In this document: one piece after another, positions 1 to 41,806 of the stretch
How positions within the stretch are numbered: position 1 is the first letter of the stretch
How the letters are laid out: each line of letters opens with the position of its first letter
The notes under the pieces: generated by a model
The model's database searches: none
Told to the model about the DNA's origin: nothing
What the model saw: only the letters and a program-made list of their open reading frames with translations
Made by a program: the position numbers and the translations under genes
From: a virus
Taxonomy: Duplodnaviria; Heunggongvirae; Uroviricota; Caudoviricetes
Length of the DNA stretch: 41,806 bases
Direction: 5' to 3' (one strand)
IMG/VR virus record: IMGVR_UViG_2711768061_000003
Location: 1-41,806 of that record

Positions 1-1182
1 ATGCTCACCGTTAAGCAGATTGAAGCAGCAAAGCCGAAAGAAAAACCATACCGCCTTCTCGATGGTAATGGCCTGTACCTTTATGTCCCTGTATCAGGGA
101 AAAAGGTATGGCAGCTTCGCTACAAGATTGACGGTAAGGAGAAAATCCTGACCGTCGGAAAATATCCGCTTATGACTTTGCAGGAGGCAAGGGATAAAGC
201 ATGGACCGCGAGGAAAGACATCTCGGTTGGCATCGATCCGGTAAAAGCGAAAAAGGCTTCGTCTAACAACAATTCCTTTAGCGCCATTTACAAGGAATGG
301 TACGAGCACAAGAAGCAAGTCTGGTCAGTAGGCTATGCAAATGAACTTGCCAAAATGTTTGATGACGACATTTTACCCATCATCGGCGGTCTTGAGATTC
401 AGGATATTGAGCCGATGCAACTGTTGGAAGTAATCCGCAGATTTGAAGATCGCGGTGCAATGGAGCGAGCCAACAAAGCACGCAGAAGATGCGGCGAGGT
501 TTTCCGTTACGCTATTGTCACCGGAAGGGCTAAATATAACCCGGCACCTGACCTTGCTGACGCCATGAAGGGATACCGCAAGAAGAACTTCCCGTTTCTT
601 CCTGCAGACCAGATACCGGCATTCAATAAAGCACTGGCAACATTTTCAGGAAGTATCGTATCGCTCATTGCGACCAAAGTTTTACGCTACACAGCCCTAA
701 GAACGAAAGAGCTTCGTTCCATGCAATGGAAGAACGTCGATTTTGAAAACAGGATTATCACCATCGACGCCAATGTGATGAAGGGACGCAAAATTCATGT
801 GGTTCCTATGTCAGACCAGGTAGTTGAACTTCTCACTACGCTAAGCTCAATCACTAAACCAGTGTCAGAGTTTGTTTTTGCCGGGCGCAACGATAAGAAG
901 AAGCCAATCTGCGAGAACGCGGTATTACTTGTGATCAAACAAATCGGCTATGAGGGTCTGGAAAGCGGTCACGGATTCAGGCATGAATTCAGCACGATTA
1001 TGAACGAGAACGAATGGCCTGCTGATGCTATTGAAGTGCAACTGGCACATGCCAACGGCGGATCTGTGCGCGGTATTTACAACCACGCTCAGTATCTCGA
1101 TAAGCGCAGAGAAATGATGCAGTGGTGGGCGGACTGGCTTGATGGAGAGAAAAATAGCGCAACTTTTAGGCCACATCAATGA
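1..1182 (+). CDS. int: tyrosine integrase, P4/IntS family
   Basis: 393-aa ORF starting at window position 1; translation closely resembles E. coli CPS-53 IntS as recalled; C-terminal catalytic region with R...HxxR...Y-type motifs (HGFRHEF, YNHAQY). Confidence 0.95.
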   Translation: MLTVKQIEAAKPKEKPYRLLDGNGLYLYVPVSGKKVWQLRYKIDGKEKILTVGKYPLMTLQEARDKAWTARKDISVGIDPVKAKKASSNNNSFSAIYKEWYEHKKQVWSVGYANELAKMFDDDILPIIGGLEIQDIEPMQLLEVIRRFEDRGAMERANKARRRCGEVFRYAIVTGRAKYNPAPDLADAMKGYRKKNFPFLPADQIPAFNKALATFSGSIVSLIATKVLRYTALRTKELRSMQWKNVDFENRIITIDANVMKGRKIHVVPMSDQVVELLTTLSSITKPVSEFVFAGRNDKKKPICENAVLLVIKQIGYEGLESGHGFRHEFSTIMNENEWPADAIEVQLAHANGGSVRGIYNHAQYLDKRREMMQWWADWLDGEKNSATFRPHQ

Positions 1183-1354
1183 AATTGTTTTCCCATGCAT
1201 GAGCAAAAATTAGAATAACATTGCATAGTCACAGTATCGATCATGATTCACAGCAATGATAGAATACAAATAAATTTAACATGTTTCCACCGAAACAATC
1301 ACACATGTAGCATTCGTCTTTTTTTGATGTAATTAACATTAAATGGTATAACAT

Positions 1355-3142
1355 ATGGAACTGAAATACAGACCCGAAATTGATGGGTTGAGAACATTAG
1401 CTGTTTTACCTGTTATCTTTTTTCATGCAGGTGTTCAATGGATTCCTGGCGGCTTTCTTGGAGTAGATGTTTTTTTTGTTATTAGTGGTTTTTTAATTAC
1501 CAGCATTTTGCTGAAAGAATGCAGCAATAGAACATTTACATTCTCTGGGTTTTATGAGAGAAGGGTTCGTAGAATTGCGCCTGCATTAATTCTAATGACA
1601 TCAGTAATATTCATTATATCATTATTTATGATGGTTCCATATGACCTAAAGAATCTAGGCCAATCAGTTGTTGCAACAATTTTTTCAGCAAACAATATAT
1701 TATTGTACTTAACGTCAGGATATTGGTCTACAGCATCTGAATTTAAACCATTGTATCACACATGGAGTCTTGCTGTAGAAGAACAGTATTATCTTGTAGC
1801 CCCTGTAATAATATATATAATTTACTCAATAAATCATAATAAACTAATAAAGAATAGTTTTATGTTTTTACTGGTAATATCAATTGCCAGTTTTTTATAT
1901 GCAACAATTACAACAGTGCATAATATGGAGTTTTCATTTCTTATGCTCCCTTCAAGGGCGTGGGAGATTGCTCTTGGTGGGGTTGCCGCTATTGCGCACT
2001 ATAAAATAAAAATAAAAAGTAACATCTTATCATACCTTGGTTTTTTATTGATAATATCAAGTTACTTCCTTGTGAATGGTAAAAAATCACACCCTGGATT
2101 TGAAACATTATTTCCAGTTCTTGGTGCATGTTTGTTTTTAATGCATTCAAATGCATCTAAAGGAATTGGAAAGATCATGTCAATAAAACCAATTGTGTTA
2201 TGTGGCATGATAAGTTATTCGCTATACCTTTGGCATCAACCTGTTTTTGCATTTATAAGATTAAACTCAAAATTTGAACCGTCAACAACATATTTTATCG
2301 CATCCATTCCTTTAATTTTTATTATATCGTGGATGTCTTATGTTTTTGTAGAAAAACCATTCAGAAACAAGAGAAAAACATCTACAAAAAAAATCTTATC
2401 ATATACATTAGCATTTTCGTTGGTGTTATCAGCATCAGGAATTTTGATGCACAAAACATATGGATTGCAAAATGTCAGGCCTGATCTTGCATATGGAGGA
2501 AATCCACAGGAGTATGTGGATACCCCGAAGAAATTAAAGAATATTGAGTTCTCAGACAATGGAAAGAAAATATTAATCATGGGTAACTCATATGCGAGAG
2601 ATTTAATTAATGCAATATCTACAAAGATTAAAACAAATGATCTTAATATTGTATATTTTGAGGGTGGATGTGATTGGTCAATAGATAATAAAAATAAATT
2701 AGATTACTACTTGAATGACTCAGACATTATTTTATATTCGGAGAATTGGGGTGCAGGCGACTATAATAATAACGTTGAAAAGTTAAAACACTGTTACGAT
2801 TACATAAAGTCAAAAACAACTGCAAAAATGTACTTGATTGGCACAAAAAACTTCGGGTATAACAATAACTTTGCTGTTAACCTGTCTCTTAATGACAGAG
2901 TTTTAGCAAAAACATACCCGCTATCAAGATATATAGAGTTTAACAATAAGGCGAAAATGATTTTTGGCGATGACTACATAGATTTGTTTGACCTTATAAA
3001 AGACAACAATGGAATGGTTAGAGTTTTTGATGAGAATGGCAAATTTTTATCATATGATGCAAACCATCTAACGAAATATGGAGCAAGTTACATTGGAGAA
3101 GTCTTAGACAAAAAAACAGACTTACTTCAATCTTTGAAATAA
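1355..3142 (+). CDS. membrane O-acetyltransferase (acyltransferase-3 family N-terminal domain with SGNH-like C-terminal domain); likely O-antigen or polysaccharide modifying moron
   Basis: 595-aa ORF; N-terminal motifs typical of acyltransferase-3 (DGLRTLAVLPVIFFHAG, VDVFFVISGFLIT); multiple hydrophobic segments followed by a soluble C-terminal domain; markedly AT-rich versus neighbouring genes; sits in the int-tailspike moron slot. Confidence 0.8.
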   Translation: MELKYRPEIDGLRTLAVLPVIFFHAGVQWIPGGFLGVDVFFVISGFLITSILLKECSNRTFTFSGFYERRVRRIAPALILMTSVIFIISLFMMVPYDLKNLGQSVVATIFSANNILLYLTSGYWSTASEFKPLYHTWSLAVEEQYYLVAPVIIYIIYSINHNKLIKNSFMFLLVISIASFLYATITTVHNMEFSFLMLPSRAWEIALGGVAAIAHYKIKIKSNILSYLGFLLIISSYFLVNGKKSHPGFETLFPVLGACLFLMHSNASKGIGKIMSIKPIVLCGMISYSLYLWHQPVFAFIRLNSKFEPSTTYFIASIPLIFIISWMSYVFVEKPFRNKRKTSTKKILSYTLAFSLVLSASGILMHKTYGLQNVRPDLAYGGNPQEYVDTPKKLKNIEFSDNGKKILIMGNSYARDLINAISTKIKTNDLNIVYFEGGCDWSIDNKNKLDYYLNDSDIILYSENWGAGDYNNNVEKLKHCYDYIKSKTTAKMYLIGTKNFGYNNNFAVNLSLNDRVLAKTYPLSRYIEFNNKAKMIFGDDYIDLFDLIKDNNGMVRVFDENGKFLSYDANHLTKYGASYIGEVLDKKTDLLQSLK

Positions 3143-3175
3143 AATATATAATTTATTAGTCGCTCCCCAAAAAAT

Positions 3176-3203
3176 ATACCACCTCTTATGTTGAGGTGGT
3201 ATA
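3176..3203. terminator. putative bidirectional rho-independent terminator between convergent acetyltransferase and tailspike genes
   Basis: Inverted repeat ATACCACCTC-(8 nt)-GAGGTGGTAT flanked by A-run on one side and AT-rich sequence on the other. Confidence 0.5.
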
Positions 3204-3233
3204 TAGATAATAACTATAGACTATTGCGTTTGT

Positions 3234-5408
3234 TTATTTCTGCATCCTTTTTATCTCTCTACGCATATATGCAGCCTCAAGACAAAGTATTTCTTCGTAG
3301 CGTACAGTGTAACCTGAGTGAGCCTCCTGTGCAGCCTGAAGCAGCACCTTAGTGCCGTCGTCTAAAGTATCATACACCGCCTCTGTCGCGGGGGTATCAT
3401 CATAGCAAAGGATGCCGTACTCGAAAGGGTCCACTCCGTGGGCCTCAAATGCCGCCTTGATGTCTTGCGCGATAACCCCAATATGTCTCCGGGCTTTACT
3501 ACCTTTTTCTGCCACGCTTGCCTTTAATTTATAAGCCACATACTGGACGTCCCCCCAGGCGTCGAGAACAGCATCAGGTATTTGTGACTCTTCTGTTTTT
3601 GAGTTTCTGTCTGACGTGACCTGAAAAGCTGTTTGTGTATACCCACCTGACCATGCATATGCTGACGTTCCACATGTTTGAGCGTTCTGCCGACCAGGCC
3701 TAACATAATCTACGCCCCAAACAAGAACCGATGAATAGCCTATTTTCCAGTATGCTATTTTTGATACGCTATCAACTACTTGCTGCTGCTCATACAGGCC
3801 GTTTTTTGTGCGATAGGTCGTTGTTTGATAGCTTCTTGGAAGAAATTGAAGCCCCTGCGTACTTAAGCTCCTTATTGAATTTATAATATCAGGATTGGCG
3901 CCGCCTTGTGTTCTTGCAATAGTCATTCCGTCTGAACAAGCTGGGTGACCATATTTAAGACGAAGATTTTTTATCTCTGTAAGAGACTCTGCCCGGTTTG
4001 TATCGTCTCCTGATTTAAGCAAGTACCAACCAGCCACTGAGCTGTTATGCTCAACTAGGTTTTTAAACACGAATTTAGGGTCTGTGAAGTTTTCTGCGTA
4101 TTGCGGAGGATTCATAAGAACCAGCCCTTTAAACCCTGAATCGGTACGAGAGTTGTTAATGTGCAGCCCATCTATAATGATGTGGTCTGACTGGGTATTT
4201 TCGGTGCCGTCGGTTTTAAGATAAATCAGATTTTGGCCTTTAAAGTATTCAAACCAGCCATCGTTAATCTTAAAGTTAAAGAACTGTTGCAGATAGAAAA
4301 ACGCCCCGCCAAATACCTCGTTTTTCTCAAACCATGGGTTGTTTATGGTGAAGTTAAACCCACCTATAATACGGAAGAACATTCTGGCGCGAGCATCAAG
4401 GAAGATTGGGCTTTCCATGAAGTTTAAATTAAACGCTGCAAAAGGGTTGTTGTCATCCACAGGGGTATCAACAATGTAACCGGAGTCGTTAACCGTTTTG
4501 AAAATTGGGTTATAGTGGTAAACAGCAATCCATGACGCTTTCCATACAGTATGAAAGCCTTGCCATACACAGTTATGAGTGGTAAATGTTGCCACCCAAT
4601 TACCAGCGGCGGCTTCCATGAAAACGTTGGCGCTATTTAAAACATTAGAGCCATCGAAAATAATATTTTTAAAAGTGCAATACTGGAACTGATAAGGACC
4701 ATCTTGCGTGAACATAGTATACCCGCCAGATGATTTAATAGTGGCTTTCCCGTTAGGGCAGATGATATTGAAAGACTTCCAAGCCTCTGTATGTAAAGGT
4801 TTACTTGTCACGTAGACAAATCCAGCAGGAATTAACAATCCAGCATTAGCATTAAGCACAGAAATAACTTTGTCATCCACCTCTGGATTAGCTAAGCCAC
4901 TTATTGCCCCTAAATCTTGTATGGATAGCAGGTCAGAATTTTTATCATGCTGAGTCCTTCTTATTGCATCAAAAAAAGGCTGTTTAACGCCAATTAACGC
5001 ATCACCTTTACTTTCATCATCTAAATATTTACCCGTTTGGGCAAGCTGATTAACGATGTCAATACTGAATTTGTCGGGGTCATATTTCAGTACATTATGG
5101 AAATAGAACTGCTGCGCACCATACGCATCATAAACAGCCATAGAATGGCCTTGTACAGTTACGAATTTGGCAATCTGTCCGTTATATACTGGGTAACCAG
5201 CAGCGTTAATGATGATTGGTTGCGAAACAGGAACGTGAGAACCGTCTTCGTTCTCCACATAAACCTGAATCTGGTTTTCAGGATTTACCGGGTCAGTGTC
5301 AATTTTACCGATATAAATTTTGCCATTGGCTACGGCTTTAAAAGAACGAGCCATAGTGAAGAGTTGCGAAGGCATCGATACGATCACATTGGCTGTAATG
5401 TCTGTCAT
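3234..5408 (-). CDS. tailspike protein: P22-gp9-like N-terminal head-binding domain, divergent central receptor-binding domain, C-terminal intramolecular chaperone (S74-like) domain
   Basis: 724-aa ORF; first ~110 aa ([11 protein letters not shown]...[21 protein letters not shown]...VLKYDPD) match the P22 tailspike N-terminus as recalled; C-terminus contains [26 protein letters not shown], resembling auto-cleaving chaperone domains of endosialidase/tail fibre proteins. Confidence 0.9.
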
Positions 5409-5465
5409 TTAATTTGCTCCAGATACAATGAATCGCCGCAGCATGGCTACGGTGAATTTTGGGCA

Positions 5466-5490
5466 TAAAAAAACCCAGCCGAAGCTGGGT
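5466..5490 (-). terminator. putative rho-independent terminator downstream of ant (minus strand)
   Basis: Hairpin ACCCAGC-CGAA-GCTGGGT followed on the minus strand by a U-run (plus-strand A-run 5466-5473). Confidence 0.5.
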
Positions 5491-5508
5491 CGTTGCGTTG
5501 GTTATCTG

Positions 5509-6432
5509 TCAGTAGTTATGTACTGAAGGAGGTAATTCTTTATTCTTAAGTCTCATCCATGCGGAAAGATTCGTTGGTCCTTCTGGCTCATTGATATCAA
5601 CATCTCGTGTGTGATTGATTAAAACGTCCCTCGCCATTCCGATAACATACGAGAACTCATGACCGTAGTCGTAGCATCTGCCGGAATAGTTCGATTGAAT
5701 TTGTTTTAATGCCGGATACAGTTCGCGGAATAATGCCTGTGAGCGGTTGGCATAATCCCATAACCATACAAGGCTGTTTGCTTCTTTTGCAGAAAGCTCG
5801 TTGGTTTTCTTCTCTTGTTTGCCAATGAACTCACCTTCAAGCGGAACGCGAGCAGCAAGTGACAGTGCTTCGGTAAACTGCTCCTCACTGATTTCTTTGT
5901 ACGAACATCCAAAATGGGATTTCAGTGACGACCACATGGTGATCATCGCCTTAGCCTGTTTTTCTTTTGGCAGAGACTGACCGCGACTCATGACGAGTTG
6001 TTTAATGGCTTCCTGCTGTTCAGTGGTGATTTTACCCGGCAACGCTTTTTTAGCTTTGCGTGGGTTAACTACATGGCCTTTAGTCCAGTACTCGTATAGC
6101 ACATCGTCACACTCTTCTTGATACTGGATTACATTGTCGCGGATTTCAGGGCGGACTTTGTTAGGGCTGATGGTTTGCAACCAGCCATTCAGTTTACGTA
6201 AAGCAAGGCAAATCATGGTCTGCACACCGCCAACTGAAGGTATTGCGATTTCCACAATACCTTTAGCAAATCTTTGTTTTAACTTTGTAAACTGTGAAGC
6301 CCAATCCATACCCATTCCCTCAACGATAGGTTTCATTGGGGTGTACGGCTCACCGTTGTGATTGACAACATAAAGCTCTGCGCCGTGGAATGGTACATTG
6401 ATAGTAGATACTGCTGTTGCTATACTTTTCAT
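5509..6432 (-). CDS. ant: antirepressor Ant (immI region)
   Basis: 307-aa ORF immediately downstream of arc on the same strand; size and position match P22 Ant; N-terminal antirepressor-like domain. Confidence 0.85.
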
Positions 6433-6500
6433 GTCGTTAATTCCTATGCGTGGTTTTACGATATCGAAGCCCTGACTGTTCCCGCAGTTGGGGCTTCAAC
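6420..6500 (+). ncRNA. putative sar-like antisense RNA covering the ant ribosome-binding site (approximate bounds)
   Basis: Inference from P22 immI biology; strong hairpin at ~6465-6497 in the arc-ant intergenic region on the strand opposite to ant. No promoter verified. Confidence 0.3.
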
Positions 6501-6501
6501 T

Positions 6502-6663
6502 TTACGCGCCAATGCGTCCTTCCTTCTTAAAACTTTCCATTACTCTCTGATAAATCTCAGAGTTAACAGACCGACCATTCTCTTCCGCCACCTTGCGTAC
6601 CAAATCCAATACTTCTTTAGGCCACCGCAAATTGAACTGCGGCATTTTGCTCATTCCTTTCAT
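6502..6663 (-). CDS. arc: Arc repressor (ribbon-helix-helix)
   Basis: 53-aa product MKGMSKMPQFNLRWPKEVLDLVRKVAEENGRSVNSEIYQRVMESFKKEGRIGA, near-identical to P22 Arc as recalled; the longer ORF from 6726 would overlap the Arc operator. Confidence 0.9.
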   Translation of the reverse strand: MKGMSKMPQFNLRWPKEVLDLVRKVAEENGRSVNSEIYQRVMESFKKEGRIGA

Positions 6664-6678
6664 ATTCACCTCACAATA

Positions 6679-6697
6679 TGGGTCCACGGTGGACCTA
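6679..6697. promoter_or_regulatory. Mnt operator (palindrome GGTCCACGGTGGACC core)
   Basis: Near-perfect palindrome in the arc-mnt divergent promoter region, matching the P22 Mnt operator as recalled. Confidence 0.7.
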
Positions 6698-6705
6698 TTG
6701 AGAAT

Positions 6706-6726
6706 ATAGTAGAGTGCTTCTATCAT
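6706..6726. promoter_or_regulatory. Arc operator (ATAGTAGAGTGCTTCTATCAT)
   Basis: 21-bp partially symmetric site in the arc-mnt intergenic region, matching the P22 Arc operator as recalled. Confidence 0.7.
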
Positions 6727-6753
6727 GTCAATACACTAACTTGGAGTGATGGC

Positions 6754-7008
6754 ATGGCTAGAGATGATCCGCACTTTAACTTCCGCATGCCTTTGGAAGT
6801 AAGAGAAAAATTAAAATACAGAGCAGAGTCAAATGGTAGATCAATGAACTCAGAATTGTTGCAAATCGTCCAAGATGCTCTATCGAGACCATCTCCTGTA
6901 AAAGGTTATCGCAATGAAGCTGAACGATTAGCCGAGATGCAGGCTGAACAGTTCAAGTCTGTGGTATTTGAGACACTTAAAAACATGTATGGCAAGGATG
7001 CAAAATGA
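6754..7008 (+). CDS. mnt: Mnt repressor
   Basis: 84-aa product MARDDPHFNFRMPLEVREKLKYRAESNGRSMNSELLQIVQDAL..., closely resembling P22 Mnt as recalled; it is the C-terminal part of the 6358-7008 track ORF, whose upstream portion is antisense to ant. Confidence 0.9.
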   Translation: MARDDPHFNFRMPLEVREKLKYRAESNGRSMNSELLQIVQDALSRPSPVKGYRNEAERLAEMQAEQFKSVVFETLKNMYGKDAK

Positions 7009-7586
7009 TCGATTACAACCCAGCAAAAAAAGAAATCATCGCAGCTAAAAAGTGCCTAGAGCAGATGAAATCATCTACAAACCATGATGATTTTGAAATG
7101 CACTGGCGAGAATGTCTTGGGCATATAGAAAAGTCTTTCAGTAAGTTGCTCTGTGCAACAAAGCCGGTTAGTGGAAAATTTAGCAGCCACTTCAACCAAA
7201 AGTTCATGCTTAGAAAAACAGACAAAACACTTGCTTACCTTCACCAAGCAAGAAATGCTGATCATCATTCCACTATGGAAATCTCAAAACTTGAACCTCC
7301 TTATACTACTCTTGGGGCATTTCCGGGAGCAAGAAGCCATTATATTAAAGAGTTAATCATTGATTCAACAGGGAAAATAGCAAAATACGAAGGCGACCCT
7401 ATGATAGTTGAGTTTCATCCAGCAACAACTATGCCTATAACCGTAAGAAACCAAGGCAAAGATTATCCACCTCCAACAGAACATCTTGGCGAAAAGCTTG
7501 TTGATATACATCCATCTGTTCTTGCCTATCTCGGTATACAATTTTATGAAAAATGGATAGATGAGTCGTGTGCAACGTTTAGATAG
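7005..7586 (+). CDS. hypothetical protein, translationally coupled to mnt (ATGA overlap)
   Basis: 193-aa ORF; its ATG overlaps the mnt stop codon; AT-rich; no hydrophobic segments; no motif recognised. Confidence 0.6.
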   Translation: MIDYNPAKKEIIAAKKCLEQMKSSTNHDDFEMHWRECLGHIEKSFSKLLCATKPVSGKFSSHFNQKFMLRKTDKTLAYLHQARNADHHSTMEISKLEPPYTTLGAFPGARSHYIKELIIDSTGKIAKYEGDPMIVEFHPATTMPITVRNQGKDYPPPTEHLGEKLVDIHPSVLAYLGIQFYEKWIDESCATFR

Positions 7587-7803
7587 TTATTTTTGATAAT
7601 TTCAAGTATTTCCTCTTGACTTTGATTTACCCAAACGTGATCACACTCATGAAACCAGATTATGCTTCCTGTTTCGCCTTGTGCAATATAGGTGATCATG
7701 TTTTCATTAACAATTATTACTGAGTTATCATGTGCGCAATTTAGTTTTATCAATTCGCATATCCTATTGTGACAAAGTAACTAGAAAAACTAAAGAGGTT
7801 GGT

Positions 7804-8298
7804 GTGTCTGATTCTATGAGTTACGCTGTGCTAGTTGCCGCAACTCTATTTCTGGGGATAGGGTTGCAGATTGCGTGGTTCTTTTTTTCTAGTTTTATTA
7901 AACGTAAAAGAATTGAATCAAGGATATCTGAGATTTCTATTGCTATAGGGAAAAATGCTGAAAATCCAGAGAATGAGGCCTACGCACTGAATTACCTTAA
8001 AGAAAAGTTTTCCCCTGAAAAATTTGAAAACAGAATTACTGATGCTCTTGGATTGGTAATATCAGTAATTCATATGCCACTAAGTTTGCTGATAACAGTG
8101 TGGTACTTCGCCATGATCGCCGGAAGAATATTTGGTTTCATGAATATAGAGCCTGTAGTTCTTTGGGTTCCAATGATACTGCAATTGTTGTTAAGCGTTG
8201 CTATCTTTATTTTTTCTGTTTTTATAAAAATTGTCTTCGGAAGATACCCCGGAGAAGCGAAGGGATTTAATAAAGAATTCATAAAAACTATAAAATAA
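7804..8298 (+). CDS. small inner-membrane protein, possible SieA-like superinfection exclusion protein
   Basis: ORF with 3-4 predicted hydrophobic helices ([54 protein letters not shown]); GTG at 7804 is preceded by AAGAGG with 5-nt spacing (alternative ATG at 7816); occupies the slot between mnt and the gp16-like gene where P22 carries sieA. Confidence 0.55.
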
Positions 8299-8320
8299 AT
8301 GCCGTCCTTGGCTTACAGTG

Positions 8321-10162
8321 CTACTGCCGGGTAGCTTCGTTAACTAAGAGCGGGCGCACGGCAGTAGCCGCCTGATTTAGCGCTCTTTCATAAGCTGGCG
8401 TTCCAGCTTTAGTGTTTGCCAAACGTAAGAGCGCATTCCTTGCTGCTTTGGATTCATACAAGCGCATCATTGCACCGAAACCAGCCTCAAGCCCCATTGA
8501 TACGCCAAGGGTCGCAGTTGCGCCAATCGTCCTTATCCTGTTGGCTTGCGATTGCCCCGTCTGAGTTACTACATTTGCGGTGTCTGACCTTGCTGTTTGC
8601 TGTAGAACTTCATGAAGAGCATCAAGCTCTTTCATGTGCTTTCCAGAAAAAATAGTGTTGTAAATTTCACCGCCTGACTGAGATTTCAGCTTATTAACTT
8701 CAGTGATGAACTTGGCTGGAGAGTCCCCGGCCTTTTCCGCTATTTTGCTGACGTAAGCTGCACGCATAGCATCTTTCCCCTTATCATCCAGTGCGCTCCA
8801 GATTCGTTTCACGTCAGATGGTTTTCTGCTTAATACAACGGTATTTATAAGTTCAGGACTGGCTTCACTGCTTGCCTTGTTGAGCTTGTTGGCAATGTTT
8901 TTATTAAGCACCTTATTATAAACGTTTGCATAATCGGAATTTGCTTTAAGGTATTTTGCTGCGTCTGATGCACCGAGGTTTTTAGCAACTGCGTTACGAA
9001 GGTCTTTTGACATTGCATTCTCTACCATATTGGTAGCTGCTTTTGCCTGGTTGGGGAAGACCATAGCATCTCCCTGAACATTAGATCTAAATGCTGTTCT
9101 GTGCTGACGCAAGAGATCAAACGTAACATCCAAATCAGTTGCAGGGTTTGCTAATTCTTCACGTAGGTTACGCAAGGATGTAAGCAGGCTTTGATTGGCA
9201 GACGTCCCAAGCCGTTCCTGTCTTGCGATCGCTGTATTCAGAGCATTCATGGTATTTGTGGTATCAACTGCGGCATTACCCATTTTATTGGTGACGTCAT
9301 TGATAACAGCGCCAGCGGCATCCTTCCGCCCCCTTAACGTGGTGGTCAGAGATTTCACCACATCATCAGGGTTATACTCACCAAAACGGTCAAAATAATT
9401 GCTTACCAGTTTACTACGCGTTGCATATTGCTCCGCTCGCTTTGAGCCTGTCCCGAGCAAAGCACCCTCGGCATCCTGAGTAAGGCCACGAGTGAAAGCA
9501 TTTTTCGGCGGGATAACATCAGATGTCATTGGTGTCACGCCCATCGATTCTGATGTGGCAATTTTCTTCGCCACTTCTGGCGCAATATCACCTTTTATAG
9601 CCGTTATTCCACGCCCTATTCCCTTTGCTGCTGCGGAAAGAACACCCTGAGCGGCAAGGTTAACTCCGGCATTTTTAGCTGCATTTTGTGCGAAATCGCC
9701 TTTCTGATTTGCGGCCTCTGCCAGTGATCCAATAGCCATGCTTCCTGCCGTTCCAACTCCTGGAACTAAATACCCACCAATTGTTTCACCGGCTTGCGCG
9801 TAGGGGTCTGTCGGTCTGTCTACTGGACGATAAACATCATCCAAAACCTTGGGTCCACCAAGCCCCTGGCTGATTGCATTAATCAGACTTGCGCCGCCCT
9901 GTAATACGTCAAATGGTATGTTTACCAGACCACGACCAGCCTGTTCTGCAATTTGCCCTGCACTTTGACCACCAGTGAGCCAATCGCCAGCTTGTTGCAT
10001 CAATGATGGTTCTTCCCGTGTTGGTGCATTATTGGCCTGATTAACTGTTTGTTGCTGAACAGCCTGACCAGCAAAATACTCGTCAATGGCGGTGCCAATA
10101 TCTTCGGTGCTCGTACCATCAGGAAAGGTAAATGTCTTACCGTTTGCAGTTACTTTCATCAT
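8321..10162 (-). CDS. ejection (E) protein, P22 gp16-like
   Basis: 613-aa ORF; size and position in the gp7-gp20-gp16 series of P22-like phages. Confidence 0.8.
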
Positions 10163-11565
10163 TCCACCGTAAATTGAATGCCTGATTTTGAGGTATATGA
10201 TCCAACCTGATTCCGTGGTTCTCCTGAAGGTGTCGAATCTTGTGCTGGCGCTGCGTCAGTATTCATTGACATATACCGCTTGACGGCACTCCCCAATGAT
10301 TCACCTTTTTTAACATCCAACCCCAATATCTGACCGCCATTACGCGATTGTCCAGGGTTGCCATTCGCGCTCATCCACTCGGCTTTAAACTCATTAAACT
10401 GCGCGTTTCGTCGCTCAAGGTTTGCCATAGCATCAAGCCATCTTGCGACCGTCTCAGGGTTATCCATGTCAGTTGGTGCACCCTGACGAACGATCTCAAC
10501 GTCTTTATCCGTTGCGGGGCCGGGAGGTAGGAATTTAAGAACCTGACTGTTAACAAGGGCATTTTGGCGAATGCGCAAATCACGCAATGTCGTATCGCTT
10601 CCGGTAAGTTTTGCGAACATGTTCTGTGCGTTACCGAACAAACCTGTCGTTGGTTTTTCTGCTCTGAACTGTTGAGCAAGCGCACTCATAGAATTGGCTG
10701 AGTTTGATGATGCTGTGGCATTGTTTACAGCCGTCTCGATGCCTTTTTCCATGTTTACTGACAGCTTAGGTGCTTCGCTAATCAACTGCTGAGCCTTTTC
10801 CTGCGCTTGCTGCATCTTAAACCCGAACTCTTGCTGATCCAGAGCCAAGCGTTGTGCTGCGATATTGTGCCCAGTCATTGCTGACTGATAGGAAAGGTTT
10901 TGCCCTCTCGCCTGAAGCGCCTCGCCAGCCTGATTGCTGCGGATTGTCTCTGCAAGTTTTCCGCGGTCAATCTCACGACCAGCCATCTTGTCCTGAACAT
11001 TGAAGTAGTCAATCGGACCGAGAGCAGCCATCCCAAGGTGATCAACAAACTCACCAAATCCTGAAGGATTCTGCTGATACATCTGAGCAACGCTGTTAGG
11101 GTCAACACCGACGCGAGTCAGTTCCTTGGCGTTGTTTTGCAGCCATGATTGCATTGCTTCTGGAGACGATGACGCAAGGCGTGCGCCAGCCGCTAAGGTG
11201 CCGATAGAATTACGCTGCTCTTCATCAATGAATCCCATGCCTTTACGAACGGATTCAATCTGGTCTGGATATTGAGTAGCCAACTGACGCAAAGCACCGC
11301 GATCACCAGACGCATAAGCATTAGCGTATGCCTGCTGAAATTCTTTCTGCCGCTGAGCCTGCTTTTCCTGCTGAAACACCCCTGCAATACCTGAAAGACC
11401 TTGCAAAGCAGTCAGCCCAACATTGTTAGCGCCTGAACGCTCAATATCATTGTTCTGCCTGATAAGCTGAAGCGTATTGCCGATGTCATTTACGCTCGGA
11501 GCGTTTGAGTTGACGCCGCCGATACCAGCTAACAATCCGCCATTTGATCCTTGCCAAGTAGCCAT
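10159..11565 (-). CDS. ejection protein, P22 gp20-like
   Basis: 468-aa ORF overlapping the downstream gene by 4 nt; synteny with P22 gene 20 (471 aa). Confidence 0.8.
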
Positions 11566-11574
11566 GATTACCCC

Positions 11575-12267
11575 TTAAAACAACGAGCCAAGCAATCCGA
11601 TACCAGCACCAATGCCAGCGCCCCAAGGTGTTGATGTCCCCAAAAGGCTGGCAAGACCTGCACCGGCAATCGCACCAGACGTTCCGCCACTAATTGCTGT
11701 CTGAAGACTTGATGGTTTGTTGGCATTAGCAGCGGCAAGAGCTGCGCTTTGCTGTGCAATGCTGCTCATGTTGTTGGCGTACGTCTGCCCGGCGTTTGCC
11801 TGACCTTGCAGCGCACCAAGCCCAACGTTTGCCAGATTGTTGTAATTGCTCATCTGGTTTGATAACCAAGACTGACCGAGTGTCGGCGCGATCGTAGCCA
11901 GTTGATTGCTTGTGGCTGTCGAACCAAGTCCACCCGTAGCCTCCGCAGCAGCAAGACTCTGGTAACGAGCCTGACCTGCAAGGTCTTTATACTGCTGAGA
12001 GTTGTAATACTGATTAAGTGCCTGCCCCTGACCTTCTAAACTGGAAAGGTTCTGAAGCTGGTTAACATACTGCTCCGCAAGAGGCGTGAACGGAGCAAGG
12101 TTTTTCATGATCGTCTGCCACTGCTGATTTTGCAGGTCTGCGGCATACTTCTGAGCTTCTGCTGCATACTTTGCGCTTTTATCAGAGCTACCACCTTTCC
12201 CGCCTTTTTCATGGCACCAAGGTTCCTCGCCGCTCAGTTTTCTGCCCAGCTTAAATGCATATAACAT
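11575..12267 (-). CDS. ejection protein, P22 gp7-like
   Basis: 230-aa ORF with Gly/Ala-rich C-terminus; synteny with P22 gene 7 (229 aa). Confidence 0.75.
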   Translation of the reverse strand: MLYAFKLGRKLSGEEPWCHEKGGKGGSSDKSAKYAAEAQKYAADLQNQQWQTIMKNLAPFTPLAEQYVNQLQNLSSLEGQGQALNQYYNSQQYKDLAGQARYQSLAAAEATGGLGSTATSNQLATIAPTLGQSWLSNQMSNYNNLANVGLGALQGQANAGQTYANNMSSIAQQSAALAAANANKPSSLQTAISGGTSGAIAGAGLASLLGTSTPWGAGIGAGIGLLGSLF

Positions 12268-12269
12268 GG

Positions 12270-12728
12270 CTATCTCCCGTGATTCAGGAAGTCGATTAGT
12301 TCTTCGCGTGTGGCGCTGTAAAAAGTCACGTCATCCACGCCTTTGAAGTATTTCTTGATGGTTCCTACACGCTTAAGGCCAATCATTGCGCAGTACATCT
12401 GACCGTGGCGGAATTTGCGCGCAGCGAACGATGTGACGCACTGAACGGTGGTGTTAGTCAGAATGTATCGCCAGAACGCCAGCCCGATTTCCTTGCTGAA
12501 GCCGCGAATCTCTGGCAGGTACATGGCGTGGCAATCGAATGTCAGCGGCTGAATCTCCTGATAGTAAACAATGCCGCCAAACTGACCGTGCACGTTAACC
12601 TCAAAGTAACGGCATTCAGGCTTGTAGTCGTATCCATCACCGTTGTTGCTCCCGGCAATAATGTCAGGGTGATTTCCGACTGCTTCGATCAGGTCGATGT
12701 TTCGCGTTGGTTTGAACTGAATCATCAC
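12270..12728 (-). CDS. P22 gp14-like virion protein
   Basis: 152-aa ORF between tail needle and gp7-like genes, as in the P22 order 26-14-7. Confidence 0.65.
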
Positions 12729-13573
12729 TGCTCCGCGATTATCTTGATGGTTGTGGCAGTAAACGCCGCACCATTTGACTGGATGGTTAACGTACTGCCA
12801 TTTGTGGCAAGAAATCCGTCTTTATCCACGCTGAAGAACGTGGCTAACAGGATGTTATCGGTTGTTGTCGCCGCATTACGACTGCTGACCAGTGTGTCAG
12901 GAACAGAGCCGGAAAAGGTTAGCTGCATTGATCTGTTGGTGGTTCCGCTGGGCCACGTCCCGACAATCGACAGCTTGAAGAACAAGGTTTTGTTCTCGTT
13001 GAACACAACCATCTTGTTGTTAACGGTGTCGAAGAATGGTGACAACGTGCCGGATGACGGCGTGAGCGTTTTCAGCAGGCTAACAAGGTTGGTCGGCGCT
13101 GTCGGGATGGTTACTGATACGCCAGAGTAAACAACCTCTGACTTCTTGCGAGTAGTGGCATACTCCAGAGCATCGATGCGCGTTTCATGGTCTGAAACCT
13201 GCGATTCCAGCGACTGAACTCTGGTATCAAGCGACGCAATATCGCTTTCATTCTGAGCGATTCGCGTTTCATGTTCCTGAAGAGTTGATTCTGCCTGGCT
13301 GATTCGCTCCTCATGATTAACAAGCGTTGCTTCCGCAGCAGAAATTCGCTGCTCATGGTCAGCGAGAATCACATCCTGCTCATCGTTCCTGACTTGTGCG
13401 TCATAAGCGCCCTGTCCGGCCTCGTTGGCCTTGTTCGCCACGTTACCAACATCAGTACCCTGTGCGATAACGTACAACAGATATGACTGCGAGAAGATAT
13501 TGCGTGGAAGGACTGATGTATCGAGCCGCGTAGCCTGGATGATTACCGGCACATTGAGATTCGAATCCGCCAT
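12725..13573 (-). CDS. tail needle protein (gp26-like N-terminus with C-terminal knob-type domain)
   Basis: 282-aa ORF; N-terminus [43 protein letters not shown] matches the P22 gp26 N-terminus as recalled; coiled-coil heptad region, then a ~130-aa Ser/Thr-rich C-terminal domain absent from P22 gp26 (Sf6-type architecture). Confidence 0.85.
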
Positions 13574-14991
13574 TACTCAATCCTTATCTGGCAGCCAGAC
13601 AGAGTGACAGGTGACTTCGTGATAACGCGCAATTTGAAGCCAATGTTTTTCCTGATGCGCCCTACTTTCTTCCACAAAACGCGTTTGTCGTAAACGAACG
13701 GTTCATTCTGCTCAATCATCTGCTCACGCCCGTAATTGATGCCGTCAGTGGTTGCAGAGAGGAACAGGCGGTCAGCATACTGCGCAACGCCAGTTGAAGA
13801 TTCAACTTCAAGGTCGAAAACTCTGGCGTTATCCGCTTTGAACAACGGAGTAAACAACAGGTGTTCCTGTTGCTTGTCGTACTGGCTGCTGATATCGAAC
13901 TGCAATTTGCCGATAACCGATTCCAGCTTATCTCCGCACGTTATCTGATTGCCTTCGTAAATGAAGTCGATAGCGCGGTACACATCGTCATACAGGCCTG
14001 TTTTCAGCACACACCATTGCGGACCATTGGCGCTTGAAGATGCGTCGTACACGAGAACATGGCGCGGAAGGTGGATAATCAGCAACTCATGCGCATCAAA
14101 GCGCAACGATTCCATCACGCCATCAGCCAGTTCATCAGCAGTGTAGGAGCGGAGAATTTTCTCAATGCTCGCGCTGGCGATTGGTGACACCTGACCGGAG
14201 CCGATGATGTACACAGACGGCGCACCTGTTGCCGGATTGCTGATGAACGCATACGAATCAGCAAACGGCGTTTTGCAGTAAGTCCCGGCAATGCCTTTCT
14301 GCACCATCAGCGATGGCTGTGCAACATACAAAGCGGCACCAACGGTGGTTGCCCCAGTCAGGGAAAAATATTCAATCGTCGATGAGCCAAAGCAGACGAT
14401 GAAGTCTCGCCATGTTCCGATGCCGATGATACCGTCCGGCTGCGATTCTGCGCGATATTGTGCGCTGTATCGGTCAGGATGCGATTCGTCTTCAAGGTCA
14501 GTGATAAACCATGAATCAGTGCCGTCTTTTGACCACGCATAACGCCCACGCAAGCGCGTAATGTCGCGAACCGAACCTAACTCATACTGCGTGAATCCGC
14601 TGTCTGTAGGCCAGTTTGAGACGGTTTTAACCGTGCCATCATAGCGGTATTCGACCAGTTGCCCGTTAACACCTACCGCCTGTGATGTCCGACCATGTGC
14701 CATTGATACGCGACCACTTCCGGCAACATCACCGACTTCACTTTCGCCTTTGTACAGCTTGCCACCACACACGCGATAAACAGCATTCTGCGCCATGTTG
14801 TACTCGACGCCACGCGATACGCCGTTCACATCAGAACGTTTGGCAATGCCCGGGAATGAGCGAAGATATCCGCTGCTGTTAAGGATTTCTTTTGGTGTAG
14901 CCAACATATTCACTGGCAGATAGTCGATATAGTCGGCGTTTCGGAAGTCTTTGCCGACACCTTTCATAAGCGGAAGTTGCTGAATCGGCAT
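13573..14991 (-). CDS. tail accessory/hub protein, P22 gp10-like
   Basis: 472-aa ORF, same length as P22 gp10, in syntenic position. Confidence 0.8.
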
Positions 14992-15000
14992 TTATTCACC

Positions 15001-15462
15001 TCACGTACTCGGATCATCTTTCTCGATGTAAAACCGATTCCACGTAAACGCGCTTTTGTTACCACTACCGCGAGGCATGTCATTTCGCCGCTCAAGTGGT
15101 GGTATTTTGGTTAAAGCGATACAGATTGTCTGATATGCACTGTCAGCAGCGGTAAGGAGAGCGTCTGACGGCTGAATGACGTTATCCATGCACACTTGCA
15201 CAGCGAGTTTCAAAGCGACGCCATCATTTGCCCATGCAGGGATACCTGAATCATCGTCAGGTAACGGCATGATGCCGTTTTCTGTATCAGCAAACTGATA
15301 CCCAAGCTCGATACCTTTAGCCTGCCATGCTGCCATCATGTCTTCGAGGTCATTAATGGCATCTTCAATTGCCTGAGGGTCAGCATCTGTCAACGTGGCA
15401 TTGGAATACAGCCCGGCTTTTCGTAAAGCCTTTAGAACGAGATCACCCTTCGTTTTCGCCAT
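15001..15462 (-). CDS. head completion/tail adaptor protein, P22 gp4-like
   Basis: 153-aa ORF immediately upstream (in transcription order) of the gp10-like gene. Confidence 0.75.
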   Translation of the reverse strand: MAKTKGDLVLKALRKAGLYSNATLTDADPQAIEDAINDLEDMMAAWQAKGIELGYQFADTENGIMPLPDDDSGIPAWANDGVALKLAVQVCMDNVIQPSDALLTAADSAYQTICIALTKIPPLERRNDMPRGSGNKSAFTWNRFYIEKDDPST

Positions 15463-15631
15463 CTTCTTCCGCCTTAGCCACTTTTTGCTTCGTTGCGGTT
15501 TCTTCAGGAGTTTTTACCCAGCCTTTTTTCAGGTGAGATTTAACTTCTTCGTCATCAACAATGATGTAATCGACAGCAAACTGACCACAGGTGATCATGT
15601 TGCCCGGCTTATAGAGCATTGTTCGTGCCAT
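15443..15631 (-). CDS. small hypothetical protein between coat and gp4-like genes
   Basis: 62-aa product from an ATG preceded by GGGAGA with 5-nt spacing; overlaps the gp4-like start by 20 nt. Confidence 0.35.
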   Translation of the reverse strand: MARTMLYKPGNMITCGQFAVDYIIVDDEEVKSHLKKGWVKTPEETATKQKVAKAEEDGENEG

Positions 15632-15642
15632 TGTCTTCTCCC

Positions 15643-15665
15643 AATAAAAATGGGGCCGAAGCCCC
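15643..15665 (-). terminator. putative rho-independent terminator/attenuator immediately downstream of coat gene
   Basis: Hairpin GGGGC-TTCG-GCCCC followed by ATTTTTATT on the minus strand. Confidence 0.45.
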
Positions 15666-15672
15666 ACTAAAA

Positions 15673-16926
15673 TTACTGCCCGGCAATAACGATGCCCGTA
15701 TATTCAGGAACCAGTACAGAGCAACCGTACAGAGTGGTGAAACGCGCAGTGGTTACGCCTTTGATGTGGTCGAAGGCGTAAGACATGATCAGCGTAGCGC
15801 CCTGCTCGGTGGTTGCTGTCATTACCTGTGGACCCTGACCAGTCGGGAACGCCAGTTTGCCGTACATCAGCTCAACAGAACCATCAGCCCAGAACAGGTT
15901 AGCCGGTGCGGCATTCTTGTTGAGAATGGTAATTGCTGCACCATTTGCCGCGTTAGCATCAACGTTTGCATATGGACGGCTGGCGACATCTGCGTTGTCA
16001 GGCGGCAGAATTTTCGGGGAGATAGTTACTGTCGTTCCGCTTACTGCCAGAACGCGGAATACCTGCGGCTGCCCGGTGGTGTCTTTGGTGATCTGGTGTA
16101 CAGAATTCACGCCAGCAATGGTGAACGCATCGCCAACCTGCAACCCAGATGCAGATACCGTAATAGTCCCCTGTCGGTTATCCACTGGCATATCGTTGGC
16201 ATCTTTCGCTTCAACCTTGTGCGCAGGTTCAGCCGCCAGCGTCAGGGAAGTTTCTGTACCCTTCGGAACACGACCAGAAATATCGGTCTTGTAGCTATCG
16301 AAGGACGCAACCGGAGGGATCTGCGCTTTTTCGTATGCTGTCAGGGTTGCGCCCTGAGCATAGGCACGGTGACCAAGCTCGCCAGCAAGGTCTTTGTAGT
16401 TGAAGGGGTTCCAGAAAGAGCTACGATTGATACCCTGCGGTACACCAATCGCCGTCATGGTGGCATCAATACCTGCCGCACAGTTCCACAAATCACGGCC
16501 CTGTGAACCAGTGGTTGAATCAGCCATTGTGATCACGTTAGTAGCACGCTGCGTGACCATGGAAATCAGGTCAGAGTCAATCTGTGCAGCAAGGCGCATA
16601 CCTGCGGCGCGACCAGCTTCAGTTTTATGTTCCGGGTCACGCATTTCACGCGCATCCAGAGTGTACAGAATGTTTTTCGGCTCCTTGAACACAGAAGGAA
16701 CAAGGCGCTGAACCAGTGCTGTTGGCGTTTTGCTGCTGAGGTCGAGCCCTTCCTCAATGTTCATGTGGTAATGCTGCGGACGATACAGAACATCACCTGC
16801 TCGCTGCATTGCTGTATCACCGGGACGGAATTTTTTAGCGTTACGGGAAACTACGCAGGCGGCCTCAAAGCCTTCAACGTAGTTTTCGAACATGATTTCA
16901 AGGTCTTTTGCTAATTGGTTAGCCAT
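15673..16926 (-). CDS. major coat protein (P22-like/Sf6-like HK97-fold coat)
   Basis: 417-aa ORF following the scaffold gene; local similarity to P22 coat (e.g. NLFWADGSV vs NVFWADDAI as recalled). Confidence 0.9.
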   Translation of the reverse strand: MANQLAKDLEIMFENYVEGFEAACVVSRNAKKFRPGDTAMQRAGDVLYRPQHYHMNIEEGLDLSSKTPTALVQRLVPSVFKEPKNILYTLDAREMRDPEHKTEAGRAAGMRLAAQIDSDLISMVTQRATNVITMADSTTGSQGRDLWNCAAGIDATMTAIGVPQGINRSSFWNPFNYKDLAGELGHRAYAQGATLTAYEKAQIPPVASFDSYKTDISGRVPKGTETSLTLAAEPAHKVEAKDANDMPVDNRQGTITVSASGLQVGDAFTIAGVNSVHQITKDTTGQPQVFRVLAVSGTTVTISPKILPPDNADVASRPYANVDANAANGAAITILNKNAAPANLFWADGSVELMYGKLAFPTGQGPQVMTATTEQGATLIMSYAFDHIKGVTTARFTTLYGCSVLVPEYTGIVIAGQ

Positions 16927-16944
16927 GCTTAATGCTCCGATAGG

Positions 16945-17838
16945 TTATTTTTTTGCCTTTTTAGCGGCGAAATACGGCGTCCAGTCACCAGTTTCCAGCA
17001 CCTTGGCTTTCAATTTGTCGAGGTTGTTGATTACTGCGCCGTTGCTCCCCTTAACTGTCGGGGTTGTGGCTGCCGTGGTTTTTGCTTTTGGCATGATTCT
17101 GGCCTTCGATTCGATACGTTCCAGCAGACGACCAATTGCTACGGGGTTGGTAGCTTCTGCCAGTTGCTTGCGCAGTTCAGCGTTGCGACCGAGTGCCAGA
17201 ACAACGATTTCCGGCTTCTCTGACTCAAACAGGATCGCGTTTTGTGTCTCGATGGGGATTTCCTCGAGTACGGCCTGTTCTGCTTCCTGATAGCCAGGAA
17301 CTTTGAGAGCCTTAACACGTTGCTGATATTTGGATAATCGCTCTTGATAGGCAGCCTGAAGCTCCTGCTCCTTCTGCTTGCGAGCCATCTCCTGTTGCTG
17401 GTACTTGCCGTTATCCTCTGCCCACTTAGCCATGCGTTGCTGGTAGATTTCTTCATCGAAACCGATGTCCTCATCATCCAGTTTTGGCATTCGCGGTGGT
17501 TGAGTGATTACCGGCTGCTGCTCGACGGGTTTCTGAGACTGACGCATCAGCTCTTTTAGCTCGCGGTCTTTCTCTTTAATCGTCTTGCGCAGGTGTTTTA
17601 CCAGTCCATGCTCTGCGCTATCTTCGCTGGTTGGCGAATCCAGCTTTTCGTCACCAAAGTAGAATTCCTGCTCTGATTCGTCGTCATCAGTTTCAGTAGC
17701 TTCCTCTGCATCATTGCCAGAGGACTCACTGCCATCTTCTGTTTCGACTTCTTCAGCCAGTTCGACATCATCAGGAATCTGCTCTGACGCGTCGGTTTCG
17801 ATTTCAACTTCTGGTGTGTTTTCTGCCATCTGGTCCAT
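16945..17838 (-). CDS. scaffolding protein
   Basis: 297-aa highly acidic, helix/coiled-coil-rich protein (Glu/Gln/Lys-rich) between portal and coat genes. Confidence 0.7.
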   Translation of the reverse strand: MDQMAENTPEVEIETDASEQIPDDVELAEEVETEDGSESSGNDAEEATETDDDESEQEFYFGDEKLDSPTSEDSAEHGLVKHLRKTIKEKDRELKELMRQSQKPVEQQPVITQPPRMPKLDDEDIGFDEEIYQQRMAKWAEDNGKYQQQEMARKQKEQELQAAYQERLSKYQQRVKALKVPGYQEAEQAVLEEIPIETQNAILFESEKPEIVVLALGRNAELRKQLAEATNPVAIGRLLERIESKARIMPKAKTTAATTPTVKGSNGAVINNLDKLKAKVLETGDWTPYFAAKKAKK

Positions 17839-17928
17839 TTGTTACCCCTGTTTACTCGATGTTCAGCCCATCGGAAGGCAATAGGGTGCCAGGCCTCATA
17901 AAGACAGCCATTGCACGTTATGGGTTAA

Positions 17929-20145
17929 TTACTGCTGTGGTTGTTGCTGAGTTGATTTTTGCAGGATGCTGCTGATGTCCATGCGCTGCGCATGGCCATG
18001 TGCCTGACTTTTCAGGACAAGCTCTGCATCAGCACGGGCATTATCTCCTTGCTGTTGCTGGAACTGTCCGAGCAGTTTCAGCGCCTCACGGATATCAGAT
18101 TTTTGCTGGCTATCGGCAGATGCGAGGATTTTCACAACATTTGCCGCAGCAACCTGAGCATCCGTCTGTGCCTGGAATGCTTTAACCTGAATGGCTGCTT
18201 GTTCGTTCTGCGCTTTCTGCAATTCAGCCTGACCAGCAAGAAGCTGACCTTGCGCAGCAACCATAGCCGGATCTGGCTGACTGGCCTGTTGTTGTTTCGC
18301 CTGCTCAACCATCTGCTGTTCTTCTGGTGTTCTCGGCTTGATAACTCCAGACAGAAGCAACTGATTGCGGTTGTATTCTTTAAGGTCGTCCATCCCTTCG
18401 CCGTCCATATTGTCGAGAATCATCGACGATACAAGGTCGTGCTTCGGCGTTCCTGGTGGGATAAGTGCCAGCATGGAAAGTAACGACTTAACCGTTGCAT
18501 CACGGCGAGTAGCGAACGACTGACCAACATCGACAGTCACTTCATAGTTACCCTGCGAAAGGTCGTTAAGCGCGATAACCTGCCCTGTCTGACGGTCAAC
18601 CACTTCACCAGTCATCAGCGCCACGTCATCGCTGCCGTCCTCATTAACGATACGCATCGGCGTATCACTGCCATAGACCTCACGCGCCATAGAAAGCCAC
18701 ACAACGCCAGCGCGGCGCATGGATTTAGCCATGTTGTCCATGTAGATATAGGACTGCGTGTCCATCCGGTTAAAAATGCTATCAACGGTATCGGTGGCGA
18801 CGTTGCTCGGCATGTTCTCAAGCTGCGACGCACCTGTAATTTGCTGAATAGCCGTTCCGGTGTACTGCAATAGCCCGGCAAGAGCAGGAGGCATTTGTGT
18901 CGGAGGTGTCCAGCCAGCAACCTGAGCCTCTGAAATGACCGTTCCGTTTTTGTCCTTCTTGCTGGTCATGGGAAGAACTGCAGGTCTTTTCTTATTCCTC
19001 TCTGCCCAGTGATTCATTAATGGACCGGGAATGAAATCAACATCCACGATAGGAATACCATCACCGCCAGCCTGAGTAGCGTTATCTGCAATCATGGAAA
19101 CCATCAGGTTCTCAAGACGCTGTGCATCCATCGCTTTTGCTGCGTGGCCTTCAATTCGCTCCTGATTATCAACAAATGAGCGACGCCCATATACCGGGAT
19201 GAGAGGAATATGTTCACCCGGAATACGCTTCGGTTCTTCCAGCCATTCAGCGCCAGACAGAAGACCGCAATAAACGCGGCGCTTCTTCACCGTTCGCTCG
19301 CCAATCAGTTCGAATGCACCATCGGTCAGCTCGTCGACAATATCTTTGATTTGCTCTTCATCATAGATTGCCGTTTCTCCGCTAACAGGGTTACGCCATG
19401 CTGTGAGCTTCACCTTCTCTATGCGTACTTCGTAGTAGCGCCCAACATAGATAGCATCTGGCGTTGACCAGTCATATTGAGTGCCAGTGTCATCACGAGA
19501 GAGGCTTGCCGCGATGGAATCAGGGTATTCAGCCTCGAACGCTTTAGGCGTCATGGAGAACATTTCCATAGCCCACATAGCATCAGAGCGGTCATATTGC
19601 TTGCTGTCCTGATCGAAGAAGACGCATGTCGCTGGGTCGTAAACAGGAAGAAGGCTGATGCGTCGCTGCTCGTTACTCGGATCCATTTCATCTTCGTAAT
19701 CGGCACACATGCGGAAACAACCGAATCCGCCCGTTACAGCATCATCAAATGCGTTATCACACGCTTCGCCACCGGATGTTTCCTGATAGTCAGCGCGGAA
19801 TTTGCCGTTCATCTTTTCGGCTAACGCTTCCGATGCCTTGTCGTCCTTCGGCCTGAATTTAACGCTGATGCGATTCTGTCGATACTCGCCAATGATGCGA
19901 TCACATTCACGGGCAATCTTATTCAGTTCAAAGCGCGGGTAATGCTCAAACCTGCCTTCATCAAATGAGTAACCAGCGTTTGTGCTGCCTTCCCACTGTG
20001 CGCCGGATACCCGGACGAAACGTTGAGCCTCAATAATCTGCTCACGCATATCCTGCGTTGCTGACCAGGCATTATCAAAGTTGCACAGCACCTTGCGATG
20101 CCAGTCAGCCATCTTTCTATCATCAGCCATCATCCAACTCCGCAA
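17929..20145 (-). CDS. portal protein
   Basis: 738-aa ORF downstream of terminase large subunit; size as P22 gp1 (725 aa); Gln-rich C-terminal helical barrel-like tail. Confidence 0.9.
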   Translation of the reverse strand: MRSWMMADDRKMADWHRKVLCNFDNAWSATQDMREQIIEAQRFVRVSGAQWEGSTNAGYSFDEGRFEHYPRFELNKIARECDRIIGEYRQNRISVKFRPKDDKASEALAEKMNGKFRADYQETSGGEACDNAFDDAVTGGFGCFRMCADYEDEMDPSNEQRRISLLPVYDPATCVFFDQDSKQYDRSDAMWAMEMFSMTPKAFEAEYPDSIAASLSRDDTGTQYDWSTPDAIYVGRYYEVRIEKVKLTAWRNPVSGETAIYDEEQIKDIVDELTDGAFELIGERTVKKRRVYCGLLSGAEWLEEPKRIPGEHIPLIPVYGRRSFVDNQERIEGHAAKAMDAQRLENLMVSMIADNATQAGGDGIPIVDVDFIPGPLMNHWAERNKKRPAVLPMTSKKDKNGTVISEAQVAGWTPPTQMPPALAGLLQYTGTAIQQITGASQLENMPSNVATDTVDSIFNRMDTQSYIYMDNMAKSMRRAGVVWLSMAREVYGSDTPMRIVNEDGSDDVALMTGEVVDRQTGQVIALNDLSQGNYEVTVDVGQSFATRRDATVKSLLSMLALIPPGTPKHDLVSSMILDNMDGEGMDDLKEYNRNQLLLSGVIKPRTPEEQQMVEQAKQQQASQPDPAMVAAQGQLLAGQAELQKAQNEQAAIQVKAFQAQTDAQVAAANVVKILASADSQQKSDIREALKLLGQFQQQQGDNARADAELVLKSQAHGHAQRMDISSILQKSTQQQPQQ

Positions 20146-21626
20146 GGTATGTTGTAGTTTGAGTAATCAATCTCTTTAGGATCTTTGATGTCTCGCATCT
20201 GTATTGCAAAACGCCTCATCATGTAGCCATAGCGAACAGCAGAAAGGATGTCGTCATTTAGCTTGACGATCTTCCCGTTCTCATCACGGTGATACAGGCG
20301 AAACTCTTCAAAGAATGGCTCGCAGGTGTTAAATACCTTGAAACGACCTTCGAGCATCATGTCGCGTATCTCTGCTATTCCTGGTTCGACCGCATTACCT
20401 CCATCAGGCCATGTTGCATGATCTGGCAACATGTCGAACCCAGCGTCGGCGTATTGTTCCTTGAGCTGAGCACCGCCTCCCTTTTCGTGCTGATGCCCGT
20501 CATGAGGCCAAGCCGTAGGGGTGTTTTTGCTCCATGCTTTAACAGCACTCCATGCCTCTGTCGCCTTCTTCTGTTTGGCCTTCCAGACGCGAGAAAGATA
20601 AATCACGTCCTCGTCTTTATCCCACCAAAGCTGGATGTGTGCCTGTGGGTGATCCCATCCGAAGTCCATTGCATTGATGACGTAGAAGTGATCAGGACAC
20701 TCGAACGGCTGACACTTAATCGTCTCTTCCGGTATCTGGAAGATTCGACCGCTACCCATCGTAGGAATACCGCGAGCACGCGCCTCTCTCTCATGCTCAG
20801 GATAGGATGCGATGATTTGCTCTTTCTGTTCGTCTGTGTAGTGCTCAGCGTCATAGATGGTCATGTTGACCACTTTCTGCGACTTGCTGGGATTCTTCAG
20901 GAACTTGGTAACAACGTCAGACATCCCCATCAGCGGGGTAAACGTCAGAATTGAGAATTGACCGTATTTGTTGGTACGGGTAAGGCCTTCGCCATAAATG
21001 CTGTATGGTGGCTCTTCGTCAAACCACACACCGTGGATTGTGTCACCCTGCCAGCGAGCGCGGCCTTGCGAGTATGGCTTGAAGTAGCAGATTGAAATGC
21101 CATCTTCAACGCCATCAGCCGTGTGATGCTTAACCAGAAGGTGATCAACAAGGTTCGGAAAGAAAGGAGACTTCTTCCAGCTAATGATGTCTTCTTTCGG
21201 TATGGAACCGTAGCCAGGCTCGTCATTCTCTTCGATACGACCGCACAGGATGCGTTGAGTCGTTTTGGTTACAGTCTCGTTTGTCTCGCCACCAATCCAA
21301 AAGACAACAGGCTCATAAAAACGCTTACCTTTCCACTCACCGCCATATTTACCATCAGCAGGATAGCCTTTTGTGCCCGGATAACGCCCGGTAAGGTGAA
21401 ACGCGACTTCAGCAGCACCAGTAAATGACTTACCAAGCTGGTTACCAGCCATAAAACAGCGCTCTGGATAGTCATGCCCGGCGTCGATGAACTCACGCTG
21501 TTTGCTGTATGGCGTAAATTCATATAGCAGGTGTGTGTTACGGTAGTTCTCTTCTTCTTCGAGTAGCTCGAGCAATTCGATTTGCTCTTCGTCGCTCAAG
21601 TTATCAAGAATCGCGTCCAGTTCCAC
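20130..21626 (-). CDS. terminase large subunit
   Basis: 498-aa ORF (P22 gp2 is 499 aa), following the small subunit gene with overlap. Confidence 0.9.
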
Positions 21627-22092
21627 GGTTGAATAGCTCCTTGATACGAGAGCGCCGCTTATCGCGATCTCCCTTATCAGGTGTCACGTCTTCAACTTGC
21701 GACTGCTCTTTGAGGCCCAAATCACGGGCGATGATATTAGCGTTGAGAAGGTCAGCGGCTGCGCCAGAGAATTTCTGGTCGTAGATGATGTCTTCCGCTC
21801 GTGATGTGACGTCAGAAAAACCTTCCATTGACCGGAAGGTTCCCCATGTTTGTCTGGTGATATCAAGGAAGGTACACAATCCTGAAATAGTCATGGCTCG
21901 CATCTTAGGGACATTAGCCTTAATTATTTCTCCCTGATATGAAAATACCTTACCCTCCCATAGCGGGTTATCATCAGCCCACTCGAAGTATTCACAACAA
22001 GCATCCCACAGCGCCTCAGGCGATTCGAATTTAGGATTTCGCCCATGACTACTGCGGGCCTCCCAAAATCGGTTGCCCTTTGGTGCTGCCAT
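21604..22092 (-). CDS. terminase small subunit (P22 gp3-like)
   Basis: Product [29 protein letters not shown]...[18 protein letters not shown] closely resembles P22 gp3 as recalled; the track ORF starts two codons upstream (22098). Confidence 0.85.
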
Positions 22093-22127
22093 ATTCATCT
22101 CACTTAATCGTTATTTCAGGTTGAGCA

Positions 22128-22370
22128 TCATGCTCCGGTGGTGAACAGGTCTAACGCTTCCTTCGATTTACGCACCGCTTCGATAGTGCGGGTCGTGATA
22201 TCTGAATTAGCGCCGCCTGACTGGAAGTGAATTTTGAATAGCTCAAGCTTCAACTCGTCAGTGCCAATGAATTGAAATGCTTCCTCCGCGGCTGCGTTCT
22301 GGTTCATGACCAGCTTGTAAATCTCTAACTGGAATTTCTGTTCTTCAGTCATGGGAATAATCTCTGCCAT
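22128..22370 (-). CDS. hypothetical protein (P22 orf80-like position upstream of terminase)
   Basis: 80-aa ORF in the slot between the Rha-like gene and terminase small subunit. Confidence 0.5.
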   Translation of the reverse strand: MAEIIPMTEEQKFQLEIYKLVMNQNAAAEEAFQFIGTDELKLELFKIHFQSGGANSDITTRTIEAVRKSKEALDLFTTGA

Positions 22371-22722
22371 TGTTGGCTCCGTTTATCCGTTAAAAGGGAT
22401 ATCAATTAAGTTATCCCGTGTAGGGTATAAGCCATTGTCGAGACCACTCATTGAATGGCCTCTGCAATAACCGATGTCTTTCCATCAGTCCGCCACCACA
22501 AAGAATCTTTTTTGCCTTAAGGCTGGAGGTTCATCTTTCAGTGGCTGCCAGTGTTATTTCCCCACTTTCTGGCTTGGGTTGTTTCGCTGTACTGCCGCAA
22601 CTGGTGGTGCACAGATTTAGTTAAATCTGTTCTCGCCTGAACTATCTTTTACATACCCGGATTGTGGGGATGTAAATCACGGTTTCATTATCAAGCCCAC
22701 CCGTAGATGAGCTTTGGAATGG

Positions 22723-23241
22723 TCACTTTGGCAGTCCGGGGATCGATATTTGCGCCTGCTGCTCAAGCCTTTCGATTCTTGCTATGAGTTGCGGTTTTTT
22801 GATCCTGCCCCAGCGGTTCAGCAAGCGTCCTGACATACTGGCAACATCCTTTTCCTTCATGAACTCCAGCATTAACTCGTTGTGCTCTCTTTGGTATGAG
22901 TGAGCCATCTCCATCAGCCTGTCACGCATCCAATTAAATGCTTTGATAAACGCCTCTTTGATGGCGGCAGCTTTTTTGCCGGTAAACGACATGATGATGT
23001 ACATCGCGCCGTCTTTGGAAATTTCATATTCAACATACTGATTACCCTTGTGTTCATAGGTAACCCGCGAAAAGTTGCTGGTTAGAAATTCATCCGAACA
23101 GTCTAGCTTTTCGATTTTCTGAATGATGTGGTGATGCTGCTTGTCGAAGTAAGCTGCTACCTTGCGGGAGGTTGTGATCACGCGATCACCAGAAACAACC
23201 ACCATGTCCCGGAAATCGAGATTAGCCAATTGATGATTCAT
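22723..23241 (-). CDS. rha: Rha-family phage regulatory protein
   Basis: N-terminal region MNHQLANLDFRDMVVVSGDRVITTSRKVAAYFDKQHHHIIQKI typical of the Rha domain; start chosen at the internal Met (track ORF extends to 23277). Confidence 0.7.
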   Translation of the reverse strand: MNHQLANLDFRDMVVVSGDRVITTSRKVAAYFDKQHHHIIQKIEKLDCSDEFLTSNFSRVTYEHKGNQYVEYEISKDGAMYIIMSFTGKKAAAIKEAFIKAFNWMRDRLMEMAHSYQREHNELMLEFMKEKDVASMSGRLLNRWGRIKKPQLIARIERLEQQAQISIPGLPK

Positions 23242-23391
23242 AGCGTCTTTACCTTTTAGAAAGTGAGCCTGTCTCACAGAAAAGCCGCCCCGAGATGGTC
23301 GCCACCATATACGGCAGTTCTCAGGCTCAACTTTCTGAAAGGCTCGGGTGATGTAATATGCGCGTGAGATGCGCTGTGAAATTCAGATGTA

Positions 23392-23418
23392 AAAAAAGCC
23401 CCGCATCGCGAGGCTCAT
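23392..23418 (-). terminator. putative rho-independent terminator downstream of Rz
   Basis: Minus-strand GC-rich imperfect hairpin (GCCTCGC...GCGGGGC) followed by a U7 run. Confidence 0.4.
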
Positions 23419-23446
23419 TAAATTGACTTTGTGATTTGCAAAAAAA

Positions 23447-23884
23447 TTATTTCAGGCATTGCGTCCTGATGTATTCCTGCAGGTAGTTAACCTGCGCGGT
23501 TATCCTGTCGATTCCACTTCGGAGACGGTAATAATTGAGTTCAGCATCTGCTGTAAGTCTTGGGCTTTCTCCATCGCCCATGCTGCTGGCTCCGGTCGTT
23601 GACTTTGCACAGGTGGCGGCGACTTGCAGGCGCTTACGACCAGCAGAAACATCAGCACGGAGACTTTCGATAGTCGCGTTAGCATCAGCAAGCTCCTTTG
23701 TGTATCTGGCGTCGAGTTCTGCTACATCACGTTGACGCTTCTGCATGTCAGCGATGATGTACGTGGCTTTATCGCGCTGGGTTTTGTAGGTAATGGCGTT
23801 ATCACGGTAATGATTAACAGCCCATGACAGGCAAACGATGATGCAGATAACCAGAGCGGAGATAATCGCGGTTACTCTGCTCAT
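23447..23884 (-). CDS. Rz: i-spanin Rz
   Basis: 145-aa protein with N-terminal transmembrane segment and coiled-coil periplasmic domain, directly after the endolysin gene. Confidence 0.85.
23500..23691 (-). CDS. Rz1: o-spanin Rz1 (lipoprotein embedded in Rz in an alternate frame)
   Basis: ORF entirely within Rz; lipobox LVVSAC followed by a Pro-rich segment ([17 protein letters not shown]), as in lambda Rz1. Confidence 0.65.
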
Positions 23885-24357
23885 ACCTCAATCTCTCTGA
23901 CCGTTCCGCCAGCCTCTTTGAATTTTGCAATCAGACTGTCAGCCTTATGCTCGAACTGACCATAACCAGCGCCCGGCAGTGAAGCCCATATATTGCTGCA
24001 ACGGTCGATAGCCTGACGGATGTCACCGCGATCAATCATCGGTAAAGCGCCACGCTCTTTAATCTGTTGCAATGCCACAGCATCCTGGCTTTTCGGAGAG
24101 AAGTCTTTCAGGCCAAGCTGCTTACGATAGGCATCCCACCAACGGGAAAGAAGTTGGTAACGTCCGGCTGCTGTTGATTTGAGTTTGGGGTTTAGCGTGA
24201 CAAGTTTGCGAGGGTGATCGGAGTAATCAGTGAATAGCTCTCCGCCAACAATGACGTCATAACCATGATTTCTGGTTTTTTGACGTCCGTTATCAGTTCC
24301 CTCTGACCACGCCAGCATATCGAGGAACGCCTTACGTTGATTATTGATTTCCACCAT
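23881..24357 (-). CDS. R: endolysin, lambda R-type lytic transglycosylase
   Basis: 158-aa product essentially identical to lambda R as recalled ([39 protein letters not shown]...). Confidence 0.95.
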
Positions 24358-24664
24358 CTTCTACTCCGGCTTTTTTAGCAGCGAAGCGTTTGATAAGCGA
24401 ACCAATCGAGTCAGTACCGATGTAGCCGATGAACACGCTCGTTATATAAGCGAGATTGCTACTTAGTCCGGCGAAGTCGAGAAGGTCACGAATGAACCAG
24501 GCGATAATGGCGCACATCGTTGCGTCGATTACTGTTTTTGTAAACGCACCGCCATTATATCTGCCGCGAAGGTACGCCATTGCAAACGCAAGGATTGCCC
24601 CGATGCCTTGTTCCTTTGCCGCGAGAATGGCGGCTAACAGGTCATGTTTTTCTGGCATCTTCAT
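24341..24664 (-). CDS. S: holin, lambda S-type (dual start S107/S105)
   Basis: 107-aa product essentially identical to lambda S as recalled ([39 protein letters not shown]...). Confidence 0.95.
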
Positions 24665-25164
24665 GTCTTACCCCCAATAAGGGGATTTGCTCTATTTAAT
24701 TAGGAATAAGGTCGATTACTGATAGAACAAATCCAGGCTACTGTGTTTAGTAATCAGATTTGTTCGTGACCGATATGCACGGGCAAAACGGCAGGAGGTT
24801 GTTAGCGCGACCTCCTGTCACCCGCTTTCACGAAGACCATGTGTAGAAGGCCGCAGCGTAACTATCACTGATGAATTCAGGATAGCCAGTGGCTACGGCT
24901 CAGTTTGGATTGTGGCGACCGGTGCTGATCTCCGGTTTGCTGCAACTGCCTACAGCGGGCTACGTGGCCACACCGAATCCAGCGAAAGATTCTTGCCCTT
25001 ACACATCAGCCTGTGCATTCACCACAACGATAAGAGCACTGCGCGGCACCTTTCACCAATTCCGCGAGGTCTGCGGGTTCAATGCTCTTACCTGTTGTGC
25101 AAACAAAAAAAAGCCACCGTTGCAACTTAAGAGTCACTAACGGCAGCTTACCTTCTAATTATGG

Positions 25165-25683
25165 CTAAATGGATAATTGCATGTCAAGGCTTTTAACAGC
25201 AACATGCTTAACTTTCTCAACACGTTTACGCATTTTGAAAGCATTTTGCATTGGTTGGTACAAAACAAATAACGACGCTTTCAGGATGTCGTCAATTTCG
25301 TTTCTACAGGTTGCCAGTGAAGGTTTTCTCCATCCCTCGCCACCACGTCCACACATCTTGCGTGGCTTTGCAGTCGCGTGATAGTAGGATGCAATTGCTC
25401 GCTTAGATGAACCATGAGCGTAGTAGCTGAGGAGGATGCCAAAGGCTTTCTTGTCAATGTACATGACGGAATCGACGACCTGAGAAATCAACATTCCATC
25501 ATCATCATTGCACATTGGCCTTGTCATAACTCTTCCCGGCTCTACGCTCTCCATGAACTTCGCTATTACGCTGCTCATGCGCTTTTCCAGACGACCTGAA
25601 TAAACCCATGCGCCCCACAGTTCAAGCCAGCCATTAAGCCACTCATGCTGTTCTTTGGTGAGGTTTAGTTCTCTTATGCTCAT
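25165..25683 (-). CDS. putative late-gene antiterminator (Q-like)
   Basis: 172-aa ORF between ninH and the S holin gene with a ~480-bp noncoding region downstream, the positional hallmark of Q; sequence not specifically recognised. Confidence 0.55.
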   Translation of the reverse strand: MSIRELNLTKEQHEWLNGWLELWGAWVYSGRLEKRMSSVIAKFMESVEPGRVMTRPMCNDDDGMLISQVVDSVMYIDKKAFGILLSYYAHGSSKRAIASYYHATAKPRKMCGRGGEGWRKPSLATCRNEIDDILKASLFVLYQPMQNAFKMRKRVEKVKHVAVKSLDMQLSI

Positions 25684-25868
25684 CGTCTTCCTCTCTTGCC
25701 CTGTTTGACCATCAGGACGCCGTTAACTATTACGTGACGCTCGCCTTTGCTGTCTCGGTTGTACTTGAGCACTGTTCCTCTTGCGCAGGAAAGCATCCTC
25801 GCCACTTCGGTCTGATTGCCTCGTGTCTGGATAAGAAGCTCTGGTATCGTTTGAATTGTGGCGTTCAT
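25680..25868 (-). CDS. ninH: NinH-like protein
   Basis: 62-aa product with GNQTEVARMLSCARGTVLKY helix-turn-helix-like segment resembling lambda NinH as recalled. Confidence 0.8.
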   Translation of the reverse strand: MNATIQTIPELLIQTRGNQTEVARMLSCARGTVLKYNRDSKGERHVIVNGVLMVKQGKRGRR

Positions 25869-26227
25869 GCGTTCTCCAGTTCGGTGATTTTTATTCCAAG
25901 CCGTCCGCCTGGTACTTTCACACCACGAATTACGCGAATGTCATCGAATTGCTCGTCGTCTTCCGCAAATCCGGCGTGGATAAGGGAGTCGAGTAAACCT
26001 TTCAGGATGTTGTCGAGGTCGCGGCGGCGGGAGTCTGGAACGTCTGCGATGACTTTGATGCGGAGTCGTGATTTGGTGAAAATATCTAACTTGAGTTGGC
26101 GGATGATTTGCTGAACGTCTTTTCGGTATTTCTGGCCTTTATCGCTGATGTAGTATTGGCTTCCCCGTCTTCGCCAGTAGGTATTCACCGACGGCGGGTA
26201 TGGAAGCACAAACTGATATTCGTTCAT
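25865..26227 (-). CDS. rusA: Holliday junction resolvase RusA-like
   Basis: 120-aa product with RRRDLDN motif and GGRL C-terminal segment, resembling E. coli RusA as recalled. Confidence 0.85.
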   Translation of the reverse strand: MNEYQFVLPYPPSVNTYWRRRGSQYYISDKGQKYRKDVQQIIRQLKLDIFTKSRLRIKVIADVPDSRRRDLDNILKGLLDSLIHAGFAEDDEQFDDIRVIRGVKVPGGRLGIKITELENA

Positions 26228-26514
26228 GACTTAATCTTCCCCTCCTTCAGCAGTATCGCCTGCGTCCTGATCACGCCTTCGAGGTGGTAAAGTCTGGCGT
26301 CTTTGTTGTCGAGAATCCTTGTGCGTCGGTCGATCTCCGCGTGGCAGTCACTACAAGCCCATGCACCGATCAGGTCGTCAGGCTTCATTCCCGTTCCGCA
26401 AATTCCAGCCATCCGGTAATGTGCCAGAACTGTAGTTTCAGGGTTGCCATTGCATATGCCGTAAATACGTACCTGGCATGCTCTGCCTCGCGCTTCTTTG
26501 CGTAGGTTAGCCAT
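26224..26514 (-). CDS. YbcO-like (DUF1364) Cys-rich nin-region protein, putative nuclease
   Basis: 96-aa product MANLRKEARGRACQVRIYGICNGNPETTVLAHYR... resembling DLP12 YbcO as recalled. Confidence 0.75.
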   Translation of the reverse strand: MANLRKEARGRACQVRIYGICNGNPETTVLAHYRMAGICGTGMKPDDLIGAWACSDCHAEIDRRTRILDNKDARLYHLEGVIRTQAILLKEGKIKS

Positions 26515-27236
26515 TAAGCAGCCTCCCCTGTTACTTTCAGCATTCCGTTATCGAGCAGCTTTCTGGTCAGCCACTGTTGACCACGCCCGGTGATTTTTGT
26601 GGTGAACGATATCTGTATTCCGTGATTTGTATTGACCGCTGTTTCTTTCACTGTGAAATAGCCGCGATCCATATATTCCTGCATTGGCACATTGCGCCGG
26701 GAACCTGAAGCAATAAGGATTTTGTGATCGCGCATCCATGCAAACAGTTTGTTTGGACCAATACCAACAACCTTTGCATAGTTTCCAATCAAAATTCCGC
26801 TCGCCTCGCCAACGCGATCGGCAAACTCAACTTTAGGTGCGGCAATTGCGAGCTGGTTTTCCAGTTGCATTTTCTGCTCAGCAAGGTCAGCAGCAAGGCG
26901 CAACGCTTCTGGTAGCGTTTTGGGGATATTAACCGCAGCTTCTTCAAGCTCTCGCCAACGGTCAACAAGACGAGCGGTGAATTCCGGCGACAACTGGGCA
27001 ACAACAACAATACTATCTCGCTTACCTTGTTCGCCTTCGAAGACGTAATGCTCGTACTGAACATTGAACCCTAAATTATTGATTCTTTCGGAAACCTCAA
27101 TCTGAGGAAGCCGGATAACACCATTTTTAGCCAGCGTTTCGATGGTACGTTTCACATTGTCATGACGCTTACTCACCAACTCAGCGATTTCAATGCTTGT
27201 CATTTTGATGGCATTGCCATTTATTAACTCATTCAT
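26514..27236 (-). CDS. phage regulatory/antirepressor protein (Rha-like N-terminal domain, KilA-C-like C-terminal domain)
   Basis: 240-aa ORF; N-terminal MTSIEIAELVSKRHDNVKRTIETL is Rha-like; C-terminal half resembles antirepressor KilAC domains. Confidence 0.75.
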   Translation of the reverse strand: MNELINGNAIKMTSIEIAELVSKRHDNVKRTIETLAKNGVIRLPQIEVSERINNLGFNVQYEHYVFEGEQGKRDSIVVVAQLSPEFTARLVDRWRELEEAAVNIPKTLPEALRLAADLAEQKMQLENQLAIAAPKVEFADRVGEASGILIGNYAKVVGIGPNKLFAWMRDHKILIASGSRRNVPMQEYMDRGYFTVKETAVNTNHGIQISFTTKITGRGQQWLTRKLLDNGMLKVTGEAA

Positions 27237-27441
27237 CGTCTTCTTCCTCGTACATTGAGCTATTCGGATCGCTCATCAGTTCTGCGCAGCAGTGCTCACA
27301 CACGTGAACTTCCAGCACATGCAGCTTCTGACCGCAGTTAGCACACGTTAAAGCCCGCTCGACGCTTTCTTGTTCGTAACTTCGATTTGGGTCAATCACC
27401 TTGTATTCCTCGCACGATGTCTTAGCCACCGGATATCCCAC
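27229..27441 (-). CDS. ninF: NinF-like zinc-ribbon protein
   Basis: Product contains [38 protein letters not shown], resembling lambda NinF as recalled; true start may be downstream of the first ATG (overlap with ninE otherwise). Confidence 0.65.
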
Positions 27442-27578
27442 AGGTGAGCCGTGTAGTTGAAGGTTTTTACGTCAGATTCTTTTGGGATTGGCTTGCGTTT
27501 ATTTCTGGAGCGTTTCGTTGGAAGGTATTTGCAGTTTTCGCAGATGATGTCGGTGATACTTCGTCGCTGTCGTCTCAT
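27396..27578 (-). CDS. ninE: NinE-like protein
   Basis: 60-aa product [52 protein letters not shown]... resembling lambda NinE as recalled; start at internal Met of the track ORF. Confidence 0.75.
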
Positions 27579-28102
27579 GCCGCCCTCCTGACGCCCTGCC
27601 CGATCGCCATCAATGCCGCTTTGGATACGGTAGTAAACATCCGTCGAGGACTGATGAACGGTCGCCAAATCAGCAGCATGGAACCTTTGCTGTTTCCCTT
27701 CTTCTCCAGCCCTGTCGATGGTTCGATAAAATTAATCCGTCCATCAGTAATGATGCGAACTTCGTCAACACTCTCCAGAGCCTTGCTGAACCATCCGACA
27801 GACATATCCTCTGGCACAAGCATCACTATCGTCTGTCGCTGTTGTATGCACTGCTCAGCGGCTTTTTCCACCCACGGCCTGATATTGCTGTACGGTGGGT
27901 TATTCCAGATTGCACCGTGGCTTACCCACTCAGAATTGAGTGCGTCGTCGGCCTCAGTTAGCCAGTGAGCACACAGAGCATTTTTGTCGCTCGCTGCCGA
28001 ATCCAGCCAGAATCCAAACTCAATATCCAGTGCATCAAAAAGCCAAAGCGGCGTTTGCCAGCAGTCCTTGTCGTGTGCTGGCGTATTTGATTTGATAGTC
28101 AT
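27575..28102 (-). CDS. DNA N6-adenine methyltransferase (phage Dam family)
   Basis: Product begins [25 protein letters not shown] and contains the NPPY catalytic motif; start at internal Met overlapping the ninB stop (ATGA). Confidence 0.8.
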
Positions 28103-28539
28103 GCAGCCCGATCTCCCCATCGCGCTTTCCACTCCAGAGCCAGTCGCGCTTCGTCTGACCACTTAACGCCACGCTCTGTACCGAATGCCTGTATAAGCTC
28201 TAATAGCTCCGCAAATTCGCTTACACGCATCCTGCTGGTTGACTGGCCTATTACCACAAAGCCATTCCCGGCAAGGTTAGGAACAACGTCCTGCTGCTTT
28301 AATGCTGCGGTAAACACACACTTCCAGCTTTCTGCATCCAGCCAGCGACCATGCCATTCAACCTGACGAGAGACGTCACCTAAGCAGGCCCATAGCTTCC
28401 TGTTTTGGTCTAAGCTGCGGTTGCGTTCCTGAATGGTTACTACGATTGGTTTGGTTGGGTCTGGAAGGATTTGCTGTACTGCGTGAATAGCGTTTTGCTG
28501 ATGTGCTGGGGATCGAATTTCAAAGGTTAGTTTTTTCAT
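28099..28539 (-). CDS. ninB: NinB (recombination protein, Orf family)
   Basis: 146-aa product, same length as lambda NinB, with strong similarity as recalled. Confidence 0.85.
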   Translation of the reverse strand: MKKLTFEIRSPAHQQNAIHAVQQILPDPTKPIVVTIQERNRSLDQNRKLWACLGDVSRQVEWHGRWLDAESWKCVFTAALKQQDVVPNLAGNGFVVIGQSTSRMRVSEFAELLELIQAFGTERGVKWSDEARLALEWKARWGDRAA

Positions 28540-28732
28540 GACTTCCCTCTCTAACAGATTTCAGGTTATTCCACTCCGTTACCGCACTGCGATAATTCGC
28601 GGCCGCCACAACAGCGTGGTTAGCGCAGTAGATTTGGCACCCGTTCTCCATGTCGAATATTGTCGGTGATTTTCCGCATTTACATTTTTTGGCACGCGGT
28701 GCGTCTGAACACATTCCGTTAACGGTGTCCAT
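28520..28732 (-). CDS. small Cys-rich hypothetical protein
   Basis: 70-aa ORF with C-x8-C-x-C and C-x3-C spacing; overlaps the ninB start by 20 nt. Confidence 0.45.
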   Translation of the reverse strand: MDTVNGMCSDAPRAKKCKCGKSPTIFDMENGCQIYCANHAVVAAANYRSAVTEWNNLKSVREGSHEKTNL

Positions 28733-28816
28733 CAGGCTCCCCCTCGTTCTTAATCCAATAAAAAAGGGCTACTGTGTAAATAGCCCCTGTTATTAGCTCA
28801 GTGATGTAGATGGTCA

Positions 28817-30079
28817 TCAGAATCCTCCTTTCTTCTTGGACTGCGGTTCCTCGCGTTCACGGCGGCGCATTTCAGCAGACTGTTGGTCTGTGTCATAAAT
28901 AGCGCCATTTGCCTGAATGCAATACACCGTGCCGGTATTGCCATGACGATTGAGACGAAGGATTAGTTCAGTTTCACCAGGTGGAACACTGTCATCAAAA
29001 GCGCCTTCACGATGGATCCCGACCCAATAATCGCAATCCTGTTCAATCTGCCCTGTATCTCGTGAGTCACTTGGTAATGGGCGTTTATTGGTTCTGCTTT
29101 CCAGTGCGCGGTTAAGCTGTGTCAGAAGCACAACAACGCAATCAAGCTCTTTGGCAAGGTTCTTCAGTCCTTTGGTGATCATGCCGTAAGCAAGGTCGTT
29201 GCGATCGGCCTTCTCAGCGGTCATTAGTGTCAGGTAATCGACCAGAATCATGCCAACACATCCTTTTTCTCGCTTGATTCGACGGCTTTCGCTGACGATT
29301 TGAGCCAGAGATAATCCCGGCGTGTCGTCGATGTAAAGCAGGTCGATTTCACTCAAGCGATTGGCTGTTTCGATCGCCCTGTTGAAGTCACCATCGTAAT
29401 CACCCTGATAGCCGTCATCAGCGTCATTTGTCGCCGGAAGGTAAAAAATATTCGGGTTAACACCAGACTTCTGCCCTACCAGTTTTTCCAGTATCTGGTC
29501 ACCAGGCATTTCAAGGCTGAACATCAGAGCGGGCTTTTTCTCATGCACTGCGCAGTTGATTGCCATCTGGCTGTATAGCGTCGTTTTCCCCATCTTAGGG
29601 CGAGCGCCAATGACAAACAGAGAGCCTTTCACCAGACCTTTCGGTGACAGCATCCTGTCCAGCGATGGGATCCCTGTGCTCATTCCTCGTTGTTCACCTG
29701 ACGGGTCAAATCGCTTCTCAAGGTCGCTAACCCAGTCTTCCATGACCTCACCAAATGAGCGAAGGCCGCGACGCGATCCGGTTTTTGCATGGTCTGTCAG
29801 TTGCGTGAAAATCGCCTGAATAGCTTCGTACTTCTGCGTCGCAGTCATTCCGTTGCGGGAATAGAGCAATTCCGTCGCTTCAGTCATGCGGTTGATGGCG
29901 TAGCGTTCCATTGCGGTTTCGCGAACCTGCATTGCATAGGCAACGATGTTTGCGGCGCTTGGCGTGTTCTTTGCGATCTCAGCGATATAAGCAAAACCGC
30001 CAACAGACACCGTTAACGATTTGCGCTCCAGTTCATCGAAAAGCGTCAGGCCATCTACTGGCTTTTGCTCCCGGTGCAT
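28817..30079 (-). CDS. replicative DNA helicase (DnaB-like, P22 gene 12-like)
   Basis: 420-aa ORF with Walker A (GARPKMGKTT) and DnaB-type motifs; an in-frame stop 5 codons upstream fixes the start. Confidence 0.9.
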   Translation of the reverse strand: MHREQKPVDGLTLFDELERKSLTVSVGGFAYIAEIAKNTPSAANIVAYAMQVRETAMERYAINRMTEATELLYSRNGMTATQKYEAIQAIFTQLTDHAKTGSRRGLRSFGEVMEDWVSDLEKRFDPSGEQRGMSTGIPSLDRMLSPKGLVKGSLFVIGARPKMGKTTLYSQMAINCAVHEKKPALMFSLEMPGDQILEKLVGQKSGVNPNIFYLPATNDADDGYQGDYDGDFNRAIETANRLSEIDLLYIDDTPGLSLAQIVSESRRIKREKGCVGMILVDYLTLMTAEKADRNDLAYGMITKGLKNLAKELDCVVVLLTQLNRALESRTNKRPLPSDSRDTGQIEQDCDYWVGIHREGAFDDSVPPGETELILRLNRHGNTGTVYCIQANGAIYDTDQQSAEMRRREREEPQSKKKGGF

Positions 30080-30172
30080 TCTGTCTGGACGCGCTCACTG
30101 CTGTCATCATCCAGAAGCAATCCACCAATCACCGCCTGCTCTGCCTCGATGCTATGGGGCGGCGCATAAAAA

Positions 30173-31063
30173 TTATCGGTCATCGTGTTCACCCTCACGA
30201 ACTTTCAGGTAGGTATTATCGTTAAGCAGGAAATCAAATCCCTTTTTGTGCCAGACAGTTCCGCGTTGATGGTTTGGACGCTCTTCGAACATCCATCGGC
30301 AATTTTCGCCTACGTAGCTCAAATAATTTCTCCAGTCCTGCATCGTGAACCCATGCCCGTCAAGCTGGCGGGTTATCACTCCGGCTTTGCGCCAGAACGT
30401 TCGGATCTGGTTTTTACGCTTGTCATTCAGTGCGCGGATTCTTGGCGCTTCAGGAAGGATTTCGTGGTAAGCATCGACAACATCCTGACAGCTAACGGAA
30501 GGTTTTTTCTTGTCAGACTTTTTGTCTGCTGTGGCACTCTCTAATACGTCAGTATTAGAGATATTATTTATATTATTGTTTATGGACAACCGTTGGACAA
30601 CCGTTGGACAATCTCCGCTGAGAGCCGCGCCATTACTGGTGTTTGCGTTGGACAACCGTTGGACAACCGTTGGACAATTTTTTGCCTGAAAATCGTCATA
30701 TTTAACGATTGTAAACAGGCTAAATTTCTTCCCCATCGAGCAAATATTAAGCATCCCTTTCGACTCAAAAGTCCGTAATAAGCTCCGAACTTTGTTGTCG
30801 GGGATGAATGTTTCTCTGACCAGCGACGGGCGTCCAGTTATCATCTGACCGCGATCAACAGTTATCGGACCGATATCCGTATTGACGACAGTAGATTCGT
30901 GATTAGCCTTGAGGATTAAGTGAAGCCAAAGATGTACTGCCTGAGAGTCCTTATAGAGCCTGCTGTCCATAAACTGGCGGTGTATAGAGACATACCCCAT
31001 ACTGGATGCCTCCTGATGTTGTACAGGGTTATGCCTGTAATCAGCTAACTTAACGACGCCCAT
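30173..31063 (-). CDS. replication initiation protein (lambda O / P22 gp18-like) containing the origin iterons
   Basis: 296-aa ORF upstream of the helicase; nucleotide iterons inside the gene produce duplicated peptide CPTVVQRLSN. Confidence 0.8.
   Translation of the reverse strand: MGVVKLADYRHNPVQHQEASSMGYVSIHRQFMDSRLYKDSQAVHLWLHLILKANHESTVVNTDIGPITVDRGQMITGRPSLVRETFIPDNKVRSLLRTFESKGMLNICSMGKKFSLFTIVKYDDFQAKNCPTVVQRLSNANTSNGAALSGDCPTVVQRLSINNNINNISNTDVLESATADKKSDKKKPSVSCQDVVDAYHEILPEAPRIRALNDKRKNQIRTFWRKAGVITRQLDGHGFTMQDWRNYLSYVGENCRWMFEERPNHQRGTVWHKKGFDFLLNDNTYLKVREGEHDDR
30584..30679. repeat. replication origin iterons: two clusters of the 11-bp direct repeat GGACAACCGTT inside the initiator gene
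   Basis: Tandem copies at 30584-30613 and 30650-30679 with adjacent AT-rich stretch (30560-30583); arrangement analogous to lambda ori inside O. Confidence 0.7.
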
Positions 31064-31211
31064 GTTTCACTCCTGCTTTGGCTAGTCTGTAAACACCAAC
31101 AAGGCGCTCTGCGAACGCCCTGTTATTTGCTGCGGCTACCACTAATCCCTCAGGTGAATCAGGGTGTCGAATCTCTTCTTTTTCCTGGTATTTCTTACGA
31201 CGTTTTGTCAT
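31050..31211 (-). CDS. small basic hypothetical protein between cII-like and initiator genes
   Basis: 53-aa ORF (MTKRRKKYQEKEEIRHPDSPEG...) below the track length cut-off; ATG preceded by AGGAG with 5-nt spacing; 3' end overlaps the initiator start. Confidence 0.35.
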   Translation of the reverse strand: MTKRRKKYQEKEEIRHPDSPEGLVVAAANNRAFAERLVGVYRLAKAGVKHGRR

Positions 31212-31243
31212 AATGACTCCTGTGGATTGATCCAGTAATTCCC

Positions 31244-31540
31244 TCAGAATTGCATATCAATTTGCTTAGAGTCCCCGGCGGCCACCGGGGATTTTTTCTT
31301 TGTGATTTCATCAAGCGCATACTTAAAAGCCCTGCTAATCGGACTGATGTCTGATGCCATTCCGAAAGCACACAAGACCGAAGCAATAAATCTCCAGTCC
31401 GTTCTGCTTATCTTCGATTCATGACAGCCAATCATCTTTGCCAGACCGCGCTGGGTAAGCGTTGACAGGTTGATGAGTAAATCAGTTTCAGCGCGATCAA
31501 TTTCTCGCTGTGTTGGCTTGCTGTAGCTTGCTTGTGCCAT
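31244..31540 (-). CDS. CII-like transcriptional activator (P22 c1 equivalent)
   Basis: 98-aa ORF immediately downstream of cro; helix-turn-helix segment (LAKMIGCHESKISR) and position as lambda cII. Confidence 0.75.
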   Translation of the reverse strand: MAQASYSKPTQREIDRAETDLLINLSTLTQRGLAKMIGCHESKISRTDWRFIASVLCAFGMASDISPISRAFKYALDEITKKKSPVAAGDSKQIDMQF

Positions 31541-31609
31541 TTGTTAATTTACCTATATTGATATTGAGTTATAGCGGCACACCCAATGGATTTGCCGCTG
31601 ATGTTTGCT

Positions 31610-31649
31610 CACCCGGTTAGAGGTGAAAGGCCAGAACTGTTAAAGAGCA
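31610..31649 (-). promoter_or_regulatory. putative nutR (boxA-like TGCTCTTTAACA plus boxB-like hairpin)
   Basis: Minus-strand boxA-like sequence followed by hairpin TCACC-TCTAACC-GGGTGA between cro and the cII-like gene. Confidence 0.45.
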
Positions 31650-31655
31650 ATTTGC

Positions 31656-31841
31656 TTATGCCGCTTGGCGGTAAGCACTTTCTTGATACTTCAGGGCGCC
31701 AGCTGTAACGATTTCCAATCGATAGGCGTCTTTCTCTGGGATAACTTCTTTCCACTGAGAGACTGCTGCATCGCTAATGCCTAGTGCTTTAGCAACAGCA
31801 CGCTGGGTTCCGAAGTGGTCAATAACATCTTTTTTGTACAT
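31656..31841 (-). CDS. cro: Cro repressor (P22 type)
   Basis: 61-aa product MYKKDVIDHFGTQRAVAKALGISDAAVSQWKEVIPEKDAYRLEIVTAGALKYQ... essentially identical to P22 Cro as recalled. Confidence 0.95.
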   Translation of the reverse strand: MYKKDVIDHFGTQRAVAKALGISDAAVSQWKEVIPEKDAYRLEIVTAGALKYQESAYRQAA

Positions 31842-31921
31842 AGACTCGCTCCGAAATTAAAGAACACTTAAATTATCCACCAAAGGAATCTTAAGTCAAG
31901 TTTATTTAAGATGTCTTAACT
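31842..31921. promoter_or_regulatory. OR operator region with divergent PR/PRM promoters (P22-type 18-bp operators)
   Basis: Sites ATTAAAGAACACTTAAAT (31856-31873) and ATTTAAGATGTCTTAACT (31903-31920) fit the P22 operator pattern ANTNAAG-N4-CTTNANT; a weaker third site lies between. Confidence 0.75.
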
Positions 31922-32572
31922 ATGAATACACAACTGATGGGTGAGCGTATTCGCGCTCGCAGAAAAGAACTCAAGATTAGGCAGGCTGCCCTTGGCAAGA
32001 TGGTTGGCGTGTCTAATGTTGCTATTTCCCAATGGGAGCGATCTGAAACTGAGCCCAATGGCGAAAACCTATTGGCCTTAGCCAAGGCTTTGCAGTGCTC
32101 CCCTGATTACCTGTTGAAAGGAGAGGATAGTCTTTCAAACATTGCCTATCACAGCAGGCATGATCCAAGAGGTTCGTATCCTCTAATTAGTTGGGTAAGC
32201 GCAGGATGTTGGATGGAAGCTGTAGAGCCATATCATAGGCGTGCAATAGATAACTGGTACGACACAACGGTAGATTGTTCTGAAGACTCTTTTTGGCTCG
32301 ACGTTAAAGGCGATTCAATGACTGCCCCGGCAGGACTGAGTATTCCTGAGGGGATGATTATTCTCGTCGACCCAGAAGTCGAACCACGTAATGGAAAGCT
32401 GGTAGTCGCCAAACTTGAAGGAGAAAACGAGGCGACATTCAAAAAGTTAGTTATTGATGCCGGTAGAAAATTCCTGAAACCACTCAATCCACAATACCCA
32501 ATGATTGAAATCAATGGGAACTGTAAAATCATTGGCGTTGTCGTTGATGCCAAGCTAGCAAACCTTCCTTAA
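31922..32572 (+). CDS. c2: C2 repressor (P22 immC, LexA-like autocleaving repressor)
   Basis: 216-aa product with N-terminal HTH (QAALGKMVGVSNVAISQWERS) and C-terminal S24 peptidase-like domain (GDSM...K), matching P22 C2 as recalled. Confidence 0.95.
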   Translation: MNTQLMGERIRARRKELKIRQAALGKMVGVSNVAISQWERSETEPNGENLLALAKALQCSPDYLLKGEDSLSNIAYHSRHDPRGSYPLISWVSAGCWMEAVEPYHRRAIDNWYDTTVDCSEDSFWLDVKGDSMTAPAGLSIPEGMIILVDPEVEPRNGKLVVAKLEGENEATFKKLVIDAGRKFLKPLNPQYPMIEINGNCKIIGVVVDAKLANLP

Positions 32573-32596
32573 GGGGCTTTCGCCCCTTTTTTATTT
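32571..32596 (+). terminator. rho-independent terminator after c2
   Basis: Hairpin AAGGGGC-TTTC-GCCCCTT followed by a T-run. Confidence 0.6.
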
Positions 32597-32659
32597 CCCG
32601 TTAAAAATCAAAGACAAACTAAATTCACGTCCATAAAATTAAGTTTTCTTCAAAAATGC

Positions 32660-32700
32660 ACTTGACCAATAAATTAAGAAGTCTTAAATTTAAGCCATCA
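32660..32700 (+). promoter_or_regulatory. OL/PL region (P22-type operator AATTAAGAAGTCTTAAAT overlapping a TTGACC -35 element)
   Basis: Operator matching the same 18-bp pattern as OR; TTGACC at 32662-32667 with an AT-rich -10 candidate about 17 bp downstream. Confidence 0.55.
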
Positions 32701-32736
32701 GCAGGACGCTGGAAGCCAAACGGAACAGATTGGCAG

Positions 32737-32776
32737 GCTCTTTAACATCGACGGACTCTCAACCTAACCGTTGAGA
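32737..32776 (+). promoter_or_regulatory. putative nutL (boxA-like GCTCTTTAACA plus boxB-like hairpin TCTCAAC-CTAACC-GTTGAGA)
   Basis: Same boxA-like core as the putative nutR; the hairpin loop shares CTAACC with the nutR hairpin. Confidence 0.5.
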
Positions 32777-32886
32777 CCAGAACTTGAGTGGTTTTGGGGA
32801 TGGCGCGAATTGCAGCTGCAAGACAGCGATCGAGAAGATAAGCACCTCGACGCGTCATGCGCCAAAGCCACTTAAAGGAGACCATC

Positions 32887-33159
32887 ATGGTAACCATTGT
32901 CTGGAAAGAATCCAAAGGTACGGCAAAAAGCCGCTACAAAGCTCGCAGAGCAGAACTTATTGCCGAGCGACGCAGTAATGAAGCACTGGCGCGAAAAATT
33001 GCGCTAAAGCTCTCTGGTTGCGTCAGAGCAGACAAAGCAGCATCACTAGGAAGCCTTTGCTGCAAGAAGGCAGATGAATGCAGTGGAAGTATTTGCCTGC
33101 CAAACGTAGCTATTTACGCGGCAGGCTACCGGAAATCAAAACAACTGACGGCGAGGTGA
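32887..33159 (+). CDS. N-like antiterminator (P22 gene 24-like)
   Basis: 90-aa basic product with arginine-rich N-terminus (GTAKSRYKARRAELIAERR) and C-terminus YAAGYRKSKQLTAR resembling P22 gp24 as recalled; AGGAG RBS upstream of the chosen ATG. Confidence 0.8.
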   Translation: MVTIVWKESKGTAKSRYKARRAELIAERRSNEALARKIALKLSGCVRADKAASLGSLCCKKADECSGSICLPNVAIYAAGYRKSKQLTAR

Positions 33160-33180
33160 CGATCCCCCGCCGTCGAGGAA

Positions 33181-33720
33181 CTAAATTAGCTCATCAGCTT
33201 TACCAGCAAAGCGCATATAACACTCATGGAACCAGACGTCAGGTATAACAAATTTCTCTTTACCTGACGCGCTGTAAGTCACACCTGAGCGATGGAGAAG
33301 GCCTTTTCTCATAAGAGATAAAGCGACCGGATCGCCGTGCTTAAGTACGATTTTGTTATTTGCCATAACAGCAAATGCTAAAACCTCTTTTTCCTGAATA
33401 CTCAGAGAATTGAACAGGCGCTCAGTCTCCACAATTACTTTAGCCTCATCTCTCTTACTGAGATATTTTTTATATCTGTCTGAAGATGCCAGAAATATAA
33501 ACTCCATCACCCTGTTCAGAACATAACTGATACACAAAAGCATTGCGTAATACATCCAGTGATCTGGAAGTATTTCTGGGTTCCTTATATCTACCCACTC
33601 TTTAATTGATGCAGGGGTGATTATTATCAAGGCAATTAAAATAATAAGCATATGAATTAACTGTTGTAGCGTAAGACCACGCAGGAAGAAACGTAATAGT
33701 TCCTGCCACCAGTTACTCAT
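33181..33720 (-). CDS. sieB: superinfection exclusion protein B (SieB-like), membrane protein
   Basis: 179-aa ORF with two N-terminal hydrophobic helices, located antisense within the PL operon next to the N-like gene. Confidence 0.65.
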   Translation of the reverse strand: MSNWWQELLRFFLRGLTLQQLIHMLIILIALIIITPASIKEWVDIRNPEILPDHWMYYAMLLCISYVLNRVMEFIFLASSDRYKKYLSKRDEAKVIVETERLFNSLSIQEKEVLAFAVMANNKIVLKHGDPVALSLMRKGLLHRSGVTYSASGKEKFVIPDVWFHECYMRFAGKADELI

Positions 33721-33937
33721 CGGTGAATCTCCATCATTCTCTCTGTAGGGGGTGAATAGAGTTTATCCGATTTCTCGCTGTAGGGGTACACGAGAACCAC
33801 CGAGCCTGATGTGGTTAAAAGACAGGCATACGAATAAACACTGCACTGTGTATTCATTCCAACGAGTGAATACACGGAGCAATGTCGCTCGTAACTAAAC
33901 AGGAGCCGACTTGTTCTGATTATTGGAAATCTTCTTT

Positions 33938-33964
33938 GCCCTCCAATGTGAGGGCGATTTTTTA
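33938..33964 (+). terminator. rho-independent terminator (tL1-like) just upstream of the next early-left gene
   Basis: Hairpin GCCCTC-CAATGT-GAGGGC followed by GATTTTTTA. Confidence 0.55.
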
Positions 33965-33983
33965 TCTGTGAGGATATGAACAG

Positions 33984-34352
33984 ATGTCAAACATCAAAAA
34001 ATACATCATTGATTACGACTGGAAAGCATCAATAGAAATTGAAATCGACCATGACGTAATGACAGAGGAAAAACTTCACCAGATTAATAATTTCTGGTCA
34101 GACTCTGAATACCGACTCAATAAACACGGCGCTGTATTAAATGCTGTATTAATCATGCTGGCGCAACATGCTCTGCTTATAGCAATTTCGAAAGACTTAA
34201 ATGCATATGGTGTTGTTTGTGAGTTCGACTGGGATGATGGAAATGGTCAGGAAGGATGGCCTCCAATGGATGGTAGTGAAGGAATAAGAATTACCGATAT
34301 CGATACATCAGGAATATTTGATTCAGATGATATGACTATCAAAGCCGCCTGA
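33984..34352 (+). CDS. acidic hypothetical early protein
   Basis: 122-aa ORF in the PL operon downstream of the N-like gene; no recognisable motif. Confidence 0.5.
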   Translation: MSNIKKYIIDYDWKASIEIEIDHDVMTEEKLHQINNFWSDSEYRLNKHGAVLNAVLIMLAQHALLIAISKDLNAYGVVCEFDWDDGNGQEGWPPMDGSEGIRITDIDTSGIFDSDDMTIKAA

Positions 34353-34427
34353 GCGCGGCTTTACCGCATACCAATAACGCTTCACTCGAGGCGTTTTCGT
34401 TATGCAATCAAATATAAGGAGTTACCC

Positions 34428-34562
34428 ATGATGCACTTTCAGCTCGCGGGTAGCGGCGTCATGTCCGCTTTCTACCCGCACGAATCTGAATTATCACGCC
34501 GAGTTAAACAATTAATCAGAGCAGCAAAGAAACAACTGGAGGCGTTATGCGCAATGAAATAG
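34428..34562 (+). CDS. small protein, possibly CIII-like (P22 c3-like)
   Basis: 44-aa ORF with AAGGAG RBS; amphipathic central helix (ESELSRRVKQLIRAAKKQLEAL) reminiscent of lambda CIII. Confidence 0.4.
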   Translation: MMHFQLAGSGVMSAFYPHESELSRRVKQLIRAAKKQLEALCAMK

Positions 34563-34699
34563 CCATCAATCACCAGATGCTTCGTGCGGCACAAAACAAA
34601 GCAGTAATAGCCAGATTTATTGGTGATTCCAAAATGTGGCTTGAAGCAAATAAAGAGATGAAATTAGCTATCAACCTTCCATGGTATCGCAGGAAATGA
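34547..34699 (+). CDS. small protein, possibly Kil-like
   Basis: 50-aa ORF containing ARFIGDSKMWLEA, resembling the lambda Kil motif FIGDEKMF as recalled; overlaps the neighbouring small ORFs. Confidence 0.4.
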   Translation: MRNEIAINHQMLRAAQNKAVIARFIGDSKMWLEANKEMKLAINLPWYRRK

Positions 34700-34854
34700 G
34701 TTTTACAGATAACTGGTCAGACGAAGAATTCATTCGTCAGATGAAAGAATTAATCGGTAACGAAGGAGATATTCATGTCACTTGCAACCACAGTGAAGGA
34801 GAGCAAGTTACAGAGGCGCATGTACACGCAGAAAGCTCTCTGGTATCGACATAA
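34696..34854 (+). CDS. small hypothetical protein upstream of erf (possible arf-like accessory recombination gene)
   Basis: 52-aa ORF whose ATG overlaps the upstream stop (ATGA). Confidence 0.3.
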   Translation: MSFTDNWSDEEFIRQMKELIGNEGDIHVTCNHSEGEQVTEAHVHAESSLVST

Positions 34855-34955
34855 TGGCGACCGCGAAGGAATGCGGGTATGCCTTAACTTGTCCCGAGTC
34901 GAAGTATTAAATCAGCGTTATTTCCTTGGGCCGTGTCCATTCTGAGAACAATCAT

Positions 34956-35561
34956 ATGAGCAAAGAATTTTACGCAAGACTGGCAGCTATTCAGGAGAAT
35001 CTGAACGCGCCAAAGAATCAGTACAACTCATTCGGTAAATATAAATACAGAAGCTGCGAAGACATTCTTGAAGGCGTTAAGCCGTTACTGAATGGCCTGT
35101 TTTTATCAATCAGCGATGAAGTTGTGTTGATTGGTGATCGGTATTACGTGAAAGCCACGGCAACTATTACCGATGGCGAAAACAGTCATACGGCAACCGC
35201 CCTTGCACGAGAGGAAGAAAGCAAGAAAGGAATGGATTCTGCACAAGTTACGGGAGCTACAAGCTCTTATGCACGCAAGTATTGCCTCAATGGTTTGTTC
35301 GGCATTGATGATGCGAAAGATGCAGATACCGACGAGCATAAACATCAGCAGAACGCAGCAGCAAAGCAATCAAAACTATCACCTACACCTGAACAGGTTC
35401 TAAAAGCATTCACTGACGCAGCATTGCAGAAAAACACCGTGGAAGAGCTTAAACAGGCGTTCGCCAAAGCGTGGAAGATGCTCGAAGGCACACCGGAGCA
35501 GCACAAAGCGCAGGACGTTTACAACATCAGACGAGACGAATTAGAAGGAGCTGCTGCTTAA
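34956..35561 (+). CDS. erf: Erf-family single-strand annealing recombinase
   Basis: Position and size as P22 Erf; start chosen at the internal Met (MSKEFYARLAAIQENL...). Confidence 0.8.
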   Translation: MSKEFYARLAAIQENLNAPKNQYNSFGKYKYRSCEDILEGVKPLLNGLFLSISDEVVLIGDRYYVKATATITDGENSHTATALAREEESKKGMDSAQVTGATSSYARKYCLNGLFGIDDAKDADTDEHKHQQNAAAKQSKLSPTPEQVLKAFTDAALQKNTVEELKQAFAKAWKMLEGTPEQHKAQDVYNIRRDELEGAAA

Positions 35562-35944
35562 TGGCACATTCGATTACTGTAAGACTAAACAAGCCCGCAA
35601 GAGAGTTTCAGGCCGGGGAAAATATCGGATTCAACATCCGTGCTGGCGTTCAGTATTACGATCGCCAGACAAAAAAGAAAGAATGGACAAACTACAGCGC
35701 CGTTGTATTTGCCAAGCCAGGAGCGCAAGCGGATTACTACCGTAGCGTTCTTGTTGAAGGTGGCATTGTGGAAATTACCGGAGAAAACATCAGGGTTGAT
35801 GTTTATCAGGGGCAAAATGGTCAATCAATTACTCTTGAATTACTGAATGCAAAGATTGGATTTACAGCTTCAGGAAATGGCCCGCAGCAGCAAAGTAGTA
35901 ACCAGCAGAACACTCCTGTATACGACGATTCCATCCCATTCTGA
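35561..35944 (+). CDS. SSB-like protein with C-terminal acidic tail DDSIPF
   Basis: 127-aa product; ATG overlaps the erf stop; Gly/Gln-rich linker and C-terminal ...YDDSIPF resembling the bacterial SSB tail (DDDIPF). Confidence 0.55.
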   Translation: MAHSITVRLNKPAREFQAGENIGFNIRAGVQYYDRQTKKKEWTNYSAVVFAKPGAQADYYRSVLVEGGIVEITGENIRVDVYQGQNGQSITLELLNAKIGFTASGNGPQQQSSNQQNTPVYDDSIPF

Positions 35945-35967
35945 TATAGAAAAATAAGGATTCCATT

Positions 35968-36264
35968 ATGCCAGCGCCTCTGTATGGTGAGGATGACCCA
36001 CGCCGATGTTCCGGCAATTCCGTATCGGAGGTGCTGGATAAATTCAGAAAAAACTACGACCGGATAATGTCTCTACCGCAGGAAACGAAAGAGGAAAAGG
36101 AATTTCGCCACTGTATATGGCTTGCAGAGAAAGAAGAACGCGAGCGAATTTACCAGACATCAATCCGACCATTCCGCAAAGCCACATATACCCACTTCCC
36201 TGAATATATCGACCCGCGCCTGCGTAATTACCGCTCACGCTATGGCGCTATCAGTAATGACTGA
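35968..36264 (+). CDS. hypothetical protein (possible Abc2-like anti-RecBCD by position only)
   Basis: 98-aa ORF downstream of the erf module. Confidence 0.4.
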   Translation: MPAPLYGEDDPRRCSGNSVSEVLDKFRKNYDRIMSLPQETKEEKEFRHCIWLAEKEERERIYQTSIRPFRKATYTHFPEYIDPRLRNYRSRYGAISND

Positions 36265-36274
36265 GGAATTAACA

Positions 36275-36565
36275 ATGAAAACAATGAAGCTAAACATCGA
36301 CCTCGGAAAATACGTTATTACCGGAACAAAACACGATCTGATTCTTAGCGAAAGAGGAATTATCAAAGAAGGCGAGAATGCAGGGAAAGAAACACTAAGC
36401 CGTATCGGTTATTACAGCAAGTTTGAGCATCTGGTTAAAGAGTTATGCAACCGTGAAATCCTGTTATCTCAGGCGCAGACGCTACAGGATATTCAGCAAC
36501 ATATCGAGACTTTAGGTGTGTCACTTAGCATGGCTATTGACCAGTTCGTGGAGAGTAAATCATGA
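36275..36565 (+). CDS. hypothetical protein
   Basis: 96-aa product from an internal ATG of the 36122-36565 track ORF ([11 protein letters not shown]...). Confidence 0.5.
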
Positions 36566-36726
36566 GAGGGCTTGCATACAATCCCGGCATTCTTCCGGCA
36601 GAAATGATTATTCGCCAACGCGTAAAGCCAATGCCATCGAGAGAGGAATTGCTTAAGAGAAATTCTTTTCCATCAGTGAATCAAAACAAATATCTGAATG
36701 CGATGTTGCGGAGTGGGAAGAAATGA
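36562..36726 (+). CDS. small hypothetical protein
   Basis: 54-aa ORF coupled by ATGA overlaps to both neighbours. Confidence 0.3.
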
Positions 36727-37139
36727 AACAAATGTCACTAATTGAGATGGATGGATTCCTGAAAGGTAAATGCATCCCCCGAGATTTAAAGGTTAACGAA
36801 ACAAACGCTGAATATCTGGTGCGTAAATTTGCTGAAGCGGAGGCCAAGTGCGCGGCGCTGGCGGCGGAGAATGCGGAAATGCATGAAACTATTGAAGCCG
36901 TTCGGAGTGTTGCGGATAACTCCAGTGGAATTGCCGGATGGCATTTGAATGGCGATATCGCTACATGGGAAGAGATTCTTCCTGAAATTAACGATATCGA
37001 AACCACAGCCACCGACGCTTTCCTGGCTGAAGTTCGGGCGCAGGGGGTGGAAATGTTTGCGGAGTGTGCATACACACTTGAACATCATGATCACGCAGTA
37101 GCTTTTGCCGCCGAGCTACGCAAAGGAGGCAACCAGTGA
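36723..37139 (+). CDS. acidic hypothetical protein
   Basis: 138-aa ORF in the coupled early-left gene array. Confidence 0.5.
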
Positions 37140-37828
37140 GTGAAATTAACTATCAGGCACTGCGTGATGCGGCAGAGAAAGCAACGTGGGGAGACTGGGA
37201 CTCATATAAACCACACCGTGGCGCACGTGGTTATGAGGTCCGACTAAGTAGTCAGGCCATTGCGCAACACGTTCTGAAAAACAACGCTGAATTTATTGCT
37301 GCCTTTAATCCAAAGGTTGCTTTGGCACTACTGGATGAATGGGAAAGAAACCAGCAATACATCAAACGCCGCGACCAGGAGAACGAGGATATTGCGCTTA
37401 CGGTTGGGAAGCTGCGCGTTGAGCTGGAAGGCAAAGACAGCAAAATAGCCAATCTTACCGCCGAACGCGATGCTCTTCGTGAAGGTGAGATGGGCGACGC
37501 TAGGCATAGCAACACACGGGCCGCAGCTGATATCTACTTCCAACTGGTCGAGGAGTGCGAAATTCCTGCTGGCGGATCTCTGGTCGAGTACGTTGACGAT
37601 ATGCGCGAGAAGCTGGAAGCCGCAGAGAAGCGCATAGCAGAGTTAGAAAGTGATTCTCAGGCACAAAAGTTAGTTGAAGCAATCATTGTTGCGATAGAAA
37701 ACGAACAGGAACGTCTTTTTGATGAAGATTACCTAATGGATTCGAAAGAATGCATTGACGTAATTCGTGAAGAAGTAAAGCGATGGAATGATTCCCGCAC
37801 CGCTGGCATTCGCATCAAAGGAGAGTGA
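37136..37828 (+). CDS. Ead/Ea22-like protein
   Basis: 230-aa ORF; N-terminus EINYQALRDAAEKATWGDW and coiled-coil middle typical of Ead/Ea22-like proteins of lambdoid phages. Confidence 0.65.
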   Translation: MSEINYQALRDAAEKATWGDWDSYKPHRGARGYEVRLSSQAIAQHVLKNNAEFIAAFNPKVALALLDEWERNQQYIKRRDQENEDIALTVGKLRVELEGKDSKIANLTAERDALREGEMGDARHSNTRAAADIYFQLVEECEIPAGGSLVEYVDDMREKLEAAEKRIAELESDSQAQKLVEAIIVAIENEQERLFDEDYLMDSKECIDVIREEVKRWNDSRTAGIRIKGE

Positions 37829-37829
37829 T

Positions 37830-38417
37830 ATGACCCCTTTAACCGATAAGAAACAGTATCCCAGCGAGCAATATCTTAATGAGCTGATCACCAACATAGA
37901 GTTTGCTGCAAGGGCACCAGTTGAAGTCGTGAGAGCAATGGCAGCAGAGCTACAGAAGCGGCGCGAAGCTGATAGCGCAGAACCAGTTGCTTATATTTTC
38001 AAACATCCGGCCGGAAAATTATTCTGGGCTTTGACGGATGAAAGCAATAAAGATCAATCGGACGTTATTCCTGTTTATGCTGCCTCACCTGCACCGATAG
38101 CGTCGGAGGCCATTGAAAACGCTATTGAATACATCCGCAGTATCGTTTTTCACATCGATGAAGACGATTACCACGGCAAACATATTGCGTATTTCATGCG
38201 ACAAGCATTGGCCTGGCTGGAAGGGCATTCATGCAGTGATGACAGTCAGGGCAAATCCGATAATTCACCATTGCCGCGCTACCAGGTGATCGAATTAACA
38301 ATGCTGGTTAAACAATTGGTCAGCCAACTGAAAAAAGCAAAACCTGATTGCAAATTACCTGATAGGGCGATGGATTATCTTTTGCGAAACGGACTGGTAA
38401 GTGCGGAGGGGGTTTAA
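37830..38417 (+). CDS. hypothetical protein
   Basis: 195-aa product from an internal ATG (MTPLTDKKQYPSEQYLNELI...). Confidence 0.55.
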   Translation: MTPLTDKKQYPSEQYLNELITNIEFAARAPVEVVRAMAAELQKRREADSAEPVAYIFKHPAGKLFWALTDESNKDQSDVIPVYAASPAPIASEAIENAIEYIRSIVFHIDEDDYHGKHIAYFMRQALAWLEGHSCSDDSQGKSDNSPLPRYQVIELTMLVKQLVSQLKKAKPDCKLPDRAMDYLLRNGLVSAEGV

Positions 38418-38419
38418 CG

Positions 38420-38983
38420 ATGACCATTTCTACAAAAAAGCCTCTTTATGCTGAGGTTCACAATGTTCCTGATGATTATGAGTTCACTGACGAGGAACTA
38501 AACAGAATTATTGCAGGTGATATGTTCACTCCTCGTCAGGACGCAATAATGGCACGGGAGATACAGAAACTCCGCGCCGCCATGCTTCATGGTGCAGAAC
38601 CTGTAAAACAGACTTACAAGTTGCCTCCCCTGTCATCCAGCGAAGTAAACGAAGCGGCATGGAGATTACACAACATGCTGACTGAATGCATCCCTCTAAA
38701 TGGTCATCAGTTCAACAATCTGAAGGGTTGGTTCTATGAGGCGTTAAAGGTCGCAATGCGCAACTATCCGGTAACTCCGGATGGTTGGATAAGATGTAGT
38801 GATCGAATGCCGGAAGACACCAAAATGTTACTGGCATTTAGTCAAGGTGAAATCGTGGCCGCATATTGGAACTGGGTTGTAAATCCAATTGATTACAAAA
38901 AATATAGAGCTTTCACGTATTTATCAGGAAATATCTTGGATGACGTAACTCACTGGATGCCGCTACCAGAGCCTCCACTTTGA
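38420..38983 (+). CDS. DUF551-like domain protein
   Basis: 187-aa ORF; C-terminal WIRCSDRMPE...THWMPLPEPP resembles DUF551 domains common in enterobacterial prophages. Confidence 0.6.
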   Translation: MTISTKKPLYAEVHNVPDDYEFTDEELNRIIAGDMFTPRQDAIMAREIQKLRAAMLHGAEPVKQTYKLPPLSSSEVNEAAWRLHNMLTECIPLNGHQFNNLKGWFYEALKVAMRNYPVTPDGWIRCSDRMPEDTKMLLAFSQGEIVAAYWNWVVNPIDYKKYRAFTYLSGNILDDVTHWMPLPEPPL

Positions 38984-39079
38984 AAGCGAAGCTTATACAT
39001 ATCTTTTACATCAGCAATCTATTGTTAATCTCCAATCAATGTTACGTTGTCATCTCACTCATGCTTTGGAGGTAGTGAT

Positions 39080-39259
39080 ATGTCTTGTCCAAAATGCGGT
39101 TCTGGAAATATTGCAAAAGAAAAAACAATGCGTGGATGGTCTGATGATTATGTGTGCTGCGATTGCGGATACAACGACTCTAAAGACGCATTTGGAGAGC
39201 GTGGTAAAAACGAGTTTGTCAAAATTAATAAAGAACGCGAAGGCAACGAAAAAAGCTAA
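39080..39259 (+). CDS. small zinc-ribbon protein
   Basis: 59-aa product with CPKCGSG...CCDCGY (two CxxC pairs); GAGG RBS upstream of the internal ATG. Confidence 0.5.
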   Translation: MSCPKCGSGNIAKEKTMRGWSDDYVCCDCGYNDSKDAFGERGKNEFVKINKEREGNEKS

Positions 39260-39324
39260 TTTATTTATTCATATATGAAAACAATGTAACCAATATTCGA
39301 ATTGAAGAACTGAAAGAACACCAA

Positions 39325-39347
39325 GCCGCCTGATGGCGGTTTTTTAT
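39325..39347 (+). terminator. putative rho-independent terminator
   Basis: Hairpin GCCGCC-TGAT-GGCGGT followed by a T-run. Confidence 0.5.
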
Positions 39348-39359
39348 TGGAGACAAGAA

Positions 39360-39704
39360 ATGTCAGATTTGGCTATGAAGATTTTGAAATGGCAATCGAC
39401 TGGCGATGTCGGCATCAGTAGCGCAACTCTTGCCTCAATCGCATGTGGACTGAAAAAGAATATCTATGGTCATCACTTCGGCGCTCCACATGACGCAGCC
39501 GATTTCCGACGATGCGTTGCACTTGTTGAGCAGATTCCAGAAATCAGAGATTCATTCAACAAGGTTGCAAAGCGCGTTCCGGCATTCAAAGGAATCCTCA
39601 ACGAATGGGATTCACTCGTTGCTCTGTTGAAGTCTGAAATGAAGATACACGGAAACAAAGCACCAGAGACTTACAGAAGAATTAGCGAGTTACGCAAGGA
39701 CTAA
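39360..39704 (+). CDS. hypothetical protein
   Basis: 114-aa product from an internal ATG with GGAGA RBS, just downstream of the terminator. Confidence 0.5.
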   Translation: MSDLAMKILKWQSTGDVGISSATLASIACGLKKNIYGHHFGAPHDAADFRRCVALVEQIPEIRDSFNKVAKRVPAFKGILNEWDSLVALLKSEMKIHGNKAPETYRRISELRKD

Positions 39705-39763
39705 CCACAGCCTCACATTCGATGAGGCATTTTCATTTATCAAGATATCCAGACCTACCATCG

Positions 39764-39785
39764 CCGCATCAATGCGGTTTTTTAT
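39764..39785 (+). terminator. putative rho-independent terminator upstream of xis
   Basis: Short hairpin (CCGCAT...ATGCGG) followed by TTTTTTATT. Confidence 0.4.
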
Positions 39786-39828
39786 TACCTGATTTGCAGG
39801 TTCGATTCCCTATTCGGAGATAGCACTC

Positions 39829-40029
39829 ATGCAACACGAACTACAGCCTGATTCCCTGGTTGATTTGAAATTCATCATGGCTGATACTGGCTTTGGTAAA
39901 ACCTTCATCTACGACCGGATTAAGTCCGGCGACCTGCCAAAAGCCAAAGTTATCCACGGACGAGCAAGATGGTTATATCGTGACCATTGTGAATTCAAAA
40001 ATAAGCTCTTAAGCCGCGCCAATGGGTAA
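39829..40029 (+). CDS. xis: excisionase/regulator, AlpA family (MerR-like HTH)
   Basis: 66-aa ORF with AlpA-type HTH (DLKFIMADTGFGKTFIYDRIKSGDLPKA); last phage gene before attR; AlpA-type excisionases typically pair with P4-family integrases. Confidence 0.7.
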   Translation: MQHELQPDSLVDLKFIMADTGFGKTFIYDRIKSGDLPKAKVIHGRARWLYRDHCEFKNKLLSRANG

Positions 40030-40101
40030 AATAGCGGGTAAAATATTTCTCACATCTAAAAAACACCATTCCAATCAATCCCCTGCCACCTCAAGTAGAT
40101 G

Positions 40102-40116
40102 TCTGCAGGGGACACC
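40102..40116 (+). other. attR core: 15-nt match to the 3' end of tRNA-Arg (argW-type), CTGCAGGGGACACCA
   Basis: Matches the T-stem 3' half, acceptor 3' strand and ACCA of E. coli argW as recalled; sits between the last phage gene and the host permease gene. Confidence 0.6.
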
Positions 40117-40558
40117 AGATACCCTTCAAACGAAATCTACCTTCACCCCGTAAAAGATGGGTTTGGCAGCACACTTGCCTTATATCTACTCATTTTTACT
40201 GCAACAGGTTGAAATCTCAGCACTGTCAGAAAGCGCTGATGACTAAACAGCCCTGGGCCGGGCGATGTAACCATCACACAGAATCCTGATAGCGAAATAT
40301 GGCGTGACTCGATACTTCACTCCGCAATGCATTCCTTGATGAATTCGCAGGACCGTGATACACGGGACAGGTCACTGAATGACGACAATGTCCTGGAAAT
40401 CAGCGAACCGCGCATCTGAAGTACATTTGAGCGACTGTACCAGAACATGAATGAGGCGTTTGGATTAGGCGATTATTAGCAGGGCTAAGCATTTTACTAT
40501 TATTATTTTCCGGTTGAGGGATATAGAGCTATCGACAACAACCGGAAAAAGTTTACGT

Positions 40559-41806
40559 CTATATTGCTGAAGGTACAGGCGTTTCCATAACTATTTGCTC
40601 GCGTTTTTTACTCAAGAAGAAAATGCCAAATAGCAACATCAGGCAGACAATACCCGAAATTGCGAAGAAAACTGTCTGGTAGCCTGCGTGGTCAAAGAGT
40701 ATCCCAGTCGGCGTTGAAAGCAGCACAATCCCAAGCGAACTGGCAATTTGAAAACCAATCAGAAAGATCGTCGACGACAGGCGCTTATCAAAGTTTGCCA
40801 CGCTGTATTTGAAGACGGATATGACACAAAGTGGAACCTCAATGGCATGTAACAACTTCACTAATGAAATAATCCAGGGGTTAACGAACAGCGCGCAGGA
40901 AAGGATACGCAACGCCATAATCACAACTCCGATAAGTAATGCATTTTTTGGCCCTACCCGATTCACAAAGAAAGGAATAATCGCCATGCACAGCGCTTCG
41001 AGTACCACCTGGAATGAGTTGAGATAACCATACAGGCGCGTTCCTACATCGTGTGATTCGAATAAACCTGCATAAAAGACAGGAAAAAGTTGTTGATCAA
41101 AAATGTTATAGAAAGACCACGTCCCCACAATAAATATGACGAAAACCCAGAAGTTTCGATCCTTGAAAACTGCGATAAAATCCTCTTTTTTTACCCCTCC
41201 CGCATCTGCCGCTACGCACTGGTGATCCTTATCTTTAAAACGCATGTTGATCATCATAAATACAGCGCCAAATAGCGAGACCAACCAGAAGTTGATATGG
41301 GGACTGATACTAAAAAATATGCCGGCAAAGAACGCGCCAATAGCATAGCCAAAAGATCCCCAGGCGCGCGCTGTTCCATATTCGAAATGAAAATTTCGCG
41401 CCATTTTTTCGGTGAAGCTATCAAGCAAACCGCATCCCGCCAGATACCCCAAGCCAAAAAATAGCGCCCCCAGAATTAGACCTACAGAAAAATTGCTTTG
41501 CAGTAACGGTTCATAAACGTAAATCATAAACGGTCCGGTCAAGACCAGGATGAAACTCATACACCAGATGAGCGGTTTCTTCAGACCGAGTTTATCCTGA
41601 ACGATGCCGTAGAACATCATAAATAGAATGCTGGTAAACTGGTTGACCGAATAAAGTGTACCTAATTCCGTCCCTGTCAACCCTAGATGTCCTTTCAGCC
41701 AAATAGCGTATAACGACCACCACAGCGACCAGGAAATAAAAAAGAGAAATGAGTAACTGGATGCAAAACGATAGTACGCATTTCTGAATGGAATATTCAG
41801 TGCCAT
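40559..41806 (-). CDS. cscB: LacY-family oligosaccharide:H+ symporter, sucrose permease CscB-like (host gene)
   Basis: 415-aa 12-TM protein with LacY-family sequence pattern; start codon at the window edge (41806); the csc locus is known to lie near argW in sucrose-positive E. coli. Confidence 0.8.
   Translation of the reverse strand: MALNIPFRNAYYRFASSYSFLFFISWSLWWSLYAIWLKGHLGLTGTELGTLYSVNQFTSILFMMFYGIVQDKLGLKKPLIWCMSFILVLTGPFMIYVYEPLLQSNFSVGLILGALFFGLGYLAGCGLLDSFTEKMARNFHFEYGTARAWGSFGYAIGAFFAGIFFSISPHINFWLVSLFGAVFMMINMRFKDKDHQCVAADAGGVKKEDFIAVFKDRNFWVFVIFIVGTWSFYNIFDQQLFPVFYAGLFESHDVGTRLYGYLNSFQVVLEALCMAIIPFFVNRVGPKNALLIGVVIMALRILSCALFVNPWIISLVKLLHAIEVPLCVISVFKYSVANFDKRLSSTIFLIGFQIASSLGIVLLSTPTGILFDHAGYQTVFFAISGIVCLMLLFGIFFLSKKREQIVMETPVPSAI

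Follow-up and report, generated by a model that had tools for sequence, protein, structure and literature searches.

A prophage gene between integrase and tailspike encodes a probable AT3-SGNH O-acetyltransferase for the surface polysaccharide of Escherichia

Results

We analyzed a stretch of 41,806 nucleotides (hereafter the window), which carries a P22-like prophage that resides at argW in Escherichia coli, and focused on the gene that lies between its integrase gene (int) and its tailspike gene. We propose that this gene is a lysogenic-conversion moron and that its product is a functional inner-membrane O-acetyltransferase of the OafA/OafB (AT3-SGNH) type, which acetylates a surface polysaccharide, most probably the O-antigen. 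We give this reading a probability of roughly 0.7. It is well supported that the gene is an intact open reading frame for a two-domain membrane O-acetyltransferase, a further example of the known modification of surface polysaccharides by phages. The features on which the analysis draws are collected in Table 1.

Table 1. Positions of the acetyltransferase gene, its domains and neighboring features in the window.
Feature	Position (nt)	Strand	Basis or remark
IntS-like tyrosine integrase, 393 aa	1..1182	+	Pfam Phage_integrase, Phage_int_M, Arm-DNA-bind_3; left border of the slot
Start of AT-rich module and upstream non-coding region	1145..1354	+	95-99% conserved between alleles
Candidate extended -10 element, TGATAGAAT	1257-1265	+	Picked by eye
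ORF, 595-aa AT3-SGNH fused O-acyltransferase	1355..3142	+	ATG start; ORF list
AT3 transmembrane acyltransferase domain, residues 7-329	1373..2341	+	
Eleventh TM helix (344-367), linker helix (384-394) and periplasmic SGNH domain	2384..3139	+	
Predicted catalytic residues Ser412 (GNS), Asp568 and His571	2588-2590; 3056-3058; 3065-3067	+	
Hairpin, 12-bp stem, between the convergent genes	3174..3204	-	Terminator scan and sequence
Tailspike, 724 aa, convergent to the acetyltransferase gene	3234..5408	-	Pfam
attR core, TTGCAGGTTCGATTCC, right end of the prophage	39794..39809	+	Same as the annotated CUS-3 attL core and as L003:8456-8471 beside yfdC

A single AT-rich gene fills the conversion slot

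The backbone of the prophage is P22-like (Lederbergvirus) and falls into the Sf6, CUS-3, HK620 and N7 group. The corresponding attL core is part of argW, immediately before the window begins, and E. coli assemblies encode an identical protein adjoining yfdC and argW. Beyond attR, the window continues with an AlpA-like ORF, a second att-like remnant and a host gene for a LacY-family permease (nt 40559-41806), which we take to be cscB. A search with the PADLOC defence models returned no match.

The sequence-only reading had placed the gene in the slot where P22 carries gtrABC and Sf6 carries oac, and a check of annotated records bears this out: the order is int-oac-tailspike in Sf6, int-neuO-endosialidase in CUS-3 and int-(attP)-gtrA-gtrC-tailspike in BTP1. 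The borders of the slot are sharp in pairwise BLAST comparisons. The first 1144 nt of int (nt 1-1144) share 97% nucleotide identity with the int genes of Sf6 and CUS-3; homology ends at nt 1144 and returns at nt 5074, inside the head-binding domain of the tailspike. Relative to Sf6, CUS-3 and the loci L001 and L002, the module boundaries fall at 1144/1145 and 3142/3143, and nt 3143-5073 form a separate module containing the hairpin together with the tailspike's receptor-binding part. The ant gene is located after the tailspike gene. Between int and the tailspike gene we found no further sense-strand ORF of at least 50 aa. A P22-type GtrABC cassette (gtrA flippase, gtrB bactoprenol glucosyltransferase, gtrC glucosyltransferase) was rejected because the slot has one gene only.

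The base composition of the gene differs strongly from that of its surroundings. Its GC content is 0.317 (GC3 0.277), compared with 0.471 in the remaining window and with 0.473 (GC3 0.52) in the neighboring int. The GC content falls from 0.45-0.52 to 0.31 near nt 1200, where the AT-rich module starts, and the lowest-GC stretch of 1788 nt in the window is the acetyltransferase gene itself (z = -4.6 relative to windows elsewhere). These GC and GC3 values confirm the earlier claim that the gene is far more AT-rich than the phage backbone. Slot location, foreign base composition and sharp mosaic boundaries are all present, as in the lysogenic-conversion morons of P22-like phages.

Two domains with conserved catalytic residues

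The protein had been described from the sequence as an acyltransferase-3 with an SGNH-like domain at its C-terminus, and profile searches support this description, as both domains score above their Pfam cut-offs. Acyl_transf_3 (PF01757) matches residues 7-329 with 103 bits (E = 2e-29, cut-off 31), and the AT3-associated SGNH domain (PF19040) matches residues 399-585 with 46 bits (E = 5e-12, cut-off 27). The predicted topology consists of the 10 helices of the AT3 domain, an eleventh helix, a structured linker (the SGNH extension) and an SGNH domain on the periplasmic side.

We compared the protein with the motif definitions published for AT3-SGNH fused enzymes (PMC7448272). The AT3 domain contains R13-X10-H24, GGFLGVD (residues 32-38), FFVISG (40-45), RRVRR (69-73) and SANN (111-114). 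In alignments of about 53-55 homologues at 38-82% identity, the invariant or nearly invariant positions include R13, H24, G32-D38, F40/S44/G45, R70/R72/R73, N113/N114, Y123, S412, D568 and H571. Both the R/K-X10-H motif (R13...H24) and the RXXR motif (R69-R73) are present, with H24, R70 and R73 invariant in the homologues. The GG-F/Y-XGV-D/P/V loop, which is specific to fused proteins, is found as G32-G-F-L-G-V-D38, and G32, G33, G36, V37 and D38 are invariant. The same holds for the SGNH triad, S412 with D568-A-N-H571, which aligns to the GDS and DWGH blocks of 6SE1.

Family-level comparisons point to O-antigen acetylation. Among phage protein families, the top match is to PHROG 6705, "O-antigen acetylase" (category moron), and it spans the full length (E = 2.5e-135). 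Among the matches listed, annotated O-antigen acetylases share 31-37% identity over 72-99% of the length; these come from Salmonella P22-like phages (BTP1 GtrC, g341c and SPC32H) and from Pseudomonas phages. A fold search gave the LPS enzyme OafB as the closest structural relative of the SGNH domain. OafB was reached via profile and fold searches only, and phmmer with the protein against the PDB returned no match. A match to the NCBIfam model SucT was rejected, as 125 bits against a cut-off of 1275 indicates generic AT3 similarity. Identity to characterized enzymes is only about 31%, which weighs against the proposed function.

The tailspike shares its receptor-binding module with lytic phages

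Pfam places a P22 head-binding domain at residues 1-113 of the tailspike (nt 5070-5408) and a C-terminal Peptidase_S74 intramolecular chaperone at residues 599-658 (nt 3435-3614). Against PDB sequences, the tailspike matches only the N-terminal domains of the Sf6 and P22 tailspikes. The sequence-only reading had credited the tailspike with a novel specificity. This did not hold: tail fibres of Shigella phage DS8 and Escherichia phage HK2 match residues 131-723 at 86-88% identity, so the receptor-binding module is already in databases. Both phages are lytic; DS8, a siphovirus classified as Deseoctovirus, was grown on S. flexneri ATCC 29903, and HK2 falls within Gamaleyavirus. The literature on DS8 defines no receptor for the tail-fibre module shared with the tailspike. 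Searches of 5,426 complete E. coli genomes, in near and distant modes, did not find the receptor-binding part.

Proposed mechanism and choice of acceptor

The mechanism that we propose follows that of AT3-SGNH enzymes, by homology with OafA and OafB. The 10-helix AT3 domain would take an acetyl group from cytoplasmic acetyl-CoA and move it through the membrane with the help of R13/H24, the GGFLGVD loop and RRVRR. The eleventh helix and the structured linker would position the SGNH domain in the periplasm, where the Ser412-Asp568-His571 triad would transfer the acetyl group to a sugar hydroxyl of the surface polysaccharide, most probably the O-antigen. Once modified, this glycan would serve less well as a substrate or receptor, both for the tailspike of the phage itself and for other phages that share its receptor-binding module. 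As a consequence, the lysogen would be protected from superinfection, its O-antigen would be spared from the tailspike released by spontaneous induction, and a serological epitope would be altered. We infer that the acyl group is acetyl, that the acceptor is the O-antigen, that the gene is expressed in the lysogen and that adsorption and serotype are affected; for the serotype change and the superinfection block, the models are BTP1 GtrC/OafB and Sf6 Oac.

The acceptor is the step at which the main alternative departs. The same enzyme, working by the same mechanism, may act on a capsular polysaccharide (K-antigen) or another exopolysaccharide, in parallel to CUS-3. A capsular target is possible because the tailspike ends in an S74 chaperone, which is typical of endosialidases (for instance, those of CUS-3 and K1F) and other capsule depolymerases. 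CUS-3 also shares the backbone and the slot, and its NeuO acetylates the K1 capsule that the neighboring endosialidase tailspike degrades; AT3 enzymes more generally are known to acetylate capsules as well (PMC9558356). However, S74 chaperones also occur on fibres that are not capsule-specific, such as the L-shaped tail fibre of T5 (4UW8), and both the OafB-like SGNH domain and the "O-antigen acetylase" family argue against a capsular acceptor. That DS8 employs this receptor-binding module on Shigella flexneri ATCC 29903 likewise argues for the O-antigen rather than a capsule. S. flexneri is not known to make a K-type capsule. On these three grounds (the OafB-like SGNH domain, the match to PHROG 6705 and the Shigella host on which DS8 employs the module) we favor the O-antigen as acceptor and regard a capsular target as unlikely. 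A review of the E. coli O-antigens gave no link to the acetyltransferase gene. An acceptor unrelated to the tailspike receptor, with the protein acting as an OatA-like peptidoglycan O-acetyltransferase or as an acyltransferase for ECA or periplasmic glucans, seems to us very improbable.

The gene is intact and under purifying selection

A megablast search of the gene against 50,697 phage records (INPHARED) returned no DNA match, and the protein matches in INPHARED are all below 60% identity (28-37% among the matches listed). The nearest relatives are genes of Escherichia prophages annotated just as "acyltransferase family protein". The lineage is seen only as prophages in E. coli and E. marmotae genomes, where it has no specific annotation. 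These relatives include two clusters, one at 99% identity with 40 sequences that come from E. coli and E. marmotae, the other at 82% with 26 sequences; most are full length.

One may ask whether the gene is a decaying passenger with no current function, either unexpressed or inactive. Some observations are consistent with this. One copy of the 82% allele (allele B, see below) is a pseudogene with a nonsense codon at position 515, so the gene is not indispensable. In the same slot, phage Kapi1 retains just a 34-codon C-terminal remnant of such a gene, and we found no clear promoter or Shine-Dalgarno sequence. The remaining evidence speaks against decay. Given the composition of the gene, stops are expected at about 8% of codons, and the chance probability of an open frame of 595 codons is therefore about 2e-22. 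The dN/dS ratio relative to the 82% allele is 0.14 (at dS 0.78), and the gene is thus under purifying selection and not a pseudogene. All catalytic residues are kept, and the 170 nt upstream are 95-99% conserved between alleles (loci L001, L002 and L013 compared). Disruption in related genomes, which the sequence-only reading had named as evidence against itself, is confined to the nonsense codon in a single relative; the gene is intact here and in most others.

The persistence of the gene in decaying prophages also speaks against a passenger. Compared with the window, the 99% lineage shows 99.4% identity in the acetyltransferase module and both intergenic regions, 96.9% in int and 89.6% in the tailspike. 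In this lineage the tailspike carries a nonsense codon (W289*) in every place shown, while the acetyltransferase gene is intact. In one assembly an IS element replaces everything past the tailspike remnant, including the whole late region, and int and the acetyltransferase gene are still intact. Because the gene stays intact beside a broken tailspike or in an IS-truncated prophage, its survival fits a benefit to the host that is independent of phage viability. Taken against these observations, a passenger gene is highly improbable.

Expression and regulation

The signals for expression are faint. A promoter scan found 11 sites where 13 were expected, which is not above chance, and the gene has a weak ribosome-binding site. 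The proposed function therefore assumes that the lysogen expresses the gene. The hairpin downstream has its T-run on the minus strand and is thus read as the terminator of the tailspike gene; it may also end the acetyltransferase transcript. We considered two known types of phase variation and rejected both. The Dam/OxyR type of gtr operons needs paired GATC sites, and the interval from int to the start codon has a single one, at nt 1239. The NeuO type relies on a heptanucleotide tandem repeat; there is none in the gene, whose domains are AT3 and SGNH. With a single GATC and no NeuO-type repeat, neither mechanism is indicated.

Acetyltransferase alleles pair with tailspike families

We compared the alleles of the gene with the tailspikes beside them. 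Allele A, comprising the window and the 99% lineage, is always found beside the DS8/HK2-like receptor-binding family. Allele B (82% identity) and an allele at 60% identity are found beside a second, unrelated receptor-binding family, with 65-78% identity among its members. In all three cases (99%, 82% and 60%) the gene is convergent to a tailspike gene. A homologue at 50% identity lies at the edge of a different prophage, with lysis genes between it and a tail-fibre-like gene.

The divergence between alleles A and B is uneven along the gene. Upstream of the gene and over its first 450 nt identity is 92-97%, compared with 74-76% in the SGNH part. Past the gene, the receptor-binding domains of the tailspikes are wholly unrelated, and identity returns at the head-binding domain. 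Because the drop in identity occurs in the SGNH part, which adjoins the tailspike, the divergent block is contiguous with the swapped receptor-binding domain.

The pairing of alleles and tailspikes is suggestive of matched specificities, although we note that physical linkage alone could yield the same pattern. For the earlier suggestion that the enzyme modifies the polysaccharide that the tailspike recognizes, this pairing is the sole local evidence, and it is indirect. A more far-reaching possibility is that the acetyltransferase and the receptor-binding domain are co-adapted and are exchanged together, as one "recognise-and-modify" cassette. Recombination between conserved arms would replace two parts at once, the half of the enzyme that determines acceptor specificity and the half of the tailspike that binds the receptor, and the acetyltransferase could then outlive the phage as a domesticated serotype determinant. 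We put this forward tentatively and consider it doubtful.

Discussion

If the enzyme is active, the carrier strains of E. coli and E. marmotae would display an O-acetyl epitope on their surface polysaccharide. Serotyping and recognition by antibodies would be affected, as would susceptibility to phages that share the receptor-binding module, among them the lytic phages DS8 and HK2, which are potential candidates for therapy. The principle is already established by Sf6 oac, BTP1 gtrC/oafB, phiV10 oac and CUS-3 neuO. What is mildly unusual here is the apparent co-variation of the acceptor-facing half of the enzyme with the receptor-binding domain, together with the survival of the gene in decaying prophages.

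Among the known systems, CUS-3 (a prophage of E. coli K1) is close in genomic setting. It shares the backbone, the argW attachment core and the slot, and the adjoining tailspike likewise has an S74 chaperone. The proposed logic, acetylation of the glycan that the tailspike recognizes, is also the same. NeuO itself is a soluble hexapeptide-repeat acetyltransferase. It is phase-variable via AAGACTC heptanucleotide repeats, whereas the window has neither the repeats nor the domain. Kapi1, too, has argW as its integration site and reportedly alters the O-antigen of its host; its remnant (...YTDNKHLTK..., with the DxxH block) stems from a different AT3-SGNH gene.

Sf6 Oac resembles the protein described here in its slot, its related backbone (97% in int), its nature as an AT-rich moron, its AT3 domain and its RXXR motif. 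It protects against phage and blocks the phage's own endorhamnosidase tailspike (PMC9558356). However, Sf6 Oac, at 333 aa, has the AT3 domain only and lacks an SGNH domain, and there is no nucleotide homology beyond int. We therefore rejected assignment to the AT3-only class of Sf6 Oac, since the 595-aa protein has an SGNH domain and its gene no DNA homology to Sf6 oac.

OafA of Salmonella Typhimurium, the abequose O-acetyltransferase responsible for the O:5 factor, differs in being chromosomal and in having no adjoining tailspike. Its identity to the 595-aa protein is low, and we made the comparison by the residues described in PMC7448272. Mutation of R14, H25, G34, D39, R69, R72, S112, S412 or H590 abolishes O-antigen acetylation, mutation of F35 or D587 reduces it, and mutants in G33, G37, V38 and N113 have wild-type activity (PMC7448272). 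Counterparts of R14, H25, G33-D39, R69/R72, S112/N113, S412, D587 and H590 are found in the 595-aa protein, and equivalents of all residues whose mutation abolished or reduced activity are present.

In architecture the counterpart is BTP1 GtrC/OafB (PDB 6SE1; Salmonella P22-like prophage BTP1 and S. Paratyphi A), an AT3-SGNH O-acetyltransferase that acts on O-antigen rhamnose. It is necessary and sufficient for protection against BTP1 and stops the phage's own tailspike from shortening the O-antigen (PMC4413052). The two proteins share about 31% identity. In contrast to BTP1, there is no gtrA remnant upstream in the window, block I reads GNS rather than GDS, the hosts are E. coli and E. marmotae, integration is at argW and the tailspike is unrelated. 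OafB-like two-domain acetyltransferases have so far been studied in Salmonella phages; the gene described here shows that they also fill the slot of argW-integrating P22-like coliphages.

Conservation and base composition of the acetyltransferase gene

Relatives of window 1-5423 include a lineage (loci L013-L020) whose acetyltransferase module is 99.4% identical to that of the window, compared with 96.9% for int and 89.6% for the tailspike gene. The acetyltransferase and int are both intact in all of these loci. The tailspike of this lineage carries a nonsense codon (W289*) in all the places shown, and at one locus (L016) an IS element has replaced the rest of the prophage and is followed by dsdX/dsdA-like genes.

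The more distant homologues are likewise far more AT-rich than their surroundings, with a GC content of 0.36 against 0.48-0.52 in the flanks for the 60% identical homologue (L008) and of 0.31 against 0.41-0.44 for the 50% identical one (L010). A low GC content thus appears to be a trait of the mobile acetyltransferase lineage rather than a pointer to a particular donor. Three homopolymer tracts in or near the gene (see the table) are possible frameshift hot spots; no variation in their length was seen among the relatives.

Features of the acetyltransferase gene, the immI region, the prophage right end and the Kapi1 remnant (window positions, except for Kapi1_068)
Feature	Position	Strand	Remarks
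T7 tract	1319-1325		acetyltransferase 5' untranslated region
T8 tract	1470-1477		acetyltransferase codons 39-42 (DVFFV motif); also T8 in the 82% identical allele B
A8 tract	2386-2393		acetyltransferase gene position 1032; A7 at gene position 1018 in allele B
Antisense RNA sar (P22 immI region)	6434-6501	+	Rfam RF00262, 81.8 bits
Orphan ORF, 193 aa	7005-7586	+	immI region, between the mnt-like gene and sieA; low GC, about 0.39
sieA homologue	7804-8298	+	SIEA domain according to precomputed Pfam results for locus L003, which is identical
SieB-family protein	33181-33720	-	
attR core TTGCAGGTTCGATTCC	39794-39809		prophage right end
AlpA-like ORF, 66 aa	39829-40029		beyond the attR core
Second att-like remnant CTGCAGGGGACACCA	40103		
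Host LacY-family permease gene	40559-41806	-	
Kapi1_068, 34 aa	L021:9983-10087		'hypothetical protein' flanked by the tailspike and integrase of Kapi1

Other exclusion functions and the right end of the prophage

With a sieA homologue and a SieB-family protein, the prophage has several superinfection-exclusion functions beyond the acetyltransferase. Our own Pfam scan gave no match for the sieA homologue. The orphan ORF upstream of it, for which Pfam and PADLOC searches were empty and the sole match was PHROG 23516 (unknown function), may be a further moron or exclusion gene. At the right end, an older element that had inserted at argW probably left the second att-like remnant behind as a scar, and the permease gene is probably cscB.

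Comparison with other phages

The tailspike's receptor-binding and chaperone portion (window 3234-5073, residues about 113-724) shares 86-88% amino acid identity with gp20 of the Shigella siphovirus DS8 and with the tail fibre of HK2, an N4-like Gamaleyavirus of Escherichia, so that one module is found in three unrelated virion types. No match to this module was present among 5,426 complete E. coli genomes. In phage Kapi1, which also integrates at argW, the authors of that phage examined Kapi1_068 as a seroconversion candidate and found the LPS unchanged. Judged by its sequence, which carries the DxxH block (...YTDNKHLTK...), Kapi1_068 looks like the C-terminal remnant of another AT3-SGNH acetyltransferase.

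What the first reader, a model, noticed from the sequence alone, without database searches (positions are those of the whole stretch)
3234..5408. Chimeric tailspike: P22-type head-binding N-terminus, divergent receptor domain, C-terminal auto-chaperone
The first ~110 residues match the P22 gp9 head-binding domain, but the rest is unrelated to the P22 endorhamnosidase. The C-terminus ([26 protein letters not shown]) looks like the intramolecular chaperone domain of endosialidases and tail fibres that is cleaved off after trimer folding. This implies a receptor-binding module swapped in from a different phage lineage, with unknown glycan specificity.
Basis: partly seen in the sequence, partly recalled or inferred. 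Interest (0 to 1): 0.6.

Follow-up and report, generated by a model that had tools for sequence, protein, structure and literature searches.

The report
Modular P22-type prophage tailspike, self-cleaving chaperone
This is an intact tailspike gene of a P22-like E. coli prophage, built from a standard virion-docking head, a rare sugar-cutting beta-helix module also found in two unrelated lytic phages, and a self-cleaving folding domain; the design is well known and only its sugar target is unknown.

Summary
Window 3234..5408 (-) is a 724-aa ORF with Pfam Head_binding at aa 1-113 (E 2.8e-66) and Peptidase_S74 at aa 599-658 (E 6.8e-13).

- The P22/Sf6-like part runs to about aa 145-150, not 110.
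- The crossover lies in a linker motif shared by all partners.
- Residues 131-723 are 88% identical to the siphovirus DS8 tail fibre and 85% to the N4-like phage HK2 fibre. This shows directly that the module moves between lineages.
- The S74 Ser599/Lys604 dyad is invariant and aligns with the catalytic Ser/Lys of endoNF and the GA-1 chaperone.

The architecture is not new. The CUS-3 endosialidase tailspike has the same head-binding, catalytic and chaperone layout and the same gene neighbourhood. About 50 of the 120 best database clusters carry both domains. The exact protein is already in NCBI as "phage tailspike protein [Escherichia coli]". Two things remain open: the glycan specificity, and the chemistry of a rare beta-helix family with no characterised member.

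Verdict: a new member of a known kind, of low-to-moderate interest.

The parts
3234..5408 (-). Complete tailspike CDS: 724 aa, 81.0 kDa, stop codon at 3234-3236.
   Evidence: ORF list; molecular weight; the exact protein is encoded on at least 18 public contigs and is in NCBI as 'phage tailspike protein [Escherichia coli]'.
5070..5408 (-). Head-binding (virion-docking) domain, aa 1-113.
   Evidence: Pfam PF09008, E 2.8e-66; 96% identical to CUS-3 siaK1 aa 1-114; matches P22 gp9 and Sf6 gp14 N-terminal structures.
4959..5069 (-). Sf6-type linker/neck, aa 114-150. It is diverged from every partner, and the recombination zone lies here.
   Evidence: Closest to Sf6 in protein sliding windows (0.55-0.70 identity) and in nucleotide windows (53-73% identity over nt 331-450). 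CUS-3 similarity is lost after nt 330. DS8/HK2 similarity begins at nt 451.
4905..5009 (-). Conserved linker/cap motif, aa 134-168 ([34 protein letters not shown]). It is shared by Sf6, DS8 and HK2 and is the likely crossover site.
   Evidence: Four-way alignment. The DNA matches overlap here: Sf6 nt 1-471, HK2 from nt 412, DS8 from nt 451.
3939..4931 (-). Predicted right-handed parallel beta-helix, the receptor-binding and presumed depolymerase domain, aa ~160-490. Invariant acidic residues are E361, E387, D400, D408, D443 and E453.
3615..3938 (-). C-terminal stalk of the mature protein, aa 491-598. It ends in the conserved pre-cleavage motif [19 protein letters not shown].
   Evidence: Aligns to the pre-cleavage segments of 9vvr, 3gw6 and 6eu4. 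pLDDT is low in the monomer model, as expected for an intertwined trimer region. dN/dS 0.094.
3237..3614 (-). Peptidase S74 C-terminal intramolecular chaperone domain, aa 599-724. This is the predicted released fragment of 14.1 kDa.
   Evidence: Pfam PF13884 at aa 599-658; phmmer hits to 9vvr (E 1.4e-37), GA-1 3gud (2.7e-24) and endoNF 3gw6 (7.6e-18); dN/dS 0.081.
3597..3614 (-). Predicted autoproteolytic site S599-D-R-N-S-K604 (Ser codon 3612-3614, Lys codon 3597-3599). The predicted cut is between T598 and S599.
   Evidence: S599, D600 and K604 are invariant in 19-21 homologs. S599 aligns to residue 1 of the released GA-1 fragment (SDERHK) and to an Ala in 3gw6. K604 aligns to a Lys in both. 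Reading those 3gw6 residues as S911A and K916 of endoNF rests on my own knowledge.
3174..3204 (-). Terminator-like hairpin just downstream of the tailspike stop, between the convergent tailspike and acyltransferase genes.
   Evidence: Pattern scan: 12-bp stem followed by a T run. This is a consensus match only.
5472..5491 (-). Terminator-like hairpin between ant and the tailspike start.
   Evidence: Pattern scan. This is a consensus match only. That late antiterminated transcription reads through it, as in P22, is inferred from my knowledge of P22.
1355..3142 (+). Context: a 595-aa AT3+SGNH acyltransferase with low GC, likely a receptor-glycan O-acetyltransferase (lysogenic conversion).
   Evidence: Pfam PF01757 + PF19040; GC 0.30-0.36; same position as neuO in CUS-3 and oac in Sf6.
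12725..15462 (-). Context: the tail hub that the head-binding domain should dock onto. It comprises gp4-like (15001..15462), gp10-like (13573..14991) and a needle with an Sf6-type knob (12725..13573).
   Evidence: Pfam P22_Tail-4, Phage_stabilise and Phage_tail_NK.

Best explanation
This gene encodes the functional tailspike of a P22-like temperate phage, in the CUS-3/Sf6 subgroup. The prophage lies in E. coli between the argW/yfdC side and a LacY-family permease gene. The protein is a three-part mosaic.

(1) aa 1-113 form the P22-type head-binding domain, followed by an Sf6-type linker to about aa 150. By homology to P22 and Sf6, this part docks trimers onto the gp4/gp10 tail hub that the same prophage encodes (inferred).

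(2) aa ~160-598 form a right-handed beta-helix plus a C-terminal stalk. This part binds a host surface polysaccharide and very probably cleaves it, letting the virion work down to the outer membrane. The fold is predicted with confidence. The activity and the substrate are inferred.

(3) aa 599-724 form a Peptidase S74 intramolecular chaperone. It drives trimerisation of the C-terminal stalk and then excises itself using the Ser599/Lys604 dyad. That would leave a mature spike of about 67 kDa and a fragment of about 14 kDa. The dyad and the homology are shown. Cleavage itself is inferred.

Parts (2) and (3) travel together as one cassette. The same cassette is fused to a different anchor (Tail_spike_N) in siphovirus DS8 and in N4-like phage HK2. 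The crossover falls in a short linker motif that all these proteins share.

The adjacent AT3+SGNH acyltransferase probably O-acetylates the same glycan in lysogens. That would block superinfection, as oac does in Sf6 and neuO does in CUS-3 (inferred). The substrate is most likely an O-antigen. This is a weak inference.
For: The ORF is intact. Both Pfam domains score well above their gathering cut-offs. The N-terminus is 96% identical to CUS-3 siaK1, and it matches Sf6 gp14 in PDB 7sg7 at E 3.3e-88 over aa 1-173.

The prophage encodes P22-type gp4, gp10, needle, portal, coat and ejection proteins.

aa 131-723 are 88% identical to DS8 gp20 and 85% to the HK2 fibre, without gaps in the DS8 alignment. 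In DS8 and HK2 the anchor is PF18668 instead.

Breakpoints map to nt ~330-450, within a shared GDxLIGVK...RTQHDKN...SIxDLGA motif.

S599, D600 and K604 are invariant and align with residue 1 of the released GA-1 chaperone and with the corresponding Ala/Lys positions of 3gw6.

dN/dS is about 0.09 in the helix, stalk and chaperone alike. The exact sequence recurs on at least 18 contigs.

The gene order int, acyltransferase, tailspike, ant, mnt is the same as in CUS-3 and Sf6. A review describes this same mode of module exchange (PMC5380687).
Against: No experiment supports cleavage, trimerisation, enzymatic activity or substrate. The structure model is a monomer. It is poor for aa 1-158 because the alignment mixes anchors, and poor for aa 492-605.

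No characterised homolog of the central domain exists, and no literature was found on the DS8 or HK2 receptor.
Confidence: 0.85

Rival explanations
1. The architecture is as described, but the receptor is a capsule or exopolysaccharide (K antigen or colanic acid) rather than an O-antigen. The neighbouring acyltransferase would then modify that capsule, as neuO does for the K1 capsule in CUS-3.
For: The best structural neighbours are capsule depolymerases of Acinetobacter and Klebsiella phages and a Vibrio polysaccharide lyase. The closest architectural precedent, CUS-3, targets a capsule and carries a capsule O-acetyltransferase at the same position. The top PHROG is named for colanic acid degradation, but it matches only aa 1-200.
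Against: DS8 was isolated on Shigella flexneri, which to my knowledge lacks a group 1-4 capsule. From my own knowledge, AT3+SGNH fusions such as Salmonella OafA and OafB are typically O-antigen acetyltransferases. According to the BASEL paper (PMC11990801), Gamaleyavirus spikes typically target O-antigen. None of these points is decisive.
Confidence: 0.25
2. The beta-helix is a binding-only or glycan-modifying module (for example a deacetylase) rather than a chain-cleaving depolymerase.
Against: Several acidic residues are invariant down to 35-40% identity and cluster on consecutive coils: E361, E387, D400, D408, D443 and E453. To my knowledge, the characterised tailspikes of P22-like phages (P22, Sf6, HK620, CUS-3) are all endoglycosidases. 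Strong purifying selection fits either reading.
Confidence: 0.12
3. The S74 domain is retained only as a folding or trimerisation domain and is not cleaved off in this protein.
For: Cleavage was not tested here.
Against: The Ser/Lys dyad, the Asp that follows it and the pre-cleavage motif are invariant across homologs down to about 36% identity. They align exactly with residue 1 of the released GA-1 fragment and with the corresponding positions in the endoNF chaperone structure 3gw6.
Confidence: 0.07
4. The gene is a relic in a defective prophage with no current function.
For: The central module is absent from all 5,426 complete E. coli genomes, so it is rare.
Against: The ORF is full-length, dN/dS is about 0.09, and the identical protein occurs on at least 18 contigs. 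The window also holds a complete set of P22-like virion genes, a DnaB-like replication helicase, a repressor and an integrase.
Confidence: 0.03

Closest known systems
Endosialidase tailspike siaK1 of E. coli K1 prophage CUS-3 (P22-like; Stummeyer et al. 2006, cited in PMC5380687 and in the CUS-3 record)
   Same: It has the same three-part design: a P22-type head-binding domain (96% identity over aa 1-114), a swapped-in catalytic module, and a homologous C-terminal S74 chaperone (35% identity, same VTSD...K site). The gene neighbourhood is also the same: a receptor-modifying acetyltransferase, the tailspike, ant and mnt. The rest of the phage genome is closely related, 94.6% identical over 60% of the 24.6-kb query window:5409-30000.
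   Different: The central module of CUS-3 is an endosialidase and shows no similarity to this beta-helix. The CUS-3 protein is 981 aa against 724 aa here. The substrate of CUS-3 is known (polysialic acid), and here it is unknown.
Shigella phage Sf6 tailspike gp14 (endorhamnosidase; PDB 7sg7, 2vbk)
   Same: Sf6 gp14 is the best full N-terminal match, aa 1-173 at E 3.3e-88, covering the head-binding domain, the linker and the cap motif. It has the same beta-helix fold class. An O-antigen acetylase sits next to its tailspike and integrase.
   Different: There is no sequence similarity beyond aa 173. Sf6 gp14 is 623 aa, and the only similarity to it found here is N-terminal: no C-terminal S74 region aligns.
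Tail fibre gp20 of Shigella phage DS8 (Deseoctovirus, siphovirus) and the tail fibre of Escherichia phage HK2 (Gamaleyavirus, Schitoviridae)
   Same: They carry the same beta-helix, stalk and S74 cassette, 88% and 85% identical over aa 131-723, including the dyad.
   Different: Their N-terminal anchor is Tail_spike_N PF18668 (TSP1/gp66 type) instead of Head_binding. Both are lytic phages of other morphotypes. No paper in the searched library describes the receptor specificity of either.
Intramolecular chaperone domains of endoNF (K1F; PDB 3gw6), the GA-1 neck appendage (3gud) and T5 pb1 (4uw8); MEROPS/Pfam Peptidase S74
   Same: The sequences are homologous (E 7.6e-18, 2.7e-24 and 5.5e-05). 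The Ser/Lys dyad spacing and the C-terminal position are the same.
   Different: They are attached to a different mature protein. Cleavage has not been demonstrated here.
Beta-helix tailspike depolymerases, e.g. Acinetobacter phage vB_ApiP_P1 (6e1r) and AS12 gp42 (6eu4), and phi29 gp12
   Different: Identity is 14% or less in the helix, and the hosts, anchors and substrates differ.

Membership tests
P22-like phage tailspike (gp9 family, Pfam Head_binding PF09008) | An N-terminal head-binding domain matching the family profile above its curated cut-off. | tested here: met
   221 bits against a cut-off of 24, full profile 1-113. Also matches the P22 and Sf6 N-terminal structures.
P22-like phage tailspike (gp9 family, Pfam Head_binding PF09008) | Encoded in a P22-like genome that supplies the gp4/gp10/gp26 tail hub, downstream of the ejection-protein and immI region. 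| tested here: met
   P22_Tail-4, Phage_stabilise, needle, portal, coat, gp16, gp20, ant, arc and mnt are all present. The window is 95% identical to phages E212, CUS-3 and Kapi1 over 47-63% of a 24.6-kb query.
P22-like phage tailspike (gp9 family, Pfam Head_binding PF09008) | A homotrimeric right-handed beta-helix receptor domain with endoglycosidase activity. | tested here: inconclusive
   [not shown]
Peptidase S74 / C-terminal intramolecular chaperone domain (CIMCD) | A profile match above the curated cut-off, located at the C-terminus. | tested here: met
   PF13884, 49 bits against a cut-off of 22, at aa 599-658 of 724. Homology extends to aa 723 against 9vvr, 3gud and 3gw6.
Peptidase S74 / C-terminal intramolecular chaperone domain (CIMCD) | A catalytic Ser-x4-Lys dyad at the start of the domain (Ser911/Lys916 in endoNF, from my own knowledge). 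| tested here: met
   S599 and K604 are invariant in 19-21 homologs. They align to residue 1 of the GA-1 fragment and to the matching Ala and Lys in 3gw6.
Peptidase S74 / C-terminal intramolecular chaperone domain (CIMCD) | Autoproteolytic release after trimer folding. | not testable with these tools
   Needs expression and SDS-PAGE or mass spectrometry. The predicted products are 66.9 and 14.1 kDa.
P22 gp9 / Sf6 gp14 endorhamnosidase catalytic domains | Sequence homology of the central domain to the endorhamnosidase beta-helix. | tested here: not met
   P22 hits end at about aa 130 and Sf6 hits at aa 173. The central-domain query finds nothing else in the PDB at E up to 10.
Endosialidase (CUS-3 and K1F type catalytic domain) | Sequence homology of the central region to the endosialidase catalytic domain. 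| tested here: not met
   BLASTP against CUS-3 siaK1 aligns only aa 1-114 and aa 569-723. 3gw6 aligns only at aa 569-722.
Pectin-lyase-like right-handed beta-helix superfamily | A right-handed parallel beta-helix fold. | tested here: met
   [not shown]
Pectin-lyase-like right-handed beta-helix superfamily | A sequence-profile match to a known beta-helix, pectate-lyase or GH28-type family. | tested here: not met
   There is no Pfam or NCBIfam hit in aa 114-598. phmmer finds only 11 clusters among 1.84 billion representatives, all from the same small family.

The most novel reading that the evidence does not exclude
The beta-helix, stalk and S74 cassette may define a previously uncharacterised depolymerase family. 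It is rare: 11 clusters at 50% identity among 1.84 billion representatives, 3 of 2.9 million IMG/VR contigs, and none of 5,426 complete E. coli genomes. Its glycan specificity or chemistry may be new. Because DS8 grows on Shigella flexneri 2a, it could be a second route to the S. flexneri-type O-antigen, not homologous in sequence to the Sf6 endorhamnosidase. The cassette circulates among temperate P22-like, siphoviral and N4-like phages through a conserved linker that acts as a universal recombination joint.
Probability: 0.3. Interest if true: 0.45.

Novelty: new member of a known kind. Interest (0 to 1): 0.25.

Why it matters
The value is mainly practical. The tailspike fixes the host range of this prophage. 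The cassette it shares with DS8 and HK2 is a clean natural example of one receptor module working on three different virion types, which is useful for engineering phage or tailocin host range. Its substrate is unknown, and the helix family has no characterised member, so identifying the glycan would add one depolymerase specificity to the catalogue. The finding does not challenge current understanding: modular exchange behind the P22 head-binding domain, and S74 auto-chaperones on beta-helix spikes, are both established.

Tried and rejected
- Full-length or module-level matches in 5,426 complete E. coli genomes: only the head-binding part matches by megablast, and the central plus C-terminal module gives no match even with blastn at word size 11.
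- A scan of 185,579 species-representative genomes with patterns from the central-domain alignment found no confirmed relative.
- NCBIfam gives no family for the tailspike.
- Sequence search of the central domain against the PDB finds only the shared Sf6 linker.
- Literature on DS8, Deseoctovirus, or PDB 9vvr as a lead to receptor or specificity returned nothing relevant.
It was rerun without them. The resulting model is unusable for aa 1-158 and weak for aa 492-605, so I did not interpret those parts structurally.
- I could not derive the host O-serogroup. The tools return at most 10 kb around the gene, and by my own estimate from E. coli K-12 the O-antigen cluster lies about 350 kb from argW.
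- I rejected an endosialidase-like specificity suggested by the Pfam name 'chaperone of endosialidase', because only the chaperone part is homologous.
- I rejected the PHROG label 'colanic acid degradation', because that match covers only aa 1-200.
- I rejected the weak EB_dh Pfam hit (E 0.031, below its cut-off) as noise.
Full report

Yes. The ORF list shows one ATG-to-stop reading frame of 724 aa at exactly 3234..5408 on the minus strand. Pfam places Head_binding (PF09008) on aa 1-113 over the whole profile, with E 2.8e-66 and 221 bits against a cut-off of 24. It places Peptidase_S74 (PF13884, 'chaperone of endosialidase') on aa 599-658, with E 6.8e-13 and 49 bits against a cut-off of 22.

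Against PDB sequences, the N-terminus matches Sf6 gp14 over aa 1-173 (E 3.3e-88) and P22 gp9 over aa 1-130. The C-terminus (aa 556-723) matches a tail spike protein (9vvr), the GA-1 neck-appendage chaperone (3gud) and the endoNF chaperone construct (3gw6). A query of aa 112-600 alone finds nothing in the PDB except the Sf6 linker.

**2. Anatomy.**

A four-way alignment and sliding-window identities show a three-part mosaic.
- nt 1-330 (aa 1-110) is the widely shared head-binding domain. In the sliding windows over nt 241-330 it is 83-100% identical to CUS-3 and Sf6. At protein level it is 96% identical to CUS-3 siaK1 over aa 1-114, and the DNA is 90-96% identical to many E. coli P22-like phages and prophages.
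- nt 331-450 (aa 111-150) is a diverged, Sf6-type linker with 53-73% nucleotide identity. Similarity to CUS-3 is lost here.
- From nt 451 onward the gene follows the tail-fibre genes of Shigella phage DS8 (86.5% nucleotide identity) and Escherichia phage HK2 (83.8%) to the end.

At protein level, aa 131-723 are 88% identical to DS8 gp20 without a gap, and 85% identical to the HK2 fibre. The changeover lies inside a motif present in all four proteins, GDxLIGVK...A(I/V)xRTQHDKN...SIxDLGA (aa 134-168). This makes it a natural site for homologous crossover, which is an inference.

DS8 is a siphovirus (Deseoctovirus) and HK2 is an N4-like Gamaleyavirus. In both, and in several metagenomic and Providencia homologs, the same cassette follows a Tail_spike_N (PF18668) anchor instead of Head_binding.

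**3. The central domain.**

AlphaFold2 was run on a 19-sequence alignment. It gives pLDDT of about 90 for aa 160-490 as a stack of short strands. The N-terminus is poor because the alignment mixes different anchors, and aa 492-605 are weak, as expected for a region that is intertwined in the trimer.

The sequence family is very small:
- phmmer against 1.84 billion cluster representatives finds 11 clusters.
- tblastn against 50,697 phage records finds only DS8, HK2 and an Aeromonas phage at 40% identity.
- IMG/VR holds three full-length loci, one of which appears to be DS8 itself by its 44,605-bp length and 90% identity.
- Complete E. coli genomes and species-representative genomes hold none.

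Residues invariant down to 35-40% identity include E361, E387, D400, D408, D443 and E453, together with W359, W385, H416, N418 and N419 on consecutive coils. These are candidate active-site residues.

**4. The C-terminal domain.**

S599, D600 and K604 are invariant in all homologs. In the phmmer alignments, S599 pairs with residue 1 of the crystallised, already released GA-1 chaperone (SDERHK). It also pairs with an Ala in 3gw6. From my own knowledge, that Ala is the S911A substitution of the endoNF construct, and the Lys aligned to K604 is K916.

The preceding segment, [19 protein letters not shown], matches the pre-cleavage segment of 9vvr and 6eu4. The predicted cut between T598 and S599 would give a 66.9-kDa mature chain and a 14.1-kDa fragment.

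**5. Is it functional, and in what context?**

Against DS8, dN/dS is 0.09 for the helix, 0.094 for the stalk and 0.081 for the chaperone, with dS of 0.55-0.89. This means strong purifying selection in both lineages and a transfer that is not recent.

The identical protein is encoded on at least 18 public contigs. It is in NCBI under several accessions as 'phage tailspike protein [Escherichia coli]'. Its 90% cluster also holds E. marmotae proteins and DS8 gp20. Variants with the same architecture at 81-94% identity exist.

The window is a P22-like prophage. It encodes an integrase, the AT3+SGNH acyltransferase, the tailspike, ant, arc and mnt, SieA, gp16, gp20, a needle with an Sf6-type knob, gp10, gp4, coat, portal, terminase, a DnaB-like helicase and an S24 repressor. 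It is about 95% identical to phages E212, CUS-3 and Kapi1 over about half to two-thirds of a 24.6-kb query. On public contigs the integrase end abuts yfdC and mlaA, and in a related complete genome a tRNA-Arg gene lies between yfdC and the integrase. The far end of the window is a LacY-family permease gene.

**6. Mechanism.**

*Shown:* the domain composition, the conserved dyad, the fold class, the selection pattern, the virion context and the cross-lineage sharing of the cassette.

*Inferred from the P22, Sf6, endoNF and phi29 literature, as summarised in PMC5380687 and from my own knowledge:*
- Trimers dock by their N-terminal domains onto the gp4/gp10 hub.
- The beta-helix binds and cleaves the host surface polysaccharide.
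- The S74 domain nucleates trimer folding of the C-terminal stalk and then removes itself.
- The convergent, low-GC acyltransferase (GC 0.30-0.36) modifies the same glycan in lysogens, as oac does in Sf6 and neuO does in CUS-3.

The substrate is unresolved. An O-antigen is favoured because DS8 grows on S. flexneri, because Gamaleyavirus spikes usually target O-antigen (PMC11990801), and because AT3+SGNH enzymes are typically O-antigen acetylases (my own knowledge). A capsule cannot be excluded.

**7. Comparison with what is known, and novelty.**

The CUS-3 endosialidase tailspike is an exact architectural precedent. It has the same head-binding domain (96% identity), a foreign catalytic module and a homologous S74 chaperone (35% identity), and the same int, acetyltransferase, tailspike, ant gene order. 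A review uses CUS-3, HK620, Sf6 and P22 as the standard example of tailspike module exchange (PMC5380687).

About 50 of the 120 best-scoring 90%-identity clusters in the large protein database carry both PF09008 and PF13884 around other central domains. The finding is therefore a new, uncharacterised member of a known kind. What is particular to it is a rare beta-helix family with no characterised member, and unusually clear evidence that one cassette serves three virion types.

An S74 domain is present, and there is no full-length identity to a tailspike of known specificity.

**8. Verdict.**

Interest is 0.25. The most novel reading still open is a new depolymerase specificity or family, possibly an alternative enzyme for S. 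flexneri-type O-antigen. I put its probability at about 0.3 and its interest, if true, at about 0.45.

Noticed in passing
[not shown]
   Followed up: partly
L004 8267..10227 (Logan SRR35919076 contig): On this otherwise identical prophage contig, only a 231-aa SGNH fragment of the acyltransferase is called. No gene is called across the AT3 half, so the conversion gene may be disrupted in that strain.
   Followed up: no
window 12725..13573 (-): The tail needle carries an Sf6-type knob domain (PF16532, E 8e-116) rather than a plain P22-type tip. The secondary (protein) receptor step may therefore resemble that of Sf6.
   Followed up: no
window 40559..41806 (-), and window position 1: The right end of the window is a 415-aa LacY-family sugar symporter (PF01306, E 1e-193), presumably host flank and cscB-like by my own recollection. 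The window starts exactly at the integrase ATG and contains no tRNA gene, so the attachment-site tRNA lies outside it.
   Followed up: partly
window 7005..7586 (+) and 7732..8298 (+): Two genes lie between mnt and gp16. The second corresponds to a SieA superinfection-exclusion gene (PF26849) on the public contigs. The first, 193 aa, has no family hit.
   Followed up: no
H88: Aeromonas phage AsC4_1 (PV158446.1) 17681..18958: A homolog 40% identical to the central beta-helix domain is annotated as 'outer membrane protein'. This is probably a mis-annotated tailspike, and it extends the small family outside the Enterobacterales.
   Followed up: no
window 5472..5491 (-) and 3174..3204 (-): Terminator-like hairpins flank the tailspike gene on both sides. 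The downstream one sits between the convergent tailspike and acyltransferase genes and could act in both directions.
   Followed up: no

What the first reader, a model, noticed from the sequence alone, without database searches (positions are those of the whole stretch)
7005..8298. Lysogen-expressed two-gene cassette translationally coupled to mnt, in the sieA slot
The 193-aa ORF at 7005 begins with an ATG that overlaps the mnt stop codon (ATGA), so it should be co-translated with the maintenance repressor in the lysogen. It is followed by a ~160-aa protein with 3-4 hydrophobic helices. Both are clearly more AT-rich than the flanking immI and ejection-protein genes, which suggests horizontal acquisition. 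The pair sits where P22 carries sieA, a slot known for exclusion functions. The soluble protein has no motif I can recognise, so this could be an uncharacterised two-component exclusion or abortive-infection module rather than a plain sieA homologue.
Basis: partly seen in the sequence, partly recalled or inferred. Interest (0 to 1): 0.75.

Follow-up and report, generated by a model that had tools for sequence, protein, structure and literature searches.

The report
Mnt-coupled HEPN-like gene beside ordinary sieA
Next to the immunity repressor gene mnt, this E. coli P22-like phage carries two unrelated prophage-expressed genes: the already known injection blocker SieA, and an uncharacterised 193-residue protein that looks like a new HEPN-type RNase and may be a stand-alone anti-phage defence.

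Summary
The sequence features are real. A 193-aa ORF (7005-7586) starts at an ATG that overlaps the mnt stop codon (ATGA). A membrane protein follows, and both genes are AT-rich compared with their flanks.

The "two-component module" reading does not hold.
- The membrane protein is ordinary type A SieA: 153/164 residues identical to P22 SieA, with the FxRYPxEAxxFNK motif intact. Published work shows SieA excludes P22-like phages on its own.
- ORF193 and sieA assort independently. E. coli prophages carry this sieA behind orf59a-hkcC or behind a ClpP-like gene plus a PanA pair. ORF193 also occurs in front of a different gene, or in phages with no sieA.
- The conserved unit is mnt-ORF193. The ATGA overlap is kept at 60-62% protein identity in two other elements.

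ORF193 belongs to an undescribed family of about 2,264 clusters at 50% identity, with no Pfam, NCBIfam or PADLOC match. The AlphaFold model is confident (pLDDT 94). It shows a four-helix bundle with an invariant R-N-x3-H at the end of helix 3, followed by a beta-rich insert and a second conserved motif, PPxEHxG. These are HEPN RNase hallmarks.

Best reading: a Pmnt-expressed, HEPN-like solo defence gene (analogue: Gifsy-1 HepS) sitting next to sieA in the variable "ant moron". RNase activity and any defence phenotype are inferred, not shown.

The parts
6698..6726 (+). Pmnt-like promoter (TTGAGA-17-TATCAT), collinear with the annotated P22 mnt promoter
   Evidence: Promoter scan. It has the same offset to mnt as the Pmnt annotated in P22 BK000583. 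The region is about 90% identical to P22.
6754..7008 (+). mnt, the maintenance repressor (84 aa). Its 3' end from about 6935 is diverged from P22.
   Evidence: Pfam Arc E 2.8e-27 and Repressor_Mnt E 3.4e-11. BLASTN homology to P22 stops at 6935.
7005..7586 (+). ORF193: soluble 193-aa protein whose start overlaps the mnt stop (ATGA). Predicted four-helix bundle with a beta-rich insert; candidate new HEPN-like family.
7251..7268 (+). Codons for R83-N-A-D-H-H88, the invariant Rx4H motif at the end of helix 3
   Evidence: R83 and H88 are invariant in 77/77 diverse homologues. Residue 84 is N in 66, H in 8 and D in 2. In the AF2 models helix 3 ends at residue 83-88.
7470..7490 (+). Codons for P156-P-T-E-H-L-G162, a second conserved motif between the beta insert and the last helix
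   Evidence: P157 77/77, H160 74/77, G162 73/77.
7587..7803 (.). AT-rich 217-nt spacer between ORF193 and sieA. It has no recognisable + strand terminator and no homologue of the P22 PsieA.
   Evidence: Terminator and promoter scan. RNA fold z-score -0.3. P22 homology resumes only at 7786.
7544..7753 (-). 69-aa minus-strand ORF (TTG start, contains HECDH). Probably not a conserved gene.
   Evidence: Only near-identical copies from the same locus among 5.8 billion proteins. No family hit. Not annotated by PGAP.
7804..8298 (+). sieA, type A superinfection exclusion protein (164 aa from GTG 7804, as in P22)
   Evidence: 153/164 residues identical to P22 SieA. phrog_7745 E 5e-106. Motif [13 protein letters not shown] present. 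Hydrophobic spans found. Sits between gene 16 and the immI genes, as in P22.

Best explanation
The interval 7005-8298 is the cargo part of the 'ant moron' (immI region) of a CUS-3/E212-like P22-like phage of E. coli. It holds two independent genes on the strand opposite to the late operon.

1. sieA (7804-8298) is the known type A inner-membrane protein. It blocks DNA injection by other P22-like phages by interfering with their ejection proteins, and it needs no partner.

2. ORF193 (7005-7586) has replaced the orf59a-hkcC segment of P22. It is transcribed from Pmnt and translated by coupling to mnt through the ATGA overlap.

I propose that ORF193 is a member of a new HEPN-like family. Its core is a four-helix bundle with the catalytic R83-N-x3-H88 at the end of helix 3. 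A roughly 60-residue beta-rich insert and a PPxEHxG loop lie between the motif and helix 4.

I propose that it acts as a single-protein, normally latent RNase. On this view a signal from an infecting phage activates it, possibly through the beta insert, and it then cuts RNA and aborts the infection, in the manner of Gifsy-1 HepS.

Shown here: gene structures, the identity of SieA, conservation of the coupling, independent assortment of the two genes, the family and its invariant residues, and the predicted fold.

Inferred: expression in the lysogen, HEPN homology, RNase activity, and a defence role.
For: SieA
- 153/164 residues identical to P22 SieA, with the motif intact; phrog_7745 E 5e-106.
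- Same position as in P22.
- Sufficient for exclusion on its own, and functional in E. coli (PMC10883804).

Independence of the two genes
- The same sieA allele occurs behind orf59a-hkcC, and behind a ClpP-like gene plus a PanA pair.
- Nearly identical ORF193 (one substitution) occurs in front of a 122-aa unrelated protein.
- ORF193 homologues occur in a Citrobacter lambdoid prophage, a siphophage tail region and a prophage end, none with sieA.

Coupling to mnt
- The ATGA overlap is conserved in L013 and L014 at 60-62% identity, behind diverged Mnt-like RHH genes.
- The Pmnt region is conserved with P22.

HEPN-like features
- R83 and H88 are invariant in 77 diverse homologues. The residue after R is N, H or D in 76/77, which is the published HEPN rule.
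- The motif sits at the end of helix 3, as described for HEPN (PMC3710099; models).
- The family consensus has E49-x3-K53 in helix 2.
- Csx1 is a precedent for a beta insert right after the motif.

Context
- Family members sit in prophage moron positions, near transposases and integrases, and in a defence island: PD-Lambda-3_B/Ymh HEPN, PD-Lambda-5_A-like, PhD/PIN and DpdA.
- HepS shows that a solo prophage HEPN protein can act as an abortive-infection system (PMC13043305).
Against: - No sequence or profile similarity to any HEPN family, or to anything in Pfam, NCBIfam, PADLOC or PDB sequences.
- Foldseek finds nothing at E <= 0.001 in PDB or BFVD.
- The helix-2 acidic residue is L49 in this protein's subfamily.
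- Other invariant residues (D73, Y78, D86, P157, H160) are not HEPN features and could mark a different active site.
- Superposition of R83/H88 on a real HEPN active site could not be done.
- There are no expression or phenotype data.
- No terminator or sieA promoter was recognised in the gap, so how sieA is transcribed here is unresolved.
Confidence: 0.55

Rival explanations
1. One reading: ORF193 and the membrane protein form one two-component exclusion or abortive-infection module, a soluble sensor or effector plus a membrane partner.
For: - Both genes are on the same strand, both are AT-rich, and both lie downstream of Pmnt.
- No terminator was recognised between them, and the P22 PsieA is not conserved, so they may be co-transcribed here.
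- They are neighbours in about 17 of 5,426 E. coli genomes, judged by comparing the record lists.
Against: - The membrane protein is P22 SieA at 93% identity, which works alone.
- P22 and many E. coli prophages have this sieA without ORF193.
- ORF193 occurs with a different downstream gene, and in non-P22-like elements without any sieA.
- The recombination breakpoints against P22 (6935 and 7786) bracket ORF193 alone.
Confidence: 0.05
2. Mnt-like RHH protein and ORF193 form a toxin-antitoxin-like pair. ORF193 is a toxin whose synthesis or activity is held in check by the upstream RHH repressor, stabilising the prophage or triggering when Mnt falls.
For: - An RHH gene followed by a 4-nt overlapping downstream gene is the classic type II TA layout.
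- The layout is conserved in three diverged elements.
- The 3' end of mnt appears to have travelled with ORF193: the breakpoint at 6935 lies inside mnt, and the C-termini are similar (LKNMYGKDAK against LKSIYNRERK).
Against: - Mnt here keeps the P22 Mnt N-terminal domain and operator region, and has its own known job.
- Most family members are solitary, with no RHH gene upstream.
- In the same position other prophages couple a ClpP-like gene to mnt, so coupling to mnt looks like a general way to express cargo.
Confidence: 0.1
3. ORF193 is an enzyme or binding protein of a fold family unrelated to HEPN. It might use the D73/D86/H88/H160 cluster as a metal or phosphoester site. Its role would be other than RNA cleavage, for example lysogenic conversion, anti-defence, or modulation of the immI circuit.
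For: - No HEPN profile hit of any kind.
- No significant Foldseek match for the whole chain.
- Several invariant residues lie outside the HEPN signature.
- The three closest homologues with an upstream RHH gene all sit in immI-type modules.
Against: - The invariant R-[NHD]-x3-H at the end of helix 3 of an up-down four-helix bundle is the HEPN signature in both sequence and position.
- The family is widespread outside immI and outside phages.
Confidence: 0.25
4. ORF193 is not a functional gene, only a chance ORF in AT-rich filler DNA.
For: No annotation beyond 'hypothetical protein'. No tblastn hit in 50,697 phage records.
Against: - 2,264 homologous clusters, 879 of them at E <= 1e-30.
- Invariant residues are kept across sequences of 24-62% identity.
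- AF2 pLDDT is 94.4, with all five models at 93 or above.
- The coupled start is conserved.
Confidence: 0.01

Closest known systems
P22 SieA (type A superinfection exclusion protein; Leavitt et al. 2024, PMC10883804)
   Same: The gene at 7804-8298 is an orthologue. It shares 153/164 identical residues, the same length, the same GTG start context, the FxRYPxEAxxFNK motif, the hydrophobic spans, and the position next to gene 16 in a P22-like phage.
   Different: - Eleven conservative substitutions.
- The upstream 700-850 bp, including the putative PsieA, orf59a, hkcC and the mnt terminator, has been replaced, so its transcription signals here are unknown.
- The host is E. coli rather than Salmonella.
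HepS of prophage Gifsy-1 (solo HEPN abortive-infection protein; Sargen et al. 2026, PMC13043305)
   Different: - No detectable sequence similarity to any chain in the PDB sequence copy.
- ORF193 has a beta-rich insert and a second PPxEHxG motif.
[quoted passage not shown]
- Activity, trigger and phenotype are untested.
HEPN superfamily (Anantharaman et al. 2013, PMC3710099), e.g. HepT/DUF86 toxins and Csx1
   Same: Up-down four-helix bundle. Invariant R-[N/H/D]-x3-H at the end of helix 3. E-x3-K in helix 2 in the family consensus. Csx1 also has a beta insert immediately after the motif. Members occur in prophages, mobile regions and a defence island.
   Different: - Not matched by any Pfam, PADLOC or NCBIfam HEPN model.
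[quoted passage not shown]
- There are extra invariant residues (D73, Y78, D86, P157, H160).
- There is no MNT nucleotidyltransferase or other known HEPN partner.
The 'ant moron' of P22-like phages (Villafane et al. 2008, PMC2629481)
   Same: It is the same hypervariable, prophage-expressed insertion between gene 16 and the tailspike gene, holding immI (ant, arc, mnt), sieA and alternative unknown genes.
   Different: - ORF193 is a cargo allele absent from the 50,697 phage records searched.
- The sub-slot directly coupled to the mnt stop codon (ORF193 here, a ClpP-like gene in Res13) was not found described in the papers I read.

Membership tests
SieA type A (P22) | Full-length sequence homology to P22 SieA | tested here: met
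   153/164 residues identical with no gaps. phrog_7745 'superinfection exclusion SieA-like' E 5.1e-106, covering profile positions 5-164 of 164.
SieA type A (P22) | Conserved cytoplasmic motif FxRYPxEAxxFNK at residues 145-157 | tested here: met
   [13 protein letters not shown] lies at 145-157 in the 164-aa numbering. The motif is defined in PMC10883804.
SieA type A (P22) | Located in a P22-like (pro)phage between the gene 16 and gene 9 homologues | tested here: met
   Gene 16 homologue at 8321-10162 (-), tailspike at 3234-5408 (-) with a Head_binding domain. Collinear with P22.
SieA type A (P22) | Inner-membrane protein with several transmembrane helices | tested here: met
   Kyte-Doolittle 19-residue windows of 1.6 or more at residues 1-25, 74-107 and 110-144. 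Actual localisation is not testable here.
SieA type A (P22) | Blocks DNA injection by P22-like phages | not testable with these tools
   Needs plating and injection assays.
HEPN superfamily | Rx4-6H motif with a polar N/D/H right after R | tested here: met
   R83 and H88 are present in 77/77 homologues. Residue 84 is N in 66, H in 8 and D in 2. The rule is quoted from PMC3710099.
HEPN superfamily | [quoted passage not shown] | tested here: met
   AF2 models put helix 3 at 60/61-83/88, then the beta insert at 94-154, then helix 4 at 170-191 (pLDDT 88.8 and 94.4). This rests on predicted models only.
HEPN superfamily | Structural similarity to solved HEPN domains | tested here: inconclusive
   [not shown]
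HEPN superfamily | Acidic residue in helix 2, typically E-x3-[KR] | tested here: not met
   In the family, position 49 is E in 57/77 and position 53 is K or R in 37/77. This protein and its closest relatives have L49. The feature is described as 'when present', so it is not obligatory.
HEPN superfamily | Profile-level sequence similarity to a recognised HEPN family | tested here: not met
   No hit in Pfam for 27 family members, at cut-offs from E <= 0.1 to E <= 10. None in PADLOC, NCBIfam or PDB sequences. hhalign against the neighbouring Ymh HEPN protein gave probability 2.7%. HHpred against profile libraries could not be run.
HEPN superfamily | Metal-independent RNase activity from a dimeric composite site | not testable with these tools
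   Needs biochemistry, or at least a multimer model.
Type II toxin-antitoxin pair (RHH antitoxin + toxin) | Obligate co-occurrence of the two genes | tested here: not met
   An RHH gene lies upstream only in the window, L013 and L014. The family member is solitary in L004-7, L008, L010, L012, L016, L017-19, L020 and L022.
   sieA occurs without ORF193. ORF193 occurs without sieA.

The most novel reading that the evidence does not exclude
The ORF193 family (about 2,264 clusters at 50% identity, unannotated everywhere) is a new branch of HEPN-like RNases. In this reading a beta-rich domain inserted right after the catalytic Rx4H, plus a PPxEHxG loop, acts as a built-in sensor of a phage component.

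In P22-like and some lambdoid prophages the gene would be hard-wired to the immI repressor Mnt by translational coupling, so that its dose follows Mnt. It would then form a second, post-injection layer of defence behind SieA, against phages that SieA cannot stop.
Probability: 0.3. Interest if true: 0.7.

Novelty: new variant of a known kind. Interest (0 to 1): 0.45.

Why it matters
If ORF193 is an active HEPN-like RNase, it adds a widespread, completely unannotated family to the list of single-protein prophage defences. The family spans thousands of clusters in genomes and metagenomes. It would also provide a second example, after HepS, of a solo HEPN protein that must sense infection by itself, here with an obvious candidate sensor insert.

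It would also show that the site directly coupled to the mnt stop codon in the 'ant moron' is a plug-in site for defence-type cargo: ORF193, a ClpP-like protein, and nearby PanA pairs. That would make the site useful for mining new systems.

For sieA, nothing new follows. It is the known gene, and annotation pipelines should simply name it and use the P22 start codon.

Tried and rejected
- **Family libraries for ORF193 and relatives.** Pfam, PHROGs, PADLOC and NCBIfam gave only phrog_23516 (unknown function).
- **PDB sequence searches** with profiles A1 and A2: nothing meaningful.
- **Foldseek** against PDB and BFVD: no hit at E <= 0.001. The one borderline BFVD protein is unnamed. The afdb50 library was not available.
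- **hhalign** of the family against the neighbouring Ymh HEPN protein: no alignment of the HEPN part.
- **Fusion proteins** in the family, looked at for a functional clue: no recognisable extra domains.
- **HepS for direct comparison.** I looked for it in the LT2 Gifsy-1 record. No ORF there has an R100-H105 motif, and the 14028 allele is not in the collections.
- **The 69-aa minus-strand ORF (7544-7753)** as a possible third gene. There are no diverged homologues, and its similarity to P22 hkcC is limited to HEC.H (E 0.18). I rejected it as a supported gene.
- **Small convergent genes downstream of homologues** (81-93 aa in L004, L008, L010, L013), considered as a conserved partner. Their sequences are unrelated, so I rejected this.
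- **A terminator or structured RNA in the gap.** None was found.
- **tblastn and blastn of ORF193 against 50,697 phage records.** No match, so no sequenced free phage in that collection carries it.
- **Literature search for WP_000568382.** No paper mentions it.
Full report
**What is in the sequence**

The window is a complete P22-like temperate phage of E. coli. Its virion genes are about 95% identical to phages E212 and CUS-3. Around the finding, the gene order is:

| Coordinates | Strand | Gene |
|---|---|---|
| 1-1182 | + | integrase |
| 1355-3142 | + | AT3+SGNH acyltransferase |
| 3234-5408 | - | tailspike |
| 5509-6432 | - | ant |
| about 6502-6663 | - | arc |
| 6754-7008 | + | mnt |
| 7005-7586 | + | ORF193 |
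| 7587-7803 | . | 217-nt spacer |
| 7804-8298 | + | membrane-protein gene |
| 8321-10162 | - | ejection-protein gene 16 |
| 10159-11565 | - | ejection-protein gene 20 |

- The ATG of ORF193 overlaps the mnt stop codon as ATGA, and AAGGA lies 6 nt upstream.
- GC content is 0.387 for ORF193, 0.328 for the spacer and 0.352 for the membrane gene. The whole window is 0.464 and gene 16 is 0.476.
One correction: only ORF193 is coupled to mnt, and the second gene is 217 nt further on.

**The membrane protein is SieA itself**

- Against P22 (BK000583), the window is homologous at 6417-6935 and again from 7786 onwards.
- The second stretch contains the membrane-protein gene. From the P22-equivalent GTG start it encodes 164 residues, of which 153 are identical to P22 SieA, with no gaps.
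- It matches PHROG 7745, 'superinfection exclusion SieA-like', at E 5e-106 over the whole profile.
- It keeps the FxRYPxEAxxFNK motif that Leavitt et al. describe at residues 145-157, and it has 3-4 hydrophobic spans.
- Leavitt et al. (PMC10883804) showed three things. sieA with 85 bp of upstream DNA is sufficient to block DNA injection by P22-like phages. No other phage protein is needed. P22 SieA also works in E. coli.
- This gene is therefore already known and needs no partner.

**What was exchanged**

- The segment that differs from P22 is 6935-7786.
- In the same place P22 has the end of mnt, orf59a, the mnt terminator, the minus-strand gene hkcC (121 aa) and the putative sieA promoter (gene names from PMC2629481).
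- The window instead has a diverged mnt 3' end, ORF193 and an AT-rich spacer.
- ORF193 therefore replaces the orf59a-hkcC segment, not sieA.
- I found no + strand terminator and no convincing promoter in the spacer. Here sieA may be read through from Pmnt or may use an unrecognised promoter. This remains open.

**The two genes are not a unit**

- In 5,426 complete E. coli genomes, the ORF193 segment occurs in 21 and this sieA allele in 35.
- Strain MS20659 has mnt-orf59a-hkcC-sieA, as in P22.
- The Res13 strains have mnt, then a ClpP-like gene whose start overlaps the mnt stop (TAATG). After that come a minus-strand Panacea-domain (PanA) gene with a 139-aa neighbour, and then the same sieA.
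- More distant ORF193 homologues also lack sieA:
  - in a Citrobacter koseri lambdoid siphophage prophage that carries an ant-arc-mnt-ORF193 module next to its tail genes;
  - inside the tail gene cluster of another siphophage, on the opposite strand;
  - at the end of a prophage next to a tailspike gene;
  - in non-phage mobile contexts.
- The conserved pair is mnt-ORF193. The ATGA overlap (AAAATGAT) is retained in L013 and L014 at 60-62% protein identity, behind Mnt-like RHH proteins that are only distantly similar to the window's Mnt.
- This whole region is the 'ant moron' described for P22-like phages as a variable, prophage-expressed insertion (PMC2629481).

**What ORF193 is**

- *Annotation.* It has no Pfam, NCBIfam or PADLOC match. 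It falls in PHROG 23516, of unknown function. No sequenced phage in the 50,697-record collection encodes it.
- *Family size.* A single-sequence search found only 7 clusters. A profile found 178. A full HMMER scan of 1.84 billion representatives found 2,264 clusters at E <= 0.001 and 879 at E <= 1e-30. Nearly all are stand-alone proteins of 190-200 residues, without informative fusions.
- *Conserved residues.* In an alignment of 77 diverse members, R83, H88 and P157 are invariant. W34, L38, D73, L75, L76, Y78, A82, A85, D86, H160 and G162 are at least 90% conserved.
- *Predicted structure.* AlphaFold2 gives a confident model: pLDDT 88.8 with 7 sequences and 94.4 with 77, pTM 0.86, all five models at 93 or above. 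The model has:
  - helices at 5-23, 27-58 and 61-88 (kinked at residue 73);
  - eight short strands at 94-154;
  - a final helix at 170-191.

**Why I call it HEPN-like**

The features below match the published description of HEPN domains (PMC3710099):
- The invariant pair is R-x4-H.
- The residue after R is N in 66, H in 8 and D in 2 of 77 sequences. The paper's rule is 'mostly N, D or H'.
- The motif sits at the end of helix 3 of an up-down four-helix bundle. [quoted passage not shown]
- The family consensus has E49-x3-K53 in helix 2, the second HEPN feature. The window's own subfamily has L49 instead.
- A beta insertion immediately after the motif has a precedent in Csx1.

Evidence against:
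- There is no profile-level similarity to any HEPN family.
- Foldseek finds nothing significant for the whole chain.
- Residues D73, Y78, D86, P157 and H160 are not HEPN features.
- I could not superpose the active sites.

I put HEPN-type homology at roughly 55-60%.

**How it most likely works**

- *Shown.* ORF193 lies on the strand opposite to the late operon. It is downstream of a Pmnt region conserved with P22. Its start codon is coupled to mnt.
- *Inferred.* ORF193 is made in the lysogen together with Mnt.
  - By analogy with HepS of Gifsy-1, it would stay latent until a phage component activates it, and would then cleave RNA and abort the infection. HepS is a solo prophage HEPN protein that is constitutively made, non-toxic until triggered by tail-tip proteins, and then cuts tRNA anticodon loops (PMC13043305).
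  - The beta insert and the PPxEHxG loop are the obvious candidates for a sensor or regulatory element.
- *Supporting context.* Family members sit in moron positions of three different prophage types, next to transposases and integrases. In one case the gene lies in a defence island with a PD-Lambda-3_B/Ymh HEPN protein, a PD-Lambda-5_A-like protein, PhD/PIN and DpdA.
- *Relation to SieA.* SieA would then be a separate first layer that stops injection by P22-like phages.

**Rivals**

- A toxin-antitoxin relation between the Mnt-like RHH protein and ORF193 is suggested by the conserved overlap. It is weakened by two points: the many solitary family members, and a ClpP-like gene coupled to mnt in the same way in other prophages.
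- A non-HEPN enzyme or an immI accessory role cannot be excluded.
- A chance ORF is excluded by conservation.

**Verdict**

- sieA is already known.
- ORF193 is a new variant of a known kind: a candidate new HEPN-like family used as prophage cargo, with an unusual hard link to the mnt repressor gene.
- Activity and phenotype remain to be tested.

Noticed in passing
window 7544-7753 (- strand): A 69-aa ORF (TTG start, AGGA 8 nt upstream) lies antisense in the ORF193-sieA spacer and overlaps the ORF193 3' end by 43 nt. It contains an HExxH-like HECDH. Only near-identical copies from the same E. coli locus exist, and PGAP does not call it.
   Followed up: yes
L001 2099-2464 (- strand; P22 BK000583 between orf59a and sieA): The P22 gene hkcC (121 aa, phrog_1365, unknown function; unannotated in BK000583 but called in other records) carries an HExxH motif (AHECAHMAF). 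This may point to a small metallopeptidase-like protein in the slot that ORF193 replaces.
   Followed up: partly
L026 419-2126 (E. coli Res13-Lact-ER02-39 prophage): The same mnt-sieA slot holds a 178-aa ClpP-like protein (Pfam CLP_protease E 4e-12) whose ATG overlaps the mnt stop (TAATG). It also holds a minus-strand pair: a Panacea-domain (SocA/PanA antitoxin-like) protein and a 139-aa unknown, probably a PanA toxin-antitoxin system. The site coupled to mnt therefore takes alternative cargo.
   Followed up: partly
[not shown]
   Followed up: partly
L014 6580-8582 (Citrobacter koseri GCA_003184045.1): A lambda-like siphophage prophage (gpJ, gpL and Phage_tail_APC neighbours) lies next to host purB/hflD/mnmA/icd. 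At its end it carries a P22-type immI module (ant, a small arc-like gene, mnt-like RHH) with the coupled ORF193 homologue. This shows that the module moves between podophage and siphophage backbones.
   Followed up: partly
L020 1-12609 (metagenome contig ERZ1758453): A distant ORF193 family member (P0015) sits in a defence-island-like stretch. It contains a DEAD/ResIII helicase, a PD-Lambda-5_A-like protein, a Ymh/PD-Lambda-3_B HEPN protein directly upstream, a DUF2934 protein, PhD/PIN, an IS1 transposase and DpdA.
   Followed up: partly
window 7732-8298: RefSeq/PGAP records annotate this gene from GTG 7732 (188 aa), often as 'hypothetical protein'. The Shine-Dalgarno sequence (AGAGG at 7794-7798) and the P22 annotation support GTG 7804 (164 aa, SieA).
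   Followed up: yes
window 1355-3142 and 3234-5408: A 595-aa AT3+SGNH acyltransferase lies between the integrase and the tailspike, and is probably an O-antigen or capsule acetylation (lysogenic conversion) gene. The tailspike has a P22-type head-binding domain and a C-terminal Peptidase_S74 (endosialidase chaperone) domain.
   Followed up: no

Follow-up and report, generated by a model that had tools for sequence, protein, structure and literature searches.

A conserved, structured non-coding segment between rha and the packaging genes of a P22-like phage as a candidate RNA-processing region and cassette junction

What occupies the approximately 350 bp that lie without a gene in front of the packaging genes of an otherwise tightly packed phage late operon? 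The question is raised by a DNA stretch of 41,806 nucleotides, referred to here as the window, which corresponds to a P22-like (Lederbergvirus) genome with its late operon on the minus strand (Table 1). A sequence-only reading of the window had reported a gap of this size between rha and orf80, had described its contents as weak inverted repeats only, and had proposed that it might be a deletion scar, a regulatory region for the terminase operon, or a small RNA locus. The gap is real: it measures 352 bp and is devoid of conserved ORFs on both strands. On the sense-strand numbering used below, q1 corresponds to 22722 and q352 to 22371. Based on the comparisons described in this work, we infer that the gap is, on balance, probably an RNA processing or stability region with a role in translation control that doubles as a cassette junction.

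Table 1. Coordinates of the late-operon genes and of the features of the gap; all are on the minus strand of the window, and q numbers run along the sense strand of the gap
Feature	Position	Strand	Basis or sequence
Holin	24664-24341	-	Gene order of late operon
Lysozyme	24357-23881	-	Gene order of late operon
Rz	23884-23447	-	Gene order of late operon
rha	23277-22723	-	PHROG match; stop TGA 22725-22723
Gap, 352 bp	22722-22371	-	No conserved ORF on either strand
Block A	q1-50	-	Module mapping, 120 contigs
Hairpin h1	22685..22720	-	AUUCCAAAGCUCAUCUACGGGUGGGCUUGAUAAUGA; covariance model R1, 57.8 bits, E 7e-13
Block B, optional	q51-107/117	-	Module mapping, 120 contigs
Block B spacer, optional	22616..22672	-	Two small hairpins
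Block B hairpin 1	22676-22648	-	UUUACAU...AUGUAAA, inverted repeat
Block B hairpin 2	22630-22611	-	ACAGAUUUA-AC-UAAAUCUGU, inverted repeat
Block C	q117/126-250	-	Module mapping, 120 contigs
Core (block C)	22473..22606	-	Near-invariant, ~135 nt; P22G homologue
RF03044-like segment of core	22543..22606	-	Common strings AAGCCAGAAAGUG and AAAUAACACUGGCAGCC
Core long hairpin	22545-22492	-	Predicted within block C
Core small hairpin	22489-22470	-	Predicted within block C
Cassette insertion point, empty here	22471..22473	-	Between q250 and q252
Block D	q252-352	-	Module mapping, 120 contigs
Hairpin h2	22432..22468	-	AUUGCAGAGGCCAUUCAAUGAGUGGUCUCGACAAUGG; covariance model R1, 21.2 bits, E 0.005
Nested palindromes, block D	22383..22430	-	Inverted repeat, 19-nt arms
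Block D element	22430-22423	-	UUAUACCC
Block D element	22417-22411	-	GGGAUAA
Block D element	22403-22396	-	GAUAUCCC
Block D element	22389-22383	-	CGGAUAA
orf80 Shine-Dalgarno GGAG	22380-22377	-	Read from sequence
orf80 start codon	22370-22368	-	Read from sequence
orf80/DUF2560	22370-22128	-	PHROG match
TerS	22098-21604	-	Gene order of late operon
TerL	21626-20130	-	Gene order of late operon

The coding potential of the gap was assessed on both strands. Stop codons fill all three sense frames, and the single sense ORF of at least 25 aa is a 29-aa ORF with a TTG start that overlaps the end of rha. The plus-strand ORFs of the gap (39, 57/48, and 29 aa) are not conserved, and relatives carry 1-nt and 2-nt indels inside them, among which is a 2-nt insertion in P22. 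Based on the stop codons and these frame-breaking indels, hidden ORFs on either strand were rejected, and the protein-coding test identified no open frame that is kept among the relatives of the gap. A small protein gene, corresponding either to a 24-aa sense ORF that spans h2 or to the 48/57-aa antisense ORF, could be proposed because these ORFs exist in the sequence, a GG-rich stretch lies ahead of the 24-aa ORF, and the annotators of P22 placed a doubtful orf25 nearby. However, the 24-aa ORF is interrupted by a premature stop in P22, as read from the alignment, and has lost its start in Stx2 phage 1717 and Ayreon, whereas the antisense ORF is broken by the above indels; a hidden gene is thus considered extremely improbable.

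Searches for other types of genetic elements were equally negative. ARAGORN predicted 0 tRNA or tmRNA genes in the window, in which there was also no Rfam tRNA match, and no copy of the gap was found elsewhere in the window. Neither promoter-like nor terminator-like sites were detected on either strand of positions 22371 to 22722, including sigma-70-like promoters, and the gap therefore contains neither the promoter nor the terminator that an independent sRNA gene would be expected to possess. In an Rfam scan of the gap, the whole window, and seven relatives, nothing reached the threshold except for the sar RNA located elsewhere in the window. Two further candidates were set aside: a pac or cos site, because packaging modules unrelated to one another follow the same block (the P22-type module and the HNH/terminase regions of HK97 and Stx2 phages), and the STnc6030 locus of BTP1, because STnc6030 is antisense to the tailspike gene and is thus located elsewhere. 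Searches of the literature on rha and IHF, on conserved stem-loops in lambdoid mosaics, and on Proteo-phage-1 returned nothing relevant.

An equivalent gap, likewise unannotated, is present in JEP4 (352 bp), HK620 (353 bp), and E. coli prophages. It is approximately 95% conserved among phages that differ in the upstream gene, which can be rha type 1, rha type 2 (78% identical), or hkbL; in HK620, for example, hkbK and hkbL (KilA-N type) take the place of rha, and the homology to many phages begins precisely at the end of the upstream gene. Parts of the gap were identified in 205 phage records, and the matched spans were q126-311 for P22, q126-352 for HK97 and HK022, q1-171 for ES18, and q255-341 for Stx2 phages. 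Parts of it were also found in 2089 of the 5426 complete E. coli genomes, nearly always without annotation; about 38% of these genomes thus carry part of the segment, as do hundreds of lambdoid phages. Mapping of the 120 viral contigs that carry the core revealed sharp and recurrent module boundaries, which define the blocks A to D of Table 1, with further joints near q300-311, q341, q361, and q434. Block B was kept in JEP4 and HK620 and is cleanly missing in many relatives, in which q50 is joined to q108 or q118. In the 57 distinct sequences that contain both the gap and orf80, the core had a nucleotide diversity (pi) of 0.025 and the 3' block one of 0.021, compared with 0.040, 0.0145, and 0.111 at codon positions 1, 2, and 3 of orf80. 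The diversity of the gap is thus 4-5 times below that of the third codon positions of orf80; the segment q147-180 was fixed by the search pattern, and the low pi holds outside that stretch too, but the low diversity of the core could in part reflect recent horizontal spread and mosaic recombination instead of selection.

The gap is also structured. The sense strand folds with a predicted energy of -108.3 kcal/mol, as compared with -86.5 +/- 5.4 kcal/mol for shuffled sequences (z = -4.04; 0 of 100 shuffles were as good), and the antisense strand has a z of -2.0. Polymorphic sites were depleted in predicted pairs (16/92 vs 34/100, Fisher p = 0.013), and 7 of 2897 pair cells were non-canonical, a comparison of paired and unpaired sites that provides modest support because the structure was predicted from the same alignment. 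The statement that the gap contains weak inverted repeats only can consequently not be maintained, given this sense fold and two hairpins, h1 and h2, that belong to a family supported by covariation.

The members of this family share the motif AUUACA-AAG-(variable stem)-CUU-GA-UAAUG, that is to say, a conserved base, AUU(A/G)CA...GA(U/C)AAU, a 2x2 internal loop, and a variable upper stem. Blocks A and D both start with one copy; h1 begins 2 nt past the TGA stop codon of rha, whereas h2 comes after the non-coding core. The upper stems are wholly different between lineages and always paired, examples being GCCCAUC/GGUGGGC, GCGUCUC/GGGGCGC, GGGCGGU/ACUGCCC, GGCCACC/GGUGGCC, and GGCUGUC/GGCAGCC. 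Among 36 distinct sequences, 98.5% of the hairpin cells were paired and all 6 variable pairs changed on both sides, with 26 double-change cells as opposed to 4.5 in shuffles, a value that none of the 500 shuffles attained, and pairing collapsed to 29-52% in slid controls. There were 49 G-U cells and 0 A-C cells, and it is therefore the sense strand that folds, and neither its complement nor a symmetric DNA cruciform. All observed variation in h2 preserves pairing (G-U to A-U, C-G to U-G, and U-G to U-A), including the change of the outer pair AUUA/UAAU to AUUG/CAAU. The hairpin flanks were fixed by the search pattern, and their invariance is thus not independent evidence.

With these data in hand, the relatives can be said to possess the same gap but not a featureless spacer, since what they share is conserved and structured. 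The refuting condition of the sequence-only reading, namely the same gap in relatives as a featureless spacer, thus holds for one half only. The view that the gap has no function and is a spacer or a remnant of recombination, with a deletion scar seeming conserved as a result of recent module spread, agrees with the observations that all homologues are at least 87% identical, that deeply diverged versions were not found, that the region is highly mosaic, and that block B is dispensable. It is nevertheless already disfavoured and appears very unlikely, because pi is several-fold below that of the adjacent third codon positions in the same sequences, substitutions avoid or preserve the predicted pairs, the hairpin family covaries across Enterobacterales, and the homologous segment of P22 yields a stable RNA, as described below.

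Model R1, a covariance model derived from the 36 hairpin sequences above, produced exactly two significant matches in the 41.8-kb window, each of which lies on the sense strand of the gap. In 920 kb of related contigs it produced 85 matches, with one or a pair of them at each locus. All of the mapped matches in these contigs fall into the lysis-to-packaging region and the hairpin is always on the coding strand of the late operon, with Rz, rha, kilA, or hkbL before it and orf80, an HNH gene, or terminase genes after it. A spacing of exactly 2 nt separates the stop codon of a substantial ORF from the hairpin in 72 instances, which comprise many unrelated upstream sequences. When one genome per prokaryotic species was scanned, strong-stem matches, which add new stems, proved to be almost entirely confined to Enterobacterales (Escherichia, Enterobacter, Leclercia, Siccibacter, Buttiauxella, Pectobacterium, Morganella, and several Xenorhabdus). 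Three exceptions, in metagenome bins labelled Achromobacter, Nanosynbacter, and Bacillota, may be due to incorrect binning. As an internal control, the approximately 84 cases in which the flanks were matched by chance in unrelated phyla were all stemless, whereas the matches in Enterobacterales always possessed a stem. The same base with new stems was also found between the major tail protein gene (phrog_853) and the tail gene that follows it, 2-5 nt past the stop codon of the former; these copies are located on contigs of a different siphophage group (L211, L212, L225, L234, L259, L272, L281, L286, and L289). Because it occurs behind many different genes, including tail genes, the hairpin is to be seen as a general "gene-end" element of late transcripts that is not specific to the gap.

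Rfam contains no match for this family, and both the hairpin family and the cassette architecture described below appear to be undescribed in Rfam and in the searched literature. Intra-operon terminators have been noted in phage L (PMC8022706), and like these and the terminators that flank phage morons, the gene-end hairpin is a GC-rich hairpin located directly after a gene in the late operon. Unlike them, it lacks a U-tract, either after the upper stem (CUUGAUAAUG) or after the whole hairpin, where the tails are CUUGAUAAUGA and GGCUUAUACC, and the terminator scan remained silent. Two side observations concern individual members of the family. Some variants, among them those at L223:1549, L251:12268, L213:549, and L234:7866, contain a perfect Chi site (GCTGGTGG) on the sense strand in the loop and 3' arm, as in GCTCACCTGCTGGTGGGC (16 copies); both copies of the window are without Chi. 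Chi sites have been reported to cluster in the same region, at the right end of some lambdoid genomes (2025, PMC12315714). In addition, the 3' end of hkbL-like genes contains a variable number of GCAAAA repeats, about 2 to over 9, directly ahead of the stop codon and the hairpin (e.g., contigs L215, L308, L315, and L330, which have an hkbL-type upstream gene).

Between the two hairpins lies the core, which is near-invariant across 107 distinct sequences, the predicted loops included; since it hardly varies, covariation is uninformative here. Its link to a transcript comes from a small-RNA-seq study of P22-infected Salmonella that reported ten RNAs (Naaz et al., Noncoding RNA 2026;12(4):21, PMC13397905). 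One of these, P22G, is a sense-strand RNA of 204 nt located "downstream of ORF201" and present at 374-488 reads per million in cells and vesicles, to which that paper assigns no function and for which it gives no functional data (PMC13397905). Nucleotides 60-204 of P22G match positions 22597-22455 (minus strand) of the window with 139/145 identities (96%, E 1e-63), and the P22G locus, as that of the core, is downstream of rha, upstream of orf80, and sense to the late operon. The window has no counterpart of nucleotides 1-59 of P22G, which derive from the 3' end of the rha allele of P22 itself, and the reported 3' end of P22G is within the 5' arm of the h2 homologue; P22G is defined by the small-RNA-seq coverage of a single paper on P22, and its ends are approximate. 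P22 further differs in that it lacks h1 and block B and has approximately 600 bp of extra DNA ahead of orf80. Among the other P22 RNAs of that study, sar alone has a homologue in the window. The suggestion of a small RNA locus thus receives genuine support from the homology to P22G, but the absence of promoter-like and terminator-like sites in the gap makes it more likely that the RNA is a processed piece of late mRNA than the product of an independent gene.

An sRNA could also be generated in this way, in which case the core would be a trans-acting P22G homologue cut from the late transcript, with the hairpins merely setting its ends, and would base-pair with host or phage mRNAs or act after vesicle export, as the P22 paper suggests. 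The abundance of P22G in cells and vesicles, the near-invariance of the core down to its predicted loops, the maintenance of its identity beside many different neighbouring genes, and a weak resemblance to a family classed as sRNA by Rfam are all in agreement with this possibility. There is, however, no known target, no promoter-like site or intrinsic terminator in the gap, and no Hfq-type 3' end (a hairpin followed by a U-tail) visible in the sequence. A trans-acting role is therefore rather unlikely.

The family in question is Proteo-phage-1 (RF03044), an element of proteobacterial phages situated within or heading the late operon. It was the best Rfam match in the gap, with a cmscan score of 18.7 bits (E 0.54) as compared to a gathering score of 42 and to the 70-84 bits of true members. 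The threshold was also not reached in P22, HK97, HK620, JEP4, Gally, Stx2-1717, and Ayreon. A sequence profile built from 43 true members had its best match in the entire window at the core segment, with an E value of only 0.059, and on the sense strand both share AAGCC(A/G)G..AGUG and AAC.C(U/C)GGCAGCC. The P1 and P2 helices of the family were not recovered, as the cmscan alignment contains non-canonical pairs in P1 and a deleted P2, and around the conserved loop of the core only a 4-bp CCCA/UGGG helix is predicted. The genomic context differs as well: true members follow NinG and the gene in the Q position, are preceded by a terminator, and come before the holin gene, whereas the element of the window comes after the lysis genes and rha. 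The replacement of GCCGG/CCGGC in RF03044 by GCCAG/CUGGC in the window was considered as pseudoknot or hairpin covariation that would prove kinship, but this was rejected because 54 loci have an uncompensated GCCAG...CCGGC. The core is accordingly not classified as a member of Proteo-phage-1, and a distant relationship is possible. It was also noticed that variants with the core strings only (AAGCCGG..AGTG...AAC.CCGGCAGCC) occur 0.1-0.9 kb upstream of terminase genes on unrelated phage contigs; those on L017, L029, L041, and L042 are below the Rfam gathering score. The Proteo-phage-1 family may be broader than its current model.

Block D connects h2 to orf80. Its nested palindromes are predicted to be able to form mutually exclusive RNA hairpins, of which the GGGAUA/UAUCCC hairpin is present in the consensus fold, and block D accompanies h2 even where the downstream gene is a different one, as in Stx2 phage 1717 and Ayreon. 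The positions q347-386 show zero diversity. With regard to orf80 itself, its first ~34 nt (22337-22370) are invariant (pi = 0) and the remainder is the most variable part of the region; recombination joints are located at q361 and q434; and HK97 (L004 1501-1809) has kept only the first 82 nt of orf80, ahead of the HNH gene gp74. The gap is a plausible candidate for a regulatory region of the terminase operon, as had been proposed, since its structured elements extend to 5 nt before the Shine-Dalgarno sequence of orf80.

These palindromes could alternatively act at the DNA level, as operators for a dimeric protein, an internal promoter for the packaging genes, or both. Block D contains four TTATCCC-like half-sites in two inverted pairs with centres approximately 30 bp apart, which fit a dimeric-protein operator as well as they fit RNA, and additional promoters have been mapped inside the capsid gene cluster of the P22-like prophage BTP1 (PMC7067206), which lends some plausibility to an internal promoter. 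Yet no sigma-70-like promoter was found on either strand of the gap, and block D exists with and without rha, so Rha is not a dedicated partner; an operator for Rha was set aside for the same reason. The P22 change of CCC/GGG to CCA/UGG keeps complementarity, as symmetric operators would too, and operators would leave h1, h2, and the core unexplained. A primary function as DNA sites is considered quite improbable.

Returning to the preferred reading, the conserved, non-coding gap would be transcribed as part of the late polycistronic mRNA, with the lysis genes and rha on one side and the packaging genes on the other, and would act mainly as folded RNA. Two gene-end hairpins bracket a structured core of ~135 nt that accumulates in P22 as a stable RNA, P22G. 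The hairpins may be processing structures or structures that protect 3' ends, and the late transcript would thus be cut into segments of unequal stability, which could uncouple the expression of the upstream gene from the low level of expression that orf80 and the terminase genes require. The core would be left over as a stable by-product or as an effector. The nested palindromes (22430-22383) may tune the translation of orf80, and the conserved hairpin bases could at the same time provide short DNA homology joints for the swapping of accessory cassettes; this phage has the empty version of the site.

There are precedents for hairpins of this type in phage transcripts. Intercistronic hairpins are processed by RNase III in the early mRNA of T7, and hairpins at 3' ends act as stabilisers or retroregulators in the case of lambda sib and REP elements. 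As in these systems, a hairpin with an internal loop is located between genes of a long phage transcript; the gene-end hairpin is strand-specific, and the end of the stable P22 RNA maps at its homologue. It differs from them in its shorter stem (4 + 9-10 bp) and is unrelated in sequence, and the comparison is thus an analogy of mechanism only. A length of at most about 13-17 bp with a 2x2 loop is compatible with the geometry of RNase III substrates, although it is short for a classical site, and no cleavage site is known. If hairpins and core were to control the processing of late transcripts, they would represent a missing piece in the setting of unequal expression along a single operon. The comparisons also provide P22G with an evolutionary context and with boundaries that can be tested.

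The second part of the preferred reading, the cassette junction, is based on insertions in relatives. Between the core and h2, at the exact point that is empty in the window, relatives carry inserts of 130-1316 bp with ORFs of 23, 61, 72, and 118-126 aa (Gp49-family), plus one pair of 59 + 246 aa. In most insert classes the stop codon of the last ORF is followed, 2-5 nt on, by a third sequence type of the same hairpin; the L117 insert contains no hairpin matching the search pattern. Hybrid hairpins occur at the joints, those in Stx2-1717 and Ayreon resembling an h1/h2 deletion, and that of L188 joining a type-3 5' arm to a type-2 3' arm. The idea of a deletion scar finds weak support in this empty site, which is filled in relatives, but the modules are conserved and not decayed. 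In phage Huey, an anti-CRISPR protein is annotated somewhere within the stretch that is homologous to this part of the window. The site beside the core may thus offer a handle for finding small accessory genes, such as those for anti-CRISPR proteins, in prophages.

The gene cassettes of integrons carry attC sites at their 3' end, and the gene-end hairpin resembles these in its position behind cassettes, in being an imperfect palindrome with a conserved base and a variable centre, and in the folding of one strand. The hairpins could accordingly be structure-defined recombination sites that fold on one DNA strand and mediate the capture and exchange of accessory cassettes, the rest of the gap being a landing pad. 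Cassettes with unrelated genes at one precise point, hairpin-ended in most classes, and the hybrid hairpins at the joints (h1/h2 in Stx2-1717 and type-3/type-2 in L188) would be explained in this manner. On the other hand, no integron integrase or other dedicated recombinase is associated with the element; homologous recombination at the 9-10-nt conserved flanks and the shared stem explains the joints; the element is also present after essential genes such as those of the major tail proteins, where cassettes were not seen; and its tight spacing to stop codons and its position inside a transcribed phage operon fit an RNA role. We regard a recombination site of this kind as distinctly unlikely.

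A broader proposal combines several of these elements, namely, that the hairpin is an undescribed dual-role punctuation element of the late operons of Enterobacterales temperate phages, an analogue of attC, and the core a diverged relative of Proteo-phage-1. At the RNA level, the hairpin would define where transcripts end, immediately past stop codons; in the form of single-stranded DNA or of a short block of homology, it would serve as a joint that captures accessory and anti-defence cassettes at the lysis-packaging junction, and the invariant core (P22G) would have a conserved function in the late operon. This proposal is speculative and, as a whole, unlikely.

Several further features of the window were recorded. 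The non-coding stretch between Rz and rha (23278-23446, 169 bp) contains a canonical terminator-like hairpin followed by a T-run at 23416-23396 on the minus strand (GAGCCTCGCGATGCGGGGCTT TTTTT), and in Ayreon a related terminator is located immediately ahead of the gene-end hairpin. Approximately 500 bp on the minus strand (24665-25164), between a 172-aa ORF and the holin gene, lack coding-strand ORFs of at least 70 aa and presumably correspond to the late promoter and leader; no nucleotide similarity to the late-leader RNA of P22, P22E, was found. The 172-aa ORF (25683-25165) is in the gene 23/Q position and its identity is putative. Finally, the antisense RNA sar was identified at 6434-6501 on the plus strand (Rfam RF00262, 81.8 bits, E 9e-16), and its 97% identity to P22 sar over 67 nt indicates that this phage possesses a P22-type immI region.

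Follow-up and report, generated by a model that had tools for sequence, protein, structure and literature searches.

The closest described relatives of the origin considered here are those of phages Sf6, HK620 and L. In Sf6 (AF547987) a rep_origin feature is annotated within gene 43, and its GenBank note terms it 'putative', likens the repeats to the phage lambda origin and calls HK620 similar. The same putative origin is annotated in coliphage HK620, and a 'putative origin of replication' feature stands at the homologous place in gene 18 of phage L, whose iteron was named TGTCCAACGGA by Zaworski et al. 2020 (PMC8022706). This phage L genome paper is the only one in the literature searched in which the iteron sequence was found, and the same search found no experiments on an origin of this type.

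The origin of phage lambda is likewise located within the initiator gene, between the parts that code for the N- and C-terminal domains. Its iterons are bound by initiator dimers, and it is the N-terminal domain and the iterons jointly that determine specificity. Four sites of ~19 bp with internal dyad symmetry, spaced at 20-24 bp, are followed along the direction of rightward transcription by an AT tract and then by a palindrome of 12+4+12. The lambda O protein passes on the host DnaB via the P protein. In P22 the origin is again annotated inside the initiator gene, gene 18, with iterons that are ~20-bp repeats containing CGGTAAAAC at a period of 23-24. The N-terminal domains of lambda O and of P22 gp18 are both of the PF04492 (Phage_rep_O) family, with scores of 5.7e-36 and 6.9e-38 respectively.

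A further system, and one that has been taken to the biochemical level, is that of the Bacillus phage SPP1. Its origin-binding 'replisome organizer', G38P, binds direct repeats of oriL inside gene 38, beside an AT-rich unwinding element, and theta replication from oriL has been reconstituted in vitro; G38P also binds oriR, where the bound protein has been proposed to stall forks (PMC6316719). In gene 38 direct repeats with an 11-bp period and then an AT-rich tract run from gene nt 360, right after the N-terminal domain, and a phage helicase of the DnaB family is encoded downstream. The C-terminal domain of G38P is Phg_2220_C (PF09524, scoring 2e-20), and SPP1 has a separate loader, G39P.

Here we describe the corresponding element in a stretch of 41,806 nucleotides of viral DNA (IMG/VR record IMGVR_UViG_2711768061_000003, positions 1 to 41,806), which is referred to throughout as the window. 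The window represents a mosaic E. coli prophage or phage of the P22-like kind, and no full-length close match for it was found among deposited phages. From its sequence, the element is very probably the vegetative (theta-type) origin of this P22-like E. coli prophage, lying where the initiator gene encodes the inter-domain linker. It is not a new kind of origin: the Sf6 rep_origin feature maps exactly to window positions 30583-30678 and is the same element, and since Sf6 and HK620 carry this origin as an annotated feature and a description exists for phage L, it is a known phage origin type, for which this reading is already public as a sequence-based prediction. The independent annotations of Sf6 and phage L, together with Zaworski et al. 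2020, show that the same reading has been reached by others. Compared with Sf6, HK620 and phage L the origin itself has no substantive difference, and what the window adds is a P22-type immunity region and a 70-bp deletion in the helicase gene. The features are collected in the table.

Table. Features of the replication module, by position in the window.
Feature	Position	Strand	Remarks
Replication initiator gene	30173..31063	-	296 aa; Sf6 gp43 / HK620 / HK75 'O' type; from ORF and homology
N-terminal domain coding segment	30683..30997	-	residues 23-127; G38P homology; presumed iteron-binding domain
Iteron array A (iterons 1-3 in gene order)	30647..30679	-	TTGTCCAACGG x2 + TTGTCCAACGC; inside the mapped Sf6 rep_origin
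Inter-array spacer	30614..30646	-	33 nt; sequence variable, length fixed; no gaps between arrays in six homologues of 30-80% identity
Iteron array B (iterons 4-6)	30581..30613	-	TTGTCCAACGG x2 + TTGTCCATAAA
AT-rich tract	30562..30580	.	presumed DNA unwinding element; encodes NNNINN
Perfect palindrome	30538..30561	.	TCTCTAATAC tgac GTATTAGAGA, 10+4+10; directly beyond the AT tract
C-terminal domain coding segment	30176..30496	-	residues 190-296; presumed helicase-interaction domain
DnaB-like replicative helicase gene	28817..30198	-	partner of the initiator; Pfam DnaB_C 2.1e-60 and a DnaB N-terminal domain; disrupted

Read on the + strand, positions 30583-30612 consist of two tandem copies of TGGACAACCGT and a shortened one, TGGACAAT, and the same 30 nt recur, identical at 30/30 positions, at 30649-30678. 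The four full 11-mers (30583-30593, 30594-30604, 30649-30659 and 30660-30670) carry no mismatches and are the sole matches in the window when either 0 or 1 mismatch is allowed; the truncated copies occupy 30605-30612 and 30671-30678. The tandem repeats had been reported in an earlier note on this DNA, and a repeat search with TRF (period 11, 100% matches, 2.6 and 2.9 copies for the two arrays) confirms them in both arrays, the unit given there, GGACAACCGTT from 30584 and 30650, being the repeat shifted by one base. The description of the arrays as triplets holds in that each has three units, the third of which is truncated and matches only 6-7 of 11 bases in the GGACAACCGTT register. That note had also pointed to an adjacent AT-rich stretch, which is indeed present, and placed both arrays inside the coding sequence of the initiator, as is the case.

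On the gene strand the iteron unit becomes TTGTCCAACGG, with an 8-bp core, TGTCCAAC, that is carried by five of the six units, the sixth having TGTCCATA in its place. These five are the only matches to the core in the 41.8-kb window, none lying outside the arrays, against 1.26 expected, and the number of exact 30-mer repeat pairs expected by chance in 41.8 kb is ~8e-10. From the start of one array to that of the other is 66 bp (6 x 11), and the cores are found at offsets of 0, 11, 22, 66, 77 and 88, which puts all six of them on one 11-bp register. Along the gene the order is thus three 11-bp iterons, the 33-nt spacer, three more iterons, the AT tract and the palindrome, and this order, along rightward transcription, is the one also found in lambda. 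The likeness does not extend to the repeats themselves, as the window has six 11-bp units head to tail in two triplets and not the four ~19-bp dyad-symmetric sites of the lambda origin. A partial dyad, CAACGGTTG, can be drawn between adjacent units and gives rise to a single-stranded DNA fold in which array A pairs with array B; it was rejected as a real feature on being absent in phage L and HK022, and the fold is therefore treated as incidental. Promoter-like matches within the iterons (TGGACA...GACAAT, 9/12) were set aside as a by-product of the repeat. No DnaA box lies close to the origin, the nearest one being at 31873.

As the arrays are translated, it has to be considered whether the duplication is no more than a repeat at the level of the protein, or a low-complexity linker prone to slippage, that serves no purpose as DNA. 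The earlier note had the arrays encoding a duplicated peptide CPTVVQRLSN, of which CPTVVQRLS is encoded twice, the two copies differing at the tenth residue (N or I). The arrays fall at residues 130-160 of 296, between the N-terminal (23-127) and C-terminal (190-296) domains, in a linker that is modelled at low confidence and tolerates changes in length of 22 residues either way; the alleles found in nature are 274, 296 and 318 aa long and contain one, two and three iteron triplets. The protein segment specified by the origin seems to be a tolerant linker. However, a unit of 11 bp does not fit a whole number of codons, and successive copies are accordingly read in three frames, as TGT CCA ACG, GTT GTC CAA CGG and TTG TCC AAC, so that three tandem copies out of codon frame give three different peptides; the repetition therefore belongs to the DNA and the peptide is its consequence. 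The two 30-nt arrays are moreover identical even at synonymous positions. Against a repeat of the protein there also stand the retention of the cores at third codon positions whilst the intervening peptide varies, and the wide divergence of the peptides among homologues in which the 11-bp DNA periodicity and spacing are kept (both described below). The frame argument and the third-position constraint together lead us to exclude this explanation, which we find scarcely credible.

The layout was compared across the window, phage L, HK022, Klebsiella ST101-KPC2phi6.1, Enterobacter CobraSix and Erwinia Eho59, the proteins of which are 30-80% identical. In each of the six an 11-bp unit recurs as two triplets at a spacing of 66 bp, followed by an AT-rich tract and finally by a palindrome, and as the spacer is of fixed length the six iterons are held in one 11-bp register. 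The iteron core itself differs between them, being TGTCCAAC in the window and phage L, TTACCAGC in HK022, TGTCCAGC in CobraSix and TGCCAAC in both Klebsiella phi6.1 and Erwinia Eho59. The peptides encoded by the repeats vary accordingly among homologues (CPTVVQRLS, VPADYQQIT, VPTECQQSA and CPADVQPVS), whilst the 11-bp periodicity and the spacing are retained.

Constraint on the cores was assessed in 39 distinct variants of the TGTCCAAC group, drawn from 80 IMG/VR loci. Only 3 of 48 core columns are variable, compared with 70 of 99 in the linkers, spacer and flanking sequence (Fisher p 2e-14), and at third codon positions the counts are 2 of 16 in the cores and 24 of 33 elsewhere (p 1e-4), p-values that are illustrative and not exact because the variants share ancestry. 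Outside the cores variability is spread over the inter-core positions (13/15), the spacer (24/32) and the flanking coding sequence (33/52). The same pattern is seen on a small scale between the window and Sf6, which differ by two substitutions in the 161-nt origin segment, both of them inter-core. The iteron cores are thus under constraint at the level of the DNA.

Beside the arrays the 21 nt at 30561-30581 have a GC content of 4.8%, a value that falls in the lowest 0.05% for 21-mers of the window, and no stretch of the gene is more AT-rich; an AT-rich tract is found at the same position in every homologue. The palindrome at 30538-30561 went unmentioned in the earlier note. It occupies a position equivalent to that of the lambda palindrome and, as a hairpin in single-stranded DNA, has a predicted energy of -7.5 kcal/mol (z -5.8). 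It exists in eight sequence versions, for example TCTCTTCTAC/GTAGAAGAGA, ACTTACTACC/GGTAGTAAGT and CTCATTAGG/CCTAATGAG, and among these eight variants compensatory changes are seen in nine of the ten pairs. Pairing is retained in 95% of palindrome cells, a value reached by 0 of 500 shuffles; on shifting the partner by 1-3 columns it drops to 30-52%.

Such covariation equally supports a hairpin in RNA, and the palindrome taken alone might serve antisense transcription as an intrinsic terminator or RNA structure, or be an RNA processing site in the rightward transcript. The hairpin at 30538-30561 is followed on the + strand by TATTATTTAT and passes a simple terminator-like scan, and the annotation of phage L places terminators predicted by software at this site on its antisense strand. 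The stem is nevertheless weak, with only 3 of its 10 pairs G-C, and no convincing antisense promoter is found upstream, the candidates there being only the 9/12 matches that the iterons create. Furthermore lambda has its palindrome at the same place in what is a different origin, and Rfam gives nothing at the gathering threshold for window positions 28000-33500. A role of this kind is unlikely in our estimation, and would in any case be compatible with the origin explanation, the two not being exclusive.

It could also be that the repeats are true sites for the initiator, the main role of which is autoregulation, titration or a roadblock to replication forks or transcription, with the origin located elsewhere. 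A protein that binds within the gene encoding it might, in principle, regulate its expression through such sites, and G38P offers a precedent in that it also binds oriR and is proposed to stall forks there (PMC6316719). Against this, no second cluster of cores exists anywhere in the 41.8-kb window, nor was an iteron cluster of the SPP1 oriR kind found in it, the window differing in this from SPP1 with its two origins. In all homologues the sites are flanked by an extreme AT tract and a co-varying palindrome, which would be needed for origin unwinding and not for simple titration. Finally, the phage L replication region could be substituted only as a whole, and P22 genes 18 and 12 were not individually replaceable by those of phage L (Hilliker 1981, in the summary of that work cited in PMC8022706), a result which, as summarised there, places the origin within this module. 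We regard a purely regulatory role as very improbable.

The vegetative origin reading, by contrast with these alternatives, also draws on the nature of the protein. The initiator ORF has 99.3-99.7% nucleotide identity to the 'O' genes of Sf6 (gene 43), HK75, HK106, mEp234 and IME10, and the protein matches the phrog_345 profile, 'replication initiation O-like', over its full length (E 5.8e-85, residues 1-296 against 1-292 of 297). It had been called O/gp18-like in the earlier note, a label which is apt for the position, the function and the C-terminal domain and which fails for the N-terminal domain. The initiator does not match PF04492, the isolated N-terminal domain giving no match to this family even at E <=10, and in BLASTP it has no similarity to lambda O (E 4.6). 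The N-terminal domain is instead homologous to that of SPP1 G38P (BLASTP E 8e-13, 28% identity over 111 aa). In tblastn it is SPP1, Bacillus and Staphylococcus genes of the 'replisome organizer / DnaD-like' kind that are matched, and PHROG families of 'DnaD-like helicase loader' match the N-terminal domain at E 1e-23 to 1e-10. From these sequence comparisons the DNA-binding domain of the initiator is assigned to the SPP1 G38P-like type and not to that of lambda O or P22 gp18.

The C-terminal domain has a different affiliation. It is weakly homologous to the C-terminal domain of P22 gp18 (E 2e-4), and both genes adjoin a gene for a DnaB-type helicase. Phg_2220_C was not matched by the window protein or by its isolated C-terminal domain. 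SPP1 has a separate loader, and here the initiator gene directly abuts that of the helicase. Pfam and NCBIfam scans with the initiator gave no family, DUF7376 appearing below threshold only, and a profile search of PDB sequences gave zero matches. An AlphaFold2 model built on a 16-sequence alignment has a mean pLDDT of 51, with 76-90 in the C-terminal domain and less than 50 in the N-terminal domain and linker. The poor model of the N-terminal domain is likely to be caused by the shallow alignment, which is in turn shallow because the listed homologues are all close, those among the matches listed for the best 120 proteins being at least 72% identical. Foldseek gave nothing below E 0.2 against the PDB, and its weak matches, mostly to winged-helix proteins, are not counted as evidence; given the poor model and the lack of a significant fold match, the DNA-binding fold is assigned here by homology of sequence only.

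The relationship between the N-terminal domain and the iterons can be followed through the homologues. Identity in the N-terminal domain tracks the type of iteron, being 74% between the window and phage L, 63% between the Klebsiella and Erwinia phages and 63% between HK022 and CobraSix. The C-terminal domain of the HK022 O protein is 100% identical to that of the window despite a different N-terminal domain and different iterons, and in the DNA the identity is 100% from the palindrome to the stop codon and 40-75% across the N-terminal domain and iterons. It follows from this mosaic, and from the identity values, that the N-terminal domain and the iterons travel together. In Eho59 a window-type N-terminal domain and 11-bp iterons are joined to a lambda O C-terminal domain (70% identity, E 6e-63), and the initiator gene adjoins one of lambda-P type. 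With this chimera all four combinations of N-terminal type with C-terminal and partner type exist, and in each of them the origin is at the junction of the domains. The iteron cores are thereby seen to co-vary with the N-terminal domain, and the earlier note's claim that the element has its own iteron specificity is supported. Its other main claim, that of a lambda-like origin within the initiator gene, is supported by the conserved layout of iterons, AT tract and palindrome, by the constraint on the cores and by the homology to G38P. As in lambda, specificity lies with the N-terminal domain and the iterons jointly, the domain itself showing no match to lambda O in the searches above.

A periodicity scan covered 14 genes with a G38P-like N-terminal domain. 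A period of 11 bp ranked first, over gene nt 307-455, in 12 of them, including those of four Staphylococcus phages, SPP1 (Bacillus), one Vibrio phage and one Shewanella phage. Only in these seven distant phages is the score clearly above shuffles; for most of the enterobacterial genes it is close to the upper end of the shuffled scores. The same scan gave 23-24 bp for lambda O and P22 gene 18. Alleles with three and nine iterons occur only in prophage or metagenome contigs; none with one or three triplets was found among isolated phages, all deposited isolates of this type having two triplets.

The genomic setting is that of P22 in its gene order, with c1, a small ORF like orf48, the initiator and a DnaB-like helicase, and as in P22 the origin is inside the initiator gene. 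Upstream of the initiator lie a small conserved ORF (phrog_1331), a gene of the CII family and a repressor that is 94% identical to P22 C2, so that in the window the replication module is joined to a P22-type immunity region. The helicase gene is downstream of the initiator, overlapping or abutting it, as a phage DnaB-family helicase gene also is in SPP1, and this provision of its own helicase distinguishes the module from that of lambda, which relies on host DnaB. In the window this gene has a private frameshifting deletion of 70 bp at about 30083, seen as a gap against both Sf6 and phage L, and its reading frame is broken into ORFs of 47 and 420 aa. As a result the origin may sit in a prophage that is unable to replicate alone.

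The manner in which such an origin would work can be outlined from these comparisons and from what has been established for lambda and SPP1. The G38P-like N-terminal domain would bind the six 8-bp TGTCCAAC cores and, because the cores share an 11-bp register, the bound initiators would be roughly on one face of the helix, where they could build a nucleoprotein complex. Strain in this complex would open the adjacent 21-nt tract of 5% GC, and the C-terminal domain would then recruit to the opened DNA the phage's own DnaB-type helicase, encoded immediately downstream. The palindrome is probably a hairpin or cruciform, or else a dyad-symmetric binding site, that aids either the opening or the loading of the helicase.

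A wider reading is that this layout is the common origin grammar of the whole G38P-like family, from phages of Bacillus and Staphylococcus to the enterobacterial lambdoid phages, and would consist of 11-bp head-to-tail iterons, an AT tract and a compensated hairpin set in the initiator's own linker. It would further hold that the cassette of N-terminal domain and iterons recombines independently of that of C-terminal domain and helicase, that the hairpin structure is selected as the actual site of helicase loading or priming, and that alleles with three, six and nine iterons tune the strength or the incompatibility of the origin. Taken jointly, these propositions are offered tentatively, as a possibility that falls somewhat short of being probable.

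For the window itself the importance of the finding is small, as the element is 99% identical to the origin annotated in Sf6 and HK620 and the replication module is found in 379 of 5,426 complete E. coli genomes. Its value is that of a clean and well-supported annotation, which identifies in a mosaic P22-like prophage the origin together with its specificity module and partner helicase, and which corrects the usual label, the origin-binding domain being SPP1-G38P-like and not lambda-O-like. This type of origin is nevertheless common in enterobacterial prophages, and the by-products of the comparison, namely the 11-bp register of the family, the compensation in the palindrome, the matrix of domain swaps and the alleles of three, six and nine iterons, could inform the first experimental work on it.

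In distant homologues of the N-terminal domain of the initiator, found in Staphylococcus, Vibrio and Bacillus phages, the gene itself carries five to nine tandem 11-bp repeats (for example AACATCAAAAC and AATCGCAAACG) directly after the region encoding this domain, and these are followed by an AT-rich tract that codes for an asparagine-rich peptide. From these comparisons it would seem that the 11-bp register is a trait of the N-terminal-domain family. Within the window itself only 1804-3160 and 8202-8300 match the tract of the predicted origin in AT-richness (30-mers with a GC content of 10% or less); an AT-rich 18-bp tandem repeat was also detected by TRF at 1809-1851.

The number of iterons in the origin changes by increments of 66 bp, equal to 22 codons, with alleles of one, two or three triplets being found in prophages of E. 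coli, Shigella and Salmonella, and two triplets being present in every deposited phage isolate that has a window-type origin.

Features of the window, of homologous loci (L) and of homologous initiator proteins (P)
Feature	Location	Strand	Remark
DnaB-like helicase gene	28817-30198	-	deletion junction ~30083 (region 29900-30200)
oop-like antisense RNA unit	31226-31295	+	antisense to cII-like gene 31244-31540
Immunity region gene	31244-31540	-
Immunity region gene	31656-31841	-
Immunity region gene	31922-32572	+
Copy-number allele, three triplets	L058:1501-2454
Copy-number allele, one triplet	L060:1501-2322
Copy-number allele, protein	P0001		318 aa
Copy-number allele, protein	P0036		274 aa
Copy-number allele, protein	P0108		277 aa
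Distant homologue, in-gene repeats	L089:1259-1346
Distant homologue, in-gene repeats	L091:1227-1396
Distant homologue, in-gene repeats	L093:1134-1300
Distant homologue, in-gene repeats	L094
Distant homologue, in-gene repeats	L096
Distant homologue, in-gene repeats	L097
Hybrid initiator, Erwinia phage vB_EhrS_59	L007:838-1788

Downstream of the initiator, 70 bp of the helicase gene as found in Sf6 and phage L are missing from the helicase gene of the window. GTCCAGA stands on one side of the deletion and CAGAATGC on the other, so that its ends share CCAGA as a short direct repeat; the deletion shifts the frame so that the gene is split into ORFs of 47 and 420 aa. The junction was not found in any of the 89 loci compared, and the best 12 matches listed from E. 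coli genomes all span 921 bp, as against 851 bp with the deletion. It is possible that this prophage cannot replicate autonomously, or that the assembly is in error.

On the other side of the initiator gene the immunity region is of the P22 type, with a C2 repressor that is 94% identical to P22 C2, and the replication module is of the type found in Sf6 and HK620 and not that of P22; the junction between the two is a typical lambdoid mosaic joint. In the oop-like unit the promoter and 5' sequence are those conserved in lambdoid oop (CATAATGACTCCTGTGGATTGATCCAGT, also present in P22), and there is a strong terminator hairpin (AGAGTCCCCGGCGGCCACCGGGGATTTTTT, 31268-31295); no Rfam family match was obtained at this unit.

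Finally, the initiator of Erwinia phage vB_EhrS_59 is a hybrid, in which a window-type N-terminal domain and 11-bp iterons with the core TGCCAAC are joined to a lambda-O-type C-terminal domain that is 70% identical to lambda O, and a lambda-P-type loader gene adjoins it. This hybrid shows that it is at the origin that the two halves of such initiators recombine.

Follow-up and report, generated by a model that had tools for sequence, protein, structure and literature searches.

A putative single-stranded DNA-binding protein with a host-like C-terminal tip, encoded between erf and abc2 in a P22-like phage or prophage of Escherichia coli

Gene product 40 of phage HK97 was classed as "SSB-1b" among the single-stranded DNA-binding proteins (SSBs) of phages by Subramaniam, Casjens, Smith et al. 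(Genome Res 2025; PMC12315714). As described in the main text of that paper, the SSB-like fold of gp40 was assigned by AlphaFold3, while little to no sequence similarity of the protein to SSBs could be recognised. The same text presents the "HK75-type" Rec module, which combines an anti-RecBCD protein, an SSB and an annealing protein without a nuclease and was present in 27 of 325 phages. According to the same source, the Erf protein of P22 works without any phage SSB. Term searches of the main text found no discussion of a conserved C-terminal tip. In phage HK620, the SSB HkaK binds ssDNA, and its last six residues (NDYPPF) are needed to stimulate the annealing protein of the phage in vivo as well as in vitro (Hutinet et al. 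2018, PMC5928155). The HK620 gene known as "abc1", which occupies the same slot next to the annealing-protein gene, proved to encode an SSB (PMC5928155). The C-terminal tip of E. coli SSB is the meeting point of over a dozen interaction partners (cited in PMC5928155), and the last seven residues of SSB set the compatibility with RecT and Red-β (bioRxiv 10.1101/2020.04.14.041095).

The locus described here lies in a stretch of 41,806 nucleotides (IMG/VR record IMGVR_UViG_2711768061_000003), which is referred to below as the window and is a mosaic CUS-3-like/P22-like E. coli phage or prophage. It carries a standard P22-like early-left operon with the gene order c2-type repressor, N-like antiterminator, sieB-type gene, DUF2528 gene, kil, arf, erf, SSB-like gene, abc2 and ea genes, of which the sieB-type gene is located on the opposite strand. 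The start of erf was set at the ATG that yields MSKEFYARL, like P22 Erf; the two Erf proteins are 74.6 % identical over their full length (tblastn and alignment). The features of the region are listed in Table 1.

Table 1 Features of the erf-ssb-abc2 region, in window positions
Feature	Position	Strand	Basis
erf, Erf-family single-strand annealing protein, 201 aa	34956..35561	+	PF04404 E 5e-44; phrog_155 E 8e-57
Shine-Dalgarno-like AAGGAG, within the 3' end of erf	35545..35550	+	read from sequence; 10 nt to SSB ATG
TAATG, overlap of erf stop and SSB start	35559..35563	+	read from sequence
SSB-like gene, HK97 gp40/"SSB-1b" type, including stop	35561..35944	+	sequence, phrog_44, homologues, PMC12315714
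Predicted OB-fold ssDNA-binding domain, residues 1-104	35561..35872	+	model and alignment
Short disordered linker, residues 105-119	35873..35917	+	pLDDT, alignments A1 and A3
C-terminal tip VYDDSIPF, counterpart of E. coli SSB DFDDDIPF	35918..35941	+	sequence, tip-to-tip profile alignment
abc2, anti-RecBCD protein 2, P22 type; third cassette gene	35968..36264	+	PF11043 E 3e-61; phrog_656

The SSB-like gene consists of 127 codons and a stop codon and is translated as MAHSITVRLNKPAREFQAGENIGFNIRAGVQYYDRQTKKKEWTNYSAVVFAKPGAQADYYRSVLVEGGIVEITGENIRVDVYQGQNGQSITLELLNAKIGFTASGNGPQQQSSNQQNTPVYDDSIPF. Its C-terminus reads ...NTPVYDDSIPF immediately before the stop codon, in agreement with the original prediction of a 127-aa protein ending in DDSIPF. 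That prediction had also placed its ATG across the erf stop codon, and the erf TAA (35559-35561) and the ATG (35561-35563) indeed share a single base in the sequence TAATG. Such an overlap suggests translational coupling of the two genes. At the junctions between erf, the SSB-like gene and abc2, neither a promoter-like site nor a convincing terminator-like site was seen. The ATG at 35561 was taken as the start because the full-length homologues listed start at or beside MAHSIT. A longer, GTG-initiated reading frame (35471..35944, 157 aa) was dropped, since it overlaps erf out of frame and the homologues do not have that start.

The window protein is matched by the family phrog_44, "single strand DNA binding protein", with an E value of 7.8e-27. 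None of the Pfam families, PF00436 included, matched it at E<=1, it reached 14.2 bits with TIGR00621, which is below the cut-off of 53.95, and phmmer with the single window sequence found no match in the PDB. Weak PF00436 matches were obtained with 8 of 59 relatives (best E 0.0038), and with A1, the initial family profile, the PDB yielded no more than a marginal match (4dam, E 0.36). A profile link to SSB required A3, a broader family alignment of 81 sequences. Using hhalign, A3 was aligned across the OB core of E. coli SSB with a probability of 97.2 % and an E value of 4.7e-11; the SSB sequence used is identical to that of PDB 1EQQ/4MZ9. A search of the PDB with the HMM of A3 returned Klebsiella SSB (7.9e-7), E. 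coli SSB (3.6e-4) and yeast Rim1 (1.2e-3), and the alignments with the Klebsiella and E. coli proteins placed core on core and tip on tip.

Residues W40, W54, F60 and W88 of E. coli SSB, which contact ssDNA by stacking in the 1EYG structure, align with Y32, W42, F50 and Y82 of the window protein. The corresponding columns are aromatic in 185, 185, 184 and 185 of the 185 distinct homologues, respectively, if five His in the first column are included. By residue class, they hold Y/F/H (185), W/Y/F (185), F (184) and Y/F (185). The tetramer-important His55 of E. coli SSB aligns with Thr43, which is invariant and is part of an invariant T-N-Y motif.

Fold recognition for an OB-fold, a check suggested along with the original prediction, gave a concordant picture. 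An AlphaFold2 model built from 59 homologues had a mean pLDDT of 83.9 and shows an all-β barrel that contains a single helix (residues 55-63) and is followed by a disordered tail. When residues 1-100 were divided into ten blocks of 10 residues, the average pLDDT was between 91 and 96 in eight of them and 84 and 94 in the other two, while it was below 50 over residues 107-127, except for residues 122-123. Strands were predicted at residues 3-8, 14-18, 21-34, 39-51, 69-74, 76-84, 87-95 and 98-103, the helix being situated after the fourth of these. The predicted barrel has a helix between strands 3 and 4 as well as long β-hairpins, as in the SSB/PriB lineage. The best 50 matches in a Foldseek comparison with the PDB were all bacterial or mitochondrial SSB or PriB structures (E 3e-5 to 1e-3, TM 0.4-0.55), and a structure search of BFVD ranked members of the family first and annotated viral SSBs next. 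Taken by profile alignment and model, the window protein would thus belong, as a strongly diverged member, to the OB-fold lineage of bacterial SSBs.

The protein had been described earlier as shorter than a canonical SSB and possibly as a minimal OB-fold. The difference in length is real (127 aa compared to 178 aa in E. coli SSB), but it is a consequence of the short linker of approximately 16 residues. The OB domain itself, with approximately 104 residues compared to some 112 in E. coli SSB, is of full size, and the term minimal does not apply to it. The linker (residues 104-119, SGNGPQQQSSNQQNTP) is rich in Gln, Ser and Asn. The Gln in the earlier description "Gly/Gln-rich" is therefore appropriate, but there are two Gly residues only and Ser and Asn are abundant instead. 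In the homologues, the linker varies from 12 to 87 aa and is hypervariable to the extent that it cannot be aligned.

The C-terminus of E. coli SSB reads ...MDFDDDIPF, and YDDSIPF of the window protein is identical to the host sequence DFDDDIPF at five of the last six positions. Among 185 distinct full-length homologues, 152 (82 %) end in PF; IPF accounts for 126 of these and PPF for 15, and a small number have APF, VPF or MPF. The family members of Serratia and Rahnella are among those with PPF ends. A PF ending is also present in 25 of the 29 representatives with less than 80 % identity in the OB domain. When full-length representatives of clusters at 50 % identity were counted (n=119), 65 had an exact PF end and about ten more ended in IPF plus one residue. 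A minority of the family has non-acidic ends, such as ...GNFNQPQR, ...GGFPQHQG and ...GGFQNQQK, and in about a quarter of the cluster representatives the tip is lost or altered while the core is kept. The conservation of PF behind a linker that cannot be aligned indicates that selection acts on the tip in the majority of members, as it does in bacterial SSBs. The host-SSB-like tail that had been predicted is thus a conserved trait of the homologues rather than a peculiarity of the window protein.

Gene 40 of HK97 and the window gene are 96.6 % identical at the nucleotide level and 95 % at the protein level, and counterparts with 94-99 % DNA identity are present in HK022, HK106, HK542, HK446, the mEp phages, CUS-3 and several Stx1a/Stx2 phages. 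Close viral copies are nearly always annotated as "hypothetical protein", with one "ssb protein" (HF4s). The gene is carried by 579 of 5426 complete E. coli genomes (~11 %), where it is almost always labelled "hypothetical protein" beside "ERF family protein". A first scan of IMG/VR yielded only copies that were at least 96 % identical and was repeated with an alignment of diverged members. Among 5.8 billion proteins searched, 318 homologues were detected, which come from Escherichia, Salmonella, Citrobacter, Klebsiella, Cronobacter, Serratia, Rahnella, Leminorella and metagenomes. Nearly all of these 318 are without a precomputed Pfam domain; one homologue of the window protein has the UniRef name "Bacteriophage HK97 gp40". 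An exhaustive profile search among 1.84 billion cluster representatives retrieved only 210 at E<=1e-3, and with HMMER alone the gp40 family stays separate from the large canonical SSB family. On these sequence comparisons, the gp40-type proteins form a small and discrete family.

Of the close loci, taken from IMG/VR and from reference phages (n=105), 103 have retained the complete order erf-ssb-abc2 together with the one-base overlap. The picture is more varied in diverged loci. Members with approximately 50-65 % identity directly follow Erf in some loci, e.g., L003 and L005, and a YqaJ-type exonuclease (PF09588) is encoded directly upstream in 20. Other direct upstream genes specify a Sak annealing protein (PF06378), a Gp157/Mu-Gam-like protein (PF05565) or small proteins of unknown function, including those of phrog_1376, phrog_11517 and phrog_17260. 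Erf was recognised by jackhmmer from the window Erf in 8 of 56 diverged loci, and the other upstream genes were typed by Pfam and PHROGs. In one locus (L014), in which only the C-terminal 95 aa of Erf were matched, an Erf domain swap was considered and rejected: the gene is an erf remnant, cut short when the region was rearranged with a DnaB-like helicase fragment. The variety of recombination neighbours in the distant relatives argues for a general SSB of recombination modules and not for a partner of Erf only. The earlier notion of an SSB partnering Erf consequently fits the close relatives, in which the cassette is fixed, but the pairing is not specific for Erf in the diverged ones. The homologues in L003 and L005 lack the IPF tip, so the linkage of the gene to Erf is independent of this tip. 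As P22 Erf, which is 75 % identical to the window Erf, works without a phage SSB (PMC12315714, main text), an SSB is not obligatory for Erf.

The combination of fold, profile homology, aromatic positions, tail conservation and cassette context supports the original view of an SSB-like OB-fold protein with a tail of the host-SSB type. Neither a model lacking an OB-fold nor a tail that homologues fail to keep, the outcomes that would have spoken against this view, was observed. The reading that we favour, with a probability of about 0.7, is that the gene encodes the phage's own SSB, the middle member of an erf-ssb-abc2 cassette, which would coat ssDNA and use its tip to recruit Erf and maybe host partners. 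P22 Abc2 acts on host RecBCD. Abc2 of the window would likewise reprogram RecBCD, so that resection of the phage DNA ends yields 3' ssDNA. This ssDNA would then be coated by the SSB through its full-size OB domain and the putative stacking residues Y32, W42, F50 and Y82, a capacity for ssDNA binding that is predicted from alignment and model. The flexible Gln-rich linker would present the acidic-hydrophobic tip YDDSIPF as a docking handle for Erf, which, via the tip, would bind the SSB or displace it from the ssDNA and subsequently anneal complementary strands. The proposed contact between Erf and the tip is suggested by analogy with the pairs HK620 SSB-Sak4 and E. coli SSB-Red-β/RecT. Co-production of Erf and SSB would be maintained by the one-base stop/start overlap. 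As the tip is close to the host sequence DDDIPF, it can probably engage host SSB-interacting proteins as well.

Several other functions can be envisaged for the gene, and the same observations bear on them. The protein could be a general phage SSB for replication or for the protection of ssDNA that has no specific functional tie to Erf, and the adjacency of the two genes would then only reflect the modular gene order of the early-left operon. The upstream genes of diverged phages, which encode a YqaJ exonuclease, Sak, Gp157-like or small unrelated proteins instead of Erf, are compatible with such a role, as is the independence of P22 Erf from a phage SSB. On the other hand, almost all neighbours that can be identified are recombination and not replication proteins, and the overlap with the erf stop codon is fixed in the close loci. 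Moreover, the replication module (O/P) of lambdoid phages is located elsewhere and uses host functions, as stated in the main text of PMC12315714, and the analogous SSB of HK620 acts specifically on its own annealing protein. The gene neighbourhoods agree better with a role linked to annealing than with a general one in replication or protection, which we regard as possible but unlikely.

The original prediction had offered, as an alternative, a decoy of the host interactome. The host-like tip would then titrate or redirect ExoI, RecQ, RecJ, RecO, PriA, the χ subunit and Ung away from host SSB, by which phage ssDNA would be protected or host repair disturbed, and ssDNA binding would be dispensable. 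Such a function is suggested by the near identity of the tip to that of a host protein with so many partners and by its conservation. A decoy needs the tail only, however, whereas the OB core, including all four stacking-aromatic positions, is the most conserved part of the protein. Because it is this predicted ssDNA-binding core that is best conserved, a pure decoy is improbable, slightly more so than a general SSB. In addition, the gene lies among recombination genes, to which nearly all of its identifiable neighbours belong, and the quarter of the cluster representatives in which the tip was lost or changed have nevertheless kept the core. The decoy idea found no specific support, although a side effect on host partners through the tip may occur. 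Least probable by far, and close to negligible, is a functional replacement of P22 Abc1, in which the protein would act together with Abc2 on RecBCD and not on ssDNA. The layout would suit it, as abc-1 of P22 is positioned between erf and abc-2 and starts at the last base of erf. The absence of homology to Abc1 (see below) and the SSB fold make an Abc1-like role unlikely, the fold and profile evidence both indicating an SSB, and the "abc1" gene of HK620 is a precedent for an SSB in this slot.

An extension of the favoured reading, which we consider doubtful, is that phage SSBs and annealing proteins are matched by a modular "address code", with the C-terminal tip as one of its halves. The tips of the gp40 family fall into at least two classes, namely the host-like (D/E)-x-(I/P)-P-F and the non-acidic G-(G/N)-F-x-Q-x-Q-(R/G), and the Erf genes adjacent to the latter class encode proteins with other C-terminal domains. 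In the window Erf, the C-terminal domain comprises 55 residues and is a portable module, which a Sak4-like (RecA-fold) annealing protein carries as well; this domain might act as reader of the IPF tip. If an address code exists, a phage SSB would load its own recombinase and at the same time join the host SSB interactome or compete for it, and tip/reader pairs might be swapped to obtain re-targeted recombineering systems.

The predicted SSB-like fold of gp40 is already known (main text of PMC12315714, published in 2025), and the gene is common and of an ordinary kind, so that the conceptual gain beyond that publication is little. Added here are a supported sequence link to E. coli/Klebsiella SSB, the mapping of the aromatic residues, statistics on the tip and the range of recombination neighbours. 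Since RefSeq has the gene as "hypothetical protein" in about a tenth of complete E. coli genomes and in many Stx, HK97-like and P22-like phages, the label SSB closes an annotation gap. With a size of approximately 1.3 kb, Erf, its cognate SSB and Abc2 together are a compact candidate recombineering module; work on RecT/Red-β and on HK620 Sak4 has shown that recombinase compatibility is controlled by the SSB tip.

With respect to the known systems, P22 Abc1 resembles the window protein in gene position: abc-1 takes the same slot, starting at the last base of erf and followed by abc-2. Abc1 is a RecBCD-modulating accessory protein and not an SSB, however, and its sequence is unrelated, with no homology to the window family detectable by hhalign (probability 0.2 %). 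The SSB of HK620 (HkaK, "SSB-2") shares the order annealing protein-SSB-abc2, the start/stop overlap with the annealing-protein gene and a host-like end, NDYPPF in HkaK and YDDSIPF in the window protein. Its partner is the RecA-like ATPase Sak4, whereas the window gene adjoins Erf, and here too homology to the window family was not detectable with hhalign (probability 0.2 %).

E. coli SSB (PF00436; PDB 1EYG, 1EQQ, 4MZ9) has the same architecture as the window protein, with an N-terminal OB domain, a disordered linker of low complexity and an acidic IPF tip. In both, aromatic residues occupy the positions corresponding to W40, W54, F60 and W88, and SSBs are the best structural matches. The two proteins are only ~15 % identical, and the window protein stays under the Pfam and TIGRFAM thresholds. 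Its linker of ~16 aa is Gln/Ser/Asn-rich, in contrast to the ~55 aa, Gly/Pro/Gln-rich linker of E. coli SSB. It also differs by the replacement of His55 with the invariant Thr and by a two-residue insertion (TNY motif) after the W54 equivalent.

HK97 gp40 is encoded by the same gene as the window protein, in the same slot between erf and abc2 and within an HK75-type Rec module. Four codons upstream of the stop codon, the HK97 reference contains an additional A that is absent from the window gene, and as a consequence of this A the annotated HK97 product ends in ...DDSNPILI and not in ...DDSIPF. Whereas little sequence similarity of gp40 to SSBs is reported in the main text of PMC12315714, the deeper profile used here reaches the SSBs of E. 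coli and Klebsiella.

The SSB gene of the window was found in 579 of the 5426 complete E. coli genomes, with up to four copies per genome and four plasmid locations. One chromosome, that of strain ETEC4091, carries it with 100 % identity over the gene. In the RefSeq records listed for E. coli, the product is named "hypothetical protein". The coordinates of the features discussed here are listed below.

Features in the window and in related loci, with coordinates and strand
Feature	Sequence	Coordinates	Strand	Remark
SSB gene	Window	35561-35944	+	
Membrane-protein gene, 179 aa	Window	33181-33720	-	phrog_1301 "superinfection exclusion; inhibits SieB", E 4e-94
Terminator-like hairpin	Window	33174-33147	-	Just downstream of membrane-protein gene
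Terminator-like hairpin	Window	33936-33957	+	
Erf residues 146-200	Window	35391-35558		
C-terminus of Sak4-like protein	Erwinia phage vB_EhrS_59 (L162)	2501-2665		Match to window Erf, 51 % identity, E 9e-16
Stretch of gene 40 near its stop	HK97 (L001, NC_002167)	2870-2890		Compare window 35930-35944
Split SSB gene	Phage HF4s (L002, MT833387)	2501-2896		
Locus with truncated erf	L014, IMGVR_UViG_645058835_000001	1815-3001		
Locus of diverged family member	L004, GCA_024449815.1 contig	3696-4558		
SSB gene, 100 % identity	ETEC4091 chromosome, NZ_CP122617.1			

Two phage records depart from the intact reading frame. HK97 gene 40 has one surplus A, four codons ahead of the stop, and the annotated product of 129 aa therefore ends in ...YDDSNPILI instead of ...YDDSIPF, which leaves the database type member without the conserved tip. 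The cause is either an error in sequencing or a genuine mutation. In phage HF4s, the gene is present in two pieces, one coding for 94 aa and annotated as "ssb protein", the other for 36 aa and annotated as "putative phage protein"; the split looks like a frameshift, either in the record or in the phage itself.

The surroundings of the gene also vary. In the prophage-like contig L014, only the last ~95 codons of erf remain as a consequence of a rearrangement that brought in a fragment of a DnaB-like helicase gene, now on the opposite strand; the SSB and abc2 genes are both intact. No recognisable recombination gene adjoins the diverged family member of L004 (185 aa, tip EDDIPF). Its gene overlaps the stop of a gene for a 101-aa protein bearing cysteine pairs, which suggest a zinc ribbon, and a 289-aa protein encoded upstream has no match in Pfam or PHROG. 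In the window, the early-left operon contains the membrane-protein gene on the strand opposed to that of the operon.

Erwinia phage vB_EhrS_59 encodes a Sak4-like protein (RecA fold, 287 aa) whose C-terminus is 51 % identical to the last 55 residues of the window Erf; no gp40-type SSB gene lies beside the Sak4-like gene in this phage. The Erf C-terminus thus looks like a portable partner-interaction domain common to unrelated annealing proteins.

In a minority of the family (P0092, P0093, P0099, P0103, P0105, P0137, P0164, P0186, P0217, P0220, P0240, and P0264; loci L003 and L005), (I/P)PF is replaced by another ending, recurrently a non-acidic one such as GGFPQHQG, GNFNQPQR, or GGFQNQQK, which may be a second partner-recognition tip. 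The SSB gene of L005, a member with this motif, lies directly 3' of the Erf gene, as does that of L003, which has a different non-IPF tip (...GGYNNNRG); in both loci, the C-terminal region of Erf is shorter or of another kind.

Several other members (P0104, P0113, P0116, P0126, P0144, P0155, P0171, P0195, P0196, and P0237; loci L087 and L113) carry one to five additional residues past IPF, as in IPFN, IPFS, IPFD, and IPFNQGGR. In E. coli SSB, the terminal Phe takes part in partner recognition through its free carboxylate, so that such extensions should alter or block this mode of partner binding.

Follow-up and report, generated by a model that had tools for sequence, protein, structure and literature searches.

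The eight-gene array at positions 36275–39704 of the window, that is, of the whole 41,806-nt stretch of viral DNA analyzed here (IMGVR_UViG_2711768061_000003:1-41806), forms the distal portion of an N-antiterminated PL operon, located after erf-gp31-abc2 and before xis in an HK620/P22-like prophage that is integrated beside a cscB-like permease gene. The segment is known as the "ea" region among P22 workers and as the "exo-xis" region in lambda. The block is probably a PL-distal accessory segment of early-expressed, exchangeable modules that encode small protein-binding effectors acting on host proteins, and one of its products, O3, was assigned by sequence comparison to the EaE/HK97 gp37/Oad2 family. 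The region is of an ordinary, known kind, and there is nothing new in finding such a textbook variable block. The initial annotation, which had interpreted the array as a tightly coupled home of anti-restriction, anti-defense, and host-takeover genes, is partly supported.

Gene Organization and Operon Setting

The eight ORFs delimited in the initial annotation, designated O1 to O8, proved to be real genes. All of them are on the + strand (Table 1), each matches a PHROG above chance (E ≤ 1e-31), and all eight reading frames are intact in the window, with RBSs and coupled starts. The tight chaining described for the entire array holds for abc2 and O1–O6 only, where genes overlap or are separated by 1–2 nt within O1–O6; because of the long spacers preceding O7 and O8, tight coupling applies to six of the eight ORFs. 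The array was also said to end at terminators. Two terminator-like hairpins do follow O8, but a third hairpin is internal, between O7 and O8.

Table 1. Features of the array and of its operon setting. Positions are those of the window, and junctions were read from the sequence.
Feature	Position	Strand	Junction with preceding gene	Description
Integrase	1-1182			At the other prophage end from xis
cI-like ORF	31922-32572			PL-like promoter downstream
PL-like promoter	32662-32689	+		TTGACC, 16 nt, TTAAAT; read from sequence, putative
nutL-like site	32737-32775	+		boxA-like GCTCTTTAACA (32737-32747); hairpin CTCAAC..GTTGAG (32758-32775); read from sequence
N-like antiterminator gene	32887-33159	+		ORF, arginine-rich N-terminus
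HK446 gp33 homologue	34696-34854	+		86% identity over 51 aa (tblastn); phrog_2123, 1e-40
erf	34956-35561	+		99% identical to HK446 Erf
gp31-like gene	35561-35944	+		95% identical to HK446 gp31
abc2	35968-36264	+		Anti-RecBCD gene directly upstream of the array; Pfam Anti-RecBCD_p2, 3e-61; 96% identical to HK446 Abc2
O1	36275-36565	+	10 nt spacer	96 aa; DUF5405 / phrog_154
O2	36562-36726	+	ATGA overlap	54 aa; DUF2737 (HK97 gp38, HK620 hkaI)
O3	36723-37139	+	ATGA overlap	138 aa; EaE / HK97 gp37 / Oad2 family (by sequence)
O4	37136-37828	+	GTGA overlap	230 aa; GTG start; Ead/Ea22 family
O5	37830-38417	+	1 nt spacer	195 aa; "Eaa"-type protein
O6	38420-38983	+	2 nt spacer	187 aa; DUF551 at C-terminus
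O7	39080-39259	+	96 nt spacer	59 aa; Eag zinc ribbon (CPKC-x19-CCDC)
Relic gene end	39289-39333	+		3' end (TNIRIEELKEHQAA, stop) of a lambda p35 / HK022 gp33-type gene; translation compared with lambda p35 and HK022_33
Terminator hairpin and T run	39325-39349	+		Between O7 and O8; hairpin 39325-39339; -13.4 kcal/mol, z -3.0
O8	39360-39704	+	100 nt spacer	114 aa; phrog_1229 family (HK022 gp32)
Terminator-like hairpin 1	39710-39728	+		After O8, with T run; z -4.1
Terminator-like hairpin 2	39763-39778	+		After O8, to 39786 with T run; z -3.0
xis / TorI-like excisionase	39829-40029	+		Downstream of the array

The PL-distal position after a recombination module was confirmed by the erf-gp31-abc2 genes upstream and xis downstream. 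The nutL-like site was tentatively assigned by analogy with the nut sites of lambda and P22. The N genes of HK446 and HK620 are at the same place as the N-like gene of the window. The window also encodes a homologue of HK446 gp33, which has been reported as a trigger of OLD (bioRxiv 10.64898/2026.07.10.737580).

When codon changes were counted against homologous loci, synonymous changes equaled or exceeded non-synonymous ones throughout, with totals of 11:1 in O1 and 32:18 in O8, approximately 3:1 at each locus in O2, and roughly 1:1 in O4, O5, and O6. By these counts, O1, O2, and O8 are under purifying selection. No credible family was found for the minus-strand ORFs of the region, and no paralogy was found among the eight proteins. 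The only internal repeats of note were a 24-nt terminator quasi-repeat (left copy, 39325–39348; right copy, 39763–39786) and a 12-nt copy of the O1 start. Rfam analysis of positions 35900–40600 yielded no RNA family at the gathering threshold or at E ≤ 1. PADLOC models matched none of the eight ORFs at E ≤ 0.001 and gave one chance-level coiled-coil match up to 0.01, and NCBIfam gave only sub-threshold zinc-ribbon matches, for O7.

Mosaic Structure of the Array

The mosaic make-up of the block is evident from its relatives, and the modules are in circulation and heavily shuffled. The whole array was not found in one record among phage records (best coverage, 44%) or 5,426 complete E. coli genomes (best, 69%). 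Relative to HK620, O1 is a 282-bp indel cassette (36279–36560); HK620, EC187792, and M172-1 lack it and have abc2 joined to the DUF2737 gene through the same ATGA. O8 lies in a 438-bp cassette (39350–39787, + strand) that is bounded by the terminator quasi-repeat and is missing in HK620 and EC187792. In O3 and O4, variable interiors lie between conserved ends that also supply the following gene with its RBS and start. Similarity to phage 720R6 begins at 39286, just ahead of the relic gene end listed in Table 1.

O1, O2, and the Oad2 Homologue O3

O1 matched Pfam DUF5405 with 25.4 bits (cutoff, 21.6) and is 100% identical to HK446 gp29, and O2 matched Pfam DUF2737 (3e-32; 110.5 bits; cutoff, 25) and is 94% identical to HK446 gp28. 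They correspond to the two genes just before oad2 in HK446. In a library screen of HK446, only inserts of gp27 rescued OLD toxicity (bioRxiv 10.64898/2026.07.10.737580). Given their near identity to gp29 and gp28, O1 and O2 are therefore not expected to be OLD inhibitors.

The product of gp27, Oad2, binds and directly inhibits the P2 OLD abortive-infection nuclease; it rescues OLD toxicity, abolishes OLD defense, is pulled down with OLD, and is related to P22 EaE (bioRxiv 10.64898/2026.07.10.737580). O3 showed 44% identity to Oad2 (BLASTP, E 5e-36; range, 42–44%), which indicates homology, and 83% identity to HK97 gp37 in alignment A7 (64.8% by tblastn over the full query). Phage records annotate its homologues as EaE. 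The gene also occupies the slot of the family, after abc2, (DUF5405), and DUF2737, and has an ATGA overlap with the DUF2737 gene. The N-terminus, a 12-residue motif, and the LRKGGNQ tail are shared with Oad2, and two interior segments are variable. Both variable segments of O3 differ from those of Oad2, and the second is unrelated to its counterpart (alignments A6 and A7). The first is the same as in HK97 gp37, and a 21-aa coiled-coil stretch of Oad2 is missing from O3.

HK97 and HK75 possess EaE homologues, yet both are sensitive to OLD, and the HK75 homologue, which is 54% identical to Oad2, was reported to be insufficient to inhibit OLD (bioRxiv 10.64898/2026.07.10.737580). The segments that distinguish active Oad2 from this inactive homologue are not conserved in O3 (alignments A6 and A7). 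Because its variable segments differ from those of Oad2, the coiled-coil stretch is missing, and the first segment is HK97-like, inhibition of P2 OLD by O3 is unlikely. O3 is best viewed as a natural EaE/Oad2 variant in which the first variable region is that of HK97, the second is short and unique, and the coiled coil is shortened, in an otherwise HK446-identical context of trigger plus inhibitor. Variants of this kind are needed to map the target choice of such inhibitors, i.e., which OLD-family nuclease or other target they act on.

O4, O5, and O6

The family labels proposed for O4, O6, and O7 (Ead/Ea22, DUF551, and zinc ribbon) held, and DUF5405 and DUF2737 are present in addition. O4 matched Pfam Ead_Ea22 (PF13935) with 98.2 bits (cutoff, 27). 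Its first 104 aa are 53% identical to lambda Ea22, and it has the same AGIRIKGE tail; BLASTP aligned residues 1–104 only. The lambda-type C-terminal domain of Ea22, which has been solved by NMR, had no match in O4 (phmmer against PDB sequences, E ≤ 1), and the C-terminal domain of O4 appears to be unrelated to it. Ea22 has been described as a coiled-coil protein that forms tetramers, varies in its C-terminal domain, and promotes lysogeny in lambda and Stx phages (PMC7093339, PMC10834534).

No Pfam domain was found in O5. Its PHROG matches were phrog_6847 in the N-terminal part and phrog_660, 60, and 924 in the C-terminal part; residues 50–93 are 82% identical to HK022 gp36, and some of its 5,664 homologues are named Eaa protein. 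O6 matched Pfam DUF551 (PF04448; 5e-20; 72.6 bits; cutoff, 22) at the C-terminus, and among its 4,181 homologues DUF551 was present in 120 of the 120 listed. The AF2 model of O6 is confident only in the DUF551 domain, a small beta domain of residues ~121–185 (pLDDT 72–82), with a pLDDT of 53 elsewhere. Fold matches of O6 (Tudor/chromo domains, MicN, and YaeO) were not significant (best E, 0.33) and, as the model is poor outside DUF551, serve only as a lead. DUF551 occurs in YfdS of prophage CPS-53, a protein for which links have been reported to peroxide tolerance and, in multicopy along with YfdQRT, to inhibited replication initiation (PMC4776307).

O8 Family

O8 matched phrog_1229 over its full length (1.6e-51) and contains the family motif GxSS ... 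PxDPxDFxRC ... WDEL, with the family's invariant residues G18, S20, P43, D45, D48, R51, C52, and W83 (alignment A3). The family comprises at least 1,858 clusters at 50% identity and has no Pfam or NCBIfam model. O8 was predicted with a pLDDT of 96 to form a seven-helix, all-alpha domain of ~110 aa. No structural analogue was found in the PDB, and searches of PDB sequences with seven ORFs and the O8 family profile gave nothing below E 0.03.

The family occurs in phages of very different hosts, beside recombination or DNA-metabolism modules. In a context survey based on single distant members, the family's genes in IMG/VR phages followed a Bet/RecT, RecE-like exonuclease, or SbcC-like gene or adjoined DNA methyltransferases. 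The O8 family is thus a widespread and confidently modeled phage domain without any annotation, and its recurrent neighborhood is a locus type now proposed as a hotspot of immunity triggers and inhibitors. We tentatively consider that it might represent a new class of early effectors that modulates host recombination and repair or counters defense sensing such interference.

An N-terminal CxxC...HxxC segment is present in some distant relatives of O8, for which reason a "Rosetta stone" link of O7 with O8 was considered. It was rejected: the N-terminal extensions are heterogeneous, their cysteine spacing is unlike that of O7, and HK620 has O7 without O8.

Proposed Function of the Block and Alternative Explanations

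As for expression and activities, we infer the following. The block would be transcribed early from PL, and the N-like antiterminator would allow read-through of the internal and terminal hairpins. The ATGA and GTGA overlaps and the 1–2 nt spacers may couple translation along abc2-O1-O2-O3-O4-O5-O6. The genes are independent, exchangeable modules, of which O1 and O8 are clean cassettes, and their small protein-binding products are expected to target host proteins at an early stage of infection or induction. O3 is an EaE/Oad2-family variant, and in HK446 the member of this family keeps the P2 OLD nuclease inactive by binding; such a variant fits a phage with genes that manipulate RecBCD and trigger OLD (abc2 and the gp33-like gene). 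O4 is predicted to be an Ea22-type coiled-coil scaffold with a different C-terminal domain, O5, O6, and O7 may be further variable binding modules, and O8 would be a conserved all-alpha early protein beside recombination modules.

The view of the region as a home of anti-defense genes is supported at one concrete point, the membership of O3 in the Oad2 family, but O3 differs from Oad2 in exactly the variable segments. The statement that none of the genes has an assigned function is outdated for two families, owing to the reports on Oad2 (EaE) and on the pro-lysogenic Ea22 (PMC7093339, PMC10834534). In a preprint by Silas et al., 200 accessory genes were screened in wild E. coli, including a DUF5405 protein (a relative of O1), an EaE-like C-terminal relative (of O3), and a DUF551 fragment; the preprint text mentions no phenotype for these relatives.

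It is possible, though less probable than an action of small effectors on varied host proteins, that the block modulates the lysis–lysogeny decision and host physiology (regulators, replication, and stress) rather than immune systems, as in the exo-xis region of lambda and Stx phages. The published phenotypes of lambda exo-xis genes concern the lysis–lysogeny decision, not defense; the block has the same position, O4 is a bona fide Ea22-family protein, and the DUF551 domain of O6 is shared with YfdS. However, the only lambda exo-xis homologues here are the N-terminus of Ea22 and the 14-codon p35 relic, the C-terminal domain of O4 is unlike that of lambda Ea22, and the EaE family includes a direct anti-defense member (bioRxiv 10.64898/2026.07.10.737580). 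Most of the block might otherwise be near-neutral mosaic cargo kept by constant reassortment through recombination at conserved junctions rather than by a function of each ORF: the array is extremely mosaic and not common to any two records, even close relatives differ in which cassettes they have, the stretch of strain EC187792 that is 99.2% identical contains frameshifts and partial genes according to PGAP, and the codon changes in O4, O5, and O6 are roughly balanced. This explanation is very unlikely in view of the purifying selection on O1, O2, and O8, the wide conservation of the O8 family with its invariant residues, and the intactness of all eight frames.

Two further alternatives concern single genes. 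O3 could be a functional Oad2 orthologue that binds the P2-type OLD tetramer, blocks its activation, and protects the phage from triggering by the gp33-like protein and abc2. Its location in the oad2 slot after the gp29 and gp28 homologues, the conserved parts shared with Oad2, and the gp33 trigger homologue in the same window are in line with this, but the HK75 homologue is closer to Oad2 than O3 is and was still insufficient, and the interior of O3 resembles that of OLD-sensitive HK97 or is unrelated to Oad2, making such orthology improbable. It is similarly doubtful that O7, which corresponds to HK620 hkaD and the PGAP "Eag protein" (phrog_2945, 2e-31), is a restriction-alleviation protein of the Lar/RalR type. 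O7 resembles RalR in size (59 versus 64 aa) and zinc-ribbon layout, with 28% identity over 54 aa (pairwise E, 0.008), and is the second gene upstream of xis, with O8 between, as rcbA is between ralR and xisR in Rac. Its match to Pfam Lar_restr_allev (PF14354; E 1.5e-4) reached 22.3 bits, however, which is short of the gathering cutoff (28.6) and of the 53.6 scored by RalR itself, and the unrelated zinc-ribbon family HVO_2753 scored higher on O7 (23.2 bits). The Lar match also ends before the C-terminal WN-R motif, and the similarity is at the level of generic zinc ribbons.

Comparison with Known Systems

The lambda exo-xis region (orf60a, orf63, orf61, ea22, ea8.5, and p35) is a positional analogue of the array, as it too separates xis from the recombination genes. 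It has the N-terminus and tail of Ea22 in common with the array, and p35 through the relic, whereas orf60a, orf63, orf61, and ea8.5 have no homologue here and the C-terminal domain of Ea22 differs. The recT-ralR(lar)-rcbA-xisR segment of Rac likewise has small genes between recombination genes and xis, including one for a 64-aa zinc-ribbon protein, but O7 falls below the Lar family threshold, and no RcbA (DUF1187) homologue or RalA-like RNA was found.

The hkaI–hkaD genes of HK620 and eaE, eaD, eaA, and eaG of P22 (Lederbergvirus) agree with the array in operon position, overlapping junctions, and families (DUF2737, EaE-like, Ead/Ea22, DUF551, and Eag), as well as in the terminator that follows eag and in the TorI-type xis. 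HK620 differs in that it is without O1 and O8 and has hkaF in place of O5, and hkaH, hkaG, and hkaE have only parts in common with O3, O4, and O6.

In HK446 (JQ086372), unlike the window, gp27 runs straight into xis-int, so that the window has five additional genes (O4–O8), and an SfX-type int adjoins xis, whereas the int of the window is at the other prophage end. The two otherwise have the same gene order after erf-gp31-abc2 with the same 4-nt overlaps, CIII, Kil, gp33, Erf, gp31, Abc2, gp29, and gp28 are 86–100% identical, the gp33 trigger homologue lies upstream, and O3 is in the slot of gp27 (Oad2).

Gene Organization of the Accessory Array

The accessory genes between abc2 and xis had been described in the initial annotation as a tightly coupled array of eight ORFs. 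All eight (O1-O8) held up as real genes, but the coupling extended to only six of them. When the junctions from abc2 to O8 were taken straight from the nucleotide sequence, short overlaps or spacers were found up to O6, followed by two much longer spacers. These junctions point to a translationally coupled chain of abc2 and the six genes O1-O6, with O7 and O8 lying outside it. The array was also said to end at terminators, and two terminator-like hairpins were indeed located 3' of O8.

Features of the prophage and of the accessory gene array
Feature	Positions	Strand	Details
Tyrosine integrase	1-1182		
AT3-SGNH acyltransferase	1355-3142	+	595 aa; GC 0.30-0.36 (low); adjoins integrase
P22-type immI region	5509-7008		sar RNA, ant, arc/mnt
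Antirepressor gene (ant)	5509-6432	-	
Arc/Mnt-domain ORF	6358-7008		
sar antisense RNA	6434-6501		Rfam, 81.8 bits
PL-like promoter	32662-32689	+	putative, from sequence reading
boxA-like GCTCTTTAACA with hairpin	32737-32775	+	putative, as above
N-like ORF	32887-33159	+	putative, as above
O1 (DUF5405)	36275-36565	+	96 aa; 10 nt after abc2
O2 (DUF2737)	36562-36726	+	54 aa; ATGA overlap with O1
O3 (EaE/Oad2 family)	36723-37139	+	138 aa; ATGA overlap with O2
O4 (Ead/Ea22)	37136-37828	+	230 aa; GTG start; GTGA overlap with O3
O5 ('Eaa' type)	37830-38417	+	195 aa; 1 nt after O4
O6 (DUF551 C-terminus)	38420-38983	+	187 aa; 2 nt after O5
O7 (Eag zinc ribbon)	39080-39259	+	59 aa; 96 nt after O6
Hairpin and T run between O7 and O8	39325-39339		-13.4 kcal/mol; z -3.0
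O8 (phrog_1229)	39360-39704	+	114 aa; 100 nt after O7
Hairpin 1 after O8	39710-39728		z -4.1
Hairpin 2 after O8	39763-39778		z -3.0
TorI-type excisionase (xis)	39829-40029	+	followed by cscB-like permease gene

Each of the eight ORFs matched a PHROG at E ≤ 1e-31, and DUF5405, DUF2737, Ead_Ea22, and DUF551 were above the Pfam threshold in the array, as was Anti-RecBCD_p2 in abc2 upstream. Codon changes relative to homologous loci were synonymous at least as often as non-synonymous. No credible family was found for the minus-strand ORFs of the region; their sole PHROG match, to phrog_13760, came from an ORF antisense within O4 (37252-37515), probably reflecting mis-called frames in the source genomes. 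An alternative-frame ORF spanning O7 (39039-39278, +) matched the PHROG of O7 itself, and the two matches suggest that PHROGs contain mis-called frames from this region. No Rfam RNA family was found in the array region.

The PL-like promoter, boxA-like site with its hairpin, and N-like ORF on the plus strand upstream agree with the earlier placement of the array in the PL-distal position and argue that it forms the distal part of a PL operon. The same operon carries a further early gene, for a 122-aa DUF2528 protein, between sieB and cIII (33984-34352, +).

The prophage that makes up the window is P22/HK620-like (Lederbergvirus-type). The xis and int genes lie at its opposite ends because attP is located between them in the phage genome, the same arrangement as in HK620 (HK620/KplE1 type), and a related prophage occupies the same site in E. 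coli EC187792. An ARAGORN scan of the whole window detected no tRNA genes. The AT3-SGNH protein is probably a lysogenic-conversion enzyme that acetylates the O antigen.

Mosaic Structure

The array was covered to at most 44% by any phage record and to at most 69% by any of 5,426 complete E. coli genomes, with parts of it present in 3,509 of these genomes. Its mosaic structure was compared by BLAST with HK620, vB_EcoP-720R6, and three E. coli prophages. O1 was a cleanly bounded indel of 282 bp: HK620, EC187792, and M172-1 lack it and have abc2 joined to the DUF2737 gene at the identical ATGA. For O3 and O4, similarity to the corresponding genes was limited to the ends and to dispersed segments. 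The EC187792 prophage was 99.2% identical to positions 37282-39349. At that locus (L003 2488-3822), PGAP calls the Ea22-like gene frameshifted and the next two ORFs partial, whereas O4-O6 are intact in the window.

O8 lies on a 438-bp cassette (39350-39787). In HK620 and EC187792, which lack the cassette, the terminator's TTTTTTATTG runs straight into CCTGATTTGCAGG, followed by xis; the insert at this point in the window comprises O8 and two hairpins and ends with a second copy of the terminator (83% identical). The O7-O8 spacer retains the 3' end of a lambda p35/HK022 gp33-type gene (39289-39333, +), comprising its final 14 codons and its stop codon, which lies within the terminator loop. Left by a deletion or recombination event, this remnant is also present in HK620. 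When 36275-36300 is set against 39275-39300, the first 12 nt of O1 (ATGAAAACAATG) are seen to be repeated 3' of O7 with a stop codon directly after, which may be a chance match or the trace of an earlier junction.

Protein Families of O4-O8

O4 is an Ea22-family protein, with 53% identity to lambda Ea22 in residues 1-104 and an identical AGIRIKGE tail. Its C-terminal part is unrelated to that of lambda Ea22, and no PDB relative of this part was found. This make-up agrees with the literature, where Ea22 is described as a coiled-coil scaffold whose C-terminal domain can be exchanged (PMC10834534). O5, for which 5,664 homologues were retrieved, fell into the 'Eaa' group and matched no Pfam domain. 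The AF2 model of O6 was confident only for the small beta domain of its DUF551 C-terminus, and Foldseek matches to Tudor/chromo-like barrels were not significant. None of O1-O8 matched any PADLOC defence model.

The family of O8, which includes HK022 gp32, appeared narrow and enterobacterial in a word-indexed search, but this view was overturned by an exhaustive HMMER search, which retrieved 1,858 cluster representatives (50% clusters) with E ≤ 1e-3, 181 of them with E ≤ 1e-10. All members examined matched phrog_1229, and no Pfam domain was found in any of them, longer fusion proteins included. In IMG/VR phages, the gene was located within early clusters with DNA-metabolism genes, downstream of Bet/RecT and an exonuclease, a RecE-like exonuclease, or an SbcC-like gene; at other loci it adjoined DNA methyltransferases or a RuvC-like gene. 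Some distant relatives carry an N-terminal CxxC...HxxC zinc-binding-like extension (L009, L010, L013; P0144, P0151, P0163, P0169, P0184), and other members have unrelated N-terminal extensions.

Relationship of O3 to the OLD Inhibitor Oad2

A preprint of July 2026 on the P2 OLD nuclease reports that gp33 of HK75/HK446 triggers OLD and that HK446 gp27 (Oad2) relieves the toxicity of OLD, eliminates its defence activity, and associates with it in a complex (bioRxiv 10.64898/2026.07.10.737580). Oad2 has P22 EaE as a relative and in some cases occurs as a fusion to EaD/Ea22; the HK75 homologue, 54% identical to Oad2, was insufficient for OLD inhibition, and HK97 and HK75 are both OLD-sensitive (bioRxiv 10.64898/2026.07.10.737580).

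HK446 proteins were compared one by one with the window, which matched CIII (97% identity), Kil (96%), gp33 (86% over 51 aa; 34696-34848), Erf (99%), gp31 (95%), and Abc2 (96%). In the array, gp29 was 100% identical to O1, gp28 was 94% identical to O2, and gp27 (Oad2) was 42-44% identical to O3 (E 5e-36). These matches indicate that O3 is the homologue of Oad2 by both position and sequence. The gp33 homologue gene (34696-34854, +) differs from HK446/HK75 gp33 in its C-terminal tail, and its PHROG family is labeled 'recombinase'.

In alignments of O3 with EaE/Oad2 family members, a 38-aa N-terminus, a 12-letter motif, and an LRKGGNQ tail, whose codons include the RBS and the GTG from which the following gene starts, were invariant, and two interior regions were variable. 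O3 and HK97 gp37 have the same variable region 1, whereas region 2 of O3 is short and unlike that of other members, and a 21-aa coiled-coil stretch is absent from O3. Together with the OLD sensitivity of HK97 and HK75, these features make O3, although a member of the Oad2 family, an improbable inhibitor of P2 OLD.

Possible Role of the Array

We consider it fairly probable that the array is a set of small effectors, each independent and exchangeable, which would be expressed from PL under N antitermination and would bind host proteins. The clearest link would be a conflict over RecBCD manipulation, in which abc2 and the gp33-like gene would act as triggers of OLD and the EaE/Oad2 family as its inhibitor. 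The main rival reading, in which the block would influence the choice between lysis and lysogeny in the manner reported for the lambda exo-xis genes, appears rather unlikely; the two readings are compatible, not exclusive.

Narrower readings are less likely. Inhibition of P2 OLD by O3 itself is improbable, its homology to Oad2 being set against its divergent interior. It is just as doubtful that O7 belongs with the Lar-like proteins: its size, layout, and position are similar to those of Rac Lar/RalR, but its score against the Lar family was 22.3 bits, below the cutoff of 28.6, and it was not assigned to that family. That the block is mostly neutral cargo is likewise improbable.

The initial description of the region was largely correct, and its anti-defence interpretation is plausible and partly backed by the published work on the Oad2 family. 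Overall, the array is a new mosaic example of a long-known kind of region and nothing categorically new.
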